Below are positions 1-64,000 of a stretch of 64,000 nucleotides of DNA, in pieces. This DNA comes from Vermamoeba vermiformis (lineage: Eukaryota). Below the pieces are notes generated by a model. It was not told the origin of the DNA. It saw nothing but the letters and a program-made list of their open reading frames with translations, and searched no databases. Each line of letters begins with the position of its first letter. The stretch's first letter is position 1. The stretch is from positions 1-64,000 of the forward strand of contig JBEWZL010000301.1 in the NCBI GenBank assembly GCA_045837725.1, in the 5' to 3' direction. Position numbers and translations under genes: made by a program.

Positions 1-120
1 TTAACCCTAACCCTAACCCTAACCCTAACCCTAACCCTAACCCTAACCCTAACCCTAACCCTAACCCTAACCCTAACCCTAACCCTAACCCTAACCCTAA
101 CCCTAACCCTAACCCTAACC

Positions 121-161
<41 letters not shown>

Positions 162-238
162 CCCTAACCCTAACCCTAACCCTAACCCTAACCCTAACCC
201 TAACCCTAACCCTAACCCTAACCCTAACCCTAACCCTA
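1..238. repeat. Telomeric repeat (CCCTAA)n, i.e. TTAGGG on the minus strand
   Basis: Continuous CCCTAA tandem array from the window start, with one CCCTAAA variant near 137-143. It ends at ...ccctag. Confidence 0.99.
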
Positions 239-1330
239 GCTCATTTATTTTACGTCATACAATCAGGGACTCTTCACCCCTCAACCTTTAACCTTAACCC
301 CAAAGGTATATTAATTTACTCAATTGAGCATGCACTGTAAAATTTTGAATAAACAATCTGGAGTTTTATATATATTTATTTTACTGTTGTATGGGTTTTG
401 TACAAAAGTTCTAGATTAGGCTTATAACCCTTAAATTGCCTAAGCCTAACTATATATATAATCCACATTTTATAAGCTGCTTACCAGATAGAAATATTTT
501 TTTGCCAAGGTTGGAGGTCTGGTGGAGGCTGATCTGGACAATTAATTGTTTAAACACCATCCCAATTTTTTTCTGTTGTTCCTACACAAAAGCACATCTC
601 TAATAGAAAGACTTTTGTGGGTGCAAATTCCCATCTGGCAGTTTGATTGGTAACATATTTAAGTTGTGTGCTATTTTTCTACTGAATAACTTCTTAATAG
701 CAGGGATCATTTCAAGTTCTAACACAAGGATGTAGTGACCATAATAGTGGACAACAAGAGTTTTGCCAGTGCCTTCAAGGTTTGAGGCACATGATTCAAT
801 CAACCAGTGCAATCTATTGCCATTTCAAACCCTTGTTGGGAGTACTTTCCAATTGATCCATGCTTCAACAATGTCAAGCATGTGACAGAATAGTAAGTGC
901 AAGTACAGAACCATTCAATCAATGAATACTATCCTCCAATTCTGTTTCATTTCTTCTATGGCAGTTCTTAAAGTTCTTTTTCATCAGTGGTCAGATCTTG
1001 ACAAACAGATATGGCAAGATCCACAAGTCTCAGCTCAACCGGGGTCTTTTTTCATCCCATTTATTTTTGTATCTAAACAGCAAAACTTCTGTAAAAATAA
1101 ATGGGAATGGAATTTTTAAACAGCATAAAATTGCAATTTTTTCACCTGTAGTCTGAGGACTTGGGAGTGTCAAACACAGATTAACTCAATCTTCCTCACC
1201 TGAGGTCAGGATTTTTCACCAAACAGACACCATGTTTCAGCAATGCCAACACAATGGAGGGTATGGATAAGCATTTTGGGGCTTCAGCAAGGCAACAAAT
1301 TAATGGTGGTCTGAGGAAGTTATCACCACT

Positions 1331-1463
1331 AGCAAAAACGCGTGGCGTGTTTTTACTCCAGAAGCTCAAAGAACTGACAAAAATACTGCAGAACAGTGCA
1401 ATTTTGTAAAAATTTCTTCACAAATTGTTTGTCAAGGAGTAAAACGCGCCACGCGTTTTTGCT
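1331..1463. repeat. ~28-bp inverted repeat pair with a ~76-bp spacer
   Basis: agcaaaaacgcgtggcgtgtttttactcc (1331-1359) matches the reverse complement of 1436-1463 (agcaaaaacgcgtggcgcgttttactcc) with one substitution and one indel. Confidence 0.9.
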
Positions 1464-2269
1464 TGCCCCTCAGAAGCCCTAGGGCACAGGTTCAAACCCC
1501 ACTGTCGCATATGAACCTTTTTTATTTGTTAAAGCACCGATTTTGCTAGTTTTTTTGTACCTGCCCTCCAGATACATTATCATGATTTGGCTGCATACGT
1601 TTAGGATGTTGCTGTTGGATGCTGGAAAAATCGGTGTGCAAGACCACACAAAGTTTGAATAATTAACTCAGGTCACTTCCAAGGAATTTTTTTTGGTGTT
1701 TATTTTTGCTCTCCATTTTGCAGTTTTTTAACTGCATCCACTTTTTTTGCGTTGCATTTGTCCATTTTATCACAGGTTGATGTATATGCCATAACCTCCC
1801 AGAACTATTTTTTGGTAAACTTATTTAATAAACCAACACATTCAAGAACAAGGGGTGCCAACTTATTGTATATTAATTGTAGAAGGTATTTGCAAAGTAC
1901 AAGTTTGCAGCTTTGTAATTGAGAGCAGATCTGGTGAACCCAAAACTGATCTGTAAGTGGAGCCCAAATTTAGGGTCGATTTGATATATAATAGCTATCT
2001 TAATATTAATATAGTAAAATCGAGCCTATAATAGTGCATAATATGAATGTATAATAATTTTAAATTTCAAATCTGGGTAATTTTTTTTTTAATTATAAAT
2101 GGGCTTGTTTAAGCATGCCATATGCATATATATGCATAATATAATATATTCGTACATATACTGCTTTAATGAGAGCCAGGTGAATGACAGTAAGCTAACT
2201 TATTGGTACATCCAGGTCAAAATTGTTACATCAATACAGTAGCTTAATCATAGCTTGCAACCTATCAAA

Positions 2270-3965
2270 TCATCATTTGTAAGTATAAATCGATATTTTG
2301 GGCCTATAATCGAGCAGTTGACACTTTCTAATTCATAGTTAAAAGCAGATCCAGCACCTGCAAAGCAACTTTTCACCACTGCTTTCCAGCAAGCAACAAC
2401 ACATCAAACTATCAATAGTGAGTATAATTCGATATTTTAAAGTCATAATCGACCTCTTGATACTTACTGAGTGAAACTTGGATCAGATCCAGCCACTGTC
2501 AAATCAACTTTTCACCACTGCTTGCCAGCAACCAGCGACATAGTGGCCTATCATTAGTAAGTATAATTCGATATTTATAAGCTATAATCGACCACATAAT
2601 GCTTATTGACTGATAATTGTTGGTAGATCCAGTCAGTGTCAAACCAACTTTTCACCACTGCTTACCTGTGACCTACGACACATCAGACTATCAATAGTAA
2701 GTGTAAATCGATATTTATAGGCTATAATTGAGCTCTTGATACTTACTGAGTGAAACTTGGATCAGATCCAGTCACTGTCAAACCAAACTTTCACTACTGC
2801 TTGCCAGCAACCAGCGACATAGTGGCCTATCATTAGTAAGTATAATTCGATATTTTAGGCCTATAATCGACCTCCCATACTTACTGAGTGAAACTTGGAT
2901 CAGATCCAGCCACTGTCAAACCAACTTTTCACCACTGCTTGCCAGCAACCTGTGACATAGTGGCCTATCATTAGTAAGTATAATTCGATATTTTAGGCCT
3001 ATAATCGACCTCTTGATACTTACTGAGTGAAATTTGGATCAGATCCAGTCACTGTCAAACCAAACTTTCACCACTGCTTGCCAGCAACCTGCGACATAGT
3101 GGCCTATCAATAGTAAGTATAATTCGATATTTTAGGCCTATAATTGACCTCCCAATGCTTACCAACTGAAACTTGGATCAGATCCAGTCAGTGTCAAATC
3201 AACTTTTCACCACTGCTTGCCAGCAACCTGTGACATAGTGGCCTATCATTAGTAAGTGTAAATCGATATTTATAAGCTATAATCGACCACATAATGCTTA
3301 TTGACTGAAACTTGGATCAGATCCAGTCACTGTCCAATCAACTTTTCACCACTGCTTGCCAGCAACCAGCGACATAGTGGTCTATCATTAGTAAGTATAA
3401 TTCGATATTTTAGGCCTATAATCGACCTCCCAATACTTACCAACTGAAACTTGGATCAGATCCAGTCAGTGTCAAACCAACTTTTCACCACTGCTTACCT
3501 GTGACCTACGACACATCAGACTATCAATAGTAAGTGTAAATCAATATTTATAGGCTATAATTGAGCTCTTGATACTTACTGAGTGAAACTTGGATCAGAT
3601 CCAGTCACTGTCAAACCAAACTTTCACTACTGCTTGCCAGCAACCAGCGACATAGTGGTCTATCATTAGTAAGTATAATTCGATATTTTAGGCCTATAAT
3701 CGACCTCCCAATACTTACCAACTGAAACTTGGATCAGATCCAGTCACTGTCAAATCAACTTTTCACTACTGCTTGCCAGCAACCAGCGACATAGTGGCCT
3801 ATCATTAGTAAGTATAATTCGATATTTTAGGCCTATAATCGACCTCCCAATACTTACTGAGTGAAATTTGGATCAGATCCAGTCACTGTCAAACCAAACT
3901 TTCACCACTGCTTGCTGGCAACCTGCAACCCAGTGAATTATCATTAGTGAGCATAAATCAATATA
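2270..3965. repeat. Subtelomeric tandem satellite, ~12 units of ~139 bp
   Basis: agatcc anchors recur at about 2347, 2485, 2625, 2764, 2902, 3041, 3180, 3319, 3458, 3597, 3736 and 3875. More degenerate copies lie upstream. Confidence 0.97.
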
Positions 3966-4046
3966 GTATGAACCATTAAACTCATAGTAGTTGATAGTTA
4001 ACCTGTCTATGTTGTATGTTCTAACAAATTTCATGTACCAGCAAAA

Positions 4047-6137
4047 ATGAGTAGAAAACGCAAGTTACCAGCACATCTTGATGATTACATCACAAATAAG
4101 CGGCAAAAGACTACCAATGAGAGTTTCTCTGTTAGCAAAAAGCGTCCAGCTGAGTTGAGCACTAATTCTCGCAAGAAACCAAAGCTTCATAGACAAACAG
4201 AAGATGCGTCTACCAGCAAAAACCAAAAGAAAAAGAAAAAGGAACTGACAGAGGAAGAAAAACTAGCATTGAAGTTGGAAGATGCTGCAAAGTTGTGTAC
4301 AGCCAACAAATGGACTCAAGCTGGAGCATCTTTCACTCCAGCACAAGTTGAAGTTGTATCAAACTGTGGTCCAAGGAACATTAGCCCCTGAAAAGAGGAC
4401 TTCAAACAGATAGATGCATTTTTGCTACTAGGAGATGATTTAATTAATAACTTGGTTGCAAACATGAATGCCAATCGAACTCCAAATGGAATTATCAAAT
4501 ACAAAGCTACTGATCACAACGAAGTCTTGTGATTTTGGATAGCTTTGATAGCATTGGCATTTGTCAAATTTTGATCTCTCGATGATGCATGGGCAGTCAG
4601 GAATTCATTATTTGGCTCCACTACAGTTCAAAATTTGATCACAAAAAACAGATTTCACAAATTACTTACTATGCTTCAAATTGATATAATGGAGTGGTCT
4701 ACCATTATAAACACTAATAGTGCAAAGTACTGGAAGGAACATCAAACCCAAGCTATTGATGATGCTCACCCATGTTGGAGTGGACGATCTTATTTGGTGA
4801 CACACAAGCCTCGAAAGAAAAAACCTGACGGGATTGATCTTTACCTTCGCTGTGATTCAAAAAAGTATTGCTGCCGTTGCATTCCACGGTATGGAGAACT
4901 TGCACCACGAACCAATGAATACTCTTCCTATTGCAAAGAATGGGAGAAATACAATGCACACTGCCAGCTTAACGCTTTACACCAGCTATTGATGGAGCTC
5001 CCAAAAGAGTACAACATTAAATTAATTCGCTTCAAGATTCACTATACTTGGGTTAAAGCAAAATACAGAAAGTAAGCCCCTAAATACATTTAACTTTAAT
5101 TAACTTCCTCAAACAGGTTACTTGCTCCTTTATATTACTGTGATGAACAAAATTGGGAGGCTAGATTTCAACAAGTGAAGCAAACAGTTATTGACAAGTG
5201 CCAAGAGTTGTCTGGATTGCAAATTTCACAGAAGATTGAAAAGCCAGCAAAGTTTACTGGCAAATCGCGCTCCAAGTCATTGATTCCTCAAATAGTGGAG
5301 CAGTTAACTTCAAATCTAGAATACAAAAGTGGACTCTACCATTTTTATATGGATCGAGAGTTTTCATCTGCAGAGATTCAGAAGTATTTGTTTTCAAAAG
5401 GTAATCACTCATGCACACATGTAGATTCTAACATTATACAGACTTTGGCTTAACTTTATCAGCTGGGTCTGATAGACCTTCATACATTTTTCAGCACTAC
5501 TTGCTGCGTGACCTATCTGAGGGCACATGGAAGTCAATCTCTAATGGCAAATACTTGGCTCTAGCGTACAATGATTATGATAAGGTTTGCTTTTTAATAA
5601 ATTGTCACTCTTCAAAAAACACCTCCAAAGACAATCCAAAACCTTTAGTAATTCCTGACTGGAACAAGCATTGCCATTATGTTGATACCTTTGATCAATT
5701 TGTTGAAGAGTTTGATTACCCATACAAGATTCTGACAGTTAAATGTAAGTCAAAGAGTAGAAGTCAATTTACACTTACTCATTTATCTTTAAGAATGCTT
5801 CTTTCATTTTCTATGGTGGATTGTTGAAATCAATAGCTCCATTATCTTTAAATACTTTTCCTCTAAGAAATCTATGCAAAAAGACTTCTTGATGTCATTG
5901 GTTAGCAGTGTAGCAGTTGAACACAGCCAAAGATACATAAATAGAGATGGAAAGCTGTTGTCAACATGCCATTACCCTAATCACATGGTATCAAGAAGAC
6001 CTTCCTACCATTCTTGTGCAGTGTGTGGTTACAAGACAAAATTTCAATGCCTTCAATGTGACAAATTTGTTCACTTCTACTCACATACTGATAAAAAACC
6101 TTGTTGGAAACAGTGCTTCCATTTGAAATTAAAATAA
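4047..6137 (+). mobile_element. piggyBac-like DDD transposase, decayed by in-frame stops and apparently intron-containing
   Basis: piggyBac-type motifs appear in order: TKNRFHKLL, AIDDAHPCWSGR..KP..DGIDLYLRCDS, FYMDREFSS, IPDWNKHCHYVDTFDQ, then a C-terminal Cys-rich domain CAVC..CLQC..H..CWKQCFH. In-frame TGA stops at 4389, 4530 and 4572. Confidence 0.85.
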
Positions 6138-6999
6138 ATGACATTTCTATAGTCTGACTCAGTGTTTAAACACTGTTGGTCCCTAGGAGATTCTCTGGTT
6201 ATCCAAGAAAAAGTATGTTGCACACTGGTGAATGTCACTAGCTCATTCATTAGCAGTGGTGAGGCAGAGTTTAGAGTACTTTCTAGACCAACAGTCCTCA
6301 CTCTGTGCATGTAAACCATTCCTTGTAAAAAGGCCCTAGGTCCAGCAACCATTCTGCCATCACTAGCTTGGTAGAGTGAAAGAGATCAGCAGGGTCATTT
6401 CATGCAACCCTATTAGTATCTCAAGTTGTTTATACTGGTATCCTTTGCTTATTATTAACTTCATACACAACTTACTAACTTGTATTCCAGCTGTAAAACA
6501 TCTGTACTGTAAAAATAAAAAGTGTATAACTTCTAAATTTTTCTGGATTTTGTCAAAGGGCATGGGGCATGTCCAATTTTTTCCAGGTATATGTGAACTC
6601 ATGCATGCCAATCCAATGCAGCAAGTTTGAGTTCAATAGCTTGCCTAGTAACAAAGTTATAGCAGCAGTTGTAAAGCATTTATTAGAGCAGCAGGATAAG
6701 GCATATTTGGCCATTCTGTGTGAGCTGAGACTCATGGATCTTGCCATATATCAAAACAACTACTGTCCTGCATTCCACAGCTTGATATGAAGAGCAGTAT
6801 CTGTGTTCTTGTATAGGGTATTGATGGGGTAATCATTTTTATAGTTGATGGTTCCGTAGAACTCATTTGGTCAACAAGCCAATGCTTATCATGTGCTCAG
6901 TAAGTCACATCACAATTGACTATTGTATTTAACTTAATATTTACATTTATTTGACTGTCAAACTGGTGGATCTTAGAACAAGCAAAAAATACTCATCAA

Positions 7000-8724
7000 T
7001 TACTGCAACTTTGTTATCTTAGCTTTGATGGAACCCTGGCAAAATGGCATGCCAATAGCCCTTTCAAGAGGTTAGAGACTCCCAATTAAAGATAGCGTTT
7101 TTACCTCGAAAAGTCTGGAGGTGTGAGCGATGACAAAAGATCGACCTTGTAGTTTGACAGCAGATCTAACCAGCCAGTTTTGAGGACCACGTTAGCAAAC
7201 TTCTCGCCCAAACATCGGTGTGGTCCAAACCCGAATTGCATATAGGTCTTATCTTCAAAGTGCTTAATTGAAGCACCTCCGCGGAAGCGCTCGGGATCGT
7301 ATATTTCAGGGTCCTTGTACACGCTTGGATCGTGGTGAGTCAGGTAAGGACTGATCGCTACAATCTCCCCCTCGGGGACAATGACTCCTCCAAACTCTTG
7401 AGGCACCAAGGTACGACGTGTCAAGAACAGCAATGCATAGCTACGAACAGTCTCTTTCATTACGCAGTCCAAGAAAGAAAGCTTCGAGAGTGTATTCAAG
7501 TTAAATCCCTCTGATTGAAAATGTTAACAACGAGTTAGAACGAGCGATGTAAACGCACCTTTCAAGGCATCCTCGCACTCTTGCCGGGCCTTATCTTGAA
7601 ATCCCTTGTCATTAGCGATGTGGGCAACAGACCATGCAAATGTGCCCGCAGTGTTGGTGTGCGCAGCGAACATAAGTGAGACGAATAGCGATGAAAACCA
7701 CCTCGCGTAATTCTCCTCAGAAAATCCTTCTTCTTGCGCCATGTTGATGCACAGTTGCAAATAATCCATATTATCACGGTACTTTTCTTTGTTTGCCAGT
7801 CGCCTATTTGTCTGCAGACTCCGTTAGCTCAGGAGCAGCATGGTTACGACATGCACTCGACTTACTTCTTCTGTGATTATATCTAGTAGTCTCTGCCTGG
7901 AACTTTTTACTAATTTGTTCGCAGCTGTTGGTAACCACGGTGCCAATAGTGAGAGAGGCTTGAAGGCGTTCGTCTCAATGCTGTAGTATGAACTGGCAAA
8001 CTCTTCACCATATTTTTTGTACGTGTCTTCGCCAAGGAAACATAGTGTGTTGCATAGTACTACAATACGCGATATCTACTAGATAATGTTATAACGGAAT
8101 AACAACGGACGACGGTAAGAAAAGTTACCTCAGGAAACAGATCGAAGGACTCCTTCTCTGCCAATCGTTTAATCTGCTTGCTTGTTTCTTGACGTACGGT
8201 ATCTACATAATATTGTAAACGATCGTTGCGGACAAACCCTTCAGTGATGTACTTGTGCGTATCGGGACGTGTTTCCGAAACTACAAATGCTTCAGGACCG
8301 ATTACTGCTTGCGTAAACCGCTTTGTTGCTTTGAAATTATTCAGTATGTATTATAGCAGGAATTAATTCGCGTTACTTACACTTAATCGTCATTTCTGTT
8401 TCCGAAGCTTTAAAGAACTTGTTCACATCTTCTTTGTTGAACGATATGGTCATCCGCAGCATATACAAATCGATGGTAAATACATTTCCGTATTTTTTAT
8501 GAGCGTCTGAGAGCAGCTTGGCGGGATTCTCTTGAATAATATTATTAATTAAAATCATAAATTCCAATTAAATTGATTAATTTTGTGCTAGTCTACTTAC
8601 TGGAAAATTGTCGAGCAAATGAAGGTCCTGCTAAATAAGGAATGCCTGGAACCGGATTAGTTTTTCGTCGGATGGCGAAAAAGAAAACAACTAGTGCTGC
8701 CAAGAAGAACGAAACTACAAGCAT
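7000..8724 (-). CDS. Cytochrome P450 (CYP51/CYP7-clan-like), multi-exon
   Basis: N-terminal membrane anchor, ETVR (ExxR), PERF and heme motif FGFGPHRCLG. GT-AG introns join the ORF pieces. Confidence 0.93.
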
Positions 8725-8885
8725 TTTGGAATATCGTTGCGTTGGTAAAATCAGTTGTTTCTTTCTTGAGTCATTGGTTACAATTTAACGGTGAAACGTA
8801 AATGTCAAATAAGCACGCGCGTTGCTAATAAATTAAAAAGTTTATACAATATTTACAAATTAACTATGCTACTGCATTGTATTTT

Positions 8886-11800
8886 TTAAGATTCTCCAGC
8901 AGATTCGCTAATTTGCAAAGCGGATGAGCTTGACTTGTCATTGTTCGAAGTAGGTTGTTGTTCTTCGTCAGAGGACGCGCTCTCAGACTCGCTGTCCTCG
9001 GAGCTATCGCTGTCCTTGTTGCTGTTGCTGTTGGTTTGGACGACAACAGCACCGCTACGAGGAGAACTGCTTTGAGAGGGTGACTTATCGACCATGCGTT
9101 CTTGGTTGTCCTCCTCTACTTCGTCCTTCTTCAAGTTCTCGTCGAAGTCGTCGCGAGTAGCCTTGCCACAGCAGATCATGCAGCACTCCTTGAAGCCAGG
9201 GATGCGGTTCATCAACAACCAGCAGTAGATGTACGACCACAAGCAGAACATCAAGCCAATAGCTTGCAAAATGACCACAATTAACTCGCCGGCTTCGGAA
9301 GGTTCGTTAAAGTGTAACAACGAGATACCCAAGCAGATGATATTGATGATGGTAAGCACGAGATCCAAAACGAAGTGAGTCTTGTCCAAGTAAGGTTGCT
9401 TGACGCAAAGAATGATCAAGTATGCCAAGTAGACGGCAAGAGCGATGAATACTTGAGGCCATACGTATACCTTGATGTCGCTGACTTGAGCGCACAAGAA
9501 GCCAATGACAGCAGCGACGAGGAAGCGCTTGCCCAAATCAAAGAGGATGAACTTGGCCTTTTGGTAGTGGTAGGACACGAAGAGAGGACCAAAGCGTGCT
9601 TTCATCTGCAGCAAGAACAAGTCTTTACCGGGGCGATTGACGATAATGCCGGCAAGAATAGCGAAGCCAACACCAACCACAGCGAGAGTGATGACTGAAC
9701 CGATGATGGAAAGATTGAAGAACTTGACCGTGTGATAAGAAGCGGTCAAGACGATGGGCAAATAAGCGGCCAAGACAATTCGCACGAAGATGTAGAAGGG
9801 GCGTTGAGTAAGAATGATCTTCAAAGTGGCGTCTGAGAAAAAGTTAGTTTAAAGTTCTGTGGCAGTTCCGTGCTTACTCTTTTCGGACTTACTCTTGACG
9901 GTGGAGCGAGCAATCATCAAAATTGCGGTAACGACGAGTCCACCAGCACAAGCAACACCAAACCAAAACATCGTAGAGTAGAAAATGTATTCGTTTGGCA
10001 ACATAATGCTGTTGGAGTATTGGTCGACGTAGTTCAAGTTGCGGCCAGGACGGAACTGCAAAGGCGAGTACAAAGGATCGTGATCGCGATAGTAGAGGCT
10101 ATCAGTGTCAACCCAAGGTAAAGGCAAGCCAAACAACGACCAGTTGAAGTACTTGGTGAACAAGATGAAGCGAGTAGGATAGGCAACGTTGATAAGTGAG
10201 TACATGGCGATGAACTGCAGTTGATCGAACAGCTTCCAAGCACGTTGCGAGCGCTCGTCTCTCCACCAGCTGCGCTTGATGAAGGGCAAAACTTCGTCTT
10301 GAGGAATGACATTGTTTTCACTTCCCAAATAAGCGGCGGTTCTCTTGTCCCATTGGAACAAAGAGACGACGTTGATCAAGTACATGATGGCAAAGATAAC
10401 GACGAAGATAAGAGCGATGACGATAATACCAGGCTCGCGAGCTTGATAGACGTAATATTCGGAGCAAGTTCCGTTGACGGGACCCAACTCGTTACCAGTG
10501 ATGCAAGAGTTAGTGTCGAAGCACCAGCCGCAGTCATATCTTCTACCTAAGCACTCTTCCATCGAGTCGATCTTTGAGCAAACAACGGTGAAAGGAGTAC
10601 CACAGTCGTCGTTGAGCCAGTCCTTATCGCAGGTGCAAGTGAAGTTGCCAGAAGCGCCGCTGCAAGTACCGTGACCGCTGCAATCGTTAGGGCAACGTTG
10701 AATGCTGCAATCAGCACCGGACCACGAAGCAGAGCACGAGCAGATACCGTTGGTGCAAGTACCTTTGCCTGCAGGTTCACCGCAGTCGGAGTCACAAGCA
10801 ACTAAAAGAGGATGTCAGAATCCATAAATTTGGATCAATATTCCACGAGCCACTTACTAGCACTGCAATCAGCACCAATCCAACCGGTTTCACAAGTACA
10901 TTTGCTGTAAGAGCAAACACCTTTGTTGCTGCAGTGGTTCGGACAGTTGTCAGGGTATGCAAAAGTCAAGAGCTCGGATTGAGTGACGAAGTTGGCATAC
11001 ATCTTGGATTTGTCAATGGTGATTGCGACAGGAGCAGGGTCCAAAGCGGTGTCAGACAAGGACAAAATTTCGGCGACTTGCCAGTTGGCAACGTCGACAC
11101 GGGCAATAGAGCCAAAGCTGCCGAAGTTGCTCAAAACACCAACGAAGGCCTATTATCACCATGTTAGCTTCGCAATTATTACCTACTTTTGTTCGTACCA
11201 AACCAAGATCGAAGTCGTCCTGAACGGAAACGCAAAGAGAAGATTCCGCCAAAGCAAGGAAATCAGAAGCTTGAATAGTAATGGAAGAAACCTAACACAG
11301 GGTTAATTAACCTCATTCGCTGTGAAAGCCATTGGAGTTTTTAAAACTTACGGTATTCAATTGAACGGAGGTCAAGTTCACGCGAGCAAGAGTTGCGGTT
11401 CCAGAAACGGTACCACAAACGTACAAAATATTACGAGTGGTGTCAATGGCAGCGGCGTCAATACCAGACAAGTTGGTAATGTTGAGAGAGTTCACTACAG
11501 TTCGTGCATTGAGATCCACGACTTCAAATTTACCGTCGGTACCCACCTATCAACAAAAAAAATTAGTATTGTTTAGAACCCAATATTTCAAACACTGTCT
11601 ATCCGATGAAACATAGAAAATTCAAACGTAGATACGCAGATTTAATTAAATTTGTAATACTTGCCAAATACGCAATCTTTGTGTTTTCGTTGTAGAGGTA
11701 GGTCTTGAAGCTATCGACTTGGTTCAATTGAATTTTTTGGGGAGTGTTCGTCAAGTTGGAAAATTGAGACACCAAAACTACGTCGCTTAAAACAAAAACG

Positions 11801-12357
11801 GCGGCATCTAAGCTGGCGTCGATGAAGCTAGCACGAGGAACGAAGCTAACATCCAAGAGAGAGTAATCCTCGACCGAAGTACGTACAGCGGGACTGACTC
11901 CTGAATTTTGAGAAAATTAGTAACGGTCGGTTATTTTTCTTGGATGCCGAAATTCAATATTGGCATAACAATCCTTCACTTATTTGAATGTGAGTTACTT
12001 GCCTACATTAACGTCGTAGATGCTTAATCCAAAAGTGGAGATGAGAAGTCGGTTGCTAGCTGCATCCAATGAATAGGTAACGCCGGTATCGCTTTCGGGA
12101 CTGATATTAGATTGAATTGGGGTAGCTGTTTGATTGTTTTGAACAGCAGTCAAATTAACCGAATACAGCACCAGAGGATTCACCACGGCGTAAACGGTGT
12201 CACCAGATCGCAGAGAGGCGATGATTTCGTTTGATGTGTCCAAGTTTACTATTTGAACCTTGTTGACTAATTCCATAGCCGATGATGTTTGTGCAACCGA
12301 GCAAGATGCCAGCAAGGCGATGGTTACAGCAACCAAGATCCACCGAAGAAAGCTCAT
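8886..12357 (-). CDS. Large membrane protein: signal peptide, beta-rich ectodomain, EGF-like repeats, PSI-like domain and multi-TM TRP-like (PF06011-type) domain
   Basis: Signal MSFLRWILVAV. EGF repeats such as CPNHCSNKGVCSYSKCTCETGWIGADC. PSI-like CLGRRYDCGWCFDTNSC. LFDQLQFIAMYSLINVAYP..FNWS followed by many TM helices and an acidic Ser-rich tail. Confidence 0.8.
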
Positions 12358-13489
12358 TATTATTTGGTTTCCTTCAGTTGCGCTTTACCGCGTGGTCTTG
12401 TGTAGTTCAGTTAGAATTCAAAATGGTGCAACAGCGCGTTCAGTTTTTAGGGTTGAAAGATTATTGGCATTGGAACTGAGATTGCCGAGATACTGAACCT
12501 GCCAATAATCTAATTTAGGAAATTTTATTGTTTGATAAACAAACCAAACTGAGTGAAAATCATACGTACTTTGTGGATCTGTGATGATTTATCAACTCAA
12601 TCTCCTCCCGGAGTTGGTACACCAACATTAAATCCGCGTTGGTCTTGAGATCTTGCTCGTTTGAATTTTTTTAATTGTTGGGAGCTATCTAATGCGAGGA
12701 TTCCAACGGGTATGTGCTTCAGTCCCTCCAGGAAGCTTAGGAAAAATAATTAGTGGCTGTTTCAGCAGTTTATATAAAGGCAGTATTTTTAAAGGTTGCC
12801 TGTCTAATTAAACTCTTGTGTACATACGCAACATACATATCGGTCGGGAAGCGATGGCTAAGACACAGCGCGTGCCAGAATAAATTATGAAGTACACCCG
12901 GTGAATTTCGTTGCATTTACGCAATTTAGACACTGATGATAAATAAATTAATTCCGATTGCAGTACATATTAGGTATAACCAGTTGACTTGCAAAATGCT
13001 CGAGCATGACATTTGTCAAGCAAAATTGTTTTACGGTGGGCCAACAAAAGCCCCTGTAATAACAACTCGACGATAATACACAGTATATATTACAAATTAA
13101 TTACTAAGTATTGGAACGCGCAATTGTATGTACAGTGTGTTTGAATTTGTAGTTTTGAAGATGTTAAAACTCGATCGAATCGGTGCAACATTGGTTTTAA
13201 AAACAAGATTACTTACTTCAAAACAATTATCGAATTTTTGCAGCGAGGTTTGTAATTTTTTAATAGCTATTTGAATAAACTGATACTTTAGAAAGTTGGT
13301 GACTCGATGACTTCGAAGCTGCCACGTTAAATGACTGCATTATTGCTGGTGTTATTTTATTTTGTATGGCTCTTGTTGCTGTTGCACTGCGATAATAAAC
13401 CAGCGAACTGCGCAATTTTCGTGCGTGGAGCATTGGACGTCAGCAGATCTTTTTTCAGCACTGTAGAACAAAGACCGCAACCAACCACA

Positions 13490-14661
13490 ATGGCTGAAGA
13501 AGCTGCGAGTTCGAATTCTGCGGCGACTACAGAGCCGAAAGAGGAACAAAAGAGTAGCGGATGGTGGGGTGGCTTTCTTGATACCGTGAAGAAAAAGGTA
13601 TGGACCATTGAAATGTCTTAAATCAAATACCAAAGTATATCAGAAGCAACGGTTCTAATCTGCAAAATTACATGAGCTCCGTTTATTACAAATTTTCGAT
13701 TTTTTAGGAACGCAATGCTGATAATGAAATTATTTGTAATAATTATATAAATAGTCCGAGGTAATATTGAATGCATATAAAGAAGACTTGACGGAGTTTG
13801 CCACATCTATTAAATCTGACGCCCAAAAAGTCGTCGACTCTGGCTTGACCACGACCATTTCAACTCAAATTAACAAAATTACGGAGACAATATCAACGTT
13901 AATTACAGACGAAAAGAAGCCAGGAGGCAATGACAAGTACGTGCACGCAATTTTTGTTTTTAGTGCTTATTCGTCTGCAGGAGCAACGAGAATTATATGA
14001 CGAAGCTAGAAACGCTTCAAACAAGCACCGAGACATTTACTATGAAGCCAGAAGACGTCGCATTTTTCCAATGGACTGAAACTTTCGACGTAGAAGCAAA
14101 GAGCGAGGAAATCTCAAAAATATTGGCCAATAATTCACAAATAGCCGAAATGTATCACCAAATGGTGCCTTCAGTATTATCAATGAAAGAGTTCTGGGGT
14201 CGGTACTTCTACAAATTAGAAAAAATCAATCAAGAAGAAACTCGACGTGCAGCCCTTGTTAAGAGTAAGTACTCGTGTAGTAAACACGCGCACTTCGGAT
14301 ATTAATAGTGCCACGAATGTAGAAGCTGAGGAGCTGCAGCAGAAAAAAGAAGACGAGCTTGCGTTGGGCTGGGGTGACGATGACGATAGCGAGACACCTG
14401 CTAGCGATAATACAGTTCCCGAGAGTACTGACACGCGTGAAACAGTGTCTAAAGATGAGACCGCAGGCGAAGAGGGTACTAAGGACACAGCAGCTGAAAA
14501 CAAACCCACTGAAAGTTCAGGTACGTTCGGCTTCGGTAGCAGTATGGCATGGTATTAACAACCTTGTAGCACCCGCAGATAAAGAAGAGAAGATTATTCC
14601 CGATGACGAGGGTGAGAAGCAGAGTGAAGGGGGAGACGACGACATCTTCAGCTGGAGCTAA
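13490..14661 (+). CDS. BSD-domain protein (BSDC1/DOS2-like)
   Basis: SGWWGGFLDTVKKK N-terminus, MVPSVLSMKEFWGRYFY BSD motif, acidic tail ending DDDIFSWS. Confidence 0.88.
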
Positions 14662-14739
14662 AAGTAGGACACGCATTCGAATGTAATTATTGTTGATAAA
14701 TCTTTGTTAATAGTTTATTTACATCAAGGGGGGGGTGTA

Positions 14740-15776
<1,037 letters not shown>

Positions 15777-15956
15777 CTGCCCTTTTTTGGGTTAATACGG
15801 AGATGAATCTAATCTAATCGTTAATAATGAATAAGATTGATTAAAATATTTGCTATGGAGCTCCGTGTATCACGGTGCACAAAAGAAGTAACAAGAGATT
15901 TTTTGCAACGTTCCTAAAAGTTTAAACACCGCATCCCAGCACAACAATCAACAACA

Positions 15957-17557
15957 ATGGGGTTATTACGAGCTTTAATATTATTTTTGCCTATTCATTT
16001 GACGATTTTATTTTTGAACATCTTCCAAGTGCTTTCTCTGCTTTTACTACCTTTCTCGAAGTCACTTTACTTCAAGTTCAATGGATTTGTTGGGGCCACG
16101 ATGTGGATTATGTATTTGGATATATTAGAACGAAGAAATAAGATCAAAGTCGTTTTCTCTGGTATGTAGATCGCGTGCGTTTTTTTTTTATCAACAGATC
16201 CACGTTATTTATAATATGGGCAATCCAGCTGGATTTGCATGCTATTATTAAATTACTGCTATTTTAATGTGCTTATTTTTCGATTTTTACAAGCCTATTG
16301 AATGGCGGATTAGCAATTACGTCAAATTACTTCCAATTTTCCCAAGCATATTCTTTGATCTAAACTGTCGCATTAATATGATTAGTGTCATTTAATAATG
16401 CTCCTCTTATTTTCAAGGTGATAAGTTCAAGCAAGAGAATGCATTCGTCATCTCCAACCATCAATCATATACCGACTTTGTCACCATTGGTTGCTTGGCC
16501 TGCCGCGTTGGATTGGACGGCAATGTGAGATACTTCGTGAAAGACTCACTCAAGTACATTCCTGGCATGGGTAAGCAGATATTCGTCGATTTTGAGACCA
16601 TTTATTACGTACCAGATCCGAAACGCAACCAAATTGATCGTCGTCTTGCTCAAATAATTAAATTAGTATGGAGCACTTTGTTAATAATTTGTCACATTTT
16701 ATTACTCGCTCTGCACCGAGATCCAGATATCATAACTTCCATTTCTTTTGCAGCATCTAGATTTTAAGAATTAATTGACTTTTATTAGGTTGGGGCATCT
16801 ATTTTATGCGCAACGTTCGCTTAAAGCGAAACTGGATGCGAGATCAAAAGAGGATCAACGCCACCTTCGCGGACATGCACCAGTTGATTGACACTGGCAT
16901 TCCTGTATGGCTCGGCGTGTATCCTGAAGGAACTCGTATCACCAAGCACAAGCTCGAAGAGTCACGCAAGTTTGCTGCTGAAAGAAACTTGCCCGTGTTG
17001 GACAAAGTTATCATCCCCCGAACCAAGGTAAGGGCGCAACAATTAATTAACAGATTAAACGATTAAAATAATGATTTCGATAATAATATGAGCTAGTGTA
17101 ATAATAGCGCACGATGCAGCGTGATATTGATATTAACTTCAAAAATAACGTTTGTGTTGTTCATTAGGGATTTGTCGCTATGATCCAAGCTTTACGTGGC
17201 AAGATTAAGTACCTATATGACTTAACTATTGATTACGGTGCCGAGGGTAACTTGCCCATTATCGATATGCTGGGTAAAGAGCACCCCGGGCGTATCTTGC
17301 GCATTCACGTTCGTCGCATTGACGTGTCCGCTTTACCCGAGGATGAAGCAGGTCTGAGCCAATGGTTGTACAAGGCATTCGAAGAGAAAGATCGACTCAT
17401 GAAGCGCGTGCACACTAAGGGTTCATTCGTGGACGATAAGAGCAACGAATGGAGCTCCCCACCTCCCTACAACACCACCAAGATCTATTTCTGGCAGACC
17501 GTTGGTATTGTGTTTTGGTCTGTCGTAGCCTACTACGTGAAGACTTGGTTGTTCTAA
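15957..17557 (+). CDS. 1-acylglycerol-3-phosphate/lysophospholipid acyltransferase (AGPAT3/4/5-like)
   Basis: NHQSYTD (HX4D), YFVKDSLKYIP, YPEGTR, IIPRTKG and YLYDLTIDY motifs. Confidence 0.93.
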
Positions 17558-17967
17558 ACAATATAGAGGCTCGGTATGTGAGTACAAGCCTTTACTACTT
17601 GGCCGCTTTTATCTAGACTTTTGATTAAAGTTCGTTTGTAAGGTACCTTCGAATAAATAATACGACGCGAATCAAACCGTAGAAGTCAGCTATAACATTC
17701 TATCTACAAGTAGCAGCAGGGTCGTGACAGCAGAGTGCGGTTGATCCAAGCAGGAGATCTAACGTTAATTTTTAAATTTAAATTGACGTTTCTTGATGTT
17801 GGTCAATGTGATTTGATAGTCAACTATCAACGAAAAGTTTATTTCATATTGCAATTAATAATACAACTCGTAACTGGTTCTCTCTAATATACAAACTCTT
17901 TGCGCGGGAGGGTAACTCCGCCAATTACGATTATTTACATTATTTGTAGAAATTTCTTTGTGTGCGC

Positions 17968-18717
17968 TTATTTTTTCTTCTCGGTGACACCCGCACCCGC
18001 GTCAAAATAGCCCTTGATCTGAGAGGCAAAAAATCCAGGTTCAATACCAGCTCTACCGCTTTGTACTAGGGATAGAGCTTGTTGATATGTCATATTCTTC
18101 TTATACATTAAATAGGCAATTGTTAATGCCGGACTTCGTGATTGACCGGCCCAGCAGTGGATTAGTACACCTAAAAAAGGGATCAAGATCAGCATAAATT
18201 GATTTGATCTGAGAAATACGGAACAGTACTAAAAACGATATGGACACTAATTAATGACGGAACAAAAGATAAGTAAAGTCAAAAAGTGACGAAAACGGCT
18301 GACGATCGAGACCGACAAAGAAATATTGATTACTTATGTTGTCCGAAGCATGTTATTATAAGAATCAGTATGAACAATTGCACAGATATTATAACGTCAA
18401 TAAAAATAGGCTTGATTCTCAATTTTCTTATTTTAGAACGTACCTTTTTTCAGCCCTTTATCGATAAATTTGAAAGCCTTTTTGAAATGCTGGACCAGGT
18501 CGCAACTGGGCATATCGTCAATTTCTATCCACAGGTGTTTAAATTCTTTTTTGAGTGTTCCGAGTTTCAGTGAGTTGAATTCGGATGAGGTGAGCAATGT
18601 CACTACCGTTCCAATGCAGTCTTTTAATTCGTTTTTGTGATCTAATAATGCTTCAACTGCGCCGAGATAAATTCCATCGGTTATCTTATCGTAGTCGTTA
18701 ATTGTTCGAGTAGCCAT
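17968..18717 (-). CDS. Dual-specificity protein phosphatase (atypical DUSP), two exons
   Basis: KITDGIYLG, IEIDD and catalytic VLIHCWAGQSRS (HCX5R). Confidence 0.93.
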
Positions 18718-19671
18718 CTGCTAAATCCAATTAGAAATCTGTTTTTGATGCTAGTTTTAACTCTAATATGGTGCTCACTCGTCCAAATGTCATAATACGG
18801 TGATAATTTTATTCCGATCGGACCTTATTTTTCCCGCTTAGCGAGAGATAATCGGGAGATAGAACGTAACTTGTGTAACGAAAACTTGACGGAAAAGACA
18901 TTTGGTTGAGTATGAGCTTCATTTATATATGTTATAAATGCAAGTTGACCTGAATCAATTTACGAGCGGAGATAAATTACCGGATTTTGTTGTAATTTAC
19001 CACAAAATCCTTTTATCTTCCTGCTCCTCGGAATAAATGATTATTTTGACCAAATATATTATTATTAAGCTACGATCTGCGGCGGATATAGCCGGAAGTT
19101 CGCAATTAACGTTTTGTCTCTAATGAAGCAGAATTGTCTTACCTTCAACCAAATTCGCTGGGTTTGCAATTGTTTCGAGTTATTGTCATAGTTTTCAAAA
19201 CGAAGGTAAATTAATTTGCCAGAGAAGTACACGTCGAACTCGCGCAGCGAAATATTTCCACGTGCCGCACGACAATCTCGCGCAATCTCCCCTAAATAAG
19301 GAGCTCGAGTTTTTTAATAATGGCTCTGGCACGCGTGCAACTCTCTCGACTTTTTTGTTTTTTTTTTTTTTTGCTGCTTGGGTGACACCGAATGGGGGAA
19401 AGGACGTAAGCTTCATTCTGCGCGGAATTAGTCATTGCTTCTATTCTTGCGTTACTTAATGCACCTCTAAATGGGAACATTCTTTCGGGCTTTGACTTAA
19501 ACTCTGCGTTCGTCATTTAACTGGTGCGCAATAACCAATGCGAAGCTTAGGAAAAGACCCACCAAGACAGACCTATTTTTGTGAACGAAGCGTGAGCGGT
19601 TCTGTTTCAAATTCCAATTCCTCTACCCTTATCATTAATGCTATGACGGTTATTACCACGGCGCACGTATC

Positions 19672-21537
19672 ATGAGTTGCCAGGAAAGCGTAAGCAATGT
19701 TTATGACTCCGCTTCTAATCTGATCGCTTTCGTGGCTTCCGCAATCGATTGCAAGTAATTCCTCACTAATATTTTTATTTAATTTTGTCATGAATAAAGT
19801 ATATTTTTTGAATAATATTCGTGTTAACGGAGCTTCAAACGGTAGCCCATAAACAGATCAATTGCAATTTCTTATGAAGAACCATCTGTTAGCGAAGATA
19901 TCGAAGAAAGAAAAGATCATTTGAGTGGCAGTGATGAAGAAGACGAAGAGGAATTCGAAGAAGACTTCGATCCAACATCGATCCCTGTCAATGAATCATT
20001 AGACACCGAACACAATCGAAATGTCGCCCAACGAAGTGGATTAACAAGAAAAACACGCGAGCACAGACCTAATTTTGAAATTACAACGTGGAACGATGGA
20101 TTGATTTACAATTACGCAGATGAAGACAACAATCCGCTTTGGGGAGAAGGAATTTATTATAGTTTAACACCACAGCTGGTAGATAATATAAAAAAAGCCA
20201 CGCAGGAGCTCCATCAATTATGCTTGAAGGCTGTCGGAATAATTGTAAATAACGAAAAGTACCTCCGACAGCTCTGCATCCCGAAGAACTTTTGGCCGCT
20301 AGTTCGAGCCTCTTGGGCACGTAAAGATTACCACATATATGGTCGCTTCGACTTGGGTATACCTTGCGATATCAATGAGCCGCCAAAGCTATTTGAATAC
20401 AATGCGGACACGCCAATAATGCTATTAGAGAGCACGAAGCTGCAACGTCAATGGGCAAAAGAAGCGTTTGGAGACGATGCGGAGCAGTTCAACGAGATCA
20501 AAGAGAACCTATTGAAAAGGTTACCAATATTGTGAGCTATGATCTCGGGTATGTACTGACCTTTTTTAACCAGGTGGATCGAGATCAAGCCAACTCTGTT
20601 GTCTCGCTTAGGCTGGTTTAGAAGTACGGCAAAAATACACTTCACTGCAGTTGATGATCAGGAGGATATGGCAACACTAAATATATTGCAACAGACAGCT
20701 TCTGAAGCAGGTACCGTAAATTCACTCGATTAAACCAACCCAATTAATCCACGACAGGATTCGATACAGCGCATATCGAAATAAAAGACATAGGATGGAG
20801 CGGGGATAGCTTCAAAGATCTTCAGAATCAGAAAATTGAACTTTTATTCAAGTTGTATCCGTGGGAGTGGCTTATCGACGAAAGTTTTAGCGATCATTTG
20901 GCTAAAGATAAAGTCATTGTTATGGTATGTAATGATGATGCAACTGTGATTAATCCAGTATTTTTAATAATTTGTAGGAACCGATTTGGAAGTTGATTCT
21001 TAGCAACAAGGCCCTGCTACCTATACTCTGGGAGTTGTTTCCTAACCATCCTAATTTGCTGCCTGCTTATTTCGAAGAGGAAGAGGCGAAGAAGCACCTG
21101 TCAGAGTGCGGTTACATTAAAAAACCAATATTCGGTAAGTAAGGTCTAGACACACCACTATTCGGACGTTTATTTATGTTTGATAGGGCGCCAAGGAGAT
21201 AACGTTACTATTTATAGGAACAACGAAATATTGTTAGAAACAAAAGGTTAGTTGTTGTCCAGATCGGTTTCGTGGATCGTTTAATGAGCAATTATGTTCA
21301 CCAGGAAAGTATGGAGTGGAAGGCTATGTGTACCAACAATTCATGGAAGTACCGTGCTTCGAGACGAACAAAGGGAAGTGGACCACTGTGGTTGGATCTT
21401 GGATGATTGGTGACGTGCCTTCTGGGCTCGTTGTGCGCGAGAGCAAATCGTTAATTACTACAGTATCGAGTGTCATTTGCTGTCACGTGATACAAGATGT
21501 TAGTGGTAGCGAGTTTGAAGATAAATCGAGTGCTTAG
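19672..21537 (+). CDS. Glutathionylspermidine-synthetase-like ATP-grasp ligase (YgiC/YjfC-like)
   Basis: [78 protein letters not shown] and VVGSW. The short first exon MSCQES is inferred. Confidence 0.92.
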
Positions 21538-21601
21538 ATTGTTGAACTAGCACGCGACTGTGGTAATACATGTGTTTATGTGGTAACATTATTATTACAG
21601 T

Positions 21602-22869
21602 TTACGAGTAGCCTCCACCATAATGACGATGTGAGGTGCCAAATCCATATCGACGAGTACGACGAGTGAAAATGATTCGTCGACCTCCGGTAGAGCTCGT
21701 GACACAGCTTGGCGCACAGCAGATCCAAATAACTATCCACACGAGTAGGGCACCGCCTGGCAGTAACGATCAACAAAGGCTCTGTAAATGGCTTTGAGAA
21801 TAATAGCTTACCGAATACGCAGCCAATAACAATGCCGGCAATTGCACCAGCAGACAAGGCACCGACAACGAAGAACAGATCGGCGTTTCTGCCGCAGTTT
21901 TGAGCTTCACCAATTCTGATGCGCGACTCGACGCCGTGGTATCCAGCATTGCTCGAATAGACGGAGTAGGTTGTAGTATCAAAATCAGAGGCGTTTACTT
22001 GCCACCAGGATCCGATCAGCTCATTATCGGACATCAATCGGACCATGTAGCCACCAGTAACTTGATTAGGCTCAAACCAATCGCCATGACAGAATTGCCC
22101 GTCCAAAAAGCATCGTCTGTGGCATTGGTTAGTATTGGATGCGGGTGCTAGAATTCCGGAGCGTAAATTGTTTATGCCACTTACCCAGAGACGTAGCCAC
22201 GGATTCCTCCTCCATATTCATAAGACACGGTCCACTGGCCATTTGAACCAATACATTGGTCCCAGTAGCCGGTGTCAGTATCCCATCTGCCGTCTAGAGT
22301 TGCTGTCAACGTGGTATTGGGACTCCAACATTGCGTGTCGAGTGGCCTAGCATAGCTGCTGCGAGTTCCACGCCACACGTCCCCTGACAGGCTCGTGTCC
22401 GCGAACAAATACGATCCTGTCAATTAAATCGTTAGAACCAAGAATACCACAATGGTGCTTTATTTTACCTGAAAATCTTGTAGTTGAAAGAAGATCAAAT
22501 TGGAAAGTGCCTCGGTTGGCAGTCAAAGCTCCACCCAAATCCGCAGCGTAAGATCCGGTCTGAAACCATTGACCAACGGCTGAAGTACCAGACACTGAAC
22601 CATGAACAAAACCAAATTCGGAGTAAACGCCCTTTAAAAGTGAATGTAATTAACTCGATCTCAATTTTAATAGCCGTTCCAAAATTAACCAAAAATTCGC
22701 TAAATTTAAATATTAGCAACCACGATCTTACGTTCATAGTACCATCAGGATCGACACAAATGAAGAAATTGCCGCCATAGTATGTTGTCCAAGTTCCATT
22801 AAAAAAAAGTTGCGCGTTGCTGAAAGCTATTAGCAACGAGGCTAAAATTAATAGCCTCATTGTGGTCAT
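21602..22869 (-). CDS. Type I membrane/surface protein with repeated Trp/Gly-rich beta modules, function unknown
   Basis: Signal peptide MRLLILASLLIAFSNA, repeated G.vSG...G.WF modules, TM segment LSAGAIAGIVIGCVFG and a short basic tail. Confidence 0.7.
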
Positions 22870-22993
22870 CGAGAGTAAATAACAAATTGGATTATACAAA
22901 CCAAATTGGAATTGCGCTTTTGTTGACAGATCGTCAAGTGTGAGCTGCCTGGACAGCCCTTTCGATTTTACTAATTTGCGATTATTGACCAAT

Positions 22994-24116
22994 TTATTTT
23001 CTAGAGCAAGGTTGGAACGAGTTAATAGAAACGCCTTGTTGAATAGCAATGCAGGCGTTAGGATAGGTTGAACCATTGCATCCACAAACTGGCGCGTACT
23101 CCTGAGAGCATGTCTGAGGCTGTAATACACATACACCTTGCGACGCTATTCACAATCGATTAATATTGGTAAGCGAGGGCCAATTAGAGAAGCACGATGA
23201 GTGAGGATCACTTACCATCGCTATTGCAAATTCCAGCGGACATCAAACACGTTGACCCGAGGTCACAATCTTCGTTCTTGGTGCAATAGCCGACTAAACA
23301 CAAAAATTATTTTCAAGTCTTGCCACTAACAAATTATTCGTCGACTTTTAAGATCTAATTAGGATCGACCAGGTTGCAGCACGTATGATTAGTTAACTAA
23401 CTTACTTTTGCAAGGTTGAATAAGCATTACTGAAGTACCATTCGCGGCGGCTTGGCACTCATTCATGTAGTTCTTGTCGTTACAACCACAAACAACTCCG
23501 ACTTCTACGGGGCAACGCTCAGGTATTCCTCTGCAAGCTCCGTAGCTATTGCAGTTATCCTAAGGTAGATTGAGACTTTAGATGACGGTTGAAACAACAA
23601 AGATTACGCTAGAGCAGTCATACTTACCTCGTATTCACAGAAGCGGGTCCCGGCTTTACCTCCGCAATCGCTGTTGGATTTGCAATGGTTGTCTGTGATT
23701 AGAAAGGTATTATTAGTTCTCAGATAGTCACTTTTCAGTATTAAGAATCCGAGTTACCCTGTAAGCAGTTGCCTTGGTACAATACCGATACATTATATTT
23801 TGCGGCTTCACATTCCGAATTGTAATTCTTCCCATCGCAACCACATACTAAAAATTATTTAGTAGGGAATATATAATACAGGGTATGGCCTAAATAATTA
23901 ATTTAATTATTGAATTAATTTTCTACCTCCGTTGCCTTCGAAGCAGTTTACAGTAATTAGAGAGCAATAGCCATAGGGTCCGTTGCACATTCCTGTATAC
24001 ATTTTGCAAAACGAGGGTCCGCTACAGTCTTCGTTGGATTTGCAACGCTCACCCCAAGCCCAAGCAGGGACGAAAGATATTCCCAACAATAGGAAAATTA
24101 CAGGTAACCCCTTCAT
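22994..24116 (-). CDS. Secreted protein with three Kazal-type domains
   Basis: Signal peptide, then VCGCDGKNYNSECEA, VCGCNDKNYMNECQA and VCGCNGSTYPNACIA in successive exons. Confidence 0.88.
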
Positions 24117-24424
24117 CAGCACAATGGTAGTTGCTTCGTCATATACAAGAAAAAGGGACGAGCGTTTTTTAGCTGCGCATTAATTTTTGTCCGTTACAAC
24201 AATTAATAGTTAAAAATGGTAGAAACACAAGTAAAATTTGGCAAGTGGCAAGCAGTAGGAACTATCCCGCTCGCGAATGATTTGATCGCCCAAGGAAGAA
24301 AGTTCTTTGGGGTTTTTTTTTTCTTTGGGTTTCAGAAGGAAATGTGAACTGGGATTGTGATTCAATTGTCCCTCGCGAGAAAAGTTTGTTCTTTTTATGT
24401 AACTACATAAACAAAACACCACAG

Positions 24425-26151
24425 ATGGCCGATAATAGTTTTCCCAATTATACGGAACAGAAATACGTGGCCTCGATGCTCTTAGGTACGAGCCTACTCC
24501 TGATCCAAATGAAATTAATTTTTAATATTACGCAGCTGCCGTAGGCGATGCTCTAGGCTATAAAAACGGGGATTGGGAGTTCTGCACAAGTGGTAATAAT
24601 AGTTTTCATAATTTTTAAAAATATTCTAAATGAGTTTTCTCGATCAGGATCTGTTATGCACGCGGAAGCTGAATCTTACGGTGGAATTAATGCCATTAAA
24701 ATTAACAAATATGATTGGATGGTCAGCGATGACACGGTCATGCATATTGCAACAGCGAAGGCGCTCCTTGGCTGGGAAACTACGGTAGATTTGCTAAACT
24801 TGACATTTTCCGCTTGCTTGCTCTTAATTATAAAATCAACTCTACTATAGGACAAGAAAGATCTCTACGATTTATTATGCGACGAATACGTCGAGTGCTG
24901 GAAAGACATGGACGGTCGTGCGGCTGGTGTTCAATGTGGTGAAGCGATGCCGTACTTGGAACAAGGTAATCTCAATGGGATACCCTTACAATATTATATT
25001 ATCGAGCCGCAGCTTTTTGGCTTAGCTGTTAAGAATTGAACGAGACCCGTGACATGTCCCCATAAAATTTTATTAACTTTAATTTTATTAACAAGGTGAA
25101 TGGGGCTTAGTTCCTTATTCGAACCGTGCTGGTGGATGCGGTGCCAGTAAGTAATTATGATTAATTTGAAAATCTCGCCGCGGATAACTTACTGGCAATT
25201 CGAACAGCGATGAGAGCCATGTGCATTGGCTTGTTCTACTACAAACCCGAACAATTAGACGATTTGATCGCTGTGTCAGTCGAGTCAGGTCGCATGACGC
25301 ATAATCATCCGACCGGATTTTTAGGGGCTGTAGCGGCTGCCGTATTCACTAGTTACGCCGTACAAGGCAAGCCAGTCGATGACTGGGGCAGGTTGCTCGT
25401 GACTGAAGTGTTGCCCAAGACGTACGCGTACTTGAAAGCTTCTGAACGAGATTACGAGGCCTACACACGTGACGAGAAAGTCTTTAAGTATTTTGAAAAT
25501 AACTGGTACGTACGTTTTTTTTACAGTTGTGGCCCTTTGACACGTGTCAAATAATCATTCCCGACAAATTACTCGGATTGGGGCCTGTGACACCTGTCAT
25601 CTGTCTATGAACACACTGATTGAGCTTTATTTTGTAGGCAGACTTATCTCGCTCTGCGCGGCATTGCAGAACCAGGCCACGGTCCAGCTAAGTTCCCCGA
25701 GCAGTACGGCGTCAAAGAGCGAGATCGCTACTACAAGAGCATTTCGTTCTCGGGCATGGGTGGCAGTTCAGGCCACGACAGCGTGATCATTGCCTACGAC
25801 GCGTTGTTGGGCAGTGGCGACGATTGGACTGAATTTCTGCGGCGAGGAGGTACGATTTAGCCGTTAATACTGTTGCGCACGAATATTAAGCAATACTTTT
25901 ATGTCAGCGTTGCACGGCGGTGATTCGGACTCGACCGGATCCATCGGTGCTGCGTGGTGGGGAGTACTCTATGGCCTACAGTAAGCAATACTAGTATTTT
26001 TTCGTGATATAAGTGCTCCGCATTATTTACGTATTTTTCTAGCAACGTGCCGTACAATCACTACCAAAACGTAGAGAAACGAAATATTGTTGAAAGGTTG
26101 GGAAAGCAGCTGTTTGCGAGGACGAATACGGGAGAAATAAATTGTACATAG
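24425..26151 (+). CDS. ADPRH: ADP-ribosylarginine hydrolase (ARH1-like)
   Basis: [59 protein letters not shown]-like segment and [10 protein letters not shown]. Confidence 0.92.
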
Positions 26152-26359
26152 TAAGTCATTCCCAATTATACGGACCTCAAACGCTTTCTATTGAAAAATT
26201 CGTTGCTGGATACATATAAGGAGCATTCTCAAACTCTGTAATTAGGCATACTATTTAAAAATAATTGTGGGCCTTTCCCAGCAGTTCACGCTTGTGATTT
26301 TTTGCCATAATTGTTTATTTAGTTTTTAATATTTTTGATTCAAGTACCGCACAACCACC

Positions 26360-28221
26360 ATGCAGAACCATGAAAATATGATTCGAAGGTTGCGCGAGGC
26401 TTTACCAATTTGGTTATTATTCATTTATTGCACATCCGTGGCAGTTACAGCTGATTTCGTAATCTCCGCGCCAAATATAGCAGCCGATCGTCTAGCCTTT
26501 CAAGGAACAGGTTCTGTATCATTGTCTGAAATAACTCTTTCATTGGCGCAGAACAATACGGCATCCATTGCCTTTTGGAAGGACACCCAAAACGTCCTCG
26601 ATGGATTTAAAGCTGCAGTATTATACACCAGTTCTGCTTGCGATACTCAGGGATATTCAGGAGGAGACGGGTCAGTACTGGTCTTAACGAATCCAAAAAT
26701 AATTCAAAATTAAATTGAATTAATTTTAAATCTGCAGATTCACCTTCTTCTTCACCACCTCGAATAGTGTCACGGATTATCTCACTTGGGGAGGAACTTT
26801 TGGTCTTTTTCAAAAACGAAGTATCGCGATGGTCGGATTGGATTTGTTTCAAGGACGGATCGTCTACAAAGCAACGTGAGTTTATTGCTAGGCTCAAAAA
26901 TCTTAATTAACAAATACCGAATTTACCGTTAAATAACACATTTTTGTGCACAGTAACGCCAGTACTTGGTTGGGATCCAATTTCGACTCCTATTCTGTTG
27001 CTGCGCTCAGGACCTGGCGATGCATTCCCGAACCAGTCTACGTTCAACTTGAATATACACCTCCAATATTCAGGGTAATCTTGGGAGAGTATAAACTTAA
27101 AATTGACTTTGCGTTAGATCTCGAGCAACGTGAGCGCACTGGACGTTTCCGTTACAATGGACTTGAACGACTACTTTGCACCGTCCACACAACTATACGT
27201 AGGGTTGAGTGCTTCCACTGGCAATGCGTACATGAAACAATCGATTACCTATTGGGAATACTCTGGCAGTACGTCACAATCCAATTTTGTTGAAATTTCG
27301 TCCGAAAGTCTTACACGTTTGCGTTATCGTATAATCTAATGATGTTTGGTTTTAGCTCCGCCAGTGGATCAAGTCATTCCTATCCTCGAGTGCTACGAGA
27401 AAAGACAAAACGATTACGTCGCTTACATGGGCTTCAACAACCCCACGGCAAACCAACTGACGTATGAAATTGGCGTTGAAAATCAGTTCACTCCAGCACC
27501 GCAAAATCGAAATCAACCGACCATCTTTCCTGCGGGCAGATCTCGTACGTATTGATCTTTGCAATAACTTCCCCTGCGACGGATTAATCTGAGTTGGATA
27601 GAGTTCTATCCTTTGAATGCGTATCAATTTGTGTGGGATGGATCCGAGGTGACATGGACTTTATCGTCCAACTTTGTCAAGTTCGACGGCTTCAACCCCG
27701 CTCATTTATGCCCTACAACACTGAATATCGTGATCGTCTTTGGAACAACGGCCCAGTTGAGCGATGCACAGGTCACTGCCATCTCACAATCCATTGCAAA
27801 TTTTATGGGAATTTCAGCGATACGTGTCACTTTCCAAAGCATAAGTTACGTACCAGTAGTAGCGAAGCGCTCGTATATGCAAGGAGCGTCGCAAGGCACT
27901 CTCGAGCTCGAGATTGGCGGAACAACTGAGCAAACCCAGAACGAGCCCTCAGCGGCGGAAGCGGTGCAAAAGTTTGTTGAAGGCGCTGCAAATACCACCG
28001 CTGTCAATGAAGTGCTCAATCCCGTTGGCGTGCAAAACGTAGAATTCATTTCGACCAATCCCAAGTCAACAGGCACTGAAGGTACTGGCACGTTAGTGGC
28101 ACCAGCTCCCACGGCCGCACAACCTACCTCGACTAGCAATGGAATTTCTTTCGCGAATGCGTTGAATCATTTCAATCTAGTTGCGATGATCGTAATGGCT
28201 ATTTTACTGAATATTAGATAA
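26360..28221 (+). CDS. Secreted, probably GPI-anchored protein with a legume(L-type)-lectin-like domain and a second beta domain
   Basis: Signal peptide, GGDGFTF and YVGLSASTG..QSITYWEY lectin-like motifs, PILECY..YVAYMGFNN domain, Thr/Pro stalk and a hydrophobic C-terminus. Confidence 0.72.
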
Positions 28222-28353
28222 TGTTGTAATAAAACAAATCTCCTGATGTAAATTTAGTTCGTACTACGCGCCTCTTTGATTAATTTGTTTTTTTATTTAC
28301 AAGGGTTGTTGATTGATAAATACAATAATGATTGCTCATTCACATCATTAGTT

Positions 28354-33093
<4,740 letters not shown>

Positions 33094-33986
33094 GTTTGTT
33101 CTCAACCACTCGTTTATAATTTAATAAATAAATCTCGTTCAATTTGTTTTATACCTTCCTTCTCGAAGCCGCGACACGTGATGTTGTAGTAACGTTGATA
33201 CGGCGAGGTACGGTGGCTGACAAACGTCAGATCCAAAAAAGGAAACTGGGGCCCGGCGATGTACTAGAAGGCTCCAGTAAGGTACTGCTCGATTGCTCGG
33301 AAAAAGGGCTATTGGAAGGGAGCTAATGTCGATTAAACCGAGCAAAGCGGAGGACCCGAGATTCGCCGGGGTTGGGACGAAAATAACGCAGAGATCGATA
33401 AAATGAGGTGAAAATGACATAGAGTGGTGAAAAATAGCATAAAACAATTGTTACCGAGCGTTATGACGCAAATCAAGATAACGGCCGCAGCATCTGGAAA
33501 AAAAATTCATACGCAAAGCTAACTAATTTAGGCGATGGGTATATTGACAGGAGAGAATAAGACGTACCTCATAGCGGTATAGATCCATACTAAATTGTTT
33601 GTGTATTCCTCCGTTGAGCTCGTAAGAGGAGCGAAACTGTGGGATCTGCACAAGATCCACTCCGCGGAGTGAATTTTGCCTTGCCCCGTTGTGCTACAAA
33701 ACCTGCAACCGAAAATTTTGTTAGAAGAGATTTTGTGAGAGCATATTAGAACAAACTGCTGCGAAGAACTACTCGAGTAGCATTCTATCGCATCTGGAGA
33801 ATTAATTAACGGTAAATCTGGAAGGAAAACTAGATTTTATAAATTATTGATAAGAGCCCACCGACAAGTTCTTTCTATATACCTTACTTACTCATTTCAG
33901 ACCCAATGCTGCAGCATTTCTCAAAGATCGGGTAGTCGGCTTCAATTTCTCAATCTTGCTCGCTCTTGGTGGAAACTATCTACATT

Positions 33987-35432
33987 TTATACATTGTTCA
34001 TATTAACACTATCTTCGCTTTGGTTTGGCACTTGATCTGTAACTTCTGTAGTCTGATCTGTTTGGATGACATGTGCTTGAACAGTAGCGTGCTGCAATTC
34101 TATGAATAAGATGCCTTAGTATCGCCTACTGGCAATGTAATGTATTCTTACCCTCTGTGCTATTAGGCGGAGCCTGCATGTAAATATATTGAAGTTGTGC
34201 CTCCCTGTACACGCGATCAGCTCTCTTGTTGGGCAATTAAAATTAATGAATATGGTACTTACAGGCCATTAATTCCGTTAAGAGGGAATAGCAACTGAAT
34301 CGCTTGACTCGCGGCGTTCGCATCCAAGTTTTGAGTGACGTCCTCGGATGTGGCGTTCCCATTACTATCTACAGCGGCCAACTATAATCGCAGGTATTAT
34401 TACAACGGTAAAGAATAGTATATGGGCGACACCTCCATGGTGATGCAGGTAGCGCAACTAATAGATAAGCAAAGGAAAGATAGAAAAACTTACGCCAAGA
34501 CCCGGGATCTGAATGTAGTGCGTGGCGCTCGTTTGGAGATTGATTGGAACGAGCTGAGGATTGACTCGTTGCAAGCCCGGTGATGAAGGTGGCGTTCTGA
34601 CCTCGCCAATCATGTTACTGTAATAAAGGTTAGATTTGAGAAAAAGCAAGTTGCAGATTTACTCGTTCGAAGGTGATCCCATTGGAGGGCTATGGCTGTA
34701 CCTTGGTGCCTGCTGGACGTAATCGCCGAGCTCTCTATGCTTCGTCCTATAGTGGAATTTTAAGGCCCCTTCTGTTCCATAAGCACGAGGACAATCTTCT
34801 GCAGGACACTACAAAGGCAGTCAGCACGTGATCGGCCGATCGAAGGGTGAACTTACCTTGTATTTTCTCTGCACTGCTGTTGCTTTCTTACGTTGTCTCT
34901 TCTTAGCGCGTCCATCCTCGTCATCATTACTCTTCGGGTCGCTCAGCTGATCGCCAGATTGGGACAACGCATCTTGAGAGCCGCTTTGTGCTTCTGGTTT
35001 GAATGCATTGACTAATAAATCTAATCTGCACAAGAACAGGTACCATGCCTCGCATTCCTATGAGCGAGCGTTAATAAGTGACTGTTACAGCGTCGATCGG
35101 CACTGTAAATCTGCTCGATGATTGTCGCTTTCCATTTACGTCAAATAAATTCGCAATAATTAATATCAGATAGAGTGCACGTACTGAGGCATTTTTTGTG
35201 CCAGTTCTTTGAGCAGCTGTATGAAAATTTCTTTCCGTTTTATATTCGTTCAAAAACAACTCGCTTTCTGCTTCTGACCATGGCACCTGTGCATATATAA
35301 CGCGTTAAAAATATTCATATTAAAATATTATTTATAATAGCATAGCGGAGCTGTCCGGATGCGGGAGGCACTTACACGTGCTAGATCAATTGGAAAGCCA
35401 GTAAATGAGCGGTCAGTTGGTACAACAGACAT
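33987..35432 (-). CDS. Putative transcription factor with a SANT/Myb-like segment and a C2H2 zinc finger; exon structure approximate
   Basis: PWSEAESELFLNEY (SANT-like), NLS RAKKRQRKK, YKCPAEDCPRAYGTEGALKFHYRTKH (C2H2) and a Pro/Ser/Gln-rich tail. Confidence 0.72.
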
Positions 35433-35759
35433 ATTTATATTAATGTGCTATATTCATAACTGTTGTTCTTGTCTGCTGCGGGCCTGAAAAATTACCTCGC
35501 GACCTTGCGCAAATTTCTTGTTATCGTTGCCAAAGCTCTCAAGACCACCATATAGACTATTAAAGCAATGGTAAGTAATGTAACTCCAACGCACGATGAG
35601 GGAACAAGGACAAGCTCGGAATAATTCCATCTGGAAGAAATGCGCAAGCCAATCCAATTTAATTTTATTTAATTTAAGAAATTACAAATTATTGATTATA
35701 CAATCGTGTGATCACATAAAATTAATTTTTTGGCAAGCACAATTCTCAATAAATTTATT

Positions 35760-36252
35760 ATGCAGGACTTAAATGCTCTCGAGCAATTTTCCATGCAAGA
35801 TCTGCGCGCAATTAGCGAGGGTGACGCAGATATAGAAATAGCAGCTATTGAAAGTTTTTTGGAATCGACGCCCGAAGAGCTGGTCAAACTACGAACAGCC
35901 TTAGCACAAAATAATCCTAAGGACTCTTCGATCTATTCTCATTCAATTAAAGGAGCAAGCAAATATGTAGGAGCTAATAGGGTAAGTTATTTATAGCAAT
36001 TTAATTTAAATTCGCCACGCGCTTTTGATATTTTTGGATCGCGTTAAATTTGGTTACAATCTCCCACTATCTCCAACAACCTTTAACTATACTAATGCTA
36101 AATATATCACTTAGTTAACAAAATTATCATCGGTTTTGGAAGAGCTTTGCAAAGAAGGCAAGCTTGATGAAGTAAGAACATTTATTCCGTTGCTCGAAAA
36201 AGAAATTAAAGAAGTTGGCGAGCTGCTGAACAAATACAAATCTACACTATAG
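35760..36252 (+). CDS. Stand-alone histidine phosphotransfer (HPt) protein
   Basis: SHSIKGASKYVGA HPt motif. The second exon gives LSSVLEELCKEG. Confidence 0.9.
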
Positions 36253-36520
36253 TTAGCTTAACAATGTATTACTACTATTGGCTCGGGTATTATTGAGATC
36301 CTGGCCTTCTCGGAACATTTTATTTATCTTGTACGATCATTCATTGTAAAATAAAGTCTTTGTCGTACCAAATTTTTATAGTACGTACTGTAGCCAAATA
36401 ATACTAGTTTAGTACGATCCGTAGCCGCTTTTTCTTCTTGGCGCCTTACCTTTTTTTTGTCGGTTCGATTTTCCTCTTAGTTGACCGAATTGCTGGCTTG
36501 CATCACATTTGATAGCAGAA

Positions 36521-38896
36521 ATGAATAAGCTACAATTTGCTTTATTTATCTTCGCTGCGCTTATTCTGGCGACTATCAATGCGAGGATCACGAACCAGAG
36601 GGAGAAAGTTCCAAAACAGTTTGAAATACTCACACGAACGGCTCCAAATCAAATTCATGAATTTAGAATAGCATTGAAGCAAAGGAATACTGATATTTTA
36701 GAGGTAGGAGACTTAATCCGAATTTTCAAGATTTTTTTCTTTTTTTCCTTTATTTATGATATTCGGTTGATTTTGCTAGCAATCCAATTGTTATTTAAAA
36801 TAATGGCAACTCATTAGTACTAATTAATTCATTTTTTAGGCAACTTTGTTGGATGTATCAGATCCAGAGTCGAAAAACTACGGTAAGCCCAACACGACAT
36901 ACAGCTTTATAACATTTGACAAGGCAAATGGTGGTCAAAAGACCGTATTTTGGATTTGATTGCACCCACAGAAAGCGAAATTAAACCGGTTGTGGATTGG
37001 CTCAAGTCGAGTGGTGTGCAGCAGATCGATGTCTCAGGCCGTGACGTCATCAAAGTAGTTGCGCCAGTGCGTGTGATAGAACGCATGTTCCAAACAACAA
37101 TGTACAACTTCAGATCAAAACAGACGGGTACGTACAAATCTGATCGGATCCTTGACCTGCTACGATTGCTGATGAACAGCAACCTTAGTTACTTAGGGAA
37201 TTAATATGTAACAAAAAAAACATCACGAATATTTTTTCGGCTTTACTAGGCTAATCCCAATTTTTTTTATCGTAGGCAAGATCTTCCCTCGTGCATTTGG
37301 TTCGATTAACGTCCCAGATCACCTTAACATTATTGAAATGGTGAGTGGCCTCACTGAGCTAGTGCCAAAACCAAAGAGATTGAAGAGAAACACCGAAACA
37401 ACAAAAGAAAAACGTGGAGTCGCTCGAGCGACGGATCCGTTAGGAGTTATTTACCCAGGAATCCTGCGTAAAATGTATGATCTACCGTCACAATTTCCAG
37501 TCAATCCGAACAGTTCTCTTGGCCTCATTGAATTTCAAAGCGACCAATCGTTCACTTTCTTTGACTTAAATGCTTTCAATGAAATAGTGTCCGAGAACGT
37601 CACCGTGAATGAAAATAACATTATTGGTGAATTTGGTGGTTCTGACACCGAATCATCTCTCGACGTACAGGTAAATATCTATCATAACTATAAACAATAT
37701 TTTTCTTGTTCTTTACACCTTAAAATATTGAACATAACTATTATATTATATTAATTGCTATTACAGTATGGCGGAGCAATAGCGTTAAATACAACACTGT
37801 GGTTTTGGACGGTCGACAGTTGGATGTACGAGTTTGCCACGCAAATATTTGCAGCTCAGAACTACCCACTCGTCGTGTCAATGTCGTGGGGCTGGCCTGA
37901 AGACCAGCAATGTCAAATCACAGCCACTTGCGTAACAAATAATACTCAAGGTTCATATGGCTACGTGAGGAGGGTCAATATCGAGTTCGCGAAGTTAGGA
38001 CTGAAAGGAATCACGCTATTGGCTGCTTCAGGCGATCTAGGTGCGCCTGGTGATGGAAATTCCGAATGTACTGGTGGTCTTTCGACGTCATTTCCTGGCT
38101 CCTCACCGTGGGTCACGAGTGTTGGAGCAACAATGCTGGTCTACGTTCATACCGTACCAAAGAACGTGACCAATCAACCGCCTATTTGTTCTCAGTAAGT
38201 GCTCGTATGTAGTCAATCATATGCTGATTATATTTTCAGAATGTATTGCGCTCGAACTACAAAAGAAGGCACTTGTACTTACCCCAGTAAGCCGTTTTTT
38301 TATTCCTTAAAACCTAAACCACGAGCTAATTTTATTATGTAATAGCCGCATTGATAACATCTGGTGGAGGGTTTTCAGAAGTGACTTCAACGCCTAATTG
38401 GCAAAGGCAATCTGTCCGCTCGTACTTGACATCGGGCGTACCACTGCCAATTGGTCATTTTAATTCAACTAAACGAGCGTATCCTGATGTTTCCGCAAAT
38501 GGTCACAATTACGTTATTTATCAAGACTCGCCGGCGATTGTCGATGGGTAAGTTCAGTGAAAAAAATCCAATTTCAATCGCAGTACTTACTAATTATTTC
38601 AAAGCACTTCTGCTTCATCGCCAGTTTTCGCTGGAGTCGTTTCATTGCTCAACAGCGTCATGTTGAACAACAACAAGTTTCCGCTGGGCTTCATCAATCC
38701 GTTGTTGTATAAGATGGCTGCTGATGATCCAACGACATTTACAGACATTACAACGGGCAACAACTATTGTACTGAACAGTGCTGTGGTAATGTAGGTTAC
38801 GTTGCAACGAGTGGGTGGGATCCGGTCACGGGCTTGGGCACTCCAGTGTTTTCGAAAATGCGATCGTATATCGAAAAGATGTTTATAAATAAATAG
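36521..38896 (+). CDS. Sedolisin/tripeptidyl-peptidase I-like S53 protease
   Basis: Signal plus prodomain (IALKQRN, VSDPES.NYGKW), ESSLDVQY, AASGDLG, RAYPDVSA, TSASSP and GWDPVTGLGTP. Confidence 0.95.
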
Positions 38897-38992
38897 GAGT
38901 CTATGTGGGAGTTCCAAAAACTTGTGATACAATACTGGCCGCAAACGAAAAACTTAATCTTTTTATTTGTATCAAACTGAACACAACCAACG

Positions 38993-40221
38993 ATGTCACA
39001 AACACTCAAACAACTAAAGAAAAATGATAGATCATTCAGTACTTACATATACAAAGTTCTCAAGCAGGTAAATCAATAACGATTAGAACTTTGATCTGAC
39101 GTTTTTTATTGGAAATTAATGCAAATTTATTTTCGCTCCTTGATTTTCATTGTTATATTTACTAGTAATAAATTATTACATCAATTCAATTCAATTAATT
39201 CACGCAACTTTTCTAGGTTCATCCAACTATCGGAATCAGCAATAAAGCTATGGCAATTATGAACACCATTACTTGGTATAATTTTAGAAATATTATACAG
39301 CACGCAGAAGAATTATCAGTAATAGAAAAGAGGGCAACTTTCACATCCAGAGAAATTCAAACTGCAGTTCGCTTAGTCTTGCCAGGTCAACTCGCTAAAC
39401 ATGCAGTATCTGAAGGTAATCTTTACCGCGGTACATTAGCACTACTTATGGACCAGCGATTCACATTAATTTCCAAAAGGTACTAAGGCCGTCACGAAAT
39501 ACTCAGCCACAGGCAAAGGAGCAAATAACCAGCCAGAATCTCGTATCTCACGCGCTGGTTTACAGTTTCCTGGGGGCAGAATTCACCGATTAATCAAAGA
39601 ACAGATTAATTATCAACTGCGAGTCAGCGCTACAGGTCAGATCTCGATCGGATCAGCTTTCTTCACGTGACTCTTATTAACCTCATAATATTATAGCCGC
39701 TGTCTACTTGACAGCTGTTCTAGATTATATTACAGCTGAGGTGTTGGAACTCTCTGGTAATGCTTCCCGGGACATGAAGTAAGTGGATCCGACCGTCAAA
39801 AAGTTCCTTATTCCTAAATTATTCCTGTAGAGTCATTCGAGTTACTCCGCGTCATATACAACTTGCAATTAGAGGCGACGAAGAATTGGATACTTTATTT
39901 CAAAAGTGCATTGTCCCCAGCGGAGGCGTCGTGCCACACATTCATCCGTGGTTGTTGCCACGTGGTTTTAATAACTCCGACAACGGAGAGTGCGAATCCA
40001 GTTCTAGCAACGCCTTTACTTCGACAGGAACTACTTCCTTATTTGGTCAAAGTAACGCACCTGCACCAACTTCTATTTTCGGTTCATTTGGTCAAACAAC
40101 AACTTCAACAAGCACTTTTAGCACATCCGACAAAACACTGAATATGAGCGACCTGCAAACAGCAATTAATAACATTGGATCTGATGACGATGATATAAGC
40201 GGATCTGAAGAGGATTTTTAA
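38993..40221 (+). CDS. Single-chain histone H2B-H2A(.Z-like) fusion with FG-motif/acidic C-terminal tail, 300 aa
   Basis: Exons 38993-39067, 39217-39415, 39480-39635, 39697-39778 and 39831-40221 splice in frame (903 nt). H2B part: [47 protein letters not shown]2A part: [41 protein letters not shown]. Confidence 0.95.
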
Positions 40222-40343
40222 GGAAAGGCGTTTGAACGCAGATAGCTATATTATTAACTAATAAAAATTGGCTTCTATTTTAGTACGTTGAAGTTAAAAA
40301 CGTGCAATTTTTGGGATCAAAACAATTAATCAGATGAATCAAA

Positions 40344-41725
40344 ATGGACACAGAGCTGCAACAAAAAGGGTATTATATTAGTCCTAAAATAGAACTCGTC
40401 CAAATCGAGGGAAAAGGACGAGGTTTCATCGCTCGTGAGCCTCTGAAAGTCGGTGAACTGATCTTCAAAGAAAAACCTTTAGCTGCCGAGGATCGGGCGG
40501 GTAAATATTTTTAAAATTATTAATAAATTATTGTATATTTATTTCATATTTATCCACAAATTACAGACGCGCACAACCTTTTCTGCGTAAATCGTATTTT
40601 TTTTTACACGAGTCCTAACCTTGTTTTTGTAAGGCGACTGGCACAATAAATTTGTACGAGTTTTATTAGAAAAAAAAGAAGAAAGAGAATTGATTTATTG
40701 CCCGCCAAAGTACCCGATCTTGCCCTCGCCAATCAAAGGAGTCTCAAATGACGACTATTCTCGAATGATGAGTCAAATTACAACAAACGCATTTCAAAAA
40801 GGTAATAACAATTAATTATTTCTAGTTCTAAGCGGATCTACCTTTTTGCGAATCCGATCTGACTTTTATAATTGTCTAGGCTCGACTGCTGTGCTAACTG
40901 CACGCAGCAATTTATTCAATAGTAGTTGTTGGCCTAATCTAGTACTGCATTGTAAAGATAATTTTGAAATTTGGGGCTATGTAATTGATGACATTCAAAC
41001 TGGCGAAGAAGTTTGCAATAATTTTCCGGATCTGTACTTGCCAACGAAGCGAAGACAAGGTAATCATATTTAAAGCACCCATATATAATAATATGCTGAT
41101 TCAAAAGCTGCGCATGATATTACAAATAGTTTTTATTTATACTTTGGATGCAGATCTGCTTAAGAACCAATATGGCTTCGATTGCGATTGTAAACGATGC
41201 AATAAGCCAGAGCTATTCCCAAATGATAAGTTATTAGTAGCTGCGTTCGAATTGCCCGATGATCCAGCCGAAAAACAACAAGCAGTTGCGCAGATGGAGA
41301 AAGTTTATAATACTTTAGACTACGGAACACCAAATTACGACCAGAAATTCGAAGAAAATCCAGCAATGTATATAGAGAGATTAGAAGAGTTTATTAAACA
41401 GCCGTTTGGATCGCGTTGGCCGAAAGCGTATTTAGGAAAGTGCCATTGGCGATTAAACGTTGTTAGACAAAATTTAATACAAGAATTAATGGCCGTAGAT
41501 CACTTAGAACGCGCGATAGATTTATTAATAGATCAAATGATAGCTAACGATAAAATTTTGCCGAAGTGGCATCTGCAGAAGTTAACGGCGTACACGACGC
41601 TCAATGAATTGATGGCAAGATTAAATTTGGATAGATTAACGAACGCTATTAAACGATTGAAGAAAGGTGAAGTGGATCTGCAGTATTACAAAGAACTGCT
41701 TTTTGTGTACAAAGAAAAAGAATAA
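40344..41725 (+). CDS. SMYD-like SET-domain protein lacking MYND, with altered catalytic motifs
   Basis: GKGRGFIAREPLKVGELIFKEKP, TNAF, FNSSCWPN, IQTGEEV, post-SET YGFDCDCKRC and a helical C-terminal domain. Confidence 0.88.
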
Positions 41726-42224
41726 ACTCCGATCATTTACACTAATGGTGCATGGTAAAGCATGGTAATAATATTACGCTTACCTTTTAGTGAGTTTCCT
41801 GTAGTTTTCTAAGCTATTTAATTGTTTTGAAATTATTTCTTTCATTTTGTGTTTCTGTTTAAAACTGCGCAGCACACGTCAAATAATGTTTCAATATAAA
41901 TATATTGCCGCTCGATTGATTGAAGTAACGAAGCATGCTGGAAGCAGATCGAGCACTCCGAAAATCAGATTCCCAAAAATTAGCATTTTCGAGAACACTC
42001 CATCGATTGGAAGCCGAATGTTTGGACAATACTCGAATCGTGGCGAAATAAATGGTTCCGCTCCGGCCAAACGCTTTTTTGGCGCAATTCCTCCGCGGAA
42101 TAGAACCTTCGAGAACAAATCACCGAACCTTAAAAAAATTCGGTTCCGCGCCTTAACTACTACAACTAAATATCATCATAAGATAACCACAGCAGAAGTC
42201 TATACTTACCGAGGATACAGCACA

Positions 42225-43240
42225 ATGGCCAACCAAAACTCAGATCTTAAGCCTATTGATCTCTATTCGTGGACTACTCCCAACGGTAGAAAAATCGAAT
42301 TAGCATTAGAAGAGCTTAATTTGCCTTATACCGTAAGTCGTCTTGTGAATATATTGACGTTTTTCTGCCCTGCGTTCTGAAAGTCATGTGATCCAATTTC
42401 ATTAATGTCAGAATATTAATTTACTATTTTTCCAGTATCATCCTATCAATATTGGAACTGGCGATCAGTTCAAACCCGAATTTTTGAAGATCAGTCCAAA
42501 CAACAAGATCCCCGCGCTCGTCGACACAAACACTAAGACTGGCACTCCTTTGAGCATCTTCGAATCAGGCGCTATTTTAATCTATCTTGCCAAGAAATAT
42601 CAAGCTCGTGGTAACGTGACTTTGTTGCCTGACGAAGAAGCAGATCCTCAAGGTCACTCCAACGTTTTGCAATGTAAGTGAATGCTACAAATACGAGATC
42701 GTATATTTAAGTCACGCATATTTATCACAATGTTTTGCAATTGTGGGTGTTTTTTGGTATTCACATTTTCTGATCCAAATTTTTGTAGGGCTTTTCTGGC
42801 AAGTCGGAGGCTTCGGCCCGATGCTCGGACAATTCAATCGTAAGTACATGGACTGCTTATAAATAATTATTAATCGTGGAAACTACCCTTGGAATACGAT
42901 CAATTTTTTTGGCTAAATTTAGAAACAAAAATCTTTTGTACTAAGTATAGTTTTTTTTTCAGATTTCCGTGCCTATGCTCCTGAAAAGATCGAATATGCT
43001 ATTAATCGTTACGCTACTGAGGCTAAGCGACTTTTCAGCGTGCTGGACAAACAACTCGAAGCCACTGGCGCCTTTATTGCCGGACCAAACTACTCTATCG
43101 CTGATATTGCTACTTGGCCTTGGGCACTTTTATTGCCTAAATTGGGCGACGATTTCGTCAACGCTTATCCTCACGTTAATGCTTGGATCGAGCGCGTCAA
43201 ACAACGACCTGCTGGCGCCAAGATCTTTGCAAAGATGTAA
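42225..43240 (+). CDS. Glutathione S-transferase, nu-class/YfcG-YghU-like
   Basis: WTTPNGRKI, ISPNNKIPAL, IFESGAILIYLA, LFWQVGGFGPMLGQ and YSIADIATWPW. Confidence 0.93.
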
Positions 43241-43406
43241 CAATAAAACTTGTTATTAAAGTGTAGTAATACATTGGTTAATATTTGTAGTCTTAACAAG
43301 CGCGAGTAGCAAAGAAAAAAATCACGTGACTTCTTTTTTTTTACCAACAAAGCTGCAGAAGCTTTTTTCGTCCATAAAAATTATATAATACCATATCATT
43401 TATACA

Positions 43407-45286
43407 ATGGAACGATATGATCCGCTAATACGCGATCTTCTTATTGAGTATCGTGAGATGAGGCCGCTACCAGGTCTGATCCCGAAATACAAAGCATACA
43501 AAGATGTAAATAGCGAACCAATAGATTGGAGTGATATAGAAGTACAAGAGCGCGTGTATAAAGAGGTAATTAGATTCTCTGAACAATTGATCTTACGTTG
43601 ATCGTGTCAGATCTCCGATACTTATTTTTCAGAAAAAAATATATTTATTTGATAGCTATAGATAAATACGTGGGAGTATAATTTTAATTTATATTTAATT
43701 TACTAAATTGTTGGAAGTGAAATTAAGAATTTTTGCAATATTTTACTTGCGTATTTTACGTACGAAAAGCAATGAGGATTATATTAATATTTTTATATCA
43801 TACAAATAGTGCATACATCAAATAGCTCAAAATTTAATTTTGACAGGTGATCTCGCATTCACTTTGCAAAGATTTCCCGCCCTCACGTTCATACACCGCA
43901 AAATTCATTAAAGCTTATTTAGACCAGGCCGATGCTCAACGGAAAGTAGGTTCAATTTATTAAACAGTCAATTAAGGCAATACCATAATATTTCATTTTG
44001 AATAGGAAATTTACGAGGAATTATTTTCGCTGTACATGGATCTGACAAAGTAAGTAGATATATTTAATATACATCATGCTTATTAGTGTTATTATAGAGA
44101 ACCTGAAACGCCTAATCAAGCGTGTCATCGCGCTTATTATGTTAATAATACGTGGGATCCAAACCGAGAGTCAAAAATAGGCGTGACGATTCGATTAACA
44201 CAAAATTGGAATTCAGTGGGCATGACTACATGGCCGGGTATATATATTAATATACAACATTGTTATTCGTCTGTATGTAAGCAGAACGGATCTGACGCAT
44301 TTTGTAACTACAGCCGGATTTTACTTGGCTGAAGTAATTGCAGCCAATCGAAGTAAGTATTTGCCATATTTGGTTACAATTATACTATTGTCGACTAGTT
44401 TTTGAGTATATTCGTTGTAGATCTCTTCGATGGAAAAGTTGTATTGGAACTAGGTGCTGGCGTCGGAATAACAGGTAATATTACTATGGATTGTAAAATA
44501 TATAGTTATATAATTGTAATCAAATAGGAATATTGCTGAAATGGATTACGCAAACGAGATCCATAATTTTGACGGACTACACGAGAGAAATTTTGAACAA
44601 CATGTATTATAATATGCAGATAAGTACGTGTATGATAAACACCGATATATTTATCACCAATTGAAATTTAAATTCATTGCTAGATAACGTTGATGCGAGC
44701 GAATTAAGTCAAGCCAGATCCGAAGATTTTTCTAACGGACGATTGTTCGTGGATGAATTTGATTGGAGTACTTTTGAAATGACTCAATTACCAGTACCCG
44801 TCGATGTCATTATTGCTGCGGATGTCGTAAGTCATGTCTAAGCTAAGGGCTGGCTGTTGTAATGTACTCTTCGACTCAACGATGTCTTGTTAGGTGTACG
44901 ATGAAGATTTAACGGTCAGTCTAGTCGCCACACTTAAGAAATTATTGCAATCTAAAGATAATAACGGCAAGGTACGGTATTGCGTATTTATCTTTCGAAT
45001 ATTTCTTTATTTAGAAATTAGATCTTTTTTGGATCTATCGAACAACGATAGAACAATATCATATAAGTGTATTATTTAATTAAATTATTATTAGAATCCG
45101 TATGCGTTAATTGCACAAACTCCGCGAAGACCACAATCAAAGGAACATTTCATCAAGTCACTCGAGGAGTCGCAACTTGATTGGCAAGACGTTACAAAAG
45201 CGACAAATAAGTTGAATTTATTCGATTTTGATTACACCAATAACAGTGAAGTTACTTTGTTGAAAGTTACTGCGAAAAATTCATAA
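43407..45286 (+). CDS. Protein-lysine methyltransferase, EEF2KMT/FAM86-like
   Basis: FAM86-like N-terminus (FPPSRSYTAKFIK), VGMTTWPA, VLELGAGVGITG, ILTDY and IIAADVVYD. Confidence 0.85.
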
Positions 45287-45522
45287 AAATACTAAGTCAG
45301 AAGCTTTTGTTACCACGGTAGTGTCTTATTATTACGCGTGTATTGTTCTGCGCATTCAATTCTTGCTTTTCAATCAAAACGCGTTTAATGCTGTGCAATT
45401 ACCAAATTAGGAAAGTCGCACGTGGAGGTGCGTAGAAACGAGGGTGAAAAATCCTTATCGTTGACAGAGAGAAAAATCCAATTGAATGGGCACAAACAAC
45501 TGATAGGCTTTTTTATATAAAA

Positions 45523-48500
45523 ATGTATCATTACAAGTACCTTTGGAATAAAGATCGGGTAATCCAAATAGCGTCGGCCAAGTCCCAAAGCGAGCTGATT
45601 GACCTACTTAAAGAGCACTTTACTATAGCCGAGCAAACGTCATCAGTCGTTGAAGCAATGCGGAAGGTAGTAAAAATTTAATTAATAATAAATTCGAGTT
45701 TAATTCGGATAATTCAAATAATAATTTATATATTTATAGGCTTTAGAATTAGGTTATTTCGAGATAGGACAGAATTTAGCAACTTTGTTTCTCCATCTAC
45801 AAAAATCATTCGGCAATCCATTTCCCATAGACTACAATACTGTGCTCGCCTCTCGAAATATATTTTCTTGGCCTTCTTTTATTCGTACGTATTTAGGATT
45901 TAACCGACGTTTAATTAATGAAGATCTCTAATCTGCATCCAGAATATTTTGCGCGCCACAGAGGATCATATTTTTATTCAGTCAATGCTGTGATTCCTTA
46001 TCTACTCGAATCCAATCAGCTAAAATTATCTGATGTGGCTGAACGCCCTATCACTGCGTTCTACGTGACTTTGCTACAAGTTAGAGATCCGGATCAATAT
46101 CCCGAAGCTATTTACAAAATTATGACCAAGGACAATTTAAGCCGATCAGATCGTATAAATATGTTATATTTAATGAAGACATACGCAACATTATCGCTGC
46201 AGCCTTGTGGCCCAGAAAAAGTTGCAGCGCCGATCTATTGCATTTTATTGGCTAAGCAATACTTATTGCCATTTTTTACCGATTTGCCTGGACTAGCACA
46301 ATGTAAGTAACTATTCTAACATTTTAATGAGCAGGAACGATCTTTCAAAAATAGTCGTCGGATCCAAATCCGATTCATTTGGGATTGAAGCAAATCGTTA
46401 TTAATTTTCCAATAATAATAGTAATTGTTTTTGTTAGTATTTTGTTAATCGCATTTTAATAGGTCGTGGACCTGCAGGAGAAAGTTATTTAGAGTTAATA
46501 TTGCAACGTCATCCGTATTTTTCCTACTTGAAACCATTCACCAAAGACGAATTGAAATCCATGCTCGGCGAGATGTAAAAACAATAGGATATTGATAATA
46601 TATATATATATACTGATGTAAACATTAGGCCAAACGTTGTGAACAAATTGATACGATTTCGAGAGTGTTATCTTAGCAACGGTAATATTAACAAATATAC
46701 GATATATCGGTTCATAGTATTAAATATATTTTTTCTGTAGCATTTGTGGCAGCATTGAAAGAATTGCTAGAAGAAGGAAAATTGAATAATAGCGATGTAC
46801 AGGCATTTGCGGATTTATTCGATTTAACTCTCGGAGCGAGATTTGTTTATCGGTACAGCGGAAAATTAGAATATACAAGCATTATAAATGAGTACGAAGA
46901 AGTACGGCAAAGTAAGTCATTGAATTATTACGAAAAAATTAATTTGGAATATCTTTATTGGATTATAATAAGCCATAATAATAAGACTATTGAATATAAT
47001 TTCTGACTGATGTGTAATGTAGGCTATTATCGATCGAAAGAAAAGCTGGATTGTATTGGCGAAACATCATTTCCGTTCGAAGAATTGCCTTTGGAAATCA
47101 TCAAGTTAATTTGCGAAGAATTGAATTCGCAGGACTTTTTCGGGTTATTTGCAGCGTCGAAGTATTTGCAGAAGTGTCTTGGCAGAATTGACGACAGATT
47201 TTATCAGCAAATGATGCAAAAACGGTTCATGAACGCGTTTTGCTCGTTAAATACGTCTGCAAATAAGGTTAACTGGAGACATCAATTCGGCGTTCATTCA
47301 AGGTACATAATTATATTATTTACTATGTAGCTAATTCTTGCTTTACTATTAATGTTTTTTTTCGACGGATCTGCTTAGATTGTAATTTGGTCTAATTTTT
47401 TGCTAGGAGGGCATATCGTTGGAACACTTGCTCAGAGCCGAAACAAATCGTCCTAAAGCCGGAATTCAGAACAGAAAATTTTGACAGGGCCATTTCATTC
47501 GATGAAAATTGGTTGTTAATTCGAATTGGGTACTGCGCAACAGGTCTATGGAACACTCACGATCAGAAAATGTATACGAAAAGGCATGCATTACTTGCGG
47601 GAGATGTCAGCTATGGCGTTTTGGAATCGCCCGAAATTCAATTCCCGACGGTAGTTGCGCTGGGCTACAGGTGCTCAAAAGTTATTCGATACAAGGACGA
47701 TGAAGTTGCAATAACGCAGCTTAAAAAAGAATGGAGCAGTTATTATGTAGCTGCTATATCTAGCAACAGATTTATAACCGGGTTTGGTATGTGTTTGGTA
47801 GTTAATTTTAATACGTATTTTATTCTCGATTTCAGTTATAGTGCCCAACCAATTTTTTTCTATTAGCTTTTAGTAACGTAATATTACGCATTGTAATGTT
47901 AGGACAGTTAAATTAGGAAAAAAATTGCGAAAATTCGTTTAAAATTTTCATTTTCAAAGTAAACGAGGTACAACGGCGCAAATGTTTATATTTTAATTAA
48001 TTAATTAGAGCCAGAAGTATACGACGTCGAATCCGATCAAGTTGTACTAAAAGCGGACAAACTTAAGAAAGTCGTATGTGCAGCTCACAACAAATCGAAT
48101 CAACTGACCATTTTGGCGACACCTATTGATGATTATGATCAACAATCTAATAGCAGAACTGACAATATATACGTGGTCGATAAGAACTTTCAAATAACAC
48201 ATGCGCTCAAAACTAAACAGACTGGTACTCATGGAAGGATCACTTGGCTTGATGAAACGATGTTTTTATTGCAAGAATACGATTCATACAAAATTTGCGA
48301 TCTCAGAATGTCCCGAGATTTCGTTCATGAAAACAGCGGCAATGGAAATTTCAGTTACAAACCGATTTTTGTCACTCCGAGCAAATATTTGCAGTATTGG
48401 AATACTGGAAGTACTACGGGCTACAATATTATGATGACAAATCAACTTAAAAAATTAGGCTGTGTTTGGAACTTAAATGATGGGACATGGAGCAATGTTA

Positions 48501-48601
48501 TTGTGCTGCCTGATAATTGGAAAGGACAGCCGATCTGCAACTCGAGATACGCTGCTTCCGTGAATACTTCGGAGATATGCTTGCTAGATTTTGGCGCGTA
48601 A
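45523..48601 (+). CDS. Multi-exon protein with an internal F-box and a probable beta-propeller-like C-terminus; model approximate
   Basis: FEELPLEIIKLICEELNSQDFFGLFAASKYLQ F-box near 47070. ORF pieces are linked by GT-AG introns and end in ICLLDFGA. Confidence 0.68.
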
Positions 48602-48740
48602 TTGCAAACAAATCCATCAACGCAAATAAACCTCAAAATAAAGCTTTAGGTTTGTTTACTATTGATCCGATTCGTTGATTTAACACGACGCAACAGATCC
48701 GAGGTGGTTAAGTTTAATTTTTATTATTATGGCCACAAGA

Positions 48741-50511
48741 TCAGTTTCCCCAATCTGAACGATATTCAAAGCTCGATGCGTACGGATCGCCGATAAAAGT
48801 GCATCGGAAAGGTAATTTATGCTTAGCATCCTTATTGTATCGGCCCATATACTGTAATTCAATCAATTGTGTTAATTTTGCAACCGCGTCAAGCATATTG
48901 GTTGGAAGTTCGTTCAGGGTAAGGTTAGCCAGATTCGGAAGCCGTTGTAACTCTAAGACGAACTCTAAACCGAACAATAAGATTTTTTATACCAATAATT
49001 ATTATCTTTATATTATTACCTGTTGATATTTTGCCGAAGATGGTCAGAAAAGTCAGCTTTGTGAGACGCGAGATCCAACGGCGCCAGAAAATTGGATTAT
49101 AACTCTCGGTCGGATGGTGGGACAGTTGAAGCTGTGTTAAGTTATTCAAATAGCATATCTCCTTGATATTTTCCTCACTTAAAGCAAACGACGAGGTCAA
49201 AAGTTCGTCTAAGTTCGGAGGTAAATTTGACATCCGGAATGCTTTGTTTGGATGCAGCTCCAATCCTGTTAACTTTTTGAACCCTGAAAAATCAGCCTCT
49301 TTAATTTCCAATCCAATTATTAGATTTGATAGGTTCGTTAAGCGCGTCAAACGTCCTAGGACTAGATCGTCATTTTGTTGCCAGCAGCTGATTTTCAACG
49401 CTGTTAAGTTTGATAATTGTCCTATTAATGGAATCGCCGTTGATAAATCTTGTTCAAAGCTTGGATAAAGGCAGAAATTTGCTAATTTTGGTAAGTTTTG
49501 AAGTGCTGTCAGATCCACAGTAAAGCCGCAGCATTCCAGTGTCTCCAAATTACGCAAATTTTCCATATTTGGGAATGAACCGTGATGGTTTACACAGAAT
49601 GAGGTCAGTTGAGGTAGCGTCATTGCTGATGAAAATGTTTCTGCATCTTGTGCGTCACTTTGACGGATCTCCAAATGCTTCAATTGCGTTAATAGCCCCA
49701 AGCCAACCACTAAAATGACAAATATCGTTAATATACTACCTTTGAATTTTTTTTAAGGCTGGTTGAAATTAAATCCGCGGATAGAAACTGATCTTTTAGT
49801 ACGTACTCTTTCGACTAGCCTTGATACTTAAGGATGATAAACGCGTATGAGCGCGGAAATATTGATCGACATTGAGGACCTCGTCAGTATCCTCAGCTGG
49901 ATCTGTGTTCTGCACCCATGATAAACGGTGAAGCTGGGTTAATGAAGATACCAACCCAAATATTGTAGTATGTACGTATTGGTATTCGGGATCCAATTCA
50001 TCGTATTCAGGAATATAAATATCGATGCTAAAGTTCTGCAGATTCGTTGCAAGTTTTAGGGAGGAAATGTTTTGCGTCAGATCGCGGATATTCTCGCTTT
50101 CTTTTAGCACCACCTCTTTTGGTACTTGGTATTCATATGGAGAATAATAGAATCCCAATGAACGGAGTTGTGACAGATCTCGTGACAAGATGAACAAAAG
50201 TGACTTGACGGGCCAAGTTCCCTCGGTATCAGTCGTCACGTCTTGCACAAAATTCCAAGTAATATCGGTCATATTTTTTGTGGTAGCACCGAATCTAACC
50301 AATAGTAAAACGTTAGCAATGTAATTAATGACACTAAAACAAAAATTAATTCTTATTCGCCAAGGGCTAAAATTATACGATTATAAAGATATGAATAAAT
50401 ATAATATGCGCAAAATATTGAATTTAATTACCTAACAATTTCAGGCAGAGTTAAATACCGCCAAATAGATCGCAAAACGTCTACAGGCAGATCTAGCAGT
50501 GCGCAACTCAT
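48741..50511 (-). CDS. F-box/leucine-rich repeat protein
   Basis: LLDLPVDVLRSIWRYL F-box start, followed by repeated LxxLxxL units (LTQLKHLEI, LRNLETLE, LSNLTALKI). Confidence 0.88.
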
Positions 50512-51303
50512 TTTCCGTAAAAATATAATGTGGTAACAGAATCAAGTGCTAACCATTGAGGTATGTAAATGAAAATAACTTCAAGAAACTGTGATCGTTT
50601 GCGGTCCCGTCCTGTTGTGGACCCCTGTTGTTGAAAACACGTTTTTTTTTTAAATTCTGATAATACCACATAACACCTATCATTATAATGCTTGCAGAGG
50701 TTATTAACCGAGATTGGTCGAATTATCAGCCCAACACAAGTTGATCCTGTGTGGTGCTGATGGGTTTACAACTGGTATCAATATCGATGCGATTATAATT
50801 GCACTAATTAATTACCAATAATTTATTCATTGTTACCAATAATTTGAAGATCTGCGAGACTTTTGGATTAAAAAATATTCCATCAGATAATTTCTTCAGG
50901 GCAATAGCGAGCCGAAGCGAGGAAAAAATAAGAGGATTGAAGGTAAAATAATTATTAGATATTAGCAAAATTCTAATCCTTGGTACTAGTTGTACAAGCT
51001 AAATCTAAATCTGGATTGAATCTGTGTACGTCAAAACTAGAATATTTTTTTTCTTTAGAAGACATAGCTAGGCAAGCTGGCCACGCAAGCACATCTAATT
51101 TGTAATTGCATTTAGACCTTTTTTCGCTTTATGGCGAGCTTGTGGTTCGTTCTTGCATTCAAAATGGCACATTACATTGATACATCACAAGTAGTACAGT
51201 TGTTTGTGGATGCACGTGTATGTACACGTGACGTTTATACTTATTAAGTTAAATTCGAGATTTTATTTAGAGACAGTCTTTAGTCTTTTTCGAACGAATC
51301 ACA

Positions 51304-53009
51304 ATGCAACGCTTTGTTTTAAGTTTGCTTGTACTATTAGTGGCGAAAACCTTCGCTATTCCTAACAAATGCATCCCCTTCACTAAGGATGCTACGTCTA
51401 CGAGTAGCCCAGACGGATTTCCGATCACCTTCTTCTTTGGCATTCCAGACGACCAGAAAAACACAGGCGTAGGTGCATACAAAATAACTAGCTTTTTTCT
51501 TAATTTAAATTCGTATTAGGAGACAGTTTACGGGGTGCCTCTAACGTTTGGTTCGGGGGTCACTTGCTGCGGAAATAGCAAGTGGAACACCGACCTTTAT
51601 CTAGACCCGGACCTTTATATGGAAGATACATACTACGATTATTTTTTGTCTTTGGAGATCAACAGTACGTAACGAGTGGATTTGACGAAAAAAACCTAAT
51701 TTTTTTATATAGGCGCCCCTCTAATGGGTGGAAAAAACTTCACGACGTATGCTCTAGACTACGTTCGCACTGCAAGTTTTACCTGCTCGAACAATAACCA
51801 AACTATCACGTGGGGTCCTGCGTATCCAGACTTCCGATCCGAGGATGTTGGCAACACTCGAGCTCAGTTCCCTCATCTTGAAACCTACGTGCAAATTAGC
51901 GCTCCTAATAGTAAGTATAAATAAACAAAGATTTCGGTTCTGAAATTTATTTTTTTAGCTACGAGCTACATCCGCTACATTGCCTTCATTACCAACAAGA
52001 GCGCCAAAGAAGAGCGATTGAACCTTAACGCTGCTAATAGGCAGAACTATGGGGTCATAGATTATCCTCCTTTCAACGATGGTCGTTACGTTGCTTCGTA
52101 CGTACAAACATATTTCCAAGTTTGGTAATGCTAAATCCGCTTTTAATGCGCTAGTTATCCGTGGCTTGACTCAGACCCTGGTGAAAACCCTGATATTAAA
52201 GCTAATTTCGCGGGTTCACTTACTTCCATTCACGCTCGTGGTATGTTCTAGAAGTAGCCACCAACCAGATCTGCTAATAAATCTTAATAGGACCCAACGC
52301 GCGAGACAAACGATTTGAAACTTTCACCGATGACTTGTGCACTAGATCTGGACTCTTTTATGCCGGTGAGATTGCTGCAGGAGAAACCAAAGCGGTCATG
52401 ATGGTATACTCGTTTTCGAAAAATAAGACTGCCATGCTTGAACGAGCGGCGTGGGTCGACTACGAGCCAGCAGAACTGTTCCACGGATTGACAGCCGATC
52501 AACTTGCTCAAATTGCGAACTGGGGTGCATGTCAAGCAGTGTTGGGTCCTGATGTGCAAGTCACCGTCACTCCTCCTCCATCGTGCTCCAATGGCCTCAC
52601 ATCAGATTTCACTGTCCAAGTCACCACGACTAGAAGTACGTACTCATATTGTTATCGTTGCTCGCACTCGTCTGATCGTTACTAATTGACATTTTCAGAC
52701 GACTTAGCTGATGGGTTCCAACATCGTGTTGTCCTCACGCAAGCAGGCAATGACATCGAAATCGTTCCTGTACAATCAGAGGCGACACTCGCAGTGCTGA
52801 ACGACTTTGGTCAAGTCAAACATCAGTTGTGGTACAAAGGCTGTCTGGTCACAGAGACACCGTTCACTGCGTGTGTCAAGACTGCTCCTTCGCCTCAAGC
52901 CACACCTGTCACTCAAACTCCCACAGGCAAAACTAGCACCAGTACGTTAGTCCAAGCGAGCACTTCGCTATTTGCATTGTCCGTTCTTCTTCTCCAAACA
53001 TCAACAACA
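51304..53009 (+). CDS. Secreted/surface protein, tandem copy A; no stop codon before copy B
   Basis: Signal MQRFVLSLLVLLVAKTFA, CSNNNQT..WGPAYPD, HLETY.Q.SAP, then a Thr/Pro stalk and a GPI-like hydrophobic end. Confidence 0.75.
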
Positions 53010-54734
53010 ATGCGCTTGTGCGTGTTTGTGACGGCCTTGTTAGTCTCGAACGCAGTCGCTACTCCAAATGTCTGCTACTCGTTCACTAAAGACATGACCA
53101 CCAACGAATTCAACGCTGCTTACCCCGTTGAATTTTATTTCGGAGAAAATGACAATCCCGCAAACAACGGCGTACGTATTAGACAAATCAAACTTGATCG
53201 CCTAATATTTTTACTTATCATAATAATAATACAGGAGCCTTTATACTATGTCCCTATGTACTGGGACTGGTACCTGAATGTTGGTACTTGGAATTCGCAT
53301 TTTTATTTCGTCGTGGAAGAAGTTATGCGTGCATTCTTTGACTCCCTCTCCCCAGTCATGATCAATTGTACGTAAAGCAATGCTATTAGTCATATTCATA
53401 GGTACTATATTAATCGCTATTTAGCTGTTCCTGTCAACGGTGGTTTCAATTGGACAACAGATCCGGCAACTTATGTTCGAACCGCAAATTTTGAATGTTC
53501 GAATAACAATCAGACGTTCATGTGGGGCCCTGCTTATCCTGATATGAGATTAGCTGATAACAAAATTCGTTCTCAATATCAACATCTTGAGACGTACATT
53601 CAAGTCAGTGCGCCACAAAGTACGTATTTTTAAAATACTGGTGAAAATCCATAATTTTGAAATTTCCTTATTAGGTTTGTTTTTATTTATTGTAATAGTA
53701 CGGCTCAACAGTTACGAAGCTCGCGAGCTTAACTAAACTTTTTTGTTAGGTTCAAGTTACATTCGCTACGTAATTTTTGTTACCAACAAGAGCGATAAAC
53801 CGGAGAAATTACGTGTCCAAGTGATGAATTATGCGAACAACGGCTTTGTGGACATATCGCCGCTAAACAAAGGCAGATACATTGCCAGGTACAGTCAGCT
53901 TAGTAATCTTATGACCTCTTAATCTTATTTATCGTTCAAGCTATCCTTGGTTGGACAGTGATCCAGGACAGAATCCAGCCGAAAAAGCAAATTATGTGGG
54001 CGCAGTCATTACTTCCACTCACGCAAGAGGTAGATTTCATAAAGCGGACGATAATTATAAAAATAATTTATTTATTTATTTATTTTATTTTTTTTGTTTA
54101 AAGCTTCATTATTTATTTATTTTTGAAGGTCCTAACGCACGCAACACTGGCATGCAAATACGCACCGATAATACCTGCAACATGATTGGTGCGGGATCCA
54201 ACGATTTGATCGCCGCAGGTGAAACAATGGCATTCATGATCGTCTATTCGTTTTCTCCGAACAAAACGCGCATGCTTGAACGAGCGGCGTGGGTCGATCA
54301 GCGAGCCAGCAGAACTGTTCCACGGATTGACAGCCGATCAACTCGCTCAAATCGTGAACTGGGGTGCATGTCAAGCAGTGTTGGGTCCTGATGTGCAAGT
54401 CACCGTCACTCCTCCTCCATCGTGCTCCAATGGCCTCACATCAGATTTCACTGTCCAAGTCACCACGACTAGAAGTACGTACTCATATTGTTATCGTTGC
54501 TATTTATTCAGACTGTTATGTTACTCATTCCAACTCTTATTCTTTTTAGCTGACTTTACAGCTGCCTTCACGCATCGTGTGATCAACGGAGTCATTCCGA
54601 TCGAAGTCGTTGCTGCACAATCATCGGCGACGTTGAGTGTTGCAAATGATGCAGGACCAATGTTGCATCAGTTGTGGTACAATGGCTGCTTGATCAAAGA
54701 GACCGCGTTCAATGCCTGTTCGACTGGTAATTAA
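53010..54734 (+). CDS. Secreted protein, tandem paralog copy B; apparent +1 frameshift near 54300 (pseudogene or assembly error)
   Basis: Own signal peptide MRLCVFVTALLVSNAVA, and the same motifs and a similar exon layout as copy A. It reads gtcgatcagcgagcca where copy A has gtcgactacgagcca. Confidence 0.7.
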
Positions 54735-54820
54735 ACTTTTTTTTGGTTAGATCTGGCGAAATATCATAATATTTACATGAGTTTATTGTTAAATATGATA
54801 CATTAGTCTTATTAAATTGG

Positions 54821-56456
54821 TTATTTAAGACCTTTTTTCTCCGCTTGTTTCTGTTTAATTTCGTCGTTAAATAATTTGACCCACTCTTGCCGATCCGCAT
54901 CTTCATCCGTGCCTAATTCGTAAGTATAGCCATTGTGCTTAATATAGAACCCGTAGTGTCTAAATATAGCCATATTAGTAAAAGAATGGCAGATAATTTT
55001 TCCTAATTTGAATATTTTTCGTTAACGAGAGTCATAGTTTTAAAAATATTTCCTGATTTAGGAATGAAATAAATTAATGCAATTATTACCTCGATAATAA
55101 TGACATTGTCGTTGATGCGACAGCATCGGCACTCAAATCAACGATGGCAAACGGAACCGAATCATTTTTGACCTTATAAATCCTTGCATAAATTACAATA
55201 TTAGATAATATTACTAAATAAGGAAATAATAGAGTTATTTTAAACATTTACCTTAATTTGCGTTGCCGCCAAACAGCCCACATGAGAAACCAACTGCTTA
55301 CTAACGCACCTTTTTCTTTTTCTTTGATCCAAATAGCTCCTTCCTATTCAAAAATACATATTTAAATATTTTCATACAGAATTATTATAATTTTTAAGGC
55401 CAGCAGAAAATTAAAACCGAGATCCGATCTCAAAATCGCTAGGTGATAATTCAAATTAGGCTAATTCAACTATAACCATAGTATGTATTATTAAATAATA
55501 ATCGATCCTACTCGTAATTTGATTCGGAATATAATCAATTTGGATCTTGCTCCAGCACGTACCTTTAATATTTGCAATAATTCTTTTCTGTAACGTTCTT
55601 TCCAACTCGGTCCTTTTTTAACATTATGTTGACTATGTTGGAATATCGATCCAAATAAGGAAGGATGTTCCGCTGATGGGTGCGCAGTCTCGTTTGAATT
55701 GTTTAGCTGATCTCCATTATTATTTTTTGATAATACTGTCATTTGCATCTCTTTGGGTTTTTTCGCGTCAGGATTATTGCCACGTGATATTTGTGGACTA
55801 TAAGTAACGTTGTTGCCAAATTTAGCTTCGTACAATGGCCGCCAGATCCGGTCGTTTTCGGAAACGTAGTAGAAAAAATGAGAGACTTGCGCTATACGTC
55901 CTAATATCTTCAAATCTACCCTCGATAATATGACGAGCCACAGATCCGGCATTTTGAAATATTTGTAGGCTTCTCTGACTCTAGTCGCTTCCTCGATCTG
56001 CATCCAGATTTAGTACGCTTAGTTGCATGCAGTGATTTACTTGTAAATTTAATAAATAAAATGAGGCTATTAATATCGTTCAAGAATCAAACAGTCGAAG
56101 TACCGATCGCAACGCAAAATTGAAATTTGAAATTAAAATAATAAGACTAATTATTACACAACATAAAAATTATTTTAAGTGATAGTTATATCGGATCATA
56201 AAAGGGATACCGCGAAATAAATAAATATAAAAAATAATTAAATGTAATTTTTTGAACTTACTTGCTGTTGCTTGGTTTGTGCAGCGGGATGTGCTATCAT
56301 CGCTAATAATGCATCTTTAGGAAATTTTTGCATAACATCTTCGTGTACGTGAGCATAGAACTGATGCAAGTGTTCGAAGAGAGATACATCTCGTGACTTG
56401 CGCAGTGCATCAGCATCGGCTTGCGTTGTTTCGTTGTCTTGGTATATATCCTCCAT
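54821..56456 (-). CDS. F-box protein with a C-terminal PH-like domain
   Basis: MPDLWLVILSRVDLKILGRIAQVSHFFY..DRIWRPLY F-box. PH-like EGAIWIKE..SWFLMWAVW..YELGTDEDADRQEWVKLF. Confidence 0.8.
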
Positions 56457-56801
56457 AATGTACTAATTATGTAATTGCATGTTCACCAGATCGCTGACAA
56501 AATAAAAATGACCGGTCAGGTTGATCAGAAAACTTTCAGACCTACGTGAACTGATCAAAAACAAGGTACTTAGTAACTTGATCGTAATATTGAGTAGCCT
56601 CCTGGTGCACAAACGGAACAAGGGTCATTTGAAAGTAAAAGTCGAGTTTTCGGTCTAATTTCTTGCAAAACTGGGTTGATTTCATTTGCTTATTTTTTTA
56701 ACCACTTGTAGATAGATAGCAAACAACTGTTCTTTACTGTATATTTGTATATATTTATTCGTATTGATTGTACATAACAGAATCAATTTTATTTATTTGA
56801 A

Positions 56802-59177
56802 ATGGAATCCAAGCCAAGAGGAGCTCAGAAAATGAGCCTAATGGAATTTCTAACTTATTTGCCAGCATTAATCACGTTATTATTTTGCAGTTTGGCAACA
56901 ATTACTTCGACAGGTAAGATCTGAAAAAAAGAATAAGACTTTATTTGAAAATCAAAAATGCTATTAGTACTCGTCGTATTACCAAGATATTAATTTGTTG
57001 ACTTATATTAATTTTAGGAGTATCTTTGGCATTTTTTTTGGGCCTCAGCATTGGTCCCTTCGCTCTGATCGCGGGCTTTATTATTGGGCTAGGAAAATTA
57101 GAAAAAATTGTAGCTGATGAGCGTAAGACTACTATCGAAACTAAGGAAAAGGATATGGAAGAGAAAAAACAAGAAGAGGCTGGAACGCCAGACCTGGATG
57201 TGTCAATGTTCGACATAAAAGGTTACATCCGTATCACCGTCGACAAAATCGATAAATCTAGCGCCAAGGAGCATCTTAAGGCTAAAGAATGGACTTTTGG
57301 TACATTAAAGGCCAATATGCTGATGTGGAAAGACAATTCAAAGGTAAATCATTTTTCTCGATCTAGAATCTTTGCAAAGCCTCGTATTGACATTACTTTA
57401 ATTATAGACCACCAATCCTTATTCTACTGTTTTAACTCGCGGTGTTTTGAGCTTGGACGGCTGCGACATTGTCGTGATCAGAAATACCCCTGGAGCCACG
57501 TGGAAGAAAACAAATCACATCCGAATTACGCACCCTGACAGCACTCGCGTGTTAGTGCCGCCTAACGTCAAAACGATCAATATTATGCTCAGAACTGGCA
57601 AGGATCTGGAGGACTGGTACTACCAACTTTTGCGCGCATCACGCTTGACAAACAAGGTACGTTTAAGCTTTACCAAATACGAATCTATATAATAGATGGC
57701 ATTCCTACACTATCTAATGTATACACATGATATATAGCCATTTATAGTAAGTTTTATGATGTCACTAACACGCGTGTTTGCAGAGTGTTAAACCACTGGT
57801 AGAAAACATGAACTTCTTCACAGAGTTTTGCAAGAAGGTTAAGCCTATGCAAGTACGTATATATTAACTATTTAGTATTGAATTAGTCGATATGGATGTT
57901 AATGTAATGTGCTTTAGATGCCCGTGTCAGCTGATTGGTTCAACGCGCTCGTAGCGAGAATGTTCTTCAATACTTATCACGAGCGAAGTTTCCGTAAAGG
58001 ACTCGTGGGCCTTATTCAAAAGAAGATTGATAAAGTCAAAAAGCCTTCGTTAGTGGTAAGTTTTAGATGCGCGATCTAGCACCTTGACTTCATCTCTGGT
58101 TAACACCAATAATGTTTCGTAGAGCAAAATTGAAGTGCAGGAGATTACTTTAGCACCTCAAACTCCCATTATCAGCAATATTCAACTGATTTCTGTATCG
58201 CCCGCTGGCGAAGTGGTAAGTCGGCGCCAATCCAGATTTGGCAATGATTCGCAAATTCTCTTATTGTGCCTTTGTTAACGTACTCATTTTTTGTCTTTTA
58301 GCAAGTTGATTGCGATATGGACTATCAATCGCGCGACGGAGGATTCTACATCCGCATCGGCGTTGTGATCGACATCCGCGTCCCTGGTTTGGGCACCAGT
58401 GTCACGATTCCAATTGTCTTAGCCGCGCATTTGAACTCAATTAGAGGCAAGATGCACGTGCACATCAGTCCTCCTCCCGCAAACAAGTTGTGGATCGGTT
58501 TCTACAGCCCGCCAGTGTTGGACATGAAGGTCGAGACCGAGATCGGCAGCAAATACAAACTTGTGAACATTCCTAAGATTGCTGATATTATTGTCAACAA
58601 GCTTCAATCGGAAATGATTAAAATGATGGTGGTAAGTACTCTAATCTGACCGTTACACGCGATCGGATTCGCTCGTTCAAATCTTTCAAATCGTTTTAAT
58701 TTTGGCTAATAGTTATTAATCTATCGTTACTAATACGAATCTATCTTAGTTGCCTGAAATGGACGATTGGCCAGTTCCCTCAGTTAAGGATGCAGTCGAT
58801 TGGAGAACGTGGGAATGGGGCGGTACGCAATTTAGATTAATTATTATCGTGGTATGATTTAATCGAATAATTATGTAGAGGGCGTCAACGTACCTGAGAA
58901 CAAGAAGAAACCTGTTGTTCAATCTGCGCCATCCACACCGAAGCAAGAACCGAAGCAGGAGGTGAAGAGCGAAGGCTGTAGCCCTGCTACCTCGAGGAAA
59001 AATTCTATTGACGAGGTCAAGGATGTTTCATCGACGCCATTACCCCTACACCCAGTAAGAGCTCGACGAATCTCAACGATAGTGAACGACAAGGAAAAAG
59101 ATCCAAAAGAAGTGTTGCAGACCATTGACGCAGCTCTGCAACAAGCAGAAAATAGCGAAGAGCTCGTAGATATGTAA
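56802..59177 (+). CDS. TEX2/Nvj2-like SMP-domain lipid transfer protein (TM, PH-like, SMP)
   Basis: N-terminal TMs, LRTGKDLEDWYYQL, ADWFNALVARMFF and PPPANKLWIGF..PP..MVLPEMDDW. Confidence 0.88.
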
Positions 59178-59537
59178 TAATGATAGCTACGCTCGTTATT
59201 CTTCCACCACATCCGCCGTAATGTACATAAATTCAGATCTTACAACAGGAGAGAATGCTAGTCATAGTAATCAATATAGTATCGAGACCATTAATGGAAG
59301 GAAATATAGTGTTACAAAATTAGGAAACGCGCGAAAACAAAATCTAGCAATGTTAACTGACCAATCAGCGACGAGCTTTCTTTTAGGACTTTACCTTCAT
59401 TCTGGAATCACAACTGACTGAAGAGTGGCGAACAACAACAACAATTCTTAGTCAAGCATGATTTAGACGTCTCCATACAGCGATAACAGCAACAAAAAAC
59501 GAACAAAAATAATTGTACCGCGAATCAAAAAAACGGA

Positions 59538-62117
59538 ATGGAGAGCGACGTGGCTGTACCGAAGCAACATATGGTAAATCTGACAGACAGAATTTTTTTA
59601 CGTTAGTTAATATTATATTTCTTACATATTAACGTTTATTTCATAATGGTTACCTGATCAATTTTTTTCTTTCTTACAGAAGCAAAAGTCGGTCGGAACG
59701 ATAATGGTCGTACGTAATACATGTATAATATATTGATATTTAGATAATAACTCGATTATAGAAGCGTCCAATTAATGTAGGCAAGAGACCTGACAAACCT
59801 CCTCCCGTACCACCTGGTGCTACAAAACAACCTCAAAATGATAACAAACCAACACCAGTGGAGCCAAAACCATCAGAAGTACCACTTAGCGGTGCAGCAC
59901 CGACGGTAAGTTCCATTTATCCGCGCTCTTTGGGTTGAATCCGAATCTAATTTTTTTCTGAATCCAGAAATATGAATTTGTACCAATTGATATCGATGAT
60001 ATGATCAACAAATTAAATGACGAGATCAATGATATGCTGATTCCGGGTCAGAAGACTATTGATGACGTTGTCGAAGAAGACGGATTAACCCCGACACCGC
60101 CCGACCAAAATTCAACGAGTAATACCCGATCAAATAGTACAGTGTCAGACAACTCGGCCATGAGCAATACGCATGGTTCGGTGGATTCTACGCACCAAAG
60201 CAATGGTGGCATCTCTCCTCGATCCGCGATACCTGCCCACGTCAAAGATCCAAACCCTGGACCTCGATCGGCATCGGAGGGTACCGTAGCTAAGCCCCTG
60301 GATTTGAAGGAGAAATTTTCTAGATTTCATTCAAATCCGTTGAAACCAGACCAGCCAATTACGAAAGTCACTGTGATATCCCCGGGGAAGCAGCCGCCGC
60401 CAGTACCCACTTCGAGCCCGCCATCAGCATCCATAGACTCTCCCACTACCCCGAATGGACCTCATTCACTACCAGCACTTAGGCCATTCGGAATGGACTC
60501 GTACAGTGGTGCAGATAGCTCTCCCGCGCGTTCACTGGCCTCTTCCTCAGGCGCGATCGTAACTCCACCCAAGAAACCAGATCAATTAGGAACACCAAAA
60601 CAAGGCTCGCCAAGCACCCCCAAGAAAGTGGTAAGTAGTACGCTTGACATAAGGTCATTCTAACTCTAGTCTATTAGCTGCGTGTCAACGCCGATGGCTT
60701 GATCATTGTATCGAAAAATTTCGTGACAACGATCAAGGGAGGTGTGCTCGACAGAATTATTGACTATTTGGTGCGACAGCCAAGTCGTGACACAGACTCG
60801 ACGAATGCTTTCTTGCTTAACTATCGTAAATTCATTGAACCCTCACAACTCTTGGAGATTTTGTTCACCAAGCTACACAACGCGAAAAATGAGTCGACGA
60901 GTAGCAGCGATCAAGTTGCACTTCGATGCATCAATCTGATTCAGTACTGGGTCTCATCGCATTACCACGACTTTGCGGACGATCATGAGCTGTTAAGTGA
61001 CCTTCAGGAACGTCTGACACAGCTGAACGATGACCGCGCTAATCCCATACAGAAGACGATTAAGACCCAAGAAGCCGTAAGTCTGCAGAAACAAAAATTT
61101 TATGCCAGCATGTGTACTGATGATCCGTTTGATAGAAATACCGAAGTTTGCTAGCGAAGCCTCCAATGACTATTCTCAATCCCAACGCAAAGAAGGTGAA
61201 CCTGTTAGACTTCAAACCAGCCATTGTCAGCCAACAACTCTGTTTGTTCGAGCACGAGCTTTTCCGAGCCATTCATCCGAAAGAATTTTTGAATCAGAAC
61301 TGGGAGAAGCACAAAGAAAAGGCGCCAAACATTTGTCGTATGGTTGCGTGGTTTAATGCCCTCGCTGATTGGATTAGCGGAGGCATTCTTCAAGCTGCCA
61401 CAAACAAAGAGCGCGAAAAACGTAAGTTCTGACCTACGTAACAGACCGCGAAATTTCTAACACCTATTTTGCAGTGACAAAGTTTTGGATCGAGGTCGCG
61501 GACCAGTGCCGCATCAATAACAACTTCAACGCAGTGCAAGAGATTATGTCGGCCTTCACGGGCAATTCACTATATAGATTAAAGCCGTTGTGGGAGGTGA
61601 GTTGGATCTTGTCAACTTCCGTCCTGTTAGCGACCTCTAACGTTCCATCTATTGCAGAAAATCAATAAGAGCAAGAAGTGCTCGGTCATGCTTGATACTC
61701 TGAGACAAGTGATTGATCCAGTACTGAGCCACAAGGTTTACCGAGAGGCACTGAAAGGTGTCGTTGGCGCGTGCATTCCTTTCATGTCGTTGATTTTGAA
61801 GGACTTGATTCACATCGAGGACGGCAATCCGAACATGCTGCCTGTAGAAGGTCGTAATGACATCATTAACTTCGACAAGGCGATGCGAATTTCAGCGATC
61901 ATTGGCCACCAATCGCCGTCCATTCTCGGATTCCAAACTGAACTGTACCAGTTCCCGAAAGTCGAAGCCGTGTACAATATCTTCAATAAGTAAGTAACTG
62001 TTAGTAATAGTATAAGGCCAAGGACTAATACCGTTGCATAGTGGTCTCTGCGTATTATCGGAGGATGAAAGATACCAACTTTCGCTCAAGATCGTACCTA
62101 AAAAAACCGCCAAGTAA
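59538..62117 (+). CDS. RasGEF (REM + CDC25 domains) with a Pro/Ser-rich N-terminus
   Basis: IKGGVLDRIIDYL, FLLNYRKF, QLCLFEHELFRAI, NNFNAVQEI, CIPFMSLILKDLIHIEDGNP and INFDK. Confidence 0.95.
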
Positions 62118-62339
62118 ATTTTTTGTTAGAATTTTGTATTTTAAACCATAAGTAAATAGTGCGTTCATTAACCGACGTTGAAGGTTCGAGTATGTTCGTA
62201 AAAGGAAATTGTATTTTTAAACGCAGAAAACAGACAGAGTTTTCATTGTTTTTCTGTGTTGCAATGTCATCTCGTGGTGCACCACGCGCCTTCGGGCGAA
62301 CGTTGCGCGTTATGCCAGTCATATTTGTTCCATAACAGG

Positions 62340-64000
62340 ATGGCTGCAGCTGGATGGATCGACGAATCCGTCCTCTTGAAGGTTATTCCATTGTCTCAGT
62401 TGGCAGCATATGAATGGGATACGACTACAAATGAGACAAAATATAACGAAGCATTTTTCAATTTGTTTGGAGTGGACAAGAATGATCCAAAAGCAATTGA
62501 AGATCTAAAGGCACTAAAATTTGTTGTGGATAAAGAAGAAGCGATAAAAGAAACAGGAAGACTAGTAAATTATGCAAACAGCTTGGATTTGTCAAAAGAG
62601 GGTAATTATTTAATCAGATCAAAACTTGAAAAACAAATTTGATTGAATGCATACTGATAGTAATCTATTAGTATTACAATAACAACGCCGAAATTGCTAA
62701 TTTTCTATCAGTAATTAAACGTTACACAAAGTTTTATTTCTGGTGGATTTGGCCTATTACCGTTACTGAATTACTTGTTGCGCCCTTGTCTAATTGTAAT
62801 AATGTAATTTTAGACATAGTCATTTCGAACGAAGGCCGGTTTGATTTCATTTACCGCTTGAGAGTAGCGGATGGATCTATTAAATGGGCTAATACGAGAG
62901 GCAGCATTGTTGTAGAAACAAATATCGATAGTAACACGAATAGAGCAACAAAGCACGTGAAACTCGTCGGTATAGTCCAAGATCTGACGAAAGTGTGGGA
63001 TAGATTCAAAAGTGAAGTACCCAACGGCAGCGTAGCGTCAAACGAAGTCGAAAATTCCATGCTCGTCACCGAGGCAATACCTCACTTAGTGTGGGCTAAC
63101 TACGTAAGCGATTTTTCGCGATCTTTCTAAACACTACGTGATTTATTTAAATGACAAGCGTTGCTAACCTCCAATATGTAGCCTTCAGGAGAGCCTTCCT
63201 ACTTCAACTCGCGATGGGCGGACTATACAGGCATAACATTATTTGACTTGGCGCAGTTGGGCTGGTCTTGGGAGACCGTTATACATCCGGACGATGTTAA
63301 AGGTACTTTGGAGGCGTGGAACAGAGCTTTGGGTAGCGTAAGTATAGCACTACATAAAAGCCATTCTTTTATCGAGATCTATTGGATCGAGTTTCAGATC
63401 TGACTTTGTTATTAATAACTAGATTTCCTCTATTAACTTTTAATACTTGTAGGGCCAAGACTACGAAGCTCGATTTAGATTGCGAAGACGCGACGGCCAA
63501 TATCGATGGCATCTAGGACGAGGAGTTCCTATTAAAGGCTCAGACGGAAGCATCAAACGATGGTTCAGCACGTGCACCGATATTCACGATCAAAAGATGT
63601 TAGAAGAAAAAGCTACGGCGTCAGAATTGAGATTGAAGTGGCTGATACAAAGCTTCCCGGTTAATATTTGGACGATCGATAACAATGCAATCATTACGTT
63701 CATGAACCAACAACCGTCCACAGACGACATCGGATTCGGTACGTGCAACATTAGTGTTATAAAGACACTTAATAGGATCAATTTGAAGTTCTCACAATGA
63801 AATTTCAAAAGATTATTGAAGTGTCAAAGTGTCTAATTGTTGCTTATTAAGTTCCGTCCTGGATCGGCAGATCGTTGTACGAGTACATCGATGCTAAAGG
63901 CTTGGTCGAGTTGAAGCCAGTTCTCGAGAGAGCGCGCAAAGGAGAGAATTTCTCGCAAGAAATCAACGTTGACAAGTACTGGTTTGACGTGCATTTTTGG
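62340..64000 (+). CDS. Multi-PAS sensor protein (probable histidine kinase), truncated by the window end
   Basis: PAS/PAC repeats: YRLRVADGSIKWANTRG, EAIPHLVW..FNSRWADYTG..IHPDD..RLRRRDGQYRWHLGRG..TCTDIHDQK. The kinase domain is not in the window. Confidence 0.85.

Follow-up and report, generated by a model that had tools for sequence, protein, structure and literature searches.

The window analysed here is a stretch of 64,000 nucleotides from a contig labelled Vermamoeba vermiformis, and on its forward strand, between positions 38993 and 40221, lies a gene predicted to encode a single-chain H2B-H2A.Z histone doublet. Splice reconstruction gave five exons, joined in frame into a 903-nt coding sequence which contained no internal stop and specified a protein of 300 amino acids, as the original prediction had proposed. 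The four introns (149, 64, 61 and 52 nt) all followed the GT-AG rule, and none had a length divisible by three. The features of the gene were as follows.

38993..39067, +, exon 1: residues 1-25, from the start codon through a 13-residue N-terminal head into H2B helix alpha1 (H2B profile positions 1-13)
39068..39216, +, intron 1: 149 nt, GT-AG, GC 0.24, stops in all three frames
39217..39415, +, exon 2: H2B histone fold (residues 26-91 and the first base of codon 92; H2B profile positions 13-79)
39416..39479, +, intron 2: 64 nt, GT-AG, phase 1 within a Gly codon
39480..39635, +, exon 3: fusion junction, with the last part of H2B helix alphaC, the linker and H2A from alphaN to loop L1 (H2A profile positions 4-38)
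39506..39538, +, linker: residues 101-111, 11 residues, within exon 3
39636..39696, +, intron 3: 61 nt, GT-AG
39697..39778, +, exon 4: H2A helix alpha2 (ATAAVY...NASRDMK; H2A profile positions 34-61)
39779..39830, +, intron 4: 52 nt, GT-AG
39831..39963, +, exon 5, first part: H2A alpha3, alphaC and docking segment (H2A profile positions 61-104)
39964..40221, +, exon 5, remainder: tail of 85 residues (216-300), its last seven residues SGSEEDF at 40198-40218, then the stop codon
40260..40265, +, AATAAA: possible polyadenylation signal, 39 nt 3' of the stop codon

A search of positions 38000-41000 for the histone 3' stem-loop (RF00032) returned none at E<=1.

Integrity and cellular setting of the gene

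The end of the H2B half (GTKAVTKYS), the linker and the start of the H2A half were contiguous inside exon 3. Since the junction thus lies within a single exon, the fusion is independent of the splice model, and on this point the original prediction was right. A misjoin in exon 3, which had been named as a possible refutation, found no support in DNA run X1, where a 665-nt contig over 39229-39893 matched the window with 0 differences, junction exon included; X1 may itself be the source of the window. Depth in X1 was 383 over the doublet gene, as against 399 and 306 in the flanks, and the GC content of the gene was 0.39, as against 0.42 and 0.36.

When exons 2-5 were submitted to Pfam singly, exon 2 was recognized as Histone (E 3e-8) and exon 5 as Histone_H2A_C (E 1e-8), while exons 3 and 4, each alone, gave no match. 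H2B and H2A profiles were then made from 20 doublets and searched against the six frames of the window; they matched the five exons in order and had no other match there, and the spliced 300-residue product scored 137.0 bits with the H2B profile and 146.7 bits with the H2A profile. RNA runs X21-X23, which carry the same species label and of each of which 46-48 in 100 were read, placed 0 reads on 38600-40600, an interval that includes both neighbouring genes. With even the neighbouring genes devoid of reads, these runs do not constitute a test of expression of the doublet gene.

Neighbouring open reading frames (ORFs) carried RasGEF_N, ABC transporter, F-box, LRR, EGF and glutathionylspermidine synthase domains, and a scan of 29 large ORFs of the window detected no viral hallmark domain. 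The doublet gene is a cellular gene: it has introns and cellular neighbours, its GC content and depth are those of its flanks, with no compositional break, and both of its halves fall within eukaryotic diversity (see below). The host-type character originally proposed was thus borne out.

The two histone halves and their phylogenetic position

The H2B half shared 58 of 87 residues with the H2B part of human chimeras. A typical H2B N-terminal tail has about 30 residues. Only 13 residues, with a net charge of +3, preceded the H2B fold in the window doublet, so that the long basic tail is absent and the near lack of an N-terminal tail noted at the outset was upheld; the same N-terminal length was found in P0324, the closest relative. 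The best solved-structure matches of exon 3 were engineered single-chain H2B-H2A proteins, aligned over query residues 1-50. Between the H2B and H2A domain matches there was a gap of 12 residues, compared with 5-6 in P0076 and P0105, both of them engineered chimeras, and the H2A part began right after the 11-residue linker with no free-standing H2A N-tail.

We defined 16 diagnostic columns as those positions where human and yeast H2A.Z agree with each other and differ from human H2A. At these the window doublet displayed 10 residues of Z type, 2 of canonical type and 4 of neither. Exon 5 matched solved H2A.Z structures at about 47 bits and canonical H2A at about 38 bits, while the identity of the whole H2A half was 66% to human H2A.Z and 62% to human H2A, a slight difference. 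In IQ-TREE analyses of the H2A half the window doublet was placed in the H2A.Z clade with support of 100/93 (47 rows) and 99/93 (48 rows). That clade, in the careful tree, comprised 10 H2A.Z singlets, 12 Z-type doublets and the window doublet, and the groups of this tree were named after earlier trees had been seen. A quick tree of 99 rows supported the Z group at only 88, and in its AU test the constrained search reached a better likelihood than the free search, which renders that test uninformative. Although the resolution of the trees is limited, we assign the second half to the H2A.Z type on these residues, scores and clades, in agreement with the H2A.Z signatures that had been read from the sequence.

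The separate trees of the two halves, which had been suggested as a check against viral doublets, gave no grouping with marseillevirus-like doublets. In the H2B tree the window doublet lay inside a 99/94 clade of cellular H2B, with all 5 viral rows outside. The 2 marseillevirus-like rows included in the H2A tree were both outside eukaryotic H2A/H2A.Z diversity, and these sequences, L009 and L010, fell outside every cellular H2A/H2A.Z and H2B, on a long branch (100/100 and 100/96).

The C-terminal tail, the closest relative and the doublet family

The original description of the protein as H2B, linker and H2A.Z was correct as far as it went and left out the 85-residue tail. This tail is acidic (net charge -11) and rich in S, T and FG, with three FG dipeptides set in S/T/Q-rich spacers, followed by an acidic run ending SGSEEDF; 8 of the last 20 residues are acidic and the final residue is F. 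No Pfam family matched the tail at E<=1, the nucleoporin FG-repeat and SRP40_C families included. Its look-alikes in a language-model comparison were FG nucleoporins, at 0.86 and below the tool's 0.9 level, a lead that reflects composition. DNA reads revealed sample variation in the tail, in the form of 5 clustered differences, 2 of them residue-changing and one deleting an FG.

H2A.X is defined by a C-terminal SQ-[E/D]-hydrophobic motif. The window doublet, ending S-E-E-D-F with no SQ, does not have it; many other doublets in the set end SQEY, SQEF or SQDY. An aromatic last residue (F, Y or W) was present in 87 of 217 natural doublets, against a background of 5.6%. In 3 sequences of the collected set, including the window doublet, such a residue occurred together with FG dipeptides and an acidic end. 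A complex prediction for the core of P0111 with its own last 45 residues scored 0.23, with the mark at 0.34. Our literature search found no description of an FG/acidic disordered tail on a histone.

Protein identity of the window doublet to its nearest relative was 61-78%. P0324, a metagenomic protein of 428 residues, has an H2B half 78% identical to that of the window doublet and sister to it at 99/95, and exon 2 of the window gene was 77% identical to it. The H2A half of P0324 fell on the canonical side (96/93), while an AU test did not reject a sister relation of the two H2A halves (p 0.136). The tails are homologous, with 34 of 72 aligned residues identical and the motifs TSLFGQ, FGSFGQT and DLQ-x-A-x-NN in common, and by eye SGSEEDF forms the last seven residues of both proteins. 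The tail of P0324 is longer, however, and carries an SRP40_C (Nopp140-type) domain at residues 346-381 (E 4.6e-9), ahead of which the local alignment stops, at residue 333. As aligned, the FG/acidic tail is the most distinctive conserved feature common to the two proteins.

Genomic fragments of the P0324 gene bear on its introns. P0394 ends ...KHAVSEG and then reads through into intron-like sequence at the same point as intron 2, while P0395 starts VRIVPRQ, which matches the position of intron 4; the two genes may therefore have introns 2 and 4 in common, a reading that the fragments fit but do not prove. The P0324 cluster contains forms of 428-438 residues on contigs of about 2.3 kb as well as fragments the size of single exons, these on contigs as long as 445 kb, and we infer that the shorter contigs are spliced transcripts, i.e. 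that the relative is expressed as one ORF. In an AlphaFold2 model of P0324 the core had a pLDDT of 90-99, the linker region about 80 and the tail, predicted to be disordered, under 50. The model superposed on the single-chain H2B-H2A chimera 6w4l with a TM of 0.97 and an rmsd of 1.0 A.

The doublet is indeed a natural one, and it is not singular. Among the best 150 database representatives at 50% identity, 129 were doublets with H2B followed by H2A, the 150th still scoring 242 bits, and 231 of the 284 sequences collected were adjacent doublets of the same order. Labelled doublets came from Pyxidicula and Copromyxa (Tubulinea), Mastigella and Pelomyxa (Evosea), and Paramoeba and Balamuthia (Discosea), and so span all three amoebozoan phyla. 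Two are annotated, as 'histone H2A' in Pelomyxa schiedti (KAH3767910.1, P0149) and as 'Histone H2B type 1-A' in Balamuthia mandrillaris (P0122), and none of the source names of P0324, P0149 and P0122 describes a doublet. Linkers varied widely across the family in sequence and in length, from 5 to about 58 residues. The window gene belongs to a family of cellular-type doublets that is very large and whose members were in public databases before this analysis.

A metagenome scan returned 80 loci of H2A.Z type, with an H2B match in L060 only. This contig holds two tandem, intron-bearing doublets, one of them Z-like and ending ADEEDF, with introns at positions differing from those of the window gene. 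No match in the scan extended as far as the tail's end; those retained covered query residues 1 to at most 98. The literature search found no description of cellular H2B-H2A doublets; the supplements of published surveys may list some. The retrieved passages of reviews of histone evolution describe eukaryotes as being, as a rule, without fused histones. Doublet forms of Dictyostelium H2Bv/H2Av, a possibility that we considered, had no support in the literature passages retrieved.

Comparison with known systems and possible roles

The doublets of Marseilleviridae (H-beta/H-alpha), known from the nucleosome-like particle of Melbournevirus (PDB 7n8n), likewise consist of a single chain with H2B first, a short connector and then H2A, and their N-terminal tails are short or absent, as in the window doublet. 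The Melbournevirus chain 7n8n_B superposed on the P0324 model with a TM of 0.84 at an identity of only about 33%. In contrast to the window gene, with its four introns, H2A.Z-type second half and acidic FG tail, marseillevirus-like doublets in IMG/VR loci are single uninterrupted ORFs with basic tails. The halves of viral doublets are described, in the passages seen of PMC5704553 and PMC10919886, as branching outside eukaryotic histone diversity, a rule not followed by the window doublet, both halves of which are inside cellular clades.

Engineered single-chain H2B-H2A.Z and H2B-H2A proteins (PDB 4nft, 2jss, 4m6b, 6k0c, 6w4l) share the topology of the window doublet and are joined at almost the same point; the human H2B-H2A.Z construct P0105 had identities of 67% and 66% with its two halves. 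According to the entry titles, such fused dimers fold and bind H2A.Z chaperones. They are, however, laboratory constructs with no tails, whereas the window doublet is natural, spliced, and has a longer linker and the 85-residue tail. Among natural relatives, P0149 of Pelomyxa schiedti is also of H2A.Z type (11 of the 16 diagnostic columns) and differs in its 55-residue linker and its short tail ending STQEF. In trypanosomes, H2A.Z is paired with H2B.V. Double-variant H2A.Z/H2B.Z nucleosomes are described for Apicomplexa in the part of PMC3594968 that was retrieved. These variants also provide H2A.Z with a dedicated H2B, as two separate proteins, whereas in the window doublet a peptide bond would enforce the pairing.

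We consider it reasonably probable that the window gene is an intact nuclear gene, presumably amoebozoan, which makes a single-chain H2B-H2A.Z histone acting as follows. The two halves would fold on each other into an ordinary H2A-H2B handshake dimer, like the engineered single-chain versions, and the doublet would enter nucleosomes as one obligate variant dimer in which H2A.Z is covalently coupled to one particular H2B and the linker stands in for the ordinary H2A N-tail. The disordered tail would form a separate module; our leading guess is that its acidic, CK2-type end may shield or regulate the basic DNA-binding surface and that its FG part may engage transport receptors. These tail roles are guesses from composition and motifs, and a guess is also how we regard the earlier suggestions of a special chromatin type or a chaperone decoy.

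It is possible, though rather unlikely, that the protein works outside nucleosomes. Its histone pair would then bind other proteins, and its FG/acidic tail would direct it to pores, to the nucleolus or into a soluble pool, where it could, for instance, buffer H2A.Z-H2B chaperones and importins or serve them as a decoy. Such a role would account for the long acidic disordered tail, FG-nucleoporin-like by composition only, for the SRP40_C domain in the tail of P0324 and the FG repeats and ubiquitin-like domain of Mastigella doublets, as well as for a whole-protein net charge of only +2, and SOS (1q9c) offers the precedent of a cellular tandem histone-fold domain with a role outside chromatin. 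Both folds, however, share 62-68% of their residues with the nucleosomal H2B and H2A/H2A.Z of humans, compared with 22% for the SOS domain; the core halves are themselves basic (+6 and +4), and motifs of the acidic patch and of DNA contact, e.g. AEVLEL and GDEELD, are by eye retained. Capture of the doublet from an integrated nucleocytoviricota genome, with introns gained later, we regard as improbable. Giant viruses of amoebae typically carry doublets, according to passages of PMC8357426, PMC9145170 and PMC11222145, the IMG/VR contigs L002, L093 and L096 nest among cellular-type doublets in the concatenated tree, and one viral bin contains two doublets with acidic tails, one canonical in type and the other Z-like. 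This nesting would equally fit capture by viruses from hosts, or host contigs in viral bins. In the same tree, with L009/L010 set as outgroup, 9 of 15 viral rows were outside the clade (98*) holding the window doublet; in the H2B tree all 5 viral rows were outside the 99/94 clade, and the four spliceosomal-type introns, two of them at positions consistent with a relative's gene, the lack of viral hallmarks among the 29 ORFs and the flank-like GC and DNA depth also argue against a viral source.

Cleavage of the chain in the linker after translation, yielding ordinary H2B and a tailed H2A.Z, would suit a linker that is short, polar and presumably exposed, highly variable in length and sequence across the family and, in P0324, modelled at lower confidence than the folds. 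Alignments A1 and A2 showed no conserved cleavage motif in the linker, and engineered and viral doublets work uncut, judging by titles and descriptions, which makes a precursor very improbable. That the gene is dead or an artefact and has no function, whether as a pseudogene, through a misjoin in the assembly or as part of a contaminant contig, is hardly credible. RNA support was not obtained, and the failure of same-label RNA runs to cover even the neighbouring genes means that the contig's label may not match its carrier; a frame of 300 codons is nevertheless open over five exons with canonical splice sites, the profile scores equal those of other family members, the X1 contig spans the junction, and specific motifs of the tail are conserved with P0324.

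As an H2B-H2A.Z histone, the predicted product of the window gene bears on the wider history of fused histones. Current accounts of histone evolution, in the passages retrieved, treat fused core histones as a trait of viruses and archaea; a spliced nuclear H2B-H2A.Z gene, together with hundreds of related amoebozoan doublets from transcriptomes, genomes and metagenomes, weakens that view. A far-reaching extension, to which we give little weight, is that Amoebozoa, and perhaps other protists, maintain in parallel a complete second repertoire of histones, H2B-H2A and H2B-H2A.Z as single chains, with acidic, FG-nucleoporin-like tails. These doublets would either have supplied giant viruses with theirs or have persisted from a fused stage that has been proposed in the early evolution of nucleosomes, and the FG tail would link variant chromatin directly to nuclear transport receptors or pores. 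A testable alternative to the prevailing view is that viruses of amoebae could have acquired their doublets ready-made from their hosts. The doublet gene would also represent a natural way of locking H2A.Z to one H2B, and it joins an FG/acidic tail, predicted to be disordered, to a histone.

Gene structure and the H2B-H2A junction

Spliced translation of the five exons of the doublet gene gave a 903-nt frame of 300 codons, and the four introns (149, 64, 61 and 52 nt) all had GT...AG boundaries, as the original prediction had it. None of these lengths is a multiple of three, so that retention of any intron would break the doublet frame. GC content was 0.24-0.39 in the introns against 0.415 in the coding sequence.

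Features of the doublet gene (window coordinates)
38993-39067, + strand: exon 1, spliced gene model
39217-39415, + strand: exon 2, spliced gene model; Pfam core histone fold, E 3e-8
39480-39635, + strand: exon 3, spliced gene model; holds the H2B-H2A junction
39697-39778, + strand: exon 4, spliced gene model
39831-40221, + strand: exon 5, spliced gene model; Pfam H2A C-terminus, E 1e-8
39 nt past the stop codon, + strand: AATAAA, by sequence inspection

Taken singly, exons 3 and 4 gave no Pfam score, their translations being too short. Profiles of the H2B and H2A halves, built from 20 doublets, tiled the exons in order and matched nowhere else in the six-frame translation of the window. Exon 3 runs uninterrupted from the H2B end through an 11-residue linker into the H2A start, and the fusion is thus independent of every splice call, a claim made at the outset that this exon bears out. 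A 665-nt contig from DNA run X1 spanned 39229-39893 with 0 differences and at a depth similar to that of the flanks, which lends the junction weak independent support, since the window may itself derive from X1. Translation would begin at the first ATG downstream of an in-frame stop, and the N-terminal length this sets equals that of P0324, the metagenome protein closest to the doublet. No histone stem-loop was listed 3' of the gene.

The gene lies 96 nt from the stop codon of the upstream sedolisin-like gene (spacer 38897-38992) and 122 nt from the likely ATG of the next gene (spacer 40222-40343), both very short distances; any promoter has to be tiny or overlap the adjacent gene. Three large RNA runs (X21-X23), whose species label is that of the best DNA run, placed 0 reads on the three genes of 38600-40600, neighbours included. 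Water metagenomes also contained this interval, as did runs labelled with ten other organisms; the true carrier of the contig may be a contaminant or associate and not the labelled species.

The H2B and H2A parts of the predicted protein stood, and to these is added a tail which the prediction lacked.

Layout of the doublet protein (residues)
1-13: short basic head
14-100: H2B fold
101-111: linker
about 113-215: H2A fold and docking segment
216-300: tail, rich in S/T/N/G, with three FG dipeptides and a net charge of -11, ending SGSEEDF

A second X1 contig (depth 153 of 500) carried five clustered differences in the tail, at 40056-40107. Three of the five were silent, while F257L and Q259E alter residues, the former destroying one FG; this contig may represent another allele or a second, nearly identical copy.

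The doublet family and its closest relative

As a rule eukaryotes are without fused histones, according to PMC10919886, and no description of a cellular H2B-H2A doublet was found in passages from the main text of openly available papers. In the sequence databases the gene is no isolated case. A search from a first match returned mostly H2B-then-H2A chains, and 231 of the 284 sequences collected were adjacent doublets by H2B and H2A profiles. Among 1.84 billion representatives, 20,879 matched the profile at E<=1e-3, singlets included; 129 of the best 150 were adjacent doublets, and as the 150th still scored 242 bits, more members lie beyond these. Named natural doublets come from Pyxidicula, Copromyxa, Mastigella, Paramoeba, Pelomyxa schiedti (KAH3767910.1, annotated 'histone H2A') and Balamuthia (annotated 'Histone H2B type 1-A'), covering all three amoebozoan phyla; Stereomyxa and Vannella appear among the source names of family matches, and one doublet came from a green-alga transcriptome. 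Three database matches are laboratory chimeras, while some vertebrate rows represent H2A-then-H2B gene-model fusions.

The last residue was F, Y or W in 87 of 217 natural doublets (40%, against a 5.6% background). An H2A.X-like SQE[YF] end is frequent among them, hence H2B-H2A.X doublets seem common. Some Z-type doublets end in [ST]QEF, a motif not known from ordinary H2A.Z. Two Mastigella eilhardi transcripts (P0113, P0136) join a doublet to about 15 FG repeats, then a ubiquitin-like domain (Pfam ubiquitin, E 1.3e-14), and finish in an acidic stretch; in P0026 the precomputed domains point to ubiquitin ahead of a doublet, and the Z-type P0031 (MMETSP transcript, 302 aa) has a 57-residue linker with a partial repeat of H2B alpha3-alphaC. 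Eighty metagenome loci matched the H2A.Z-like part of exon 5, an H2B match being present only in contig L060 (GC 0.59), where two doublet genes with GT-AG introns stand in tandem at 1100-3200, a canonical-type one ending AQEF and a Z-like one ending ADEEDF. Their junctions lie inside single exons, as in the window gene, while their intron positions differ.

P0324 (428 aa) is 78% identical to the window doublet in the H2B half (sister at 99/95), and its tail has motifs in common with the window tail and the identical last seven residues. In the H2A half identity is 61%, and this half of P0324 groups on the canonical side (96/93); an AU test did not reject the two H2A halves as sisters (p 0.136). 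The history of the H2A half could be explained by replacement of the domain, by gene conversion affecting the H2B half and tail, or by fast divergence. Unlike the window tail, that of P0324 carries an SRP40_C (Nopp140-type) domain at residues 346-381 (E 4.6e-9), after the FG region and ahead of the acidic end, and so joins a histone to a nucleolar-phosphoprotein domain. In its cluster, forms of 428-438 aa come from contigs near 2.3 kb in length, and pieces of 59-70 and 197-250 aa come in part from contigs of 420-445 kb; we read the former as spliced transcripts and the latter as genomic exons, whose ends agree with introns 2 and 4 in the window gene.

H2A type and cellular or viral origin

Human and yeast H2A.Z share a residue, unlike that of human H2A, at 16 diagnostic columns; the doublet shows the Z residue at 10 of these, the canonical one at two and neither at four. 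Against solved chains, exon 5 scored about 47 bits with H2A.Z and about 38 with canonical H2A. A careful IQ-TREE analysis on 47 rows and 104 columns of the H2A half, its groups drawn with earlier trees already seen, placed the doublet with 10 H2A.Z singlets and 12 Z-type doublets at 100/93, and at 99/93 after adding P0324. A quick 99-row tree supported the Z group at no more than 88, with an AU test that gave no information. The predicted H2A.Z type is thus upheld by columns, scores and clade.

Neighbouring genes encode RasGEF_N, ABC transporter, F-box, LRR, EGF/PSI and glutathionylspermidine synthase proteins and a PiggyBac-type (DDE_Tnp_1_7) transposase fragment (4575-5075, E 2e-6), and no viral hallmark domain turned up in the 29 large ORFs scanned in the window. 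GC is 0.39 in the doublet gene and 0.42 and 0.36 in its flanks. Two IMG/VR scans gave 30 locus rows (11 + 19), several from shared contigs, including two marseillevirus-sized genomes and histone triplets and quadruplets. Separate phylogenies of the halves, as originally proposed, put the H2A half in the H2A.Z clade and the H2B half in a cellular clade (99/94) of 24 singlet H2B rows (two taken from the H2B parts of engineered chimeras) together with the window doublet and every one of the 23 cellular-type doublets, with all five viral rows outside. In a concatenated quick tree, with the viral contigs L009 and L010 set as outgroup, 9 of 15 viral rows fell outside a 98* clade of 59. L002 nested inside it, as did L093 and L096 among cellular-type doublets. 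The last two are contigs of one giant-virus bin (GC 0.60), one canonical-type and one Z-like, with a common acidic tail beginning GWDDRFDD, a pair paralleled by the tandem genes of L060. This pair agrees equally well with a capture, perhaps recent, from hosts, with host contigs that were placed in a viral bin, and with transfer in the opposite direction.

Structure and proposed working

The AlphaFold2 model of P0324 had pLDDT 90-99 across residues ~10-210, with helices corresponding to H2B alpha1-alphaC and H2A alphaN-alphaC; the tail was below 50 save for a short helix at the DLQ-x-A-x-NN motif, common to the window doublet. It superposed on the single-chain H2B-H2A chimera 6w4l with TM 0.97 and rmsd 1.0 A, and more weakly on the Melbournevirus doublet (TM 0.84, 33% identity).

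The tail of the window doublet would be a separate disordered module, whose FG part is like FG nucleoporins in composition only. Its S-x-x-acidic end follows a casein kinase 2-type pattern, and it resembles the acidic-aromatic caps with which chaperones hold H2A-H2B, a motif for which no supporting paper was found. The two halves would form a standard handshake dimer. Remodellers exchange H2A-H2B in dimer form, so deposition of a fused dimer could take place in one step, and the fusion would lock H2A.Z to one particular H2B.
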